DNA from: an uncultured virus (IMG/VR IMGVR_UViG_3300021559_000316) | Lineage: Duplodnaviria; Heunggongvirae; Uroviricota; Caudoviricetes | DNA: 38,118 nucleotides | IMG/VR virus record: IMGVR_UViG_3300021559_000316 | Direction: 5' to 3' (one strand) | Shown here: positions 1 to 38,118 of the stretch, in pieces | Position numbering within the stretch: position 1 is the stretch's first letter | How the letters are laid out: the number at the start of each line of letters is the position of its first letter | The notes under the pieces: generated by a model | Database searches by the model: none | What the model was told of the DNA's origin: nothing | Seen by the model: the letters and a program-made list of their open reading frames with translations, nothing else | Position numbers and translations under genes: made by a program

Positions 1-185
1 TGGGCGACGCACAGACCTTCTGGTACTGGCGTTGCTACGCCAGCGAGCTGGAGTGGGTCGCGAACGTGCTCTCGGTCGGTCTCGTACAGAAGGGCCTACC
101 GCCGATCTTGCCGTGGCTGCCAACCGCGCGCGGCACGCTCAAGTACGCCGAGATCGTCGGCGTCGAGGAGATCACTGCGTCGTGA
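1..185 (+). CDS. Hypothetical protein, 5' truncated by window
   Basis: Open frame 3 (GDAQTFWYWRCY...ITAS) ending TGA 183-185, overlapping next GTG. Confidence 0.6.
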   Translation, partial: GDAQTFWYWRCYASELEWVANVLSVGLVQKGLPPILPWLPTARGTLKYAEIVGVEEITAS

Positions 186-571
186 GCGACGATCGCGATC
201 CCCAGGCGAGGAAGCACCTGTCGATCCCCGATCGACAGCCGCAGCTCAGCTACGTCGTCCTGCCCGACGGCACGTCGACCGTCCGCTGCGCGTGCGGCTG
301 GCAGCTCCCGCCGGCGGCGCCGAGCCCGTTCGACCCGACCGAGGCGCTCGTCGCCGCGCAGGGCGAGCACCGCGCGTGTCCGCCACCGACGTCCCCCACG
401 CTGACCGATCTCGTCGATCGGGCAATCGCCGCGATCCGCGATCTCAACGATCGCTTCCTGCCGGCGCACACGCGGGAGCACGCCCTCGCCGCGCTCGATC
501 TGCTCCAGATTGCGCGCGCGGAGATCACCCTCGATCACGACGAGGATCCGTGCCGCCTGGTGATCTCGTGA
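182..571 (+). CDS. Hypothetical protein (CxC...H motif)
   Basis: GTGA overlap, GAGGAG upstream, VRCACGW motif. Confidence 0.6.
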   Translation: MSDDRDPQARKHLSIPDRQPQLSYVVLPDGTSTVRCACGWQLPPAAPSPFDPTEALVAAQGEHRACPPPTSPTLTDLVDRAIAAIRDLNDRFLPAHTREHALAALDLLQIARAEITLDHDEDPCRLVIS

Positions 572-702
572 TCCATCGCGACTACGACTACGACTACGTT
601 AGTGAGGCTCTGAAGGTCGTCTGGGGCGCGCTGATCAAAAATGCCTGGAAGCACCAGCGCGAGTTCATCGTCTTCCGCGCCAAGAAAGGAACACCGCCAT
701 GA
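568..702 (+). CDS. Small hypothetical protein
   Basis: GTGA/ATGA coupling at both ends. Confidence 0.4.
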   Translation: MIHRDYDYDYVSEALKVVWGALIKNAWKHQREFIVFRAKKGTPP

Positions 703-1019
703 AGAAAGCGATCTCCCTCCCCCTCATCGCGCTCGTCACCGCCTGCGCCGTCGCGCCGGCGGCCGAGACCACCCTGCTCGATCAGCGCGTCGAGCTCTAC
801 GCCGCGCCGACCGACGTCGCCGGCGACGCGTGGACGATCCGGCCCAGCGACTACCTGATCGATCGGCCCCTCCACGTGACGCGCTTCGTCTCGGCCGATG
901 GCGCCGCGATCGATCTCGACGCCACGATCCCGGCCGGCGGCGGGATCACCCTCCCCATCGCGGCGGCCGATCGCGTGATCGACGGATCGGGCCTCGCCAG
1001 CATCGAGGGCTGGTACTAA
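699..1019 (+). CDS. Predicted lipoprotein
   Basis: MKK + hydrophobic stretch + lipobox-like VTA-C; AAGGA RBS. Confidence 0.7.
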   Translation: MKKAISLPLIALVTACAVAPAAETTLLDQRVELYAAPTDVAGDAWTIRPSDYLIDRPLHVTRFVSADGAAIDLDATIPAGGGITLPIAAADRVIDGSGLASIEGWY

Positions 1020-1023
1020 GAAG

Positions 1024-1173
1024 ATGACCCTGCGCGAGCGAGCACACGCGATCGAGCTGCGCGCGTACATCTTCGTGAAGACGCTGCTCTTCGCACGACT
1101 GTACAAGATGCCCTGGCGCCGCGCCGCGCGCGTCGCGTGGGACAACGCCCTGCGCCCGGCGAGGGAGGATTGA
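1024..1173 (+). CDS. Small hypothetical protein (49 aa)
   Basis: ATG-TGA frame exactly filling the gap between neighbours. Confidence 0.45.
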   Translation: MTLRERAHAIELRAYIFVKTLLFARLYKMPWRRAARVAWDNALRPARED

Positions 1174-1500
1174 GTGTCTTTCACCTGCTACGCCTGCGTC
1201 GTGCGTCGCGGGCAGGCGCAGATCGCACGCCTGACGGAGTCCGAAGTCGTCGCGCGCGACGCCGCGCTGGGCGACAAGATCGATAGCGCCGTCGACGTGC
1301 TCGTTGCGGCGGGCATGACGCGAGAGCAGGCGAAGACGCGCGTCGACGAGCTGGCCACGCTGCCCGTCGAGATCCCGTCGTACTGGAAGATCGGCGATCA
1401 CGAGGCATGGCCCGGCGAGCAGGTCTGGCTCCCGGATTGGGGCGTATCGGTCGGGCCTTGCGAAGACTGCCGGAACGATCGACCGTGCAGGAACCTATGA
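1174..1500 (+). CDS. Hypothetical protein with terminal CxxC motifs
   Basis: GGAGG RBS; CYAC and CEDC. Confidence 0.65.
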   Translation: MSFTCYACVVRRGQAQIARLTESEVVARDAALGDKIDSAVDVLVAAGMTREQAKTRVDELATLPVEIPSYWKIGDHEAWPGEQVWLPDWGVSVGPCEDCRNDRPCRNL

Positions 1501-1763
1501 GCAAGGACGACGACGATCAGCTCGCGGAGTTCATGGCGCTGCGCCGGGCGCATGCCGAGCAGCACGCCGATCTCGTGATCGCTCGCGGGCAACCGATCGG
1601 TCGCGACGAGATCGTCGCCGCGTACGTCGCCGGCCACGAGCGCGCGGCGATCGTCGCCTCGGCGCTGCACCGGATCGAGACCGATCGCTTCCACCGCAAG
1701 CTCGACTTGCTCGGCGGGCGGATCCGCCTGCCGAGCATTCCGAGGGAGAAGACGACTCGATGA
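1497..1763 (+). CDS. Hypothetical protein
   Basis: ATGA overlap, MSKDDDDQL start. Confidence 0.6.
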   Translation: MSKDDDDQLAEFMALRRAHAEQHADLVIARGQPIGRDEIVAAYVAGHERAAIVASALHRIETDRFHRKLDLLGGRIRLPSIPREKTTR

Positions 1764-1987
1764 CGGTCGAAGACGCCGACAACGCCTGGCGCAAGATCAA
1801 GATCCGCGTCGTCTCGGACGACGAGATCCACTACTACGTCATCGAGCGCAACGGATCCTACGTGAGGCGCTACGTCCTCCACCGCGAGGAGGACGGTCGC
1901 TTCTACCCCTACAACAACAGGGGTCTGTTGGAGGGCCCACCCCTCACGATCGACCAGGCCCGCGAGCTGGAGAAAACGACGTGGTGA
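1760..1987 (+). CDS. Hypothetical protein
   Basis: ATGA overlap, GGGAG RBS. Confidence 0.65.
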   Translation: MTVEDADNAWRKIKIRVVSDDEIHYYVIERNGSYVRRYVLHREEDGRFYPYNNRGLLEGPPLTIDQARELEKTTW

Positions 1988-2040
1988 CCTGTCAGATCTG
2001 GGAACCGTCCGGCGTCAGGTGATCGAAAGGACACGACGCC

Positions 2041-2574
2041 ATGATCAAGCACCCCGACAGCCACCTCGATCACGCCCTCACCGAGGCGCAGATCACCCAC
2101 ATCATGAACCTGTACGGCCACCGCGATGGATTCTTCATCGCGACGTTCACGCTCCCGCCCGAGCTCGGCACCGTTCCGTGCGGGCTCTACGGCCCGACGA
2201 TGGGCGATCCGCCGATCGGAGAAGACGAGGCCGATCTGGCGCCGCGCGGATCGCGCGCCTGGAACTCGCGCCTCGTCGCGCGGCCGCCGCGCCAGGTCCG
2301 ACAGATCACCGTGATCGCCGGGCCGCACGAGGAAACGTGCACGACGTGCAACGGGGAACTCATCCACCTCGGCTTCGCGCCCGCGAAAGATCCATTCACG
2401 AACGGCGGGGTCGTGGGCTGCGATCACTGCAACAGTACGGGGAAGCTCAAGTACGACTGCATCCTCTATACCGCGTTCGGCGGACCGCCGGCGCCGCAGG
2501 AGCCGGGGGATCCGGGCTGCAAAGATCCCGAGGCGAGTGCCCGATTCTGGCGTAACCACGCGATCGCGAAGTAA
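2041..2574 (+). CDS. Hypothetical protein with DnaJ-type CxxCxG zinc-finger motifs
   Basis: CTTCNG and CDHCNSTG; AAGGA RBS. Confidence 0.7.
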   Translation: MIKHPDSHLDHALTEAQITHIMNLYGHRDGFFIATFTLPPELGTVPCGLYGPTMGDPPIGEDEADLAPRGSRAWNSRLVARPPRQVRQITVIAGPHEETCTTCNGELIHLGFAPAKDPFTNGGVVGCDHCNSTGKLKYDCILYTAFGGPPAPQEPGDPGCKDPEASARFWRNHAIAK

Positions 2575-2586
2575 CATCGGGGAGCC

Positions 2587-2844
2587 ATGGCGAAAAGCTT
2601 CTACAAGACCTTGATCGAGCTGGTCCCGCGCGATCAGATCGATCATCACGCGTCGGATCTCTACGTGCTCGACACGCCCGTCGCGCGCCTGGTGATCCGG
2701 CAGTTCGGCCGCGAGAGCAGCGGCTTCACGAGCCAGATCGACGGCAAGCGGTGGCTCGACGTGCCATTCGGGTACGAGCCGTTCTGGGAGAAGGCGTCGA
2801 AGCGCAAAGCTCGTGGTCTTCGCGTGACCTCGAAGGCGCGCTGA
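2587..2844 (+). CDS. Phage hypothetical protein (IDHHxSDLYV...WLDVPF motif)
   Basis: GGGAG RBS; motif recalled from phage hypothetical proteins; basic C-tail. Confidence 0.7.
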   Translation: MAKSFYKTLIELVPRDQIDHHASDLYVLDTPVARLVIRQFGRESSGFTSQIDGKRWLDVPFGYEPFWEKASKRKARGLRVTSKAR

Positions 2845-2854
2845 AAGGAACCCC

Positions 2855-3139
2855 ATGCCTGTTGGAAAGCCCTCCAAGACCCACCGCCCAATCGATCCGC
2901 CGCGCCGCGTGGAGATCCTGCAAGGCAGCGGTGGCAGCAACGCCTACTTCAAGCGCGGACAGTTCGCGTACGTGCTCGCGGCCAATACGGCGGGCGGCAT
3001 GTGGCTCGTCAACCGCGAGAGCGCGAGCGACTCGAAGCCCGGCGAGATCGCGTACCTCGTCTCGAAGACCAAGGGCATGCGCGGCGGCGCGCTGTGGTTC
3101 TCGGCCGACGCGCTGCGATTCACGGGCAGCCAAAAGTGA
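2855..3139 (+). CDS. Hypothetical protein
   Basis: AAGGA RBS, GC3-biased codons. Confidence 0.65.
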   Translation: MPVGKPSKTHRPIDPPRRVEILQGSGGSNAYFKRGQFAYVLAANTAGGMWLVNRESASDSKPGEIAYLVSKTKGMRGGALWFSADALRFTGSQK

Positions 3140-3161
3140 GCGGCGACGTCGAGCTGATCGC

Positions 3162-3398
3162 ATGAAGATCGCAACGATCTTCTTCGCGCACGCCGACGCC
3201 AAGCGCGCGTTCAGTGACGCACTGCGAGCGCGGATGTACACCGCTGGCTACGAGCCACACCAGGTCACCGACTGGTTCTACGCGTGGTTCTTGCCGAAGA
3301 AGCGCGCGGTGATCTCGGGTACGGAGGACGTCGAGCGCGCCGCCGACGTCGCGCTCGGGATCCGTGGCGTGATGGTAAAGATCGAGGAGATTCCATGA
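3162..3398 (+). CDS. Hypothetical protein
   Basis: Internal ATG of ORF 2751..3398; coupled to next gene. Confidence 0.6.
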   Translation: MKIATIFFAHADAKRAFSDALRARMYTAGYEPHQVTDWFYAWFLPKKRAVISGTEDVERAADVALGIRGVMVKIEEIP

Positions 3399-3622
3399 CC
3401 GATAACGGCCGCCCGAACATCGCCCAGACCAAGGTGTCCGACCAGGAGCTCAAGCTCATCAAGGCCGCCGCGAAGGCACAGGACACGACCGTCGCGGCGC
3501 TCCTCCGCGACGCCGTGCTCGCGTACGTCGGCGCGCCGGGCGAGGGGCCATCATTCGTGAGCCGCATCGAGAAGCTCGAGGGGCAAGTACGTGAACTCGC
3601 GAAGCGCGGTAAGACGACATAG
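3395..3622 (+). CDS. Ribbon-helix-helix (Arc/CopG-like) DNA-binding protein
   Basis: TKVSDQELKLIKAAAKAQDTTVAALLRDAV pattern plus coiled-coil tail; GAGGAG RBS. Confidence 0.7.
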   Translation: MTDNGRPNIAQTKVSDQELKLIKAAAKAQDTTVAALLRDAVLAYVGAPGEGPSFVSRIEKLEGQVRELAKRGKTT

Positions 3623-3631
3623 GATAGACCC

Positions 3632-3892
3632 ATGGCGAAGAATCGGGTCCAGTACGTCGCCGACCTCGCGGCACCGAAGCACATCGAAGAGATCGAGTGC
3701 GACGTCGCGAGCGGAGGCGCCCCGGTCCTGGGCCTCTGCGAGCTGCGCCGCTTCGGCAGGCCCATCACGCAGTTCGTCGTCTCCCCCGCGCAGCGCCTCA
3801 AGATCAAGCGGCGCGCGGGCAAGCTCAACGTCACCGACAAGATGATCGAGAGCGCCTACTACGCCAAGAAGGGCTACTGGTACAAGCACTAG
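3632..3892 (+). CDS. Hypothetical protein
   Basis: AGGA RBS, GC3-biased codons. Confidence 0.65.
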   Translation: MAKNRVQYVADLAAPKHIEEIECDVASGGAPVLGLCELRRFGRPITQFVVSPAQRLKIKRRAGKLNVTDKMIESAYYAKKGYWYKH

Positions 3893-3907
3893 GCGAGGTC
3901 ATTTTCG

Positions 3908-4135
3908 ATGGGACTCATCTTCAAAGTACCAGCGCTCAAGAGATACCCGCGCGATCTCTACCGTGTGCGCACCGGCGACGGACGCAACTACGTCTACTTC
4001 GATACGGAAAAGGAGGCGCGCGAGCACGCGAAATACGCGATCCGCGTCGGCGCAACGAAGGCGTGCGTTGACGTCGCTCCGCCCAGCGGCACGTTTGTGC
4101 AGATCGCCTGCATGCGACGAAGGAAGCGTCGATGA
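3908..4135 (+). CDS. Hypothetical protein, basic C-tail
   Basis: GAGG RBS; ends RRRKRR; ATGA overlap. Confidence 0.65.
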   Translation: MGLIFKVPALKRYPRDLYRVRTGDGRNYVYFDTEKEAREHAKYAIRVGATKACVDVAPPSGTFVQIACMRRRKRR

Positions 4136-4581
4136 AGACCGCAGCCGAGCTCAATCGCGACATCGACACCTCCATCCGCGAGAAGTCGCTGCCGAAGCGC
4201 CTCAAGTACGGCGATTACGTCGCAACGTTCGTAGAGATCGCCCATCCCGGCACGTCTCACGCGTCGGCAAAGTGGAAAATCACCCGGCGCGGCAAGGAAG
4301 TCGGGACGATGCACGAGGGATCGGCGTATGGCTGGGGGCGCCCCACTACGACGATGCGCCAGCTCGTCTGGAGCGGCGTGATGCCGCCCGGCGAGAGCGA
4401 TCCACGAACACCCGAGTACGGCATCGGATTCGACCAAGGACCGAGCGATTCGCACGCGACCGCGATCGCAAAGTTTGCGAAGGCGGCCGATCGACTGATC
4501 GCGTGGCGCCACAAGCACGGCTATGCGGCGATGGGCCACACGCGCGGGGGCAAGGCGAAGCGAAAGACGGGTAGGGGTTAG
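4132..4581 (+). CDS. Leader-motif protein 1 (MKTAAELNRDIDTSI)
   Basis: Shared N-terminal motif; unique body. Confidence 0.8.
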   Translation: MKTAAELNRDIDTSIREKSLPKRLKYGDYVATFVEIAHPGTSHASAKWKITRRGKEVGTMHEGSAYGWGRPTTTMRQLVWSGVMPPGESDPRTPEYGIGFDQGPSDSHATAIAKFAKAADRLIAWRHKHGYAAMGHTRGGKAKRKTGRG

Positions 4582-4584
4582 ACG

Positions 4585-4779
4585 ATGAACAAGGCGCGTC
4601 CATCACAACGTTTCAAGGTCGGTGATCGCGTCCAGATCCCCGCGTGGCACGACGACTGGATGCGCGGTGATCGCTATGGCGAGATCATCTGGGTCGGGAA
4701 GGTGGACACGGTGCGCGTCCTCTATGACAAGAGCGCCCGCGTCCGCCGCTGGAACGCCGACTTCTTGACGAAGGTCTGA
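4585..4779 (+). CDS. Small SH3/KOW-like beta-barrel protein
   Basis: FKVGDRVQI...GEIIWVG...VRVLYD. Confidence 0.65.
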   Translation: MNKARPSQRFKVGDRVQIPAWHDDWMRGDRYGEIIWVGKVDTVRVLYDKSARVRRWNADFLTKV

Positions 4780-4782
4780 GCG

Positions 4783-5160
4783 ATGGCGAAATCCCCCCAA
4801 CAGCTCCAACGCGAGATCGACGAGTTCCTCGCGAAGCCGAAGAAGCTCGGCGATCCCGCGTACGAGCGCGAGTGGGCCGATCTACTCGCGGAGAAACACG
4901 CCAAGGCGCGTATGCCGACGATCGACGAGCTCGCGCGCGCGCTCCGCTACCTCGAGAACGAGTACGTCCTCAAGGGAAAGATCGACTCAGAGCAGTGGGC
5001 GGAGGGACTCGCGTTCGGTCGTTACGCGGGCGACGCGGAGAACAAGCATCAGGCGAGGGAGATGCTCGGGCAGCTCTCAACTGGTCAGTGGTTGCGCATC
5101 GCCGAGCGCGCCAACTACCTCGCGCGCGAACAAGACGAAGCTCCGAGGTATCTCAAATGA
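4783..5160 (+). CDS. Leader-motif protein 2 (MAKSPQQLQREIDEFL)
   Basis: Shared N-terminal motif. Confidence 0.8.
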   Translation: MAKSPQQLQREIDEFLAKPKKLGDPAYEREWADLLAEKHAKARMPTIDELARALRYLENEYVLKGKIDSEQWAEGLAFGRYAGDAENKHQAREMLGQLSTGQWLRIAERANYLAREQDEAPRYLK

Positions 5161-5462
5161 CGAAGAGCGACAAGCAGCTCGCCAGCGACATCTCTCGGAC
5201 GATCATCGCATCGATCGATCTCGATCGCGGCAACTACCGCGTCACCGTCGCGATCGATCCCACGCGCGGCGGCTACCTCGCGCGGCTCATCAGCATGGGC
5301 ATCGGCACGCTCATGTCGGCCGACGGCCCCACGCCGCAGGCGGCGGGCACCCGCCTCGCGAAGAGCATGCGAGAGGGTGCCCTGGACGCGAAAGATCGCG
5401 CGCTGGCCAAGGAGCTCAAGCAGCGGCTCGAGACGTATCAACACAGCTGGGGAGCGCGCTGA
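5157..5462 (+). CDS. Leader-motif protein 3 (MTKSDKQLASDISRTI)
   Basis: ATGA overlap; shared motif. Confidence 0.75.
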   Translation: MTKSDKQLASDISRTIIASIDLDRGNYRVTVAIDPTRGGYLARLISMGIGTLMSADGPTPQAAGTRLAKSMREGALDAKDRALAKELKQRLETYQHSWGAR

Positions 5463-5701
5463 TGGCGAAGCGATGGGCAGCGGCCGCCGGCGCCGCACAA
5501 CAAATCAAGACCGCCTCGGCCGACTTCTCCAAGGAAGTCCGCGCCGGCCTCCTCAAGCGCGGTATCAAGTTCGTCGGCACGACGTGGCTGCCCGACGAGA
5601 AGGGCAATTACGCGAACGGCATGCGCGGCTACCTGCTCGACGACAACGGCAAGGGTCTGGTACGCGACTACGGCGGCGTGCTCCGGCTCGCGGGGTTCTG
5701 A
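5462..5701 (+). CDS. Hypothetical protein
   Basis: TGATG overlap, GGGAG RBS. Confidence 0.7.
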   Translation: MAKRWAAAAGAAQQIKTASADFSKEVRAGLLKRGIKFVGTTWLPDEKGNYANGMRGYLLDDNGKGLVRDYGGVLRLAGF

Positions 5702-5703
5702 TC

Positions 5704-6054
5704 ATGGCGAAGAGCGGAAAGCAGCTCGATCGTGAGGTCGATGCCTTCATCGAGCGATCCCTCGCGAAGAAGCGCAAGAGCGGCAAGGTCAAGCCGCATC
5801 TCCACGTCCGTTACCGCCTCCAGCTCACCCCAAGCGAGCTGCGCGCGGTCGAATTCGCGCGCGGTCGCTACGCATGGCCGGACATGCTCTCCGCGCACGC
5901 GACGGAGAGCGGCCTGGTTGCGTTCACCGAGCCGCAGATGTGGCAGTGGACGGACGATGTCGATAGCGACACGGAGGGTGGCCACTCGCCGTTCCCGCTC
6001 GCGTCTGGCGCGTTCGCGGAGAAGCTCCAGCGCTTCTACGACGAGAGGATCTAG
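5704..6054 (+). CDS. Leader-motif protein 4 (MAKSGKQLDREVDAFI)
   Basis: Internal ATG of ORF 5377..6054; shared motif. Confidence 0.8.
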   Translation: MAKSGKQLDREVDAFIERSLAKKRKSGKVKPHLHVRYRLQLTPSELRAVEFARGRYAWPDMLSAHATESGLVAFTEPQMWQWTDDVDSDTEGGHSPFPLASGAFAEKLQRFYDERI

Positions 6055-6345
6055 ATGACGCGCGAGAAGACCAAAGCTCAGCTCGATCGTGAGATCGAGG
6101 CATTTGTCGGAGGTCGTCCTCGGCGCATCGTCCAGCTCGCCGCGAAGATGACCAAAGTCAAGATGGCCAAGCACTGGCTCGCGCACGACGAGCGCGGCAC
6201 CTTCGAGAAGATGGCAGCGCGGCTGCTTGAGGCGTCGGCCGCGCGCGCGAAAGAACTCGGGATGACCGACGCAGCAGTCGACGAGGCGACCGCGATCGAA
6301 GTCCTACTCGCCGCGCTGAAAGCCGTGGGAAAGCACCAACACTGA
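6055..6345 (+). CDS. Leader-motif protein 5 (MTREKTKAQLDREIEAFV)
   Basis: TAG-ATG abutting, GAGG RBS; shared motif. Confidence 0.8.
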   Translation: MTREKTKAQLDREIEAFVGGRPRRIVQLAAKMTKVKMAKHWLAHDERGTFEKMAARLLEASAARAKELGMTDAAVDEATAIEVLLAALKAVGKHQH

Positions 6346-6350
6346 ACACC

Positions 6351-6554
6351 ATGGCGAAGAAACCGACCATCGCGTACTGGATCCGGAGCCGCGACGCCGG
6401 CGGCAAGGTCGTCGAGCCCGTCTACGTATATGGCACGTGCCGCCGCGCGGACGAGGGCATGGTCGGCTACGACCTGCGTGTGCGGCCGCTTCGCCTCGGC
6501 AAGGGGCCCTACACGATGGTCGTCTCGCCGGACGACATCGAGGAGACACCGTGA
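6351..6554 (+). CDS. Hypothetical protein
   Basis: MAKK start, fills operon gap. Confidence 0.65.
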   Translation: MAKKPTIAYWIRSRDAGGKVVEPVYVYGTCRRADEGMVGYDLRVRPLRLGKGPYTMVVSPDDIEETP

Positions 6555-6847
6555 CCGGACCCTGCACCGTCGCGAAGTACCTCGAAGTCCTCTCGCACGC
6601 GCTCGTGCGCTACGACATGGCGACGAGTGCGCGCGAAGCCAAGCGCGGCCGCGTCAACATCTACCGCATGGGCCTCCTGATGGAGGCGCTCCAGCGCGTA
6701 CGGGCGGCGGTCGGCTCGCACACATCGGACAGCGAGGCGGACAAGGCCGCCTTCCGCGCGGCGATGTACGAATACTTCGAGCTTAACTTCCCGCCCGTGA
6801 AGAAGGTGATCAAGCAGCTCGAGGCGGGGACCTGCAAGATCAAATGA
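6551..6847 (+). CDS. Hypothetical helical protein
   Basis: GTGA overlap, AGGAG RBS. Confidence 0.7.
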   Translation: MTGPCTVAKYLEVLSHALVRYDMATSAREAKRGRVNIYRMGLLMEALQRVRAAVGSHTSDSEADKAAFRAAMYEYFELNFPPVKKVIKQLEAGTCKIK

Positions 6848-6861
6848 CGAGGTACTGATCC

Positions 6862-7077
6862 ATGGCCAAGTCATCTAAGCAGCTCGACCGCGAGATCGAC
6901 GAGGCGGTCTACAAGTTCCGCGTGACCGTTCGCGTGGAGGGCGCCCCTAAGCCGGTGTGGACATCATCTTGGATGCCGACGAAGGAACAGGCCAATCGCT
7001 TGGCCGCCGCATATCGAGATACGGTTCGCAATCGTGGCTGGACGCACAAAGTCGAGATCGAGCGGATCCTGAAATGA
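6862..7077 (+). CDS. Leader-motif protein 6 (MAKSSKQLDREIDEAV)
   Basis: GAGG RBS; shared motif. Confidence 0.8.
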   Translation: MAKSSKQLDREIDEAVYKFRVTVRVEGAPKPVWTSSWMPTKEQANRLAAAYRDTVRNRGWTHKVEIERILK

Positions 7078-7307
7078 AGTATCCGCCCAAACGACACGGC
7101 AAGCGCAACGACGAGAGCCTCGGCGTCGCCCACGTGCTCCGCCTCGTCGCGAAGCGCGACTCGAGCGATCTCGGCATCGACCGCGGCATGCGCGTGCTCG
7201 TGACGCGCTACCGCGGCAACCGCATGGACCTGTACGTACCCGCGATCGACGCCGACATCCTCGGTGTGCCGATCAACCATCCTGATCTGGAGATCGCGTC
7301 GCGATGA
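7074..7307 (+). CDS. Hypothetical protein
   Basis: ATGA overlaps at both ends. Confidence 0.65.
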   Translation: MKYPPKRHGKRNDESLGVAHVLRLVAKRDSSDLGIDRGMRVLVTRYRGNRMDLYVPAIDADILGVPINHPDLEIASR

Positions 7308-7588
7308 AGCGTGAGCCGATCACCGGTGATCTAGCCAAGCGCATCCCGCGCTTCGACTTCATCGCGCACTACCTCGTCGTGGCGACCGCGAAGAAGCAGG
7401 ATCGCGGGCCGCTCAATTACCGCGTGCGCCGCGTGGGCGGCGAGTGGCGGATCGAGGCCGGGCGCGATCCCGTCGTCGTGTACGCGACGACGGACACCGG
7501 CAAGCTGTTCGACTACGCGAGGCGTACCGAGCTCGGTCACTACACGCGGGCCGCCGACTTGTTCCGCGAAGAGGCATATCTCGGATGA
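7304..7588 (+). CDS. Hypothetical protein
   Basis: ATGA overlap, GGAG RBS. Confidence 0.65.
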   Translation: MKREPITGDLAKRIPRFDFIAHYLVVATAKKQDRGPLNYRVRRVGGEWRIEAGRDPVVVYATTDTGKLFDYARRTELGHYTRAADLFREEAYLG

Positions 7589-7995
7589 GCTACAAGTCAT
7601 CAGATATCGTCGCCGAGACCGACAACCACTTCGCAATTCGCGTCAAGAATGGTTTCGAGATCTATCGCCGGGGACTCACGCACGCCACGCGCGTCGCGCA
7701 GATCGGTTGGACTGGCAAAGAAGGTCTAGAGCGCACGCGCAAGGAGATCGCGCGTCGTGAGGCTCCCCAAAAGAAGACTACGAGCAAAGAAGCTCGGTTC
7801 GTCGACTACCTGCTCAACTTCTACGGCACCGGCGGTATCTACACGACACCGGGCGATCCATTCCACCGGCCGATGACGCGCGAAGAAGCGCAGAGCGCCG
7901 CGACAGTTCTCACCGCGCGCGAGGACTTCGAGGGCGACACGTTCGATCGCGAGAAGGCACGCGACCTTGTGCTCACTTGGCGAGGCAAACAATGA
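7585..7995 (+). CDS. Hypothetical protein, possibly two small domains
   Basis: ATGA overlap, GAGG RBS; internal KKTTSK linker. Confidence 0.7.
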   Translation: MSYKSSDIVAETDNHFAIRVKNGFEIYRRGLTHATRVAQIGWTGKEGLERTRKEIARREAPQKKTTSKEARFVDYLLNFYGTGGIYTTPGDPFHRPMTREEAQSAATVLTAREDFEGDTFDREKARDLVLTWRGKQ

Positions 7996-8249
7996 GCAAG
8001 ATCGCAAAAGAGATCAACGAAGCTCTCTCGTCGACCAAGATCTGGAAGCGCGACGAGTGGCGCGCCCCTGGCAAGCCAGTGAAGGTCGTGTGGAAGTACG
8101 TGCGCACCGTGCCCGTCGAGGAGGCCGCGCAATGGCTCGCGATCTTCCAGAAGGACGAGCCGCACGAGACGTTCGTCCTCGCCCCCACCAAGCCGCGCGG
8201 TCAGAACGTGAAGGTGAAGTTCTTGACCGGGCCGGGGATGACGTGCTGA
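7992..8249 (+). CDS. Leader-motif protein 7, shortened motif (MSKIAKEINEAL)
   Basis: ATGA overlap; partial motif. Confidence 0.7.
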   Translation: MSKIAKEINEALSSTKIWKRDEWRAPGKPVKVVWKYVRTVPVEEAAQWLAIFQKDEPHETFVLAPTKPRGQNVKVKFLTGPGMTC

Positions 8250-8548
8250 TGGCGAAGAAGAAGAGCGCCAAGCAGCTCGAGCGCGACATCGCCGACTCGC
8301 TCGCCACGACCCAGGTGCGCGAGCGGTTCGGCCCCAAGGTCGCCGACGCGATCGAGCGCTACCCGGGACGGTACGTCGCGGTCGCGTGGACGTTCGACGC
8401 CGCCGTACTCGCCGCTGCCGGCGCTGATCCTGGCCGCGCTTACCAGGAGGCCAACTACACCAAGACCGATATGCCGGGGCTGCTCGCCTCGCTGCGGAAG
8501 CACGGAGTACGATCGATAACCGTGAACGATCGCGAAGTGGAGCTATAG
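8249..8548 (+). CDS. Leader-motif protein 8 (MAKKKSAKQLERDIADSL)
   Basis: TGATG overlap; shared motif. Confidence 0.8.
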   Translation: MAKKKSAKQLERDIADSLATTQVRERFGPKVADAIERYPGRYVAVAWTFDAAVLAAAGADPGRAYQEANYTKTDMPGLLASLRKHGVRSITVNDREVEL

Positions 8549-8582
8549 CCATGGCGACGAAGAAGACCCGAGGGGTGTCGTC

Positions 8583-8780
8583 GTGAAATACCGGGTGAAC
8601 TTCGGCCAAGGGCAGGTCTCGCACACGCTGAAGTCGGCGGCGGAGGCGAAACGCTACATCGAGCAGTCAAAACGGTACGGCAGCGATCCGTACGTCCACC
8701 GCTACTTCATCGAATTCTGGGATCCGGCTGGCGGTTGGTTTCCAGTCGCACCTCATGCAGTGAAGAGCAAACGGCAATGA
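8583..8780 (+). CDS. Hypothetical protein
   Basis: GAGGGG RBS before GTG; ATGA overlap downstream. Confidence 0.65.
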   Translation: MKYRVNFGQGQVSHTLKSAAEAKRYIEQSKRYGSDPYVHRYFIEFWDPAGGWFPVAPHAVKSKRQ

Positions 8781-9175
8781 AGAAGAAAACCGCCAAGCAG
8801 CTCGAACGCGAGATCGACGCCGCCCTCATGATCGGCCGCCACGTCAAGTCCGCGTGGCACGGCCTCGCCGACGGTGAGATCCTCAAGTGGGAGCCGTTCG
8901 GCGCGGACGTGCTCGTGCGCGACGTCGCGACAGGCAAAGAGAGCTGGTACGCGAGCTACGGTCTCACCCCGATCGACGGCAAGGGGCCGCTGCCATCACG
9001 AAGCAAGGCACAGGAGCGCAACCGGCAGGCGATGGTGACCTCGCTCGAGGCGATCCGCGCACAGCACGTCAAGGAGTGGCACAAACCGTGGCCAGGAGCG
9101 GAGCACGGCAAAGCGATCCTCGGACGATCGATCGACGCGGCGCTCGCGGACGTGCGCAAGACCAAGAAACGCTAG
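8777..9175 (+). CDS. Leader-motif protein 9 (MKKKTAKQLEREIDAAL)
   Basis: ATGA overlap; shared motif; basic C-tail. Confidence 0.8.
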   Translation: MKKKTAKQLEREIDAALMIGRHVKSAWHGLADGEILKWEPFGADVLVRDVATGKESWYASYGLTPIDGKGPLPSRSKAQERNRQAMVTSLEAIRAQHVKEWHKPWPGAEHGKAILGRSIDAALADVRKTKKR

Positions 9176-9177
9176 CG

Positions 9178-9549
9178 ATGGCCCACAAGAAGACCCCCGC
9201 CGCCCAGCTCGAGCGCGAGATCACCGAGTCGCTCGCCAAGCCCCGCGCGACCGACACGAATCTATTCGCGCTCACCGAGCTGGTGCTGCGCGCCGGCAAA
9301 TCGTCGTTCTCGAACCGACTCGAGCGCGTCGACTATCCGCACATCAAGCGCACGCTCGCCGCGGGCCTCGTCGAGGCAGATCCGGCCGCGAGCCTCCTGC
9401 GCCTCACGTCGGAAGGGCGTGACGTCGTGCTCCGTCGCCTGCGCAAGGAGCAAACGCGCATGCAGCAAGCGGCGTACAGCCGCCCCGAGGACGATCGGCG
9501 CCGACGGCAGATCGACGAAGCGATCGCCGCCCTCGAGCGCAGGAGCTGA
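9178..9549 (+). CDS. Leader-motif protein 10 (MAHKKTPAAQLEREITESL), wHTH-like body
   Basis: Shared motif; LAAGLVE...LRLTSEGR resembles a winged-helix wing. Confidence 0.8.
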   Translation: MAHKKTPAAQLEREITESLAKPRATDTNLFALTELVLRAGKSSFSNRLERVDYPHIKRTLAAGLVEADPAASLLRLTSEGRDVVLRRLRKEQTRMQQAAYSRPEDDRRRRQIDEAIAALERRS

Positions 9550-9556
9550 TCCGATC

Positions 9557-9817
9557 GTGGCGAAGAAGGTCATGATCCTCGGCTACACGAGGACGGGCAA
9601 GGCCATTCTCGAGCCCACGCGCGGCGCGCCGAACGTCGACGACATCCGCGTCTTTCACCGCGCGCGGCGATCGTTCCCCGACTGGACGCGCGGCGATCAC
9701 GAGGACGCGTCGCAGATCCTGCTCGAGCACGGCGAGCGCACCTACGGCACGAAGGTCGGCACCTGGAGTACGAACTGGTCGAGCGTGCATTGGCACCTCG
9801 GGCGGTTCAAGGACTGA
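9557..9817 (+). CDS. Hypothetical protein
   Basis: AGGAG RBS; GYTRTGKAI...DHEDA. Confidence 0.65.
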   Translation: MAKKVMILGYTRTGKAILEPTRGAPNVDDIRVFHRARRSFPDWTRGDHEDASQILLEHGERTYGTKVGTWSTNWSSVHWHLGRFKD

Positions 9818-9861
9818 TCGGAGCTAGTCGTCGTCATCGTATTCCGGCGCCGGCGTGTAGC

Positions 9862-10071
9862 TCACGCGTGCATCTTCGGACGGCGGTACGCGGCTGATTC
9901 GCGCTGGTCATGCACCTCCGGGATCTTCGCTGGGTTCCCCCTGCGATCGGTCCCGTCCACGACTCGGCACGCAATCCCCAGCTTCTCGTGGCATACCGGG
10001 CACTCGATCGAGAGGGCGCGGGCGACGTTGCCCGGTCCACGCAGCCACATGCGGCCGAGTCCGTCGAACAT
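9862..10071 (-). CDS. Small zinc-finger protein (CPxC...GxxC...H..R)
   Basis: IECPVCHEKLGIACR...VHDQR; TGATG overlap. Confidence 0.6.
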   Translation of the reverse strand: MFDGLGRMWLRGPGNVARALSIECPVCHEKLGIACRVVDGTDRRGNPAKIPEVHDQRESAAYRRPKMHA

Positions 10072-10289
10072 CAGATCTTCCGTCCTTCGCGAGCCCGCTG
10101 CCACCGATCACCGAACGACGCGAGCGCGAGAGTTAGGTGGGCCGTCTCCGCCGCCAGCTTCGCAGCCGCGGTCCATCGGGCAACATCAGCGCCAGGCGGC
10201 ATCGGATTATTACGAAGGAGCTCGGCGAACATCTCGTCGTCCGCGAACAGCTCGCGATCGATCATCCTGTTCAGGTAAGGGTACGTCAC
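10071..10289 (-). CDS. Hypothetical protein
   Basis: GTGA overlap within minus-strand chain. Confidence 0.5.
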   Translation of the reverse strand: MTYPYLNRMIDRELFADDEMFAELLRNNPMPPGADVARWTAAAKLAAETAHLTLALASFGDRWQRAREGRKI

Positions 10290-10534
10290 CCGCATGCGTC
10301 GGGCGATGGAAGCTGGCGAAAAGTTCCCGCGCATCGGTCGCCGATCTCACGCCACCCGCGTACTACCGCGACGCGGACGCCGAGGCGGCGCGCGATCGCC
10401 TCGTCCTTCTCGATCATGCCAGCGACCTGTCGACAAAACTCGACCGAGGGCCGGCAGCAGAACACCCGGTACTCGATCACGAGGTAGTCGAGTGGCGACG
10501 GCGCCGCAGCATCGATGGCGAGCATGAAGCTCAC
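10286..10534 (-). CDS. Hypothetical protein
   Basis: GGGAG RBS, GTGA overlap. Confidence 0.5.
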   Translation of the reverse strand: MSFMLAIDAAAPSPLDYLVIEYRVFCCRPSVEFCRQVAGMIEKDEAIARRLGVRVAVVRGWREIGDRCAGTFRQLPSPDACG

Positions 10535-10710
10535 GACGCCCGCTCCCGCATCACGCGATCGATCAAGATGTCGCGCAAGATCCGCTCCTCGTCCGATTCC
10601 TTCTTCGCGCAGCCATAGGCCCACGCGATGCGCTTGAGCGAGGACGCGTCGGGCTTCTCGATGATGCTCGCGGCCGTGTCGTGCGACACGGAAACTCTTT
10701 CAATGGTCAC
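10531..10710 (-). CDS. Hypothetical protein
   Basis: GGAGGA RBS before GTG. Confidence 0.6.
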   Translation of the reverse strand: MTIERVSVSHDTAASIIEKPDASSLKRIAWAYGCAKKESDEERILRDILIDRVMRERAS

Positions 10711-10741
10711 GTCGTCGTCCTCCTCGTCATGATCGCCCACG

Positions 10742-10936
10742 CTACGCGCCCGCCTCGCCACCGAGATCGATCCAGTCGGCCTGCGCGCGCTCGTCCTCGT
10801 ACTGCCGCCGGAACAGCTTCTCGGCCTCGCGCCACACGATCGTATGCACGTCGATGACGGCCGGCACCGGCGGCAGTCCCGCCGCGACGCGCAGGAGCGC
10901 CGTCGCGATCTCGGAACGGAGCGGCTGTCCCGTCAT
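10742..10936 (-). CDS. Hypothetical protein
   Basis: First gene of minus-strand chain; GC3 bias. Confidence 0.5.
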   Translation of the reverse strand: MTGQPLRSEIATALLRVAAGLPPVPAVIDVHTIVWREAEKLFRRQYEDERAQADWIDLGGEAGA

Positions 10937-11025
10937 CGGCACCACACGACAGACGAATGCACGCTCGCCGTGTAGCAGCTTCGAATCGCCGTCGTCAAGA
11001 TCTGGTCACGCGATCGACGGAAACG

Positions 11026-11499
11026 ATGACTCGTCGCGATCACCTGGTACGATCGACGACGGTGGCGTCGTCGAAGATCTTGCACGTGCTGTGGTCCCCC
11101 CAATCAGGACCCATGTGCGCGTACTGGGATCCGAGTAAGGCGTGGCGGCATGCGCGAACCATGCTCGGAGTCGACGTGACGGCCATAGAGCTGCGCGAGG
11201 ACTTGCCAGACATCGTACGTGACGACATCGACTCGGACTTCGACGGCGACGACGACACGCCACGCGTCGATAGCCCGCGCGTCAAGACCGTCCAGATGCC
11301 GCCGATCGTCGTCGATCCAGATCCGTCGAACCCCGCCGCGCCGCGGACAACGACGCGCCCGCGGGCCGCGATGCGGCCACTGCCCCACCCGCCGCCGCCA
11401 GCTCGCGACGAGAAGGTCGTGGTCGCGATGGACGACCTGGACGAGGGGAGCCCGCCGCCGCTGCCACTCCCGCCGAAGGAGAGCGACGACGATGACTAG
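11026..11499 (+). CDS. Hypothetical protein with acidic/Pro-rich disordered tail
   Basis: Globular-looking N-terminus then DDDTP/PPPP low complexity. Confidence 0.55.
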   Translation: MTRRDHLVRSTTVASSKILHVLWSPQSGPMCAYWDPSKAWRHARTMLGVDVTAIELREDLPDIVRDDIDSDFDGDDDTPRVDSPRVKTVQMPPIVVDPDPSNPAAPRTTTRPRAAMRPLPHPPPPARDEKVVVAMDDLDEGSPPPLPLPPKESDDDD

Positions 11500-11681
11500 C
11501 TCGACGTGGCGATCTGCCGCACGATCCGCGCGAGGATCTCCGGCGAGTCGAGCGCCTGCACGACGAGATCATCGACGAGCGGTCCGACGTACGCGGTCTG
11601 ATCGCGCAGCCGCTGGTACGTCTCGCCGCGCACGCTGATCGTGTGGCGCTTGCTCGTGCCGGTGCCGGACTTCCTGATCAC
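11496..11681 (-). CDS. Ribbon-helix-helix DNA-binding protein
   Basis: RHTISVRGETYQRLR...LVDDLV pattern. Confidence 0.6.
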   Translation of the reverse strand: MIRKSGTGTSKRHTISVRGETYQRLRDQTAYVGPLVDDLVVQALDSPEILARIVRQIATSS

Positions 11682-11950
11682 GCGATCGTTCTACGCGCAG
11701 ACGGGGACGAGATCTAGTTCGTGGAGAGATCCCGGGCTTGACCTCCTACGGATAGATCACGTAGAAGTGACGCCGTGAAGCGCAGAGCCGGATCGAAGTT
11801 GACGAAGCGCTTCGAGATGCTCTGCGCGCCCGCTGACTTTCGACGTTGGGAGCAGCGATCGCGAGAGCTTGGATTTCCGAGCGTAGCGACGTTTCTGCGC
11901 GTCACTGCAAACGAGGCGATTCGACAAGCCGCCGTCAAGGACATCGCACA

Positions 11951-12787
11951 ATGATCGACGTCGCTCCTGCTGCGAAGGCGGCACCGATCGTCAAATGGGC
12001 CGGCGGCAAGACCCGCCTCCTACCCGAGCTCGCGAAGCGCGTGCCGAAAAAATTCGGCCGCTACTACGAGCCATTCGTCGGTGGCGCCGCTCTGTTCTTT
12101 CACCTCGCGCCCCCCCGCGCCATGCTCACCGACACGAACCGCGATCTGATCAGGATGTACATAACCGTTCGCGACGACGTGGACGTACTGATCCGTCGAC
12201 TCAAACGATACGCCGCGGCGCACGACGAACGCCACTACTACACCACGCGCGAAAAATGGAATGGTGGTTTCTCTTCGGGGATGACGCGCGCTGCTGCCTT
12301 CATCTATTTGAACAAGACGTGCTTCAACGGCCTCTGGCGTGTGAACTCGTCCGGCGAATTCAACGTGCCGATGGGCAATTACACTGATCCGACGATCTGC
12401 GATTCTAACGGGCTGCGCGCTGCCTCCATCGCGCTCGCGCGCACACGGTTGGGTTGCACCGACTACCGTGACGCGGTCTCAGAGGCCGAGCGCGGCGACT
12501 TCGTCTATTTTGACTCACCGTACGCTCCAATCGACTCGACCTCGAACTTCACGAGCTACACACCCGGCGGCTTCAACGCGGACAACCAGCGCGAGCTTGC
12601 CGACGTCGCGCGCAATCTCCTCGGCCGCGGTGTCCACGTCATGCTGTCGAACAGCGACACGCCGCTCACGCGTAAGCTGTACCGCGGGTTCAAGATCGAG
12701 CGCGTGAAGTGTGGGCGATCGATCAACTCAAACGCGGAGAAGCGCGGAGAAGTCAACGAGCTGATCATCACCGGAAAAAAGCAGTGA
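11951..12787 (+). CDS. dam: DNA adenine methyltransferase (Dam / D12 class)
   Basis: KWAGGK, YYEPFVGGAA (motif I), NKTCFNGLWRVN..G.FNVPMG, DSPY (motif IV variant), MLSNS. Confidence 0.93.
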   Translation: MIDVAPAAKAAPIVKWAGGKTRLLPELAKRVPKKFGRYYEPFVGGAALFFHLAPPRAMLTDTNRDLIRMYITVRDDVDVLIRRLKRYAAAHDERHYYTTREKWNGGFSSGMTRAAAFIYLNKTCFNGLWRVNSSGEFNVPMGNYTDPTICDSNGLRAASIALARTRLGCTDYRDAVSEAERGDFVYFDSPYAPIDSTSNFTSYTPGGFNADNQRELADVARNLLGRGVHVMLSNSDTPLTRKLYRGFKIERVKCGRSINSNAEKRGEVNELIITGKKQ

Positions 12788-13191
12788 CCGAGCAGGAGCT
12801 TCGCGAGCACGCCGAGATCGCCATCCGCGCGCGTCCCGGACGATGGCAGCTCCAGACTTCAAATTCGTTTCGTCGCATCGGCCGCGAGCTTGGATCGATC
12901 CGCGACGCGTCCTACAAGGACGCCGAGATCATCAGCGACGGCGACATCCTCTGCGCGATCACACACCGGCATGATCGGATGCCCGACTTGCTCGCGAAGC
13001 CCGGCGTGCTCGAGTACATCGTCGCGGCGCAGCCCGCGATCGTGCTCGCGTTGCTCGACGAGATCGAGCGCCTGCGGCCGGTGTATGAGGCGGCGAAGGC
13101 GTGGAAGCAAAGCGGATCTGGTGCTGATCCGTACAAGCAAATGGATTTGAATCGGGCGATCGACGCCGCGCTCGCGAAGGAGCCGCGGTGA
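12784..13191 (+). CDS. Ead/Ea22-like phage protein
   Basis: YIVAAQPAIVLALLDEIERLR signature. Confidence 0.65.
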   Translation: MTEQELREHAEIAIRARPGRWQLQTSNSFRRIGRELGSIRDASYKDAEIISDGDILCAITHRHDRMPDLLAKPGVLEYIVAAQPAIVLALLDEIERLRPVYEAAKAWKQSGSGADPYKQMDLNRAIDAALAKEPR

Positions 13192-13427
13192 CCAAGCTAT
13201 TCCGCGGCTGCCGCTACGAGGTGCGCTACCACGCGCCACGCGATCTCGTGGAGTCGCGCTGGTCGCGCCACCATTCGTACAAGGCTGCGCATCGGGCGTT
13301 CCGCGAGTTCGTGAACAACGTGCGCGGCGATCACGCTGCCGGCACGCCGGTGACGCTGTACGACGTCGGTGAGGACGGATCGGGGAACCAGATCCTTGAG
13401 CAAGGGTCAGCTGGATGGACAACATGA
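13188..13427 (+). CDS. Hypothetical protein
   Basis: AAGGAG RBS, GTGA overlap. Confidence 0.65.
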   Translation: MTKLFRGCRYEVRYHAPRDLVESRWSRHHSYKAAHRAFREFVNNVRGDHAAGTPVTLYDVGEDGSGNQILEQGSAGWTT

Positions 13428-15358
13428 AGCTCCGCATCTCCGATGATCTAGCGCTCCCCCTCGACTTCATCACGTCAACGCAGGCGATCCTCGCGAAGAA
13501 GCGCGTCGGCAAAACGTACACCGCGCAGGTGCTCGCCGAGGAGCTACTCGCAGCCGGTCAGCAGATCGTCGTGATCGATGTGACCTCGGTCTGGTGGGGA
13601 CTCCGATCGAGCGCGGACGGCAAGGCCGAGGGCTACCCGATCACGATCTTCGGCGGCCGTCATGGCGATTTACCGCTCGAGGCAACCGCCGGCGAAGAGC
13701 TTGCCAACGCGATCGTCGACGACAAGTTCTCCGCCGTGCTCGACGTACGCCTCTTGAAGAAGGGCCAACGGCTGCGGTTCATCGCCGACTTCCTCGAAGC
13801 CCTATACGACAAGAACACCGAGGCGATGCACCTCTTCCTAGACGAGGCCGATGCCTACATCCCCCAGCGCGCGTTCACACCGGAGCAGGCTCGCGCGCTC
13901 GGCGCGGGCGACGAACTCGTGCGACGAGGCGGCAGCGGCGGCATCGGCGTCACGATGATCAGCCAGCGAGCACAAACCCTGAACAAGGACGTGCTCAGCC
14001 AGGTCGACATGCTCACCGTCCTGCGTATGAATCACCCGAAAGACCTCGGGGCGATCAAGGACTGGGTCGTCGAGCACGTCGACGCCGACAAGGCGAAAGA
14101 GATGATGGCGTCGCTGCCGGGGCTTCCGAAGGGCGAGGCATGGGTGTGGGCACCAGAGCTCGGCATCTTCAAACGCATTCACGTTCGGCAGAAGCGGACG
14201 TACGACAGTGGTCGCACGCCGAAGGTCGGTGAGCGCGTGCACCCGCCGAAGAAGCTCGCGAAGGTCGATATCGAGCGGCTCGGAGAGCGCATCAAGGCGA
14301 CCGTCGAGCGCGCGAAGGCCAACGATCCGAAGGAGCTCAAGGCCGAGATCGCGCGGCTCAAGAAGGCCCACGACGTGCTCGCCGCCGGCATGGAGCGCGA
14401 GATCCAGCGCCAGCTTGCAGCCGCGCCCAAGGACAAGATCAAGCCCGCCAAACCCGCCAAGATCAAGTCCCCGATTACGGACAAACAGATCCAGTGGATC
14501 GAGAAGATCGTCGCGCGCTACGGCGAGCTGGGCACCGCGTGGGAGAAAGCACGGACGCGCGCGACCGACAAGCTCGCCACCACGATGGATCGCGCAGATG
14601 CCCTCATCCGCCGCGCGCTCGCGGACGCGCAGACGCAGCAGGAGAACTTCGAAGTGAACGCGATGGCGCTCAGCACCGAGACCGAGATCGCGGTCAAGGC
14701 CCTGCGCGACGCGCTCGCGACCGTCGCAGCGAATCCGATTGCTCTCGAGCTCAGCAAGGCCATCAGCACGATGAAGCCACCACGCTTATCGACGCCGGGC
14801 GCGCCACGCGACATGCACGATCTCGACGCCGGCGTGGGCGCGCGATCCACGATGCGGCCGCGCACCAAGATCGAGCAGCAAGCCGATTCCAGTGGCGAAC
14901 TCTCGCGCATGGAGCGCAACCTCCTCATCGCGATCGCGCAGCACCCAAACGGGATCACGCGCAAGCAGGCCCTCCTCTTCACCGGCTATGCCCGAAGCGG
15001 CACGACCAACAAGGCGTTCGCGCGGCTCGTCGCCGACCAGCTCGTCGACGCGCCGCACGGAGGACTCGTCGTCGCGACAGCCACGGGCATCCGTACGCTC
15101 GGCGATTACGAGCAGCTACCGATGGGCGATGCACTGCGCGCCCAGCTTCTCAACGGATCGAGCGCGCTGTCGACGATGGAGAAGGCACTCCTCGCACGCG
15201 CCTGCGAGACGTACCCGGAGACGATCGCGCGATCTGCCGCGCTCGGCGACTACGCGCGGAGCGGCACGACCAACAAGGCGTTCGCGCGACTCGTCGGGAT
15301 GGGTTATCTGACGAAGAGCCGCGGCGGCGTGCGCGCCGCGGAAGAGCTGTTCGGATGA
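13424..15358 (+). CDS. HerA/FtsK-superfamily (DUF87-like) ATPase with coiled coil and two C-terminal wHTH-like repeats
   Basis: Walker A AKKRVGKT, Walker B LFLDEAD, SQR motif, VLSQ; repeated YARSGTTNKAFARLV. Confidence 0.85.
   Translation: MKLRISDDLALPLDFITSTQAILAKKRVGKTYTAQVLAEELLAAGQQIVVIDVTSVWWGLRSSADGKAEGYPITIFGGRHGDLPLEATAGEELANAIVDDKFSAVLDVRLLKKGQRLRFIADFLEALYDKNTEAMHLFLDEADAYIPQRAFTPEQARALGAGDELVRRGGSGGIGVTMISQRAQTLNKDVLSQVDMLTVLRMNHPKDLGAIKDWVVEHVDADKAKEMMASLPGLPKGEAWVWAPELGIFKRIHVRQKRTYDSGRTPKVGERVHPPKKLAKVDIERLGERIKATVERAKANDPKELKAEIARLKKAHDVLAAGMEREIQRQLAAAPKDKIKPAKPAKIKSPITDKQIQWIEKIVARYGELGTAWEKARTRATDKLATTMDRADALIRRALADAQTQQENFEVNAMALSTETEIAVKALRDALATVAANPIALELSKAISTMKPPRLSTPGAPRDMHDLDAGVGARSTMRPRTKIEQQADSSGELSRMERNLLIAIAQHPNGITRKQALLFTGYARSGTTNKAFARLVADQLVDAPHGGLVVATATGIRTLGDYEQLPMGDALRAQLLNGSSALSTMEKALLARACETYPETIARSAALGDYARSGTTNKAFARLVGMGYLTKSRGGVRAAEELFG
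14996..15296 (+). repeat. 37-bp direct repeat (36/37 identical) at 14996-15032 and 15260-15296
   Basis: AGCGGCACGACCAACAAGGCGTTCGCGCG(G/A)CTCGTCG. Confidence 0.9.
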
Positions 15359-15534
15359 GCCCTATCGAATACGACGTCACGACGAACCGCACACGCCGCC
15401 TCGTTTCGGTCGTCCTCCACCAACAGCGGCTCGCGCTCGCGCAGATCGACATGACGCCGGAGCAACTCGACGAGTTCGTTCAACAGCTCCAGGAGGCTAA
15501 GGCGTCGCTGCCACCGGCGGAGCAGCCGCCGTGA
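15355..15534 (+). CDS. Hypothetical protein
   Basis: ATGA overlap. Confidence 0.6.
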   Translation: MSPIEYDVTTNRTRRLVSVVLHQQRLALAQIDMTPEQLDEFVQQLQEAKASLPPAEQPP

Positions 15535-15770
15535 GCAAGCTGTCAGATGGGCTCAAGGAGATCGCCACCTCGATCACACGGCGCAAGGGCAACTTCGTCC
15601 TCGCGCGCAGTCCCAAAGGGGAGAGCAAACCTTACTCGCTCGCGGTCGGCTCTTCTCGCGCCGTGCAGGTCAACGGTGGTCTCATGATCATGATCGGGCT
15701 CAGCCGCGACCAGGTCGAGAAGCTGCGCGCGATGTGCGACGAGGCGCTCGCGGAAGGCAGCTCGAATTGA
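15531..15770 (+). CDS. Hypothetical protein
   Basis: GGAG RBS, GTGA overlap. Confidence 0.6.
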   Translation: MSKLSDGLKEIATSITRRKGNFVLARSPKGESKPYSLAVGSSRAVQVNGGLMIMIGLSRDQVEKLRAMCDEALAEGSSN

Positions 15771-16060
15771 GTGACGTCGTCGATCTCCCCTGGCCCGGCG
15801 GCGAGCCCGGCGTGCACCACCTCGGCCTCGGCGTGTTCCTGCGCTGGGACGCCGACGGCCGTGGTTTCATCTGGCATCACCCCGCATGCCGACCGTGGGC
15901 GACGCTTCGCCTCAAGCCCGATCCGCAATCGACCGGTCACGAGCTCGTCGCCGGCGGTCCCGAAGACATGGAGCATCTGACGATCCAGGGATCTCTGCTC
16001 TGCCCGATGGGGTGCGGGCTGCACGGCGTGATCGAGGGCGGCCGCTGGAAGGAGTGTTAG
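15767..16060 (+). CDS. DUF6527-like small metal-binding protein
   Basis: LTIQGSLLCPMGCGLHGVIEGGRW C-terminal motif. Confidence 0.55.
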   Translation: MSDVVDLPWPGGEPGVHHLGLGVFLRWDADGRGFIWHHPACRPWATLRLKPDPQSTGHELVAGGPEDMEHLTIQGSLLCPMGCGLHGVIEGGRWKEC

Positions 16061-16067
16061 ATCTGAG

Positions 16068-16352
16068 ATGCCGAGGAAGAAAAGCATCGAGGAACTACCG
16101 CCGACATGCGCGGCATGCGCCGATCGGCCCGCCGACGGATCGCTCTACTTGAACTTCGCGCCGTATGATCACAAGCCGCGCGAATACAAATACGGAGAGT
16201 CGCTGCCGATCGATCGCGGCTGGTCGCTGCACCTACCCATGTGTGCACCGTGCGTGAAGAAGACCGTCGGACTCAAGCTCGACGTTCAGCTCGATCTGAA
16301 AGATGCTGGTAGGGTGTGGGGCCACGTCGATTCGATCAAGAGAAGCACGTGA
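16068..16352 (+). CDS. Hypothetical zinc-binding protein
   Basis: CAAC...CAPC; AAGGAG upstream. Confidence 0.6.
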   Translation: MPRKKSIEELPPTCAACADRPADGSLYLNFAPYDHKPREYKYGESLPIDRGWSLHLPMCAPCVKKTVGLKLDVQLDLKDAGRVWGHVDSIKRST

Positions 16353-16597
16353 TCACCGCGAAGAAGGACGGTCGCGAGATCCGCGCGATGGTGATGTCCG
16401 AGCCCATCGACCACTGCCGCGGCGTCGTTCAGTGCGCGCTGTCTGGCTGCGAGGCGTGGATGCCGATCGTCGAGCCGGGATCGCTGCGCCCGGGTCCCGA
16501 CGGAGATACGGTCGAAGATCTCGACCTCAACGATCAAGTGCGCTGGTTCTTGGATCACCACGAGTGTCGCGCGGCACCACGAGGAATCGAGGCATGA
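16349..16597 (+). CDS. Hypothetical protein
   Basis: GTGA overlap; Cys/His residues. Confidence 0.55.
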   Translation: MITAKKDGREIRAMVMSEPIDHCRGVVQCALSGCEAWMPIVEPGSLRPGPDGDTVEDLDLNDQVRWFLDHHECRAAPRGIEA

Positions 16598-16598
16598 G

Positions 16599-16814
16599 AT
16601 GCGGAGCATGATCATCGTCGTCATCACCGATCCGAGCGCGTTCCCCTGCATCGTGCAGAGCCTCCGCCAGGTGAGGCTCCACGTCGAGGCCGCCACGTGG
16701 TGCGGTAAGAGCGTCGAGTCGCCTGGCGTGATCCAGGTCCCGGACGGCCGGGTGTGTCCGGCATGCGACGCCGCGATCAAGGCGTACTCGAATCCCGCTC
16801 CCGCCAAGCGATGA
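16599..16814 (+). CDS. Hypothetical zinc-binding protein
   Basis: H...TWCG...CPAC. Confidence 0.55.
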   Translation: MRSMIIVVITDPSAFPCIVQSLRQVRLHVEAATWCGKSVESPGVIQVPDGRVCPACDAAIKAYSNPAPAKR

Positions 16815-16824
16815 TCTCTGGGCT

Positions 16825-16870
16825 TGGGTTATTGCAATCAGATTGACGTAACCCAGCCGCGCGCTATCAT
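16825..16870 (+). promoter_or_regulatory. Sigma70-type promoter overlapped by a palindromic operator
   Basis: TTGACG(16843)-N16-TATCAT(16865); dyad TGGGTTA-n3-CAATC-A-GATTG-n3-TAACCCA at 16825-16855. Confidence 0.7.
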
Positions 16871-16877
16871 CTACGTC

Positions 16878-17150
16878 ATGAACGCCCGAGATGCAGGACG
16901 GCGCGGTGGCCAGCGAAGCAGCCCCGCTAAGCGCGCGGCCGCTCGAGCAAACGGCGCTCGTGGCGGACGGCCGAAGAATGCGGAAGTGCTCGTGCAACGC
17001 ATGCACGCCATACACGCGGAACTCGCCAAACACCACCTCGACATCGATCCTCACGATCTCGATCTGATCATCGAGCGGATGTGTCGTCAGCCTGGCAGCG
17101 GTCGGCGGTTCTTCATTCGGCCGTTACGAGGAGGAGGCTATGGCGTATAG
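16878..17150 (+). CDS. Small basic protein, candidate antitoxin/regulator
   Basis: AGRRGG...SPAKRAAARANGARGGRP motif; ATG 7 nt after the -10 box (likely leaderless). Confidence 0.65.
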   Translation: MNARDAGRRGGQRSSPAKRAAARANGARGGRPKNAEVLVQRMHAIHAELAKHHLDIDPHDLDLIIERMCRQPGSGRRFFIRPLRGGGYGV

Positions 17151-17628
17151 CCACGACGAAATCTTCCTCGTGAAGCTCGCAACCGCGTTACAGAAGACAC
17201 GACTCGAGGCAATCATCGTCGGCAACATGGCGAGCATCCTGAACGACGCTCCGGTCCTGACTCAGGACGTCGATCTACTCGTGCGTGACACCAAGCTCAA
17301 CCGCAAGAAGTTGAAGCAGCTCGCCAGCGAACTCGGCGGCACAGGCCCCGGATACATATCTGGGCTCACGTCTACGGAGCGCATCTACGGCGCCGATCTC
17401 CCAATCGACATCTTGTACGAAAAAATGATCGGGGGCCTGAAATTCGCGTCCGTCAAGTCGCGGGCGCGCCCGCACGTCGTCGGTAGCAAAGGCGAGCTAC
17501 TGATCGTGGCGTCGCTCGCCGACATCATCAAATCGAAGACTGCCGCCGGACGTGCGAAAGACAAGGCGGTGCTACCGATCCTCCGCGACACACTCGCGGC
17601 ACGGCAGGCAAGAGGATTGGACAAGTGA
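17140..17628 (+). CDS. Nucleotidyltransferase (Pol-beta superfamily, DUF6036/AbiEii-like)
   Basis: IIVGNMA...TQDVDLL...IDIL...SLADIIKSK.AAGRAKD; GAGGAGGAGG RBS. Confidence 0.8.
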   Translation: MAYSHDEIFLVKLATALQKTRLEAIIVGNMASILNDAPVLTQDVDLLVRDTKLNRKKLKQLASELGGTGPGYISGLTSTERIYGADLPIDILYEKMIGGLKFASVKSRARPHVVGSKGELLIVASLADIIKSKTAAGRAKDKAVLPILRDTLAARQARGLDK

Positions 17629-17650
17629 TGCTGTTGGCTGAGCCAGTATC

Positions 17651-18004
17651 ATGACCGCCAAGGCGCCGACTGCGCGCCAACTCGCGATCGAGCTCGGCGA
17701 GGATTCAGCCAACCAGCACGTCGTGCACATGATCGAGTGCGGGCTGCACAGCGGGTTCCCCAAATGCTGCATCGCCTTCTTCGTGAAGGTGTGGTGGCCG
17801 TGGCTGCTCGCGATCGATCAGCTGTCCACGCGAGCACGCGCGAGCGCGATGCCCGCGTTCAACACGTACCAGAAGTGGAACGGGCAGCCGGGCTACGTTC
17901 CGTGCCCGCGCTGCGCGATCGAGAAGAGCTTCGTCAAGGTGATCCCGTGCAACTGCGAAGAGCAGATCAAGCGCGAGGTGAGGCCGAGGGGATCGCGACG
18001 GTGA
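17651..18004 (+). CDS. Cys-rich hypothetical protein
   Basis: GLHSGFPKCCIAFF...YVPCPRC. Confidence 0.65.
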   Translation: MTAKAPTARQLAIELGEDSANQHVVHMIECGLHSGFPKCCIAFFVKVWWPWLLAIDQLSTRARASAMPAFNTYQKWNGQPGYVPCPRCAIEKSFVKVIPCNCEEQIKREVRPRGSRR

Positions 18005-19647
18005 CACCGCCGCCGCTCTTCAAGCATCAGCAGGAGCTGCTCGACAAGACGTGGGAGCTGCCCGCGTGGGCCGTCTTCTTCGAGCAGGGAACCGGGAAGA
18101 CTGCACCGACGATCCATACGGCGGCGCGACTATTCAACGCTGATCGACTCGACGCCGCGATCGTCGTCGCGCCGAATGGTGTTCATCGCAACTGGATCAT
18201 CGACGAGATCCCCAAGCACTGCCCAATCGCGTGGAAGGGGATCGACTGGCACTCGAGCCGCGGCAAGGGCCAGGACAAAGCCCTCGCGCAGCTCCTAGAG
18301 ACGCCTCGCCGATCCGCCCTCATGTGGTTCGCGATCACGTACGAGGCCCTGCTCACACCGCGCGGCCGTGCGGCCGTGCTCGCATTCAAGGAAAAATACC
18401 CGCGCTTCATGGCCATCTGCGATGAAGGCAGCCGGATCAAGAACGCCGAGGCGCTGCGCACCAAGAAGTGCGTCGCGCTCCGTGATCTCGCAGCGTACGC
18501 GCGAATCCTCAACGGCACGCCGATCGGGAACTCGGCCCTGGATGCCTATAGCCAATTACGTTTTCTCGACAAGATGTTCTGGATCCGCCACGGCATCGCG
18601 TCGTGGACAGCGTTCCGATCACGTTTTGCCGTCCTGCGCAAGATCGTCGTAGGTGGCGAGGACGATCGAGAGGCAGATGAACCCGCGCAGACGCGCGCGA
18701 GGTACGACGATCCGCACGACGCGACGCCAGACGGTGTCGATCTGTACGAGCAGCTCGACCTGACCGGAATCCTCGAAGAAGAGAAACATCAACCGAAAGT
18801 TGATGTTTCTTCTGCCCAACCCAAAAAAGGTCAACCGAAGACGATCGGACGAACGATCGAAGTAGTCGTCGGCTTCCGCGAGCTGGACAAACTCAAGGAG
18901 ATGATCGCGCCAATCTCGACCCGCATCACCAAGGAGGACGCCGGACTCGATCTACCACCGAAGCTCTACAGCCGAATCGTCTTCGACCTCCTGCCCGAGC
19001 AGCGGCGCGTCTACGACACGCTCCGCAAGGAGTTCATGGTCGAGCTCGACAACGGCGCGCTCGTCACCGCCCCACTCGCACTCACGCGCATCATGCGCCT
19101 CCAGCAGATCGCGTGCGGCTACCTACCGAACCCGGACGATCCCGACCATCCCAAACTCTTCTTCAACGCTGACGGCAACAACCCACGACTCCAGCAACTG
19201 CTCGAGCTGCTAGAGGACACGCCGCACCAAGCGATCATCTGGGCCCGCTTCACGCAGGACATCGACGCGATCTGCCGCGCGCTTGGTCCGCCAAAGTGCG
19301 CGCGCTACGACGGCGAGGTCTCCGAGACGGAGAAGGCCCGGAGCATCGATCGCTTCCGCGCGGGCAAGGCGAAGTTCATGATCGCCAAGACAGCGTCGAT
19401 GGGCGTTGGGCTCACGCTCAACGAGGCGAAGTCCGTCTTCTACTACTCGAACACGTTCAGCTACTACGAGCGCACGCAAAGCGAAGATCGCTGCCACCGC
19501 GTCGGCCAGACGAATCCGGTCACGTACTACGATCTCGAGGCGTACAAGACCGTCGACGGGAGGATTCTGAAGGCGTTGAAGGAATGCGCGGACGTTGCCT
19601 CGAAAGTCACGGGAGACTCGCTGCGTACTTGGTTCGAGGAATCCTGA
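18001..19647 (+). CDS. SNF2-family (SF2) helicase
   Basis: FKHQ, EQGTGKT, DEGS, LNGTP, RLQQI, GLTL, QSEDRCHRVGQ; GAGGGG RBS with GTG start. Confidence 0.92.
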   Translation: MTPPPLFKHQQELLDKTWELPAWAVFFEQGTGKTAPTIHTAARLFNADRLDAAIVVAPNGVHRNWIIDEIPKHCPIAWKGIDWHSSRGKGQDKALAQLLETPRRSALMWFAITYEALLTPRGRAAVLAFKEKYPRFMAICDEGSRIKNAEALRTKKCVALRDLAAYARILNGTPIGNSALDAYSQLRFLDKMFWIRHGIASWTAFRSRFAVLRKIVVGGEDDREADEPAQTRARYDDPHDATPDGVDLYEQLDLTGILEEEKHQPKVDVSSAQPKKGQPKTIGRTIEVVVGFRELDKLKEMIAPISTRITKEDAGLDLPPKLYSRIVFDLLPEQRRVYDTLRKEFMVELDNGALVTAPLALTRIMRLQQIACGYLPNPDDPDHPKLFFNADGNNPRLQQLLELLEDTPHQAIIWARFTQDIDAICRALGPPKCARYDGEVSETEKARSIDRFRAGKAKFMIAKTASMGVGLTLNEAKSVFYYSNTFSYYERTQSEDRCHRVGQTNPVTYYDLEAYKTVDGRILKALKECADVASKVTGDSLRTWFEES

Positions 19648-19678
19648 TGAAGACGATCACATGAAGGAAACTTGATCG

Positions 19679-20059
19679 ATGGTCGGGTGGTCGCGACGCG
19701 CAGAAGCATCTCGGCGAGCAGAGCGCGCTCGTCGCGCCGCCTACTACAAGAGCTGGCGACAGGACATCCAGCACGAGTGGGGCATCGTCGTCCACGCTCC
19801 CGACGAGCACCACGCGCTCTGCATGTCCGTCTTGGACCAGCTCGTGATCGTAAAGCCGTCCGACGTCGACTATTTCCTTCGCAGGGAGGCGCGGCACAAG
19901 CTGATCCAAGGCGGATCGCGGACGCTACGCTGCCGAATCTTCGGCTGCCGACCGATGAAGCCGTGCCGATGGGCCCCGCACTGCCAGAACTGCGAGGGAC
20001 GCTGCGCGCGGTGCGGCAACTACGTCGTACCGTCGGCGACGATGCGCGCGCGATCGTAG
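19679..20059 (+). CDS. Cys-rich hypothetical protein
   Basis: AAGGA upstream; CRIFGC...CQNC...CARCG. Confidence 0.55.
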   Translation: MVGWSRRAEASRRAERARRAAYYKSWRQDIQHEWGIVVHAPDEHHALCMSVLDQLVIVKPSDVDYFLRREARHKLIQGGSRTLRCRIFGCRPMKPCRWAPHCQNCEGRCARCGNYVVPSATMRARS

Positions 20060-20144
20060 ATCTCGGCGACCTCGAGAGCGCGATCTCACCGCGACATAGC
20101 GCGCGCGATCGGTCAGACAAAGTTAGTCGCGGCGCGATCTCCGG

Positions 20145-20283
20145 TTGTCCACAACGGCACGCGATCAACTCGCTCGTCGATCGATCCACAAGATCGATCA
20201 ACTTTTCCACAGCGGAGACGATCCCGCCGTCGTCTCGTCATACGTGCGTAGGCTTGACGACTCGCTTCGCGATTTTGTATGAG
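20145..20283 (+). promoter_or_regulatory. DnaA-box-like cluster plus putative promoter upstream of replication genes
   Basis: TTGTCCACA 20145, CGATCCACA 20182, TTTTCCACA 20203; TTGACG 20254-N18-TATGAG. Confidence 0.45.
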
Positions 20284-20309
20284 GGCGGTCCGTGTCGGAC
20301 CTGTCACCG

Positions 20310-20933
20310 ATGTCAGACGAGCGTGCGAACCTGTCTCGCATGGAACCTGTCACTCCTGACGCTGATCCGTTCGACTACGGATCCGATGCCGATCCAGATG
20401 GCAAGGTCGTCGCCCAGGCGTTCGCCGAACTCGATCGCCTGACGCTCGCCGCCGAGCGCGCAATCGAGGCTCGCAAGCGCGCCGAGGAGGCACTCCAGCG
20501 GGCCAAGGACGTCGAGCGCCAACTCATCGAGCGAGACATCCCCGAGCTGCTCGAGAAGATGCGCCTCGACAAGTGCACGACGTCCTCCGGCATCGAGGTC
20601 TCCGTCAAGCGCGAGATCCGCGCATCGCTGCCCGGCATGGAGCGCGTCGATGATCGCTTGCGCGCGTTCCAGTGGCTGCTCGACGGCGGCAACGGTGGCG
20701 TGATCAAGAACAAAGTCATCGTCGAGCTGGATCGTGGCAAGGACGAGCGCGCTGATCAGCTCGTCGTCGAGCTGCGCGCGCAGGGCTTCGAGCCGCAGTC
20801 GTACAAGGACGTGCATCCATCGACGCTCTCGGCGCTCATCCGCGAGCTAGTCGCCGCCGGCAAGATCGTGCCGCGCGACTGCCTGAACGTGTTCGACGAT
20901 CGCAAGGCGAAGCTCGCGCGGAAGGACGCGTGA
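20310..20933 (+). CDS. Phage replication-module protein (VHPSTL motif; start uncertain: 20292, 20310 or 20340)
   Basis: IPELL...AFQWL..G.GGVIK...VHPSTLSALIRE, a family I recall next to phage SSB-like genes. Confidence 0.75.
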   Translation: MSDERANLSRMEPVTPDADPFDYGSDADPDGKVVAQAFAELDRLTLAAERAIEARKRAEEALQRAKDVERQLIERDIPELLEKMRLDKCTTSSGIEVSVKREIRASLPGMERVDDRLRAFQWLLDGGNGGVIKNKVIVELDRGKDERADQLVVELRAQGFEPQSYKDVHPSTLSALIRELVAAGKIVPRDCLNVFDDRKAKLARKDA

Positions 20934-21005
20934 CTGCCGACATCACTTTTTGCTGCGGCGCTTCGGCGCCGCGTTGAACCCAGGAACCCAGGAAGGAAGA
21001 CGATC

Positions 21006-21920
21006 ATGACGACACCGCAGAAGCACGACACGCAGAACCACAAGGGCAAGGAGATGCCTCCCACGGCGATGACGAAGCCGCCCGAGACGACGGCGATCGA
21101 GGTCTACGACTACGGCGACGACTCCGGTCAGGGCTTCGAGAACCAGGACATGTCGGACCGCAAGCTGCCGATGCTCGTGCTCTTGCAGTCGAACAGCCCG
21201 CAGGTCGTCGAGAGCAAGGGCAAGATCCCGGTCGGATCGTTCCTGAACAGCGTCACCGGCGAGATCTACGAGGACGTCACGATCGTCCCCGCTGTCACGG
21301 ACCACTGCTTCGTGGCATGGGTCCCTCGCGACGACGGCGGCGGATTCCGCGGCCGCTTCGCAAAGGACGCCCCGATCGTCGCCGCGATGATCAAGCGCAA
21401 CGACGGCCGCAACGTCGGCAAGATCCCGTTCCCGCAGGTCGACGCGGCGGGCAAGCCGAAGCTCGACGCAAAGGGCAAGCCGGAGCCGACGCAGGAGCTC
21501 GTCGAGAGCTACGAGGTCTACTGCATCATCTACAAGGGCGAGGAGATCGTTGGCTTCGCGGTGATCCCGTTCACCTCGGCGAAGATCAAGGTGTACCGCG
21601 CGTGGAACTCACAGATCCGCGACTTCTCGCCGACGATCCACGGCAAGAAGATTCCCGCGGGGAAGATCCCGCTGTTCGCGCACCGCGTTCGCATGACGTC
21701 GGAGTCCGACACGAATGCCAAGGGCACGTTCATGATCCCGGTGCTCTCGCCGGCCGAGGGCGGCGACGATCTCGTCAAATCGCTCTTGCCGAAGACCGAT
21801 CCGCGCTACCAGGCCGCCAAGCTCCTCCACGACCAGGTCCTCGCGGGCCTCGCGAAGGCCGCGTGGGAGACGACCGAGCAGGATCCGGCACCGAACGCGG
21901 AGGAAGCCGCGCCGTTCTGA
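21006..21920 (+). CDS. Putative single-stranded DNA-binding protein
   Basis: GFEN...P.L.LLQSNSPQV motif; acidic C-tail ending EEAAPF; position in replication module. Confidence 0.7.
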   Translation: MTTPQKHDTQNHKGKEMPPTAMTKPPETTAIEVYDYGDDSGQGFENQDMSDRKLPMLVLLQSNSPQVVESKGKIPVGSFLNSVTGEIYEDVTIVPAVTDHCFVAWVPRDDGGGFRGRFAKDAPIVAAMIKRNDGRNVGKIPFPQVDAAGKPKLDAKGKPEPTQELVESYEVYCIIYKGEEIVGFAVIPFTSAKIKVYRAWNSQIRDFSPTIHGKKIPAGKIPLFAHRVRMTSESDTNAKGTFMIPVLSPAEGGDDLVKSLLPKTDPRYQAAKLLHDQVLAGLAKAAWETTEQDPAPNAEEAAPF

Positions 21921-21961
21921 TTCGTTTGCGGGCGTAGACGAGACAGTCAATACCCGCTCAA

Positions 21962-22012
21962 GGTCCCCGCCGTCGTCTGACAGGTTCGATGGCGGGGGCC
22001 GCCCTTTTTTTT
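21962..22012 (+). terminator. Intrinsic terminator after the SSB-like gene
   Basis: CCCCGCCGTCG/CGATGGCGGGG stem followed by T8. Confidence 0.75.
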
Positions 22013-22062
22013 CTTCGCTCGACCTGTCGGGGCTTTTGTCTTGGGAGTGAAAAACCTGTCCG

Positions 22063-22281
22063 ATGCGCGCTGTCACGTCGCATGATAATTTGTTGCGCTC
22101 GACCGCCTGGTACGGTGAGTCGCGGCATCCCGCCGAAGGTGTCCCCTGCCCGACGTGCCGGGCACCCAGCGGCAAGCCGTGCATCTCCACGATCGCCGTG
22201 CCCGGGACGTCGATCGGCATCGAGCAGCCGCTTCGCGGTCTGCACGCTGATCGCATTCGAGCGAGCGAGGGCGCGTCGTGA
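22063..22281 (+). CDS. Small zinc-finger protein (CPTC...GKPC...H..R)
   Basis: Same motif pattern as 9862-10071; GTGA overlap downstream. Confidence 0.55.
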   Translation: MRAVTSHDNLLRSTAWYGESRHPAEGVPCPTCRAPSGKPCISTIAVPGTSIGIEQPLRGLHADRIRASEGAS

Positions 22282-23537
22282 AGTGGTCGCACACGCCAGA
22301 GCAAGATCGCGCGCTCGTCGCGGTCAATCGCTGGCTCCACGATCCGCACGCGCCGCAGGTGTTCTATCTCGCCGGCTACGCGGGTACGGGTAAGACATCC
22401 CTCGCGAAGGACTTCGCCGAGGACATCGACGGCGACGTTTTCTTCGTCGCTCCAACAGGGAAGGCCGCGAAGGTGCTGCGCGAGAAGAAGTGCTGGAACG
22501 CGCAGACCATCCACTCCTTGATCTACGTGCCCGTCGGCGGTGATCCGCCATCGCCGGAGGCGATCCAGCAGCTCCGCAACGAGCTCGTGCGCCTTCGCGA
22601 GGTTAAAGATCCGGGAGCACAGGCAACCGCCGACAAGATCGCTGAGCAGATCAAGCGCGCCGAGGAGAACATCAAGAAGGGCAGCGGGCCGCGGTTCTCG
22701 CTCAACATCGAGAGCAAGCTTCGGCAAGCAAAGCTCTGCGTCTGCGACGAAGTGAGCATGGTGAACGAGCTCATGGGGCGCGATCTCGAGTCGTTCGGTA
22801 CCAAGCTCCTCGTGCTCGGCGACCCGGCGCAGCTGCCGCCCGTCTACGGCGCGGGATACTTCACGGCGCGCGATCCAGACTTCCTGCTCACCGAGATCCA
22901 TCGCCAGGAGGCCGACAGCCCGATCCACTTCCTCGCGGGTCTAGCCAGACGCGGCGAGAGGCTGCCATACGGCAAACACGGCGACTGCGAGGTGCTGCAC
23001 CGAGGCGACCCGTCGCTCGAGGCGCGCGCGATGGCCGCCGACATCATGATCGTCGGGCGAAACAAGACTCGCCACGCGTGCAACACGAAGGCGCGACGTC
23101 TGCTCGGCCGCGGCAACGAGCCCGCGCCGATTCCCGGCGACAAGGTGATCTGCCTGCGCAACGACTACGAGACTGGGTTGTTCAACGGCTCGACATGGGA
23201 CGTCACGCGCTGCGTGCCCGATCTCGACAAGATGACCGCGACGATCGATCTCGAGGACGAGTGGTTCGACGAGGACAACAAGCGCCACGTCGACGGGGTC
23301 GAGTGCGAGGCGTGGCTCCACCACTTCATGGGACGCGAGGACGAGCTCGCCGCGCATGATCGAAGAAAGCGCGCCGAGGTCGGGTTCGCGAACGCGATTA
23401 CATGCCACAAGAGCCAAGGCTCGGCCTGGAAGAATGTCGTCGTGTTCGACGAGTCGAGCGCGTTCGGCAAGGACGCTAATCGATGGAAGTACACGGCGAT
23501 CACGAGGGCCAGTCGTCGTGTCGAGGTCGTCGCGTGA
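22278..23537 (+). CDS. Dda/RecD-like SF1B helicase
   Basis: GYAGTGKT, APTGKAA, TIHSLIY, DEVSMV, GDPAQLPPV, EIHRQ, TCHKSQGS, YTAITRA. Confidence 0.93.
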   Translation: MKWSHTPEQDRALVAVNRWLHDPHAPQVFYLAGYAGTGKTSLAKDFAEDIDGDVFFVAPTGKAAKVLREKKCWNAQTIHSLIYVPVGGDPPSPEAIQQLRNELVRLREVKDPGAQATADKIAEQIKRAEENIKKGSGPRFSLNIESKLRQAKLCVCDEVSMVNELMGRDLESFGTKLLVLGDPAQLPPVYGAGYFTARDPDFLLTEIHRQEADSPIHFLAGLARRGERLPYGKHGDCEVLHRGDPSLEARAMAADIMIVGRNKTRHACNTKARRLLGRGNEPAPIPGDKVICLRNDYETGLFNGSTWDVTRCVPDLDKMTATIDLEDEWFDEDNKRHVDGVECEAWLHHFMGREDELAAHDRRKRAEVGFANAITCHKSQGSAWKNVVVFDESSAFGKDANRWKYTAITRASRRVEVVA

Positions 23538-24163
23538 TGCCGGCCTTCGTCGATCTCAGCGACAAGTCGATTGGCAAATGGCGTGTCATCGCACGTGTTC
23601 CGAACAGCAGCCCCGTGATGTGGACGTGCGCGTGCGCGTGCGACGGCGCGATGCATAAGGTGCGATCTTGTCATCTCGTCAGCGGCCGATCGACAAGCTG
23701 CGGTTGCGATCGAGATGCGAAATCGATCGTGCGCTTCACGAAGCACGGCCATTCCAAAAAGCAGCGATCACGTACGTACATCACGTGGAAGGCGATGCTC
23801 CAGCGTTGCTACAACAAGAAAAATCCAAACTATCCAAAATACGGCGGCGCTGGGGTCAGAGTCTGCGCGCGTTGGCACACGTTCCAGAACTTTCTCGTCG
23901 ACAAAGGCGAACGACCATCGGGAAAGACGATCGATCGCTGGCCTAATCGAGATGGTGACTACACACCGGAAAACACACGCTGGGCGACTCCCAGCGAACA
24001 GCGCCGGAACCAGAATCAAACGAAGCTCACCGCCCATTCGGCGAAAAAGATCTTCGAGACACCGAAAACAGAAAGCTCCAAGAGCGTCGGAGCACGCTTC
24101 GGCGTCTCTTCTGGCGTCGTGCGTAAGATTCGTCGCGGACTCATCTGGAAGGGCGCGGCGTAG
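23537..24163 (+). CDS. HNH homing endonuclease
   Basis: WTCACAC, SCGC, W..M..RC, YGG.G..VC.RW, TIDR..N.G.Y.PEN.RWAT; lower GC than flanks. Confidence 0.85.
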   Translation: MPAFVDLSDKSIGKWRVIARVPNSSPVMWTCACACDGAMHKVRSCHLVSGRSTSCGCDRDAKSIVRFTKHGHSKKQRSRTYITWKAMLQRCYNKKNPNYPKYGGAGVRVCARWHTFQNFLVDKGERPSGKTIDRWPNRDGDYTPENTRWATPSEQRRNQNQTKLTAHSAKKIFETPKTESSKSVGARFGVSSGVVRKIRRGLIWKGAA

Positions 24164-24442
24164 ATGGCCGACGTCCTCGCCGCCGCGCACGCCGCAATCG
24201 CCGACGTCGGCGCGACCCCGCGCGAGAAGCTGCTCGCGCAGGGCGTGATCGCGATGATGGAGGACGCCGGCAAACTCATCGCGCTCGTGGAGAATGATCG
24301 CGATCAGCTGCTCATGATCGTTCGCGGCGTGATCACCGAGCGCGTCGGGGACATCCGCCACGCGAGAGAGACGTCGATGATGTGCAAGCTCGAGCGCCAC
24401 GTGAGGGAGTACGACGAGGCGAAGAAGCGGAGGGGTGGATGA
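24164..24442 (+). CDS. Hypothetical protein
   Basis: TAG-ATG abutting; ATGA overlap. Confidence 0.6.
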   Translation: MADVLAAAHAAIADVGATPREKLLAQGVIAMMEDAGKLIALVENDRDQLLMIVRGVITERVGDIRHARETSMMCKLERHVREYDEAKKRRGG

Positions 24443-24723
24443 TCCTCGTCGACGGCATCACCGGGCACGGCACACCGCTTCGCTACAAGCAGTGGTCGCA
24501 TATGGTTTCCGATACGTCGGAGGAAGAGCTGCACGCGTTCGCCGCGAAGCTCGGCCTCAAGAGGCAGTGGTTCCAGTGTCGACCGCACGCGAGCGCGGCG
24601 CACTACGACATCACGCCACCCAAGCGTGCAATCGCGCTTCGTCTCGGCGCGATCGCAGTCTCGTCGCGCGAGCTCGTCACGCGCAACTACGACGGCCTGC
24701 GCCGGCGAGGGCTGCTCGTATGA
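24439..24723 (+). CDS. DUF4031 family protein
   Basis: WSHMVSD..EELHAFAAKLGLKRQWFQ...HYDI. Confidence 0.85.
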   Translation: MILVDGITGHGTPLRYKQWSHMVSDTSEEELHAFAAKLGLKRQWFQCRPHASAAHYDITPPKRAIALRLGAIAVSSRELVTRNYDGLRRRGLLV

Positions 24724-24947
24724 GCGAGCTGACGACCGAAGATCTCCAAGGCCACGTCCGCGCGATGACGCGCGCGCAGACCGAGGAGGAGCTGATTGTC
24801 GCGTTCGCCACGTACGTCAAGGACTGTGTCGAGCACGAGACCGATCCGTACGACAAGATCGGTCGCTTCTTCGTGAGCATGCTGCGCGGGCAGCTCGACG
24901 CGATGGGGCGGCTGCTCGCGCGCCGCACACGCGGAGGCGTCGCGTGA
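24720..24947 (+). CDS. Hypothetical protein
   Basis: ATGA/GTGA overlaps. Confidence 0.6.
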   Translation: MSELTTEDLQGHVRAMTRAQTEEELIVAFATYVKDCVEHETDPYDKIGRFFVSMLRGQLDAMGRLLARRTRGGVA

Positions 24948-26950
24948 ACACCGCGCGCGATCCAGGCTGGCTCCAGACCCCGATCTGGCAGCCGCAGATC
25001 ACGTGGACCGCGCCGAAGATCTCCGACCTGCCGAGCTGGGCCGACGCCAAGCGGATCTGCCTCGACGTCGAGTGCCGCGACGACGACCTCCACAAGCTCG
25101 GACCCGGCGTTCGCCGTGGCGGCTACGTCGTCGGCGTCGCATTCGCGATCGAGGACGGCCCTGCTGCATACCTTCCCGTAGCTCACGAAGGGGGAGGAAA
25201 TCTCCCTGCCGAGCACGTATGGGCGTACCTACGCGAACAAACCTCCGCATTCAACGGAGAGGCCGTCTTCAACTCAGCGCCGTACGATCTCGACTACCTC
25301 TGGGAAAACGGCGTCATGATCGGCGTTCGCCAGAAAGTACGCGACGTCCAGGTCGCCGAGCCGCTGCTCGACGAGCTCCAGCACAACTACAACCTCGACG
25401 CGATCTGCGCGCGGCGCGGGCTACCCGGCAAGGACGAGAGCGTACTGCGCACGCATGCCGCCGCGTGGGGCGTCGATCCAAAGAAGGGCCTGTGGCGCCT
25501 TCACGCTGGAGCGGTCGGCGCTTATGCCGAGCGCGATGTCAGCGCGCCGCTCGCGCTACTCCGCCGCCAAGAGCGTGAGCTCGACGAGCAGAACCTCGGC
25601 GAACCATACGAGCTAGAATCCCTGGTCACCCCAGCGCTCGTGCGGATGACGAGACGCGGAATTCGCGTCGATCTCGACGAGCTCGATCGCGTCGAGGTGT
25701 GGGCAAAGGAGCGGCGCCAGGCATATGTCGATCAGATCCATCACCTGACGGGCATCCGTATCAACTCGCTCGCGAACGCGCGCGAGCTTTACCCGGCACT
25801 TCGCGCGCGCGGTCTCGACGTGCTGACGCCAATCCACGCGGGCACGGGCAAGCCGACGCCGTCGATCACGAAGCTGTGGCTACAGCAGCAAGACGACGAC
25901 GTCGCGCGAGCCGTGATCTCGGGCCGTGAGTTCGACAAGTTGCTCGGTACGTACGTCGCCGGCTATCGAAAGCATTTGATCGGCAATCGGCTGCACCCGT
26001 CGTTCAAGCAGCTCGCCGGCGCGAGTGACGACGACCAGGACGAAGACGAGGCGGAGGGCGCGCGATTCGGGAGGTGCTCGGCGAAACATCCGAACGTACA
26101 GGCATCCATGAAACGCAGCCGCGAAATAGAAAAAAAGTGGCGAAGGGTGCTCGTCCCCGACGATGGAAAACGCTGGTTCAAATGTGACCTGGGGCAGCAA
26201 GAGCCGCGCATCACGGTCCACTTCGCCGAGCTCTGCCGCCTGCCCGGCGCGCGACAGGCCGGCAACGCGTTTCGCAACGATCCTTGCTTCGATCCTTACA
26301 AGCTCATGGTCGAGCTCTGTAAGACGCCTGCGGACACGGACCTTAAGCAGCTGCGTGACGATCTCAAGGAGATTTACCTCGCGCAGTGTTACGGGATGGG
26401 TAGCGGTAAAACGGCCCGTAAGCTCAAGCGTCCGACGATCTGGAAAACAAATGAGCGCACCGGCTATCAGTACGAAGCCGCAGGCCCCGAAGCACAAGCC
26501 ATCATCGACCGATTCAATCGCGGTGTGCCCTATGTGAAGGCGCTCGCGCGCATGTGCTCTAGGAGCGCGAAGAGCAAGAGGTACATCGTCGCGATCGGCA
26601 ACCGGCGCGTGCGCTTCGAGCTAGATGATAACGGCGAGATCCGCGACGAGCACAAGGCAATCTCAAAGCTAATCCAAGGGTCTGCTGCACACCAGACGAA
26701 GAAGGCCCTCGTCGCGCTCGATGCTGAAAATTTTCCACTTCAGCTCACTGTCCACGACGAGTTCGGCTACTCCGGCAACGACGAAGCCGAGGCGCGCCGC
26801 ATGGGCGAAATCACGTGCGACGCAGTCGTGATCCGCGTGCCATTCCGCTGCGACATCGAAGCCGGACCGAACTACGGCGATCTAACGAAGCTGTTCACGG
26901 TGGCAAGCAAACACACAATACTGTCATTAGCGGCGATGGAGGCTAACTGA
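24944..26950 (+). CDS. polA: Family A DNA polymerase with 3'-5' exonuclease domain
   Basis: ExoI DVE, FNSAPYD, YAERD; motif A DLGQQEPR, motif B R...K...L...YGMG, IQGSAA, motif C VHDE; GGAGG RBS. Confidence 0.95.
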   Translation: MNTARDPGWLQTPIWQPQITWTAPKISDLPSWADAKRICLDVECRDDDLHKLGPGVRRGGYVVGVAFAIEDGPAAYLPVAHEGGGNLPAEHVWAYLREQTSAFNGEAVFNSAPYDLDYLWENGVMIGVRQKVRDVQVAEPLLDELQHNYNLDAICARRGLPGKDESVLRTHAAAWGVDPKKGLWRLHAGAVGAYAERDVSAPLALLRRQERELDEQNLGEPYELESLVTPALVRMTRRGIRVDLDELDRVEVWAKERRQAYVDQIHHLTGIRINSLANARELYPALRARGLDVLTPIHAGTGKPTPSITKLWLQQQDDDVARAVISGREFDKLLGTYVAGYRKHLIGNRLHPSFKQLAGASDDDQDEDEAEGARFGRCSAKHPNVQASMKRSREIEKKWRRVLVPDDGKRWFKCDLGQQEPRITVHFAELCRLPGARQAGNAFRNDPCFDPYKLMVELCKTPADTDLKQLRDDLKEIYLAQCYGMGSGKTARKLKRPTIWKTNERTGYQYEAAGPEAQAIIDRFNRGVPYVKALARMCSRSAKSKRYIVAIGNRRVRFELDDNGEIRDEHKAISKLIQGSAAHQTKKALVALDAENFPLQLTVHDEFGYSGNDEAEARRMGEITCDAVVIRVPFRCDIEAGPNYGDLTKLFTVASKHTILSLAAMEAN

Positions 26951-26951
26951 C

Positions 26952-27710
26952 ATGGAACAGCCTATTAACACACGTGCTGAGTATCTCGATGCCCAATCTC
27001 AGGCGGGCTCTCGCCAGAGACAGAAACAAAAGCAGTACAGGGCCAATAACGCGGAAAAGATCCGTGAATATCAGAAGCAGTACAGGACCAAGAACAAGGA
27101 TAAAACGCGCGAGTATAATAAGCAGTATCGTACTGATAATGCGAAGACAATCAGTGCCAAAAAGAAGAAGGCTTGGGCAGACGATCCACATAGGAAGCGT
27201 GAGTGGCAGAAGAAATGGAATGCCGCGCACGTGGAAGAGATGCGCAAATGGCATAAGAGGTACCGCACCGATAACGCCGCGAAGCTCCGCACGCAAAAGA
27301 AGCAGTATCGGACCGAGAATGCCGAAAAAATCAGTAAGCGGAAACGTGAACTGCACGCTGCGAATGTAGATAAAGATCCTAAAGGCACTTGGCTCAAGAA
27401 GACATTTGGAAGGGCTAAGGCACGCGCGAAAAGGCGCGGATTGCCGTACGACCAAAAGCGCCCTGACCTAGAGCTGCCTGATGTTTGCCCGGTATTAGGA
27501 ATTGTACTTGTCTACCCGAACGCGCTCAAAAACAAGAGGTCTCCTAACAGCCCGTCACTGGATCGTCTGGAGAATCATCTTGGATATGTTGCTGTAAACC
27601 TGCGTGTCATTTCGTTTCGAGCAAATACTCTCAAAAATGACGCGACTGTAGATGAACTAGAAGCTGTTATTCGATACATGCAACGCCATCAAGCAAAGAA
27701 GGCAGCCTGA
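26952..27710 (+). CDS. HNH/His-Me-finger endonuclease with N-terminal 15-aa repeats
   Basis: RAK.RAK.RGL, CPVLG, SPSLDR..N.LGYV..N.RVIS.RAN.LKN; AT-rich; GGAGG RBS. Confidence 0.8.
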   Translation: MEQPINTRAEYLDAQSQAGSRQRQKQKQYRANNAEKIREYQKQYRTKNKDKTREYNKQYRTDNAKTISAKKKKAWADDPHRKREWQKKWNAAHVEEMRKWHKRYRTDNAAKLRTQKKQYRTENAEKISKRKRELHAANVDKDPKGTWLKKTFGRAKARAKRRGLPYDQKRPDLELPDVCPVLGIVLVYPNALKNKRSPNSPSLDRLENHLGYVAVNLRVISFRANTLKNDATVDELEAVIRYMQRHQAKKAA

Positions 27711-27735
27711 TGACCTCCGATCCTGGGAGTCTGTG

Positions 27736-28158
27736 ATGCAAACGATCCCCGTCGTATTCCTGCTCCACCCCGTCGGCATCGGCTCGACGCGCGCCATGAA
27801 CGTCGCCTCGGCCAAGATGTGGCTCCGCGCGCTCATCGACGCGCTCCCAGGCGTCGCCTTCGACGCGAGCTGGGTACCGTACGCCGAGATCGCGATCGAT
27901 CGCGAGCGAGGGATCCACGACGCGATCTGCGTGCTCGAACGCTGCGACGCCGTCGTCGCGGTCGGTGGCGAATTCAGCCGCGGCATGCGCACCGAATGGC
28001 AGCGCGCCGAGCAGAAGAAGCTCCACTGCATCGATCTCACGCGTCCACCGATGCCGACCATCTTGACGATCGAGTCGTTCATCGAGACGCGTACGACGGC
28101 GTTCCAGGCGAAGATCGCCGAGGCGTTCACCGGGATCACGAAGGCGAGGGCCGCGTGA
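27736..28158 (+). CDS. Nucleoside 2-deoxyribosyltransferase-fold (DUF4406-like) protein
   Basis: LERCDAVVAVGGEFSRGMRTEW...A motif. Confidence 0.65.
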   Translation: MQTIPVVFLLHPVGIGSTRAMNVASAKMWLRALIDALPGVAFDASWVPYAEIAIDRERGIHDAICVLERCDAVVAVGGEFSRGMRTEWQRAEQKKLHCIDLTRPPMPTILTIESFIETRTTAFQAKIAEAFTGITKARAA

Positions 28159-28409
28159 AGACGTTGACGTATCGGGAGCTCCTGCTCTGGCTCGAGCGAC
28201 GCGCCGAGAAGCTCGAGGACGGCGATCTCGATATGGAGGTCATCGTCCGCGTGCAAGACGACGACGGCCAGACGATGGTCGGCGGTCTGTTCGCCGTCGA
28301 CGTCGACGCCGGCTGCACCGAGATCGACTCGCTCGTGCTCGACGGATCGACCGAGGCCGAGTCACGGTACACGCTGATCGAGCATCTGTACGGGATCGGT
28401 GAGTCGTGA
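28155..28409 (+). CDS. Acidic hypothetical protein
   Basis: GTGA overlaps. Confidence 0.6.
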   Translation: MKTLTYRELLLWLERRAEKLEDGDLDMEVIVRVQDDDGQTMVGGLFAVDVDAGCTEIDSLVLDGSTEAESRYTLIEHLYGIGES

Positions 28410-28816
28410 CCGCGATCATCGAGCAGCCGCCGCCGCGAGCGACAGAGCGCCGCCCCGCGTGGGATCTCGTGATCGAGCACGTCGAGGGACGACGTCCCAC
28501 GATGGCGGTTATCGACGGCGTCATCGATCAAGTGATCGGCGACATGCGCGAGCGCGATCGCGTCGGCCGCGAGCGCTACGGAGTGCCCCTCACGTCCGGC
28601 AACGGCCGCGATCATCTGGTGGACGCGTACTTCGAGGCGCTCGATCTGATCGTATATCTAGCGACGGAGCTCGACGAACACGGCGTGGCGCTGGACGAGC
28701 CGATCGTCAGCACGCGTCCCGACTGCTGGCGACTGATCCGCTTGCAATCGATGCTGTGGGACCACGTCCGCACGATCGTGCAGCTCCGCGCGATGATCGA
28801 GGAGCGCACATCGTGA
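28406..28816 (+). CDS. MazG/dUTPase-like all-alpha NTP pyrophosphatase candidate
   Basis: R..VG.ERYG.PL...NGRD.LVDAY.EALDLIVYL. Confidence 0.6.
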   Translation: MTAIIEQPPPRATERRPAWDLVIEHVEGRRPTMAVIDGVIDQVIGDMRERDRVGRERYGVPLTSGNGRDHLVDAYFEALDLIVYLATELDEHGVALDEPIVSTRPDCWRLIRLQSMLWDHVRTIVQLRAMIEERTS

Positions 28817-29418
28817 AGAAGCTCCAGATCGCGATCGACGTCGACGGTTTGCTCTGCGACTTCGTCACCGGCGCGCTGCGCATCGTCGAGGAGGTCACTG
28901 GTCGCCGGTACGATCCAGTCGACGTCACCGAGTTCGACTTCACCAAGGCGATCGGCCTCTCCGCCAACGAGACTCGCGAGGTCAAGACCGTCATCGGCTC
29001 ACGACGCAACTTCTGTCTGTCACTCGCCCCGTACCCGCGAGCGCGGCAGGGCGTTCGCCGTCTGCGCGACTTGGGCGAAGTATTCTGCGTGACAAGCCCG
29101 TGGGATGGAAATCCCTGGTGGCGCGCCGAGCGCGACGCGTGGCTCGCCCTCCACTTCGGCATCGATCGCGTCCACTACGACAGCGACAAACGCGCCTACG
29201 AGGCCGACGTCTTCGTCGACGACGAATCCTCGCACGTGCGGGCATGGTCGACCATGTGGCCCGGCCGGACCGCCGTGTTCTGGCGCACTCCGCACAACAC
29301 GGGCGAGCCCGTACCCGCCGGCGCGTGGTCGATCGGATCGTGGGATGCGCTCTACGAGATCGTCCAGGAAGCTGCACGCGCCGCGGTGATCGATCACCGA
29401 GAGGAGATCGCGCCGTGA
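28813..29418 (+). CDS. HAD-family 5'(3')-deoxyribonucleotidase (NT5C-like)
   Basis: IDVDGLLCDF, VTSP, DK, VFVDD, PHN. Confidence 0.85.
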   Translation: MKKLQIAIDVDGLLCDFVTGALRIVEEVTGRRYDPVDVTEFDFTKAIGLSANETREVKTVIGSRRNFCLSLAPYPRARQGVRRLRDLGEVFCVTSPWDGNPWWRAERDAWLALHFGIDRVHYDSDKRAYEADVFVDDESSHVRAWSTMWPGRTAVFWRTPHNTGEPVPAGAWSIGSWDALYEIVQEAARAAVIDHREEIAP

Positions 29419-29621
29419 CGCGCGTTGCCCGCATCTCCACGATGGTCGTCGACGACGTCGAGTTGCGCGATCGACCGAGCATCGTTCGATTCCTGTTCGA
29501 TCCGATGATCTGCGATCACGTCTGGGAGGCTCACCTGTGGGACACGGGCCGCGCGTTCTGCGCGCGCTGCGGCTCACACGCGCGCTGGGTGAACGATCCG
29601 CGCCTGGAGGCCGCGCCATGA
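29415..29621 (+). CDS. Small zinc-ribbon hypothetical protein
   Basis: CDHVW...CARCG; GAGGAG RBS. Confidence 0.6.
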   Translation: MTRVARISTMVVDDVELRDRPSIVRFLFDPMICDHVWEAHLWDTGRAFCARCGSHARWVNDPRLEAAP

Positions 29622-29908
29622 TGGTCCCGACGTGGCTCGTCTGGTCGCCGAAACCGCCCGAGTGCCTGGAGGAAGTCTCGACGCCGTCGATGCTCGACGC
29701 CGCGCGGGCGTGGGCCGAGCGCCAGTTTCGCCGCGGGATGTTGCCGCGCGACGGTACCGAGGTGCTCGCGTGCTGCAAGGGCGATCCGAGCCCACGGCTC
29801 TCGGCGGTCCGCCTGAAGATCACGATCGTCAATGCGCCCGCGTTCCGCGCGAGCTTCGCCGGTCTCGCGTTCGAGGCGAATCCGGTCGATGGAGCGAAGC
29901 ATGGCTAA
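29618..29908 (+). CDS. Hypothetical protein
   Basis: GGAGG RBS. Confidence 0.6.
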   Translation: MMVPTWLVWSPKPPECLEEVSTPSMLDAARAWAERQFRRGMLPRDGTEVLACCKGDPSPRLSAVRLKITIVNAPAFRASFAGLAFEANPVDGAKHG

Positions 29909-30134
29909 CCGACGGACTCCACCACGCTGCGCGTGCGGCTGCACGTACGCGGAGCATCGGCTCGGCATGAGCTTCGCCGACGTCCGCCGCATGATGTGGG
30001 ATCAGGAAGATCCGAACCGGCCGGGCTGGTGGCGGCAGAAGCGCCGCCGCTGCGTCCTAGGCTTCATGAGGGAGCTCAAGATCCACTCCTTCTACGCGAT
30101 TCACCGCTACTGCGAGATGGAAGCGGCCGCGTGA
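29901..30134 (+). CDS. Hypothetical protein
   Basis: GGAG RBS; CACGC...H..C. Confidence 0.6.
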   Translation: MANRRTPPRCACGCTYAEHRLGMSFADVRRMMWDQEDPNRPGWWRQKRRRCVLGFMRELKIHSFYAIHRYCEMEAAA

Positions 30135-30328
30135 CGCGTCACATGTACGCGATCGATCGCCCGATCTGCGAGGCGGAGTCGTCTGTCGACAAGATCGGCG
30201 AGACGACGCGACTGATCTACCGCGTCGTCGACTGCCCGAGCTGCCTGCGGCGCGCCATCGCGGAGGCCGAGGAGCGCGTGCGCGTGCTGCGAGATCTGCT
30301 GCTCTCGCACGTCGAGGAGACGCCGTGA
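30131..30328 (+). CDS. Hypothetical zinc-binding protein
   Basis: H...C...VDCPSC. Confidence 0.55.
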   Translation: MTRHMYAIDRPICEAESSVDKIGETTRLIYRVVDCPSCLRRAIAEAEERVRVLRDLLLSHVEETP

Positions 30329-30531
30329 AGATCGCCGTCACGAAGATCCGTCCCACGACGCGACGCACACTCCGTGCGCTCGGTGGTCGACGCGTCGTGG
30401 TCGAGGGCTTCGGCCGCCGAGCCCCCGCGTTCGTCACGATCACGGGCGGTAACGAGGCCCCGAGCAGCGCGTGGCTCTCGCCCGGCGAGCTGCGCCGGTT
30501 CGCCAATACCGCCCGGAGGATTCTGAAGTGA
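30325..30531 (+). CDS. Hypothetical protein
   Basis: GAGGAG RBS, GTGA overlap. Confidence 0.6.
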   Translation: MKIAVTKIRPTTRRTLRALGGRRVVVEGFGRRAPAFVTITGGNEAPSSAWLSPGELRRFANTARRILK

Positions 30532-30902
30532 GCGCGCTGTTCTCATCGAGAGACTTGAAGTCGAGGCGCCGATCGCCAGGCCCCGATCGACGGGATCGAC
30601 GGCGAATCCCGACGGGTGATCTCCGCCTCGTGGAGTCGTCCACCGATCGGCGCGCGCGCGCGCGCGTCGAGTCGTGGACCGAGTTCGTCGACGCGATCCG
30701 GCGATCGACCGCCGCGCGGCTCGAGCTCTTGAAGGGCCGCGAGGGCGGCGATCTGATCCCCTGTCCCTGGGATCGTCTCGGTACCTGTGACGGTACCTGC
30801 CGGTGCGGCGGATCGGGGACGGTGACCGTCGACTTCCTGCTCGACCACTACGCACGGCTGGCGACCGAGATCATGGCGATCGGCGCACGGAGGTCGTCGT
30901 GA
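30528..30902 (+). CDS. Hypothetical Cys-containing protein
   Basis: GGAGG upstream; CPW...CDGTCRCGGSG. Confidence 0.5.
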   Translation: MSALFSSRDLKSRRRSPGPDRRDRRRIPTGDLRLVESSTDRRARARVESWTEFVDAIRRSTAARLELLKGREGGDLIPCPWDRLGTCDGTCRCGGSGTVTVDFLLDHYARLATEIMAIGARRSS

Positions 30903-31165
30903 CGGTGGTTTCCGGGGCCTGCGTCGACTGCGCGACGCCGATCATCGGCGATCGTCCGCGCTGCCCGGCGTGCCACGATCGACACGCCGCCGCGCTGATC
31001 GCCGCGATCGAAGACGCGCCGGACGATGCGATCACCGCGCCCAGGCCGCGCGCTGCGACGAGCGCGCGCGGTCTGCATACCGCGCTGGCGTGGTTCGTTA
31101 TGCTCCAGCTCGTCGTCGCCGTCGTCCTCGGCTTCATGCTCGCGGTGAAAGGCTGCCGGCCGTGA
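30899..31165 (+). CDS. Zinc finger plus C-terminal transmembrane protein
   Basis: CVDC...CPAC; hydrophobic C-terminal helix; GGAGG RBS. Confidence 0.6.
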   Translation: MTVVSGACVDCATPIIGDRPRCPACHDRHAAALIAAIEDAPDDAITAPRPRAATSARGLHTALAWFVMLQLVVAVVLGFMLAVKGCRP

Positions 31166-31386
31166 CCAAACCCCGCGTCTTCGAAGTGATCTCGGCCGAC
31201 GATCACGGCGCGCCGACGCGTTGCTCGTACTGCGCCGAGCACGGATCCGTCGTCGTCTTGCCACTCACGGGACGTCCTGGGCTCGAAGAGCGGTTCGCTG
31301 AGAGCGACGGCGAATTGTGGATGGGTCTCTGCCTGCGCTGCGTCGACGGAATGCGCGCCGCGCTGCGCGTCGGAGTGCCATCGTGA
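31162..31386 (+). CDS. Hypothetical zinc-binding protein
   Basis: CSYC...LCLRC. Confidence 0.55.
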   Translation: MTKPRVFEVISADDHGAPTRCSYCAEHGSVVVLPLTGRPGLEERFAESDGELWMGLCLRCVDGMRAALRVGVPS

Positions 31387-31928
31387 AGATCACGATCATT
31401 CATGGTGCCCAGACCGGTGTCGATCGCGGCGCGCACGAGGCCGCGTGCGGCATCGAGGGCTGGTCGATCGACGGCTACATGCCCAAGAACGGTCGCGACG
31501 AGGCGGGAGCGATCCCCGAAGTGATCGCGCGCTGCCTGCGTCTCTGTCCACGCGACGGCTACGGCGCACGCACGGAGATGAACGTCGCGATCGCCGACGC
31601 GCTGCTCGTCGTCGTATCTGACAAGGACGATCCGCGCGCGACGCCGGGTACGGCGAAGACGATCGATCTCGCCGTGGCACGAAGACTCCGGCGCATGATC
31701 GTCGATCCGACCGCGGACGATCGTCGAATTGCGATCTGGATTCGCGAGCTGACGCGGCAGCAGCTCTCGTTAGATGGAACATCAACGCCGCTCCGCCTCA
31801 TGATCGCTGGACCGCGCCAGAGCAAGTGGGCCGCGGCGCGCGTCAAGACCGCGGCCCTGCTCCGCCGCGTCTCGATCGAGTTGTGGAAGATCGAGCACGG
31901 CGATCGTCTTCAGCGGAGCACGCCATGA
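31383..31928 (+). CDS. SLOG-superfamily (putative MoCo-carrier/YpsA-like) protein
   Basis: HGAQTGVDRGA, RTEMNV..AD, GTAKT, IAGPRQS. Confidence 0.8.
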   Translation: MKITIIHGAQTGVDRGAHEAACGIEGWSIDGYMPKNGRDEAGAIPEVIARCLRLCPRDGYGARTEMNVAIADALLVVVSDKDDPRATPGTAKTIDLAVARRLRRMIVDPTADDRRIAIWIRELTRQQLSLDGTSTPLRLMIAGPRQSKWAAARVKTAALLRRVSIELWKIEHGDRLQRSTP

Positions 31929-32353
31929 AGGCCGAGAGCGCGATGTGGAAAAAAATTCGTCCGTACCTCGTCGCGGCGAAGTTCGATCCGGTGCGCGTCG
32001 AGAATCCGATCCATCCGGGCACGCCCGACGTGAACCTGTGCACGGGCGATTGGATCGAGCTGAAGACGATCACGGACTGGCCGACGAAGTCGCATCACAC
32101 CGTCATCATCAGGCACTTCACGAATCAGCAGCGCGTGTTTTTGTTCAAGCGCTGGCGCGCGGCGTATGGGACGACGCACCTCCTGCTCGAGGTTCGCGCC
32201 GCGAAGCAGTGGCTCTTGTTCGACGGCGACGTCGCGGCGAAGATCGTCGGGAGAGCGACGGTGGAAGGGCATCGCGTGAATGCGCACGCGGTGCTCGGCG
32301 CGCATGAGATCGAGAAGATCCCGAATTTAATCGTGGGACGGAAGGGGAACTAA
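31925..32353 (+). CDS. PD-(D/E)xK nuclease / Holliday junction resolvase
   Basis: ES..W, RVEN...PGTPDV...WIELK, Q. Confidence 0.8.
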   Translation: MKAESAMWKKIRPYLVAAKFDPVRVENPIHPGTPDVNLCTGDWIELKTITDWPTKSHHTVIIRHFTNQQRVFLFKRWRAAYGTTHLLLEVRAAKQWLLFDGDVAAKIVGRATVEGHRVNAHAVLGAHEIEKIPNLIVGRKGN

Positions 32354-32360
32354 GCCGGTG

Positions 32361-33119
32361 ATGTACGCCTACGTCAACGGAGAGAAACAGCTCGCGCTTC
32401 CTGATTCGCGCGCGAAGTGTCCCTCCTGCGACGAGGAGCTCATCGCGAAGTGTGGACTGATCCGCGTCTGGCACTGGTCGCATCAAGCCGACTTCGACTG
32501 CGACAATTGGACCGAGCCCGAATCGGAGTGGCATCTCGGCTGGAAGAAGCACATGCCCGCCGATCGCGTGGAGGTCGTGATCGCTAGGAGCGACGTCAAG
32601 CACCGAGCCGACATCGTCGCGCACAACGGCGCAATCCTTGAGCTCCAAGCCAGCACGATCTCGGCAAGTGAGATCCAAGCGCGTGAGAACTTCTACCAAA
32701 ACATGGCGTGGCTCTATCGGGTCACGTGGGCCGAGCGTCTCCACTACGGCAAGCGTGGCTTCTGGTGGAAGCACGGCGCGCTGTCACAGACGTTCATCAA
32801 GCGGCCGCTATTCTGGGAATTCGAGGACGAGGATCTCATTCAGCAAGTGAAGCTCTCGCGCGGTGAGAGCTACAGCGGCGCTGATCGCGTGATCGGCTAC
32901 GCGACCAGATCGTACACGCGCGAGCAGTTCGTACAGTTCATCACCACGGGCGTCGTTCCCTCACCCATCCTGACTGACGTTCGAAGAGAGCGCGCGCTCG
33001 AGCGAAAGGATTTAGAGCGAACAACGCGCGCATACGAAGCAGGCTACGACCCCTTCGCCGAGGGGGAGCGTGAGTGGATGAACACGCACGAAGCGGGAGC
33101 CGAAGAGGAGCACGAATGA
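32361..33119 (+). CDS. CoiA-like competence nuclease family protein
   Basis: CPSC...KCG...HWSH...C...PESEWH..WK, HRADI, LELQ.S.I...R. Confidence 0.8.
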   Translation: MYAYVNGEKQLALPDSRAKCPSCDEELIAKCGLIRVWHWSHQADFDCDNWTEPESEWHLGWKKHMPADRVEVVIARSDVKHRADIVAHNGAILELQASTISASEIQARENFYQNMAWLYRVTWAERLHYGKRGFWWKHGALSQTFIKRPLFWEFEDEDLIQQVKLSRGESYSGADRVIGYATRSYTREQFVQFITTGVVPSPILTDVRRERALERKDLERTTRAYEAGYDPFAEGEREWMNTHEAGAEEEHE

Positions 33120-35341
33120 TCGATCAGTTCGCGATCTCGTGGCTCAAGTCCAAGCACGACTCGCTACCGAAGCGAGCCACCGTCGCATGGTCCCAGCTCG
33201 TCGCCGCGTTCTCGAAGATCCGCCGCGCCCCATGCACCAAAGATAACTGCCGGCACAACGAGTGCCCGCACAAGAACGGCAAGAGCTGGTCGCCGGCGAC
33301 CTATCCAGCCGGCAGCGCACGCCAGAAGAAACTCGTTGACGAAATCTCGCTGCTCGTCGTCGACCTCGATCACCTGAAGGAAGAGGAGTTCGCAGCCGCG
33401 CGTGGCGAGCTCTCGCCCTATCAACACATCATTCACGCCAGTCACTCAGATCGTCCCGCAAGTCTAAGCAACGGCGGCACGTGTACGTGCGGTAGCAGTC
33501 CCGGAGCGCTGCACGGCACGACATGCCCCGCGCGCGTCGATCGCTGCCTTCGTGCCGTGATCGCGCTTTCGCGGCCCGTCAAGCGCGACGAATGGCCGCG
33601 ATTCTGGCGCGCCGCGATGTCGATGCTCGGTCAACCCGCCGACCCATCGTGCTGCGATGCCAATCGCCTTTACTACCTGCCGAGCCGACCCGGCGACGCC
33701 GACTACTTCTTCGCGACGAACGACGGCGATGTCCTCGACGTCGAGGCAATCCTCGCGAATGCACCGCCCGAGGCACCATCGATCGCCAGCGATCTCCGCC
33801 TCGAGATCCAGATCGACGGCGGCGGCATCGTCGAGCCCGGACAACGGCACGCGATGCTCAAGTCGATGGCCGGCGCTCTCCGCTTCCGTGGCGCTGGAGA
33901 GCAAGAGATCGAGGCGGCACTTCACGTCGCGAACAAGGCCCGCTGCTCGCCACCCAAGCCAGACGAGGAGATCAAGGCCCTCGCGAAGTGGGCTGCCGAT
34001 CAGCCACTCTCCACGCTGCCACCGCCCGAGGCAGATCCGCGCCGACCCACGCCGCCGCCAGACAGCGAATCCCAGCCGAACGGACCTGTCGACGAAGAAG
34101 AAGAGGCGTTCTCGCGCGACGAGGAGGGCAAGATCTACCCGTCGCAGGACAACATCGATCTCGCCCTGCGCAAGCTCGGCGTGAAGCTGCGCTACGACGA
34201 ATTCGCCAACCACGAGATCATCGAGGGACTCGCGCGCTTCGGTCCGCGCCTCGACGACGGCGCCGTGAACCGGCTGCGCTTCACGATCGACGCGCAGTTC
34301 GGTTTCCTCGTTCCAAAGGTCCTGTTCTACGACATCATCTCCGACCGAGCCCGCATTAACGCCTTCCATCCGGTGCGTCGATACCTCGACGCACTCAAGT
34401 GGGACGGCAAGCCGCGCATCGATCGCTGGCTCATCGACTACGCCGGCGCGAAAGACACGGCGTACGTGCGAGCGATCTCGCGCATCGTTCTCGTTGCTGC
34501 CGTTCGACGAGCTCGGCATCCTGGCGTGAAGTACGACGAAATGTTGATCCTCGAGTCCGAGCAAGGCACGGACAAGAGTTCCGGGCTGCGCGTCCTCGCC
34601 GTCGACGACGACTGGTTCACCGACGACCTACCCCTCCAGGGCGACACCAAGCGCTTCATGGAAGCGACCGCCGGCAAATGGATCGTCGAGGCCGGCGAAC
34701 TCAAGGGCATGGGACGCAGCGACGTCGCCGCGCTCAAGGCGTGTCTGTCACGACAGATCGACGAGGCTCGCCTCTCGTACGATCGCAAGCCGAGCGTGTC
34801 CGCGCGACAATTCATCATCGTCGGCACGACGAACGAGTTCGAGGGCTACCTCCGCGATCCGACTGGAAACCGCCGCTTCTGGCCCGTGCGTATCGTGAAG
34901 ATCGAGCTGCCGCAGCTGCGCCGCGATCGCGATCAATTGTGGGCCGAAGCCTCGATTGCTGAAGAGGCCGGAGTCTCGATTCGTCTCGATCCATCGCTCT
35001 ACGAAGAAGCCGCGCTCGAGCAAGACGCGCGTGTGCGCAACGACGATCCACTCGTCGACGCACTCAACCGCAATCTCGGCGACCGCACCGGCAAACTTCG
35101 CATCGCCGACGCGTATCTCGTTGCCGGCATCGAGCCCGGCAAGGCCACGCAAGATCAGATGGCACGCTTCGGCCAAGCGATCCGAGAGCTGGGTTGGGAG
35201 CGCGAGCGGCGACGCTTCGCCGGCGAGCGATGCTACGCGTACGTGCGAGGGGACGCGGGGCAACGGGAGAACGAACTCATCGTCGAGCAAGATCCCGTGA
35301 CGCGTGCTGTCAAAATCACGACCAGTCACACCAGCAACTGA
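33116..35341 (+). CDS. Primase-helicase (AEP primase + PriCT + VapE/VirE SF3 ATPase)
   Basis: SPATY, DLDH, HASHS, D..RLYYLP; GQRH...N..RCSPP; FHPV, WDG.PR, EQGTDKS, GTTN, DPTGNRRFWP, QLWAEA. Confidence 0.9.
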   Translation: MIDQFAISWLKSKHDSLPKRATVAWSQLVAAFSKIRRAPCTKDNCRHNECPHKNGKSWSPATYPAGSARQKKLVDEISLLVVDLDHLKEEEFAAARGELSPYQHIIHASHSDRPASLSNGGTCTCGSSPGALHGTTCPARVDRCLRAVIALSRPVKRDEWPRFWRAAMSMLGQPADPSCCDANRLYYLPSRPGDADYFFATNDGDVLDVEAILANAPPEAPSIASDLRLEIQIDGGGIVEPGQRHAMLKSMAGALRFRGAGEQEIEAALHVANKARCSPPKPDEEIKALAKWAADQPLSTLPPPEADPRRPTPPPDSESQPNGPVDEEEEAFSRDEEGKIYPSQDNIDLALRKLGVKLRYDEFANHEIIEGLARFGPRLDDGAVNRLRFTIDAQFGFLVPKVLFYDIISDRARINAFHPVRRYLDALKWDGKPRIDRWLIDYAGAKDTAYVRAISRIVLVAAVRRARHPGVKYDEMLILESEQGTDKSSGLRVLAVDDDWFTDDLPLQGDTKRFMEATAGKWIVEAGELKGMGRSDVAALKACLSRQIDEARLSYDRKPSVSARQFIIVGTTNEFEGYLRDPTGNRRFWPVRIVKIELPQLRRDRDQLWAEASIAEEAGVSIRLDPSLYEEAALEQDARVRNDDPLVDALNRNLGDRTGKLRIADAYLVAGIEPGKATQDQMARFGQAIRELGWERERRRFAGERCYAYVRGDAGQRENELIVEQDPVTRAVKITTSHTSN

Positions 35342-35386
35342 AGCTTATTCGCACAGCCTAGTGCGTTGATGTAGCTTCAGTCGGTG

Positions 35387-35660
35387 CTGTCCCGACCTCC
35401 CCCCACGTTGGGGCTTTTTTGGGCAGGGACGGCTTTTGCTGTGTAATGTGAACAGGTTAGTTACTGGTGTCCCTCCTGTCCGCCCTGGCCAAGGGGGTGC
35501 CATATAGTGCTCTGGCAGCGCGATCGCGAGAGCCTCTCCTGGCCATACGACTATAAGTCGGACTCACAGAGTAGAGTTTGACATTTTTGATTGGACAGGG
35601 GGGACATATGAGATAGCTATAGGCAACTAAAGAAAAAAGTCCGGCCTCCCTGCCGGGGGG
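35387..35660. other. Candidate phage replication origin (lower-GC intergenic stretch with inverted TGTCC/GGACA repeats)
   Basis: TGTCCCTCCTGTCC 35468-35481 versus GGACAGGGGGGACA 35593-35606 (13/14 inverted); directly after the primase-helicase. Confidence 0.55.
35401..35420 (+). terminator. Possible intrinsic terminator after the primase gene
   Basis: CCCCA-CGT-TGGGG followed by C-T6. Confidence 0.45.
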
Positions 35661-35690
35661 CCTTCAAATGGACGGAGAGGCCACTTCCCC

Positions 35691-35894
35691 ATGAAGGTCG
35701 AGTGCGAGATCCACGAGACGGAGCTGGAGAACGACTCGGGACGCACCGTCGATGGCGTGATCGCGGAGTGCTCGCGCTGCGGTCACCGCGAGGAGTCGTT
35801 CGGCACCTCGGAGGCATCGCGCAAGCGTTGCCTCGTCATGCTTCGCGAAAACTGTCCGAAGGGCGAGCTGAACTTTTACGTTGAGGAGATCTGA
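35691..35894 (+). CDS. Small zinc-binding hypothetical protein
   Basis: GGAGAGG RBS; CSRCGH...C...CP. Confidence 0.7.
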   Translation: MKVECEIHETELENDSGRTVDGVIAECSRCGHREESFGTSEASRKRCLVMLRENCPKGELNFYVEEI

Positions 35895-35999
35895 TCGAGG
35901 ATCACCCTGATCGTCGAACGTCGAACCTTCCACTGCATTTCGTCGAAGATCGAATTCGTCGTCGAGCGAGCGCGTCACCGCATGTGATACAGCTACATC

Positions 36000-36254
36000 G
36001 TGAGGCGTGATTCGCACCGCCGCTGCTCGACCTGCGGCGAGCTGGGGCACGACAGTCGCCACCACGCCGTCTCCAGCTCGAGCTCGCCATCCCGCAGCGC
36101 GGAAGCCGGCCGCCTGGTCTACGAGGACGGCCTTTCGTTCGCCGAGGCCGCGCGGCGGCTCGGCGTCAGTCGCCAGGCCGCTCACCAGGGTTGGCGGCGC
36201 CTCGTTCGGCTGCGAGATCTACAAAAAAGGTTGACGTCCGCAGCGAAGCGTTGA
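36000..36254 (+). CDS. Zinc-knuckle plus HTH DNA-binding protein
   Basis: CSTCGELGHDSRHH; GLSFAEAARRLGVSRQAAHQ. Confidence 0.65.
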   Translation: MRRDSHRRCSTCGELGHDSRHHAVSSSSSPSRSAEAGRLVYEDGLSFAEAARRLGVSRQAAHQGWRRLVRLRDLQKRLTSAAKR

Positions 36255-36308
36255 CGCCCCGTCAGGGGAACGGGACGTTAGGGCGTTGAAAAAGTTGCCC
36301 TGGTTCCC

Positions 36309-37271
36309 GTGATGATCTTGTCGGAGAGCGACAAGCGCGAGGTCTGCCCGCTGCACGGCTGGGTGGGCCGTCGCGCCTTCCAGCGTGATCGGCACGACCT
36401 CTGCGAGTCGCCCGAGGAGTCGCCGTCCGACGTCGACACCGAGCTCGATGAAGACGAGAGCGCCGATGATGAAGACGAGCACGACGATGAAGATGCCGAG
36501 GACGTGATCGAGCCGGCGCGGTGGAGTCGCGCGAGCGCGCGAGCGCGCGGTATCCCGCCCAAGAAGACGATCGCGGTTCGCCGGATCACGCAGGAGGATC
36601 TGAGCGTCGGCCGCGCCGAGCTGCAAGTGCTCGGAGCCGACGAGCCCTACGATCGGCCTAAGACGCGATCTGCTTGTCAGTGGTGTCCGGTGTGTCAGCT
36701 GGTGCGCGATGGAAAGAGCGATGGATCCGACGACGTGGCGATCCGGGCGCTGCGAAATGGTGTCTCAGAGGAGGAGCACGACGAGCCGCGCCCTCATTTC
36801 GAAAAACGGCGAGGACGTCTCGCGTGCGGCCACTTGATTACCGAAGTGATCCATCGGTCGCGTCCGTGCGTTTTCATCGCGTGCAAGCACGCACTCTATT
36901 TAGACATCAGCGAGACCGGATCGATCATCTTCAACTTCCCCCATCTCGAGCCCGGCCAGATGCCGGTGAAGCAGAGCTGCTCGCTCGATCTCGCTGATCG
37001 GGGCGGGATGACGCTCGAAGAGATCGCCGTGGTGACCAACCTGACGCGCGAGCGGATCCGCCAGGTCGAGGTGAAGGCGCTGCTACGGCGAGCTCGTCCA
37101 GCCGCACTCACGCTCGGCCTCGGTCCTGCCGATGCGGCGGCGGCCGGTACGCGACGCCTCGTCGGGCCGGGTGCGGATCTCGCCGAAACCGGGGTCGACG
37201 GCGAGCTGCCGAGCGACGTCGCGTCGATCTTGGGTACCGGCACTAGCGGCGGCAACCGCGGCGGAAAATAA
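36309..37271 (+). CDS. Cys-rich sigma70 region-4 HTH DNA-binding protein
   Basis: RPKTR..C...RPC.F..CKH.LYLD...NFP...[17 protein letters not shown]...[15 protein letters not shown]. Confidence 0.85.
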
Positions 37272-37274
37272 CGG

Positions 37275-37601
37275 CTAGCGTAGCTTCTCACTCGCGATGG
37301 CGATGTCGCACGCCGTGATCAGCGCGTGCCCGCTCGTCGGCATCGTGCGGCGAAAGTCGCCGGCTCGATGACGTACGAGAGCTGCCTCGTACACCGCGCG
37401 CATTTGCTCGACTTCCAGTCGCAGGGCAACGCGCGCTTTGAACTCGGCGTCGTAGACGTCGCGCAGTCGCCGTAACTCATCGAGTAGCTTCACTCCGAGT
37501 AGAGCGGCTACTTGTCGATCGTGTAGATCGACGAAGCCAACCGCGGCTAGCTTTTCGAACAGGTCCCGCCCCTTCTCGATCTTGTCATCGATGAAGCTCA
37601 T
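37275..37601 (-). CDS. Hypothetical protein (Ea22-like C-terminus)
   Basis: AGGAGG RBS; LLDELRRLR...VYEAA. Confidence 0.6.
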   Translation of the reverse strand: MSFIDDKIEKGRDLFEKLAAVGFVDLHDRQVAALLGVKLLDELRRLRDVYDAEFKARVALRLEVEQMRAVYEAALVRHRAGDFRRTMPTSGHALITACDIAIASEKLR

Positions 37602-37629
37602 GATCGCAACGCCCTCCTGGTGACGAGCC

Positions 37630-38118
37630 TCATTCGGTCCCGTCGATTTCGGTGATCACATCGCGTGGCGTCTGCGAGTAGCGAAACGCCCTCGCCCGCT
37701 CTTCGCACGCCGTTATCCACTTCTCGTGCAGCACGTCGTCGGCCCTGAGCACGTCGAGGATCGCGAGCGTCTTCGTAGCGTCCTTGGGATGTGCCTCGGG
37801 ATGCTTGTCGATCCACACCTGCGCGACGGTAAGCGCGTCGGCGTGGATCCGCGTCCACGCCTTCTGCCACATCGCGTCGACGCTCTTGATGGACAGTCGA
37901 CCGTCGAGGTGCGGCAGCTGCACGATTGCGGCGTAACGTGCGTCATCGAGGCGCAGTTGGATGCGGGTGCGACCGTCGTATTCCTCGTGGAAGGAGACGC
38001 CAACGTCGAAGTCTTTCGGCATCGAATAGCCGAGAGATCGCGCGAGCTCGACGCCGGCGGCGACGTCGCGAGCGACGATCTGCGTGACGAGGGTCTTGAT
38101 GCTGTTCGTGAGCTTCAT
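37630..38118 (-). CDS. Hypothetical protein
   Basis: 162-aa open frame; ATG at the window edge, so it may extend upstream. Confidence 0.6.
   Translation of the reverse strand: MKLTNSIKTLVTQIVARDVAAGVELARSLGYSMPKDFDVGVSFHEEYDGRTRIQLRLDDARYAAIVQLPHLDGRLSIKSVDAMWQKAWTRIHADALTVAQVWIDKHPEAHPKDATKTLAILDVLRADDVLHEKWITACEERARAFRYSQTPRDVITEIDGTE

Follow-up and report, generated by a model that had tools for sequence, protein, structure and literature searches.

We found that neighbouring small proteins of an uncultured phage do share one leader at their N-termini, a motif of 14 residues that is portable among proteins, is under selection as a peptide and is restricted to one metagenomic group. In the window, which is the whole stretch of 38,118 nucleotides analysed, ten leader genes are located in one block, seven with a firm leader and three with a degenerate one. 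Among the options of the original prediction, docking of the tagged proteins on one common partner appears to fit the data best.

Leader genes in the window

The ten ORFs named in the original prediction were all present at their coordinates on the + strand. Their leaders were scored with a profile of 14 positions, built from 69 metagenomic instances with none from the window; other window ORFs scored up to 4.0 bits, which is the noise level of this profile. In 12,778 ORFs the profile gave 166 matches of at least 10 bits, and one in the reversed sequences. The genes and leaders are as follows.

4132..4581, + strand, ORF g4132, 149 aa; leader MKTAAELNRDIDTSI at 4132-4176, degenerate, 3.0 bits
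4783..5160, + strand, ORF g4783, 125 aa; leader MAKSPQQLQREIDEFL at 4783-4830, firm, 24.0 bits
5157..5462, + strand, ORF g5157, 101 aa; leader MTKSDKQLASDISRTI at 5157-5204, degenerate, 1.1 bits
5704..6054, + strand, ORF g5704, 116 aa; leader MAKSGKQLDREVDAFI at 5704-5751, firm, 13.0 bits
6055..6345, + strand, ORF g6055, 96 aa; leader MTREKTKAQLDREIEAFV at 6055-6108, firm, 23.8 bits
6862..7077, + strand, ORF g6862, 71 aa; leader MAKSSKQLDREIDEAV at 6862-6909, firm, 26.1 bits
7992..8249, + strand, ORF g7992, 85 aa; leader MSKIAKEINEAL at 7992-8027, short degenerate form, 3.3 bits
8249..8548, + strand, ORF g8249, 99 aa; leader MAKKKSAKQLERDIADSL at 8249-8302, firm, 20.6 bits
8777..9175, + strand, ORF g8777, 132 aa; leader MKKKTAKQLEREIDAAL at 8777-8827, firm, 23.3 bits
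9178..9549, + strand, ORF g9178, 123 aa; leader MAHKKTPAAQLEREITESL at 9178-9234, firm, 17.4 bits

The claim of a common tag on all ten therefore stood for seven (13-26 bits), and the leaders at 4132, 5157 and 7992 are degenerate. The N-termini of these three are conserved among orthologues: that of g4132 was kept in P0003 and P0009, the leader of g5157 in P0005-P0007, and the short leader of g7992 in P0012 and P0015. With the firm leaders, twelve orthologues of g4783 (71-81% identity) kept L8, E11, I12, E14, F15 and L16, and orthologues of g6055 (P0010, P0016 and P0021) kept the motif behind differing lead-ins. The first profile search had g8249 as its top match (P0001), g8777 has an orthologue (P0008) and another copy in L087, and g9178 belongs to a four-member cluster that draws on JGI, Logan and ENA metagenomes. 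A GC3 gene filter passed eight of the ten tagged ORFs; it left out g6862 and called g6055 only from an internal start, and relatives of both exist in other sequences.

Scanning all six frames of the window, we found eight matches to the core pattern QL.[RS][ED][IV]...[LIVM] and seven to the strict pattern K[ST]..QL.[RS][ED][IV]...[LIV]. All were + strand matches inside the block, 3-10 residues past a start codon; the core matches span 4783-9234, each at the N-terminus of a + strand ORF. Neither pattern matched elsewhere in the window, in agreement with the earlier claim that N-terminal copies are confined there to the 5.4-kb block. The motif also lies far above its background frequency, with eight core matches against approximately 0.04 expected: residue-shuffled frames (n=2000) gave a mean of 0.037 and a maximum of 2, and codon shuffles (n=1000) a mean of 0.012 and a maximum of 1.

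Conservation and predicted structure of the leader

The consensus of the 14-mer is K-[ST]-[PA]-A-Q-L-D-R-E-I-A-[EA]-A-L. Polar positions were conserved alongside hydrophobic ones in 113 non-identical instances (Q 112, L 113, R 108, E 107, I 113, L 98), and the next 14 residues were rich in G, S, R, P, K and A. Synonymous codons of the leaders vary inside the window. Across 68 instances, at the positions left free by the search pattern, codon entropy was at the level of background genes (motif versus background, for example, 1.45 versus 1.54, 1.73 versus 1.64, 0.98 versus 0.91 and 1.81 versus 1.90). Because the synonymous sites are free, selection acts on the peptide, and the earlier suggestion of peptide-level selection was borne out.

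In g4783 the leader is followed by the linker AKPKKLGDP and an all-helical body. In the AF2 model of this protein (pLDDT 84), a loop at 18-24 separates a helix at 5-17 from five further helices; the leader helix, with a pLDDT of about 80 similar to the body, may pack on its own body. In the predicted structure of a 347-aa multi-module relative, the motif helix is followed by a linker at a pLDDT of about 31. In g6862 the body begins directly after the leader.

Protein bodies and untagged neighbours

The tagged ORFs of the window encode 71-149 aa. In an all-against-all BLASTP of the 19 block proteins with leaders trimmed, the best E value between tagged proteins was 0.030, which is not significant; the bodies are mutually dissimilar, as had been described. 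Pfam gave no match over the leader in the 19 block proteins nor over the motif in 23 further carriers (E up to 0.5), PHROGs matched 8 of 122 carriers, always on the body, and g4132 had no match in either collection. These results agree with a modular label on unrelated bodies. With no Pfam or PHROG family spanning the motif and no paper containing it found by a literature search for the motif strings, we consider it undescribed. The cargo domains in metagenomes included a PARP-like ADP-ribosyltransferase, GNAT, YgjP-like metallopeptidase, ParB_N, sigma-70 region 4, DUF6496 and DUF5661, and most other tagged bodies were ORFans.

One body can recur behind differing modules. The body of g5704 is preceded in L028 by the motif, another domain and H-A-T-K-K, and in L057 and L066 by a different domain, the motif and H-A-R-K-K. 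In L024 a homologue of the g5157 body has no leader. In a relative of g6862 in L057 (12078-12554) the motif is internal, behind an extra N-terminal part and N-H-A-T-K-K-K. Nine untagged ORFs are interspersed with the tagged genes over 4585..9817, and window genes without the tag occur in other sequences as modules within longer proteins.

4585-4779, + strand, untagged ORF, PHROG match of unknown function
5462-5701, + strand, untagged ORF, PHROG match of unknown function
6351-6554, + strand, untagged ORF (g6351), found as the last (C-terminal) module in longer proteins of L023 and L071, behind S-H-A-T-K-K or H-A-S-R-K-K
6551-6847, + strand, untagged ORF
7074-7307, + strand, untagged ORF
7304-7588, + strand, untagged ORF
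7585-7995, + strand, untagged ORF, PHROG match of unknown function
8583-8780, + strand, untagged ORF
9545-9817, + strand, untagged ORF

We found no conserved untagged neighbour that recurs beside the arrays.

Distribution in other phages

With a cut-off of at least 12 bits we collected 133 distinct motif ORFs, which include a few chance families. The motif was within 10 codons of a start in 85, internal in 33 and with no start in view in 15; in 12 the protein ended within 25 residues of it. A search of 1.84 billion proteins gave several matches with two to four copies per protein (for example P0041, P0042, P0043, P0044, P0048, P0050, P0055 and P0059). Internal copies in relatives follow H-H-A-T-K-K. 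Clustered arrays with variable bodies were found as anticipated, but the idea of a leader found only at N-termini did not hold, since relatives carry the 14-mer internally, C-terminally and in multiple copies.

The arrays contained up to nine motifs in 5.9 kb. The contigs bearing them measured 18-461 kb, and some encode IF3, PTH2 or sigma factors like huge phages. We found the canonical motif in none of the 185,579 prokaryotic species genomes and once in IMG/VR. The carriers form an uncultivated high-GC phage group of soil and sediment, whose members are probably huge, and the parent contig of the window is probably 179 kb.

Possible function of the leader

We give roughly even chances to a portable N-capped helix that, with its flexible linker, docks diverse accessory proteins onto one common partner. 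The module, which we regard as autonomous, consists of a Lys patch, a Ser/Thr-Pro helix N-cap, a 12-residue amphipathic helix and a flexible linker rich in Gly, Ser, Arg, Pro and Lys, and it is placed at either protein end or between domains, sometimes repeated, on many unrelated accessory proteins. The helix would act as a docking peptide (a short linear motif), and dozens of differing proteins may be recruited to the same place through the partner. One conserved partner is suggested because the hydrophobic stripe (L, I, A-L) is narrow and Q, D, R and E are near-invariant; we infer the binding from this conservation of sequence. Candidate partners would be the capsid interior, a phage compartment, or a replication or transcription hub. 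On the other side, H-[AS]-T-[KR] often flanks the helix (upstream in 18 of 113 instances); it shows that the module is more than one helix, and it could mean processing instead of docking.

The original prediction put forward capsid targeting as in T4, where the helix would bind the prohead scaffold or core, the cargo would be loaded for injection and the prohead protease would remove the tag. Such targeting would be one particular form of docking, and we regard it as unlikely, though several likenesses speak for it. As described in the T4 passages of PMC9026906, N-terminal propeptides of 10-19 residues load unrelated, hypervariable internal proteins (IPI-IPIII), Alt, which is an ADP-ribosyltransferase, has propeptides at both ends, and gp21 cuts after L/I-X-E. 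The present motif is likewise a short peptide common to unrelated phage proteins and is not tied to one end, its cargo is effector-like (PARP-like ADP-ribosyltransferase domain, metallopeptidase and GNATs). I-x-E stands at the matching place in 56 of 113 instances. Many processed proteins are also packaged by giant phages (PMC10052503). Against this, I-x-E occurs in only four of the ten window leaders and half of all instances. A T4-type targeting sequence would be expected to be strictly N-terminal, and the present motif, N-terminal in the window, is internal in 33 of 133 ORFs, near the C-terminus in 12, also interdomain, and multi-copy in several proteins. No capsid, portal, scaffold or prohead-protease gene was recognisable in the window or the flanks examined, none of 122 tagged proteins fell in a structural PHROG category, and the block is surrounded by ORFans, with DNA-metabolism genes downstream of it.

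It is doubtful, too, that the motif is a clade-wide, position-independent address label of huge soil phages, carrying dozens of mutually unrelated effectors, many of them ORFans and others an ADP-ribosyltransferase, an acetyltransferase, a peptidase and sigma fragments, into a single structure built by the phage. This would be the capsid, for co-injection, or an intracellular compartment, with H-A-T-[KM] as cut sites freeing the modules of polyproteins.

Less probable is that the helix and H-A-T-K-K form a conserved domain-boundary linker that aids shuffling or marks polyprotein cleavage and has no binding of its own. Bodies are recombined behind differing modules with H-A-[TR]-[KM] at every junction, the motif is one of five beads in L057:8240-9280, and M-A-K-K starts stand-alone genes where fused forms have H-A-T-K-K. 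In 18 of 113 instances H[AS]T also occurred no more than 10 residues upstream of the motif, with a background of 0.35 per 1000 residues. However, a plain linker would not hold Q, D, R and E near-invariant, recombination through DNA homology should leave synonymous sites conserved but these are as free as background, and the window lacks H-A-T-K-K altogether.

A regulatory handle seems more improbable still, whether as a protease-adaptor site for timed removal, a site where a kinase or another enzyme would modify the invariant K-[ST]-P, or a helix that self-associates and gathers the tagged proteins into bundles. Motif position 1 was Ser or Thr in 99 of 113 instances, often followed by Pro, and the multi-copy layout suits avidity. 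But S/T-P-x-Q is a classic helix N-cap, which explains these residues without modification; terminal degrons would fail at internal positions, and hydrophobic residues at i, i+4 and i+8 over 12 residues would make a poor stable coiled coil.

Ordinary diverged paralogues, ten genes from one ancestor with only the N-terminus still recognisable, are suggested by the tandem genes on one strand and three visibly decaying leaders, but this very improbable reading is already contradicted by bodies of 71 to 149 aa without similarity, which are found in other sequences joined to different modules or lacking the motif, and by the motif on known unrelated domains and at C-termini; a single paralogous family was rejected.

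Comparison with known targeting peptides and significance

Encapsulation peptides of microcompartments and cargo peptides of encapsulins are terminal amphipathic helices or short peptides on a flexible linker, which bring unrelated enzymes to one shell from either terminus. The present module resembles them in placing an amphipathic helix and a flexible linker on unrelated cargo, as in the g4783 model. It differs in the much greater polarity of its helix, where Q, D, R and E are invariant, in its location on phage contigs instead of bacterial operons, and in that Pfam revealed no microcompartment or encapsulin shell gene among 45 window and 97 flank proteins. The beta-clamp motif QL[SD]LF, a hub-binding short linear motif, agrees in the letters Q-L-D and in its N-terminal, C-terminal or internal positions on many unrelated proteins. 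We rejected it as the identity of the leader: positions 4-5 here are R (108/113) and E (107/113), not L-F, and the present motif is predicted to be helical with an N-cap, not extended.

Address peptides common to unrelated phage proteins are known mainly from T4. The motif reported here is a distinct, sharply defined helix of 14 residues and seems to be characteristic of large phages from soil and sediment that form an unstudied group. Many of their small proteins that otherwise defy annotation carry it (7-10 in 5.4 kb here and as many as nine in 5.9 kb elsewhere), and it provides a handle for grouping ORFans, for using one peptide as bait for the common partner and for identifying metagenomic contigs that belong to this phage group. 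Should the partner prove to be the capsid or a phage compartment, the tag would offer a signal for cargo loading that is ready for use; and if the clade-wide address label is true, it would be a programmable cargo system that may be used to deliver foreign proteins.

The leader motif in the window

On the + strand at 4132-9817 of the window, about 19 small ORFs are tightly packed, and ten of them (start codons assigned by a simple GC3 rule) open with the leader of the original prediction. In a six-frame scan of the 38,118 bases, the pattern K[ST]..QL.[RS][ED][IV]...[LIV] had seven matches and its core, QL.[RS][ED][IV]...[LIVM], had eight. All of them lay on the + strand, within this block and a few residues past a start codon; outside the block, no strict or core match occurred anywhere in the window in any of the six frames, which agrees with the claim that N-terminal copies are confined to the block. 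The eight core matches are above background frequency, as residue shuffles gave a mean of 0.037 and a maximum of 2 (2000 shuffles, six frames) and codon shuffles a mean of 0.012 and a maximum of 1 (1000 shuffles).

The bodies had been described as mutually unrelated, and all-against-all BLASTP of the 19 block proteins with leaders removed indeed revealed no significant similarity, the lowest E between two tagged bodies being 0.030. None of the 19 matched Pfam. Four matched PHROGs, namely the untagged g4585, g5462 and g7585 (ORFs are named by start position) and the tagged g6862, whose match was weak (E 0.0028) and on the body; none of the four matches covered the leader region.

The ten leaders were scored with a profile of 14 positions composed of 69 distinct instances, all from outside the window.

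Leader scores on the external 14-position profile
g6862 leader, 26.1 bits
g4783 leader, 24.0 bits
g6055 leader, 23.8 bits
g8777 leader, 23.3 bits
g8249 leader, 20.6 bits
g9178 leader, 17.4 bits
g5704 leader, 13.0 bits
g7992 leader, 3.3 bits
g4132 leader, 3.0 bits
g5157 leader, 1.1 bits

Seven leaders are firm, and three (g7992, g4132 and g5157) are degenerate because they do not exceed the top unrelated window ORF, which reached 4.0 bits. The predicted set of ten is thus upheld for seven ORFs, while the other three fall within window noise by profile; placement and leader conservation in orthologues make these three probable, not proven, members.

Occurrence of the motif elsewhere

A first profile of the ten N-termini was searched against 5.8 billion proteins, restricted to the longer ones, and the 8000 candidates scored gave 33 matches at E up to 10, mostly orthologues of window proteins with leaders kept. 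New bodies behind the same N-terminus were found in P0018, P0027/P0029, P0031, P0032 and P0033 (P numbers denote proteins from the profile searches). In ESM Atlas, P0033 had no usable match by features, and its structural neighbours were weak and among viral hypothetical proteins. A second profile, with the initiator Met omitted, found 30 proteins with E no higher than 0.001 among 1.84 billion representatives. The motif was N-terminal in, for example, P0049, P0052, P0053 and P0063-P0068, internal after H-H-A-T-K-K in P0048, P0051, P0060 and P0061, and C-terminal in P0041, P0046 and P0055; two to four copies were present in P0041-P0044, P0048, P0050, P0055 and P0059. The top-ranked profile match in the representative library, P0040 (1425 aa), has five tandem 45-residue repeats, each with the look-alike T-K-S-A-E-Q-L-A-R-E-I-N-A-A-V, and then a Pro-rich tail; this is probably a repeat protein with no relation to the tag.

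Searching metagenome DNA with a pattern for K[ST]xxQL[DE]R[DE]I recovered at least 123 loci (at least 567 kb), a pattern-biased sample. Among the matches listed, 79 of the 123 in-frame ones had a start codon within 8 codons, and the others included chance matches (2-oxoacid dehydrogenase E2, polysaccharide export proteins, DUF3618) as well as genuine internal and C-terminal copies. In 12,778 stop-to-stop ORFs of the fetched loci (L numbers), at least 166 profile matches reached 10 bits or more, vs one in the same set reversed. Tag arrays were frequent, with nine tags in 5.9 kb in L017, seven in L082, six in L057 and five each in L023 and L029 among the matches listed. Together, the searches returned N-terminal matches, arrays and new bodies, but also internal, C-terminal and repeated copies, so that the tag is N-terminal in the window and many relatives but not generally so.

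The 113 non-identical instances among the matches listed gave the logo K-[TS]-[PA]-A-Q-L-D-R-E-I-A-[EA]-A-L, with Q in 112, L in 113, R in 108, E in 107, I in 113 and the final L in 98, and downstream of the motif a stretch rich in Gly/Ser/Arg/Pro/Lys/Ala. Among these matches, motif codon entropy equalled that of the surrounding genes at positions free of search-pattern constraint (motif/background: position 1, 1.45/1.54; 3, 1.73/1.64; 6, 0.98/0.91; 8, 0.80/0.84; 10, 1.50/1.64; 13, 1.81/1.90), the low entropy at L5, R7 and I9 being an artefact of instance collection. Conservation at the DNA level was therefore rejected, and selection acts on the peptide, as originally proposed, not on a DNA site or recombination sequence.

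In 185,579 prokaryotic species (one genome each), K[ST]xAQLDREIA had no match and the looser K[ST]xxQLDREI had 16 loci, 11 with an in-frame match, under patterns that presume high-GC codons (CTS, CGN, ATC) and that low-GC copies would escape; all 11 were internal to unrelated proteins and none continued the motif. In IMG/VR, a narrow DNA pattern matched once, internally and by chance, in a portal-like protein, and a wider one found 14 loci, with a canonical N-terminal leader in L010 only. No Pfam family lay over the motif in the block proteins and further carriers scanned, the core strings (QLDREI and variants) matched none of 8.4 million literature texts, and nothing pertinent to the concept stood among the papers listed. 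The motif thus appears undescribed, as had been suspected.

Source element and neighbouring genes

Profile-search records place the window's own proteins on a 178,797-bp contig, which is probably the window's contig, and the source is a metagenomic phage-like element of jumbo size. No GenBank phage matched the block by blastn, and for the primase-helicase the closest GenBank phage relatives in tblastn stayed below 40% identity. The remainder of the window beyond the genes below consists of ORFans, and no tRNA genes were found in it.

Window genes outside the block
13415-15358 (+), HerA/terminase-like ATPase, 647 aa, P-loop
36309-37271 (+), sigma-70 region 4 protein, 320 aa, Pfam E 6e-7, no other domain
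Dam-type methyltransferase
SNF2, Dda/RecD-like and VapE primase-helicase proteins
Pam3 gp33-like and gp34-like proteins
NT5C domain and cpYpsA SLOG domain

The 647-aa protein had a weak HerA (DUF87) match and a terminase-large-subunit-like match (phrog_2666, E 3e-13); it sits amid DNA-metabolism genes. G+C is 0.54-0.59 at 26001-28000, compared with about 0.64 in other parts of the window, and ORF calling yielded few coding-like ORFs from about 25000 to about 27650.

Flanks of the fetched tag loci were mainly ORFans; the recognizable genes also included NUDIX, ADP-ribosylglycohydrolase and a KaiC/RecA-like ATPase.

Genes near tag arrays, on contigs of 80-333 kb
L029:11986-12705 (+), IF3
L024:3591-3881 (-), PTH2-like peptidyl-tRNA hydrolase
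L086:9942-11564 (-) and L071:619-2310 (-), full-length sigma-70 factors
L086:13139-15214 (+), TnpB/Cas12f-like protein

Huge phages have been described with large size and with translation and sigma genes, and these neighbours fit such phages. The contigs that carry the larger tag loci among the matches listed ranged from 18 to 461 kb in length. Sigma-related genes recur near arrays in L024, L071 and L086. A conserved untagged partner gene adjoining the arrays was sought and rejected, as none recurs in the fetched flanks.

Most of 128 tagged ORFs had no Pfam family; besides chance families and a weak ParB_N match, the matches were DUF6496, DUF5661 and the first three domain types below. PHROGs assigned 8 of 122 tagged proteins, none to the structural category.

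Tagged proteins with a recognizable domain
L017:4211-4675 (-), PARP-like ADP-ribosyltransferase
L029:7641-8033 (-), YgjP-like metallopeptidase
L029:13139-13663 (-) and P0027/P0029/P0047, GNAT acetyltransferases
P0055, sigma-70 region 4 fragment, then two C-terminal motifs

Possible function and modularity

The AF2 model of g4783 (pLDDT 84, 13 orthologues) placed the leader in a helix at 5-17, followed by a loop at 18-24 and five helices. A multi-module L057 relative of 347 residues modelled as separate confident pieces, the motif being helical and followed by a linker with pLDDT about 31. S/T-P-A-Q is a helix N-cap; the hydrophobic L, I and A-L line up as a narrow stripe, and polar residues occupy the other invariant positions. 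The best fit, to which we give an even chance, is that the motif is a peptide by which proteins dock on one conserved partner, because the short helix keeps polar as well as hydrophobic residues, sits on a flexible tether, and is attached anywhere, in any number of copies, to unrelated proteins.

Capsid loading of the T4 type, the original proposal, would be a special case of docking and is unlikely. According to PMC9026906, unrelated proteins enter the T4 prohead by means of propeptides 10-19 residues long, Alt carries one at each end, and gp21 cleaves after L/I-X-E; PMC10052503 describes many processed head proteins in giant phages. Here, in contrast, many copies are internal and the helix can be multi-copy, I-x-E occurs in only about half of the motifs among the matches listed, and no structural gene was present in the sequence examined (38 kb from the element itself and, from its relatives, flanks of up to 8 kb).

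A junction or processing element is a rather improbable reading. At module junctions of multi-domain relatives we observed a second motif, [SH]-H-[AS]-T-[KRM]-[KR], often directly upstream of the helix and again 5-12 residues downstream; its role may be that of a linker or a cleavage signal.

Examples of the junction motif
L057:8240-9280 (-)
L019:9073-9633 (-)
L071:4106-4750 (+)
L028:154-666 (+)
P0048, P0051, P0060 and P0061

It lay within 10 residues upstream of the helix in 18 of 113 instances among the matches listed (background 0.35 per 1000 residues), and stand-alone versions of the flanked modules begin M-A-K-K; H-A-T-K-K is absent from the window. Use of the H-A-T Thr as a near-cognate start codon was rejected, its codon usage equalling background (ACG 42, ACC 26, ACA 6 and ACT 4 of 78 among the matches listed). 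That the helix is a regulatory or self-association handle seems improbable too.

Window modules that are parts of longer proteins
6351-6554 (+), in L023:8320-8943 and L071:4106-4750
5704-6054 (+), in L028:671-1246 and L057:7677-8420

The untagged g6351 forms the last module of the L023 and L071 proteins, after DUF6496 modules and S-H-A-T-K-K. The g5704 body is preceded in L028 by the motif, another domain and H-A-T-K-K; in L057 and L066 a different domain comes first, then the motif and H-A-R-K-K. In L057 the motif is internal in the protein with the g6862 body, and the g5157 homologue in L024 lacks a leader. Because bodies recur behind other modules or leaderless in related loci, the ten window genes are not plain paralogues, and diverged paralogy is very improbable.

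The helix is thus one of several movable beads, and since single window genes are modules of longer proteins in relatives, very active module shuffling is indicated in this phage group. As a docking peptide, the tag helix would bring many unrelated proteins onto a single conserved partner.
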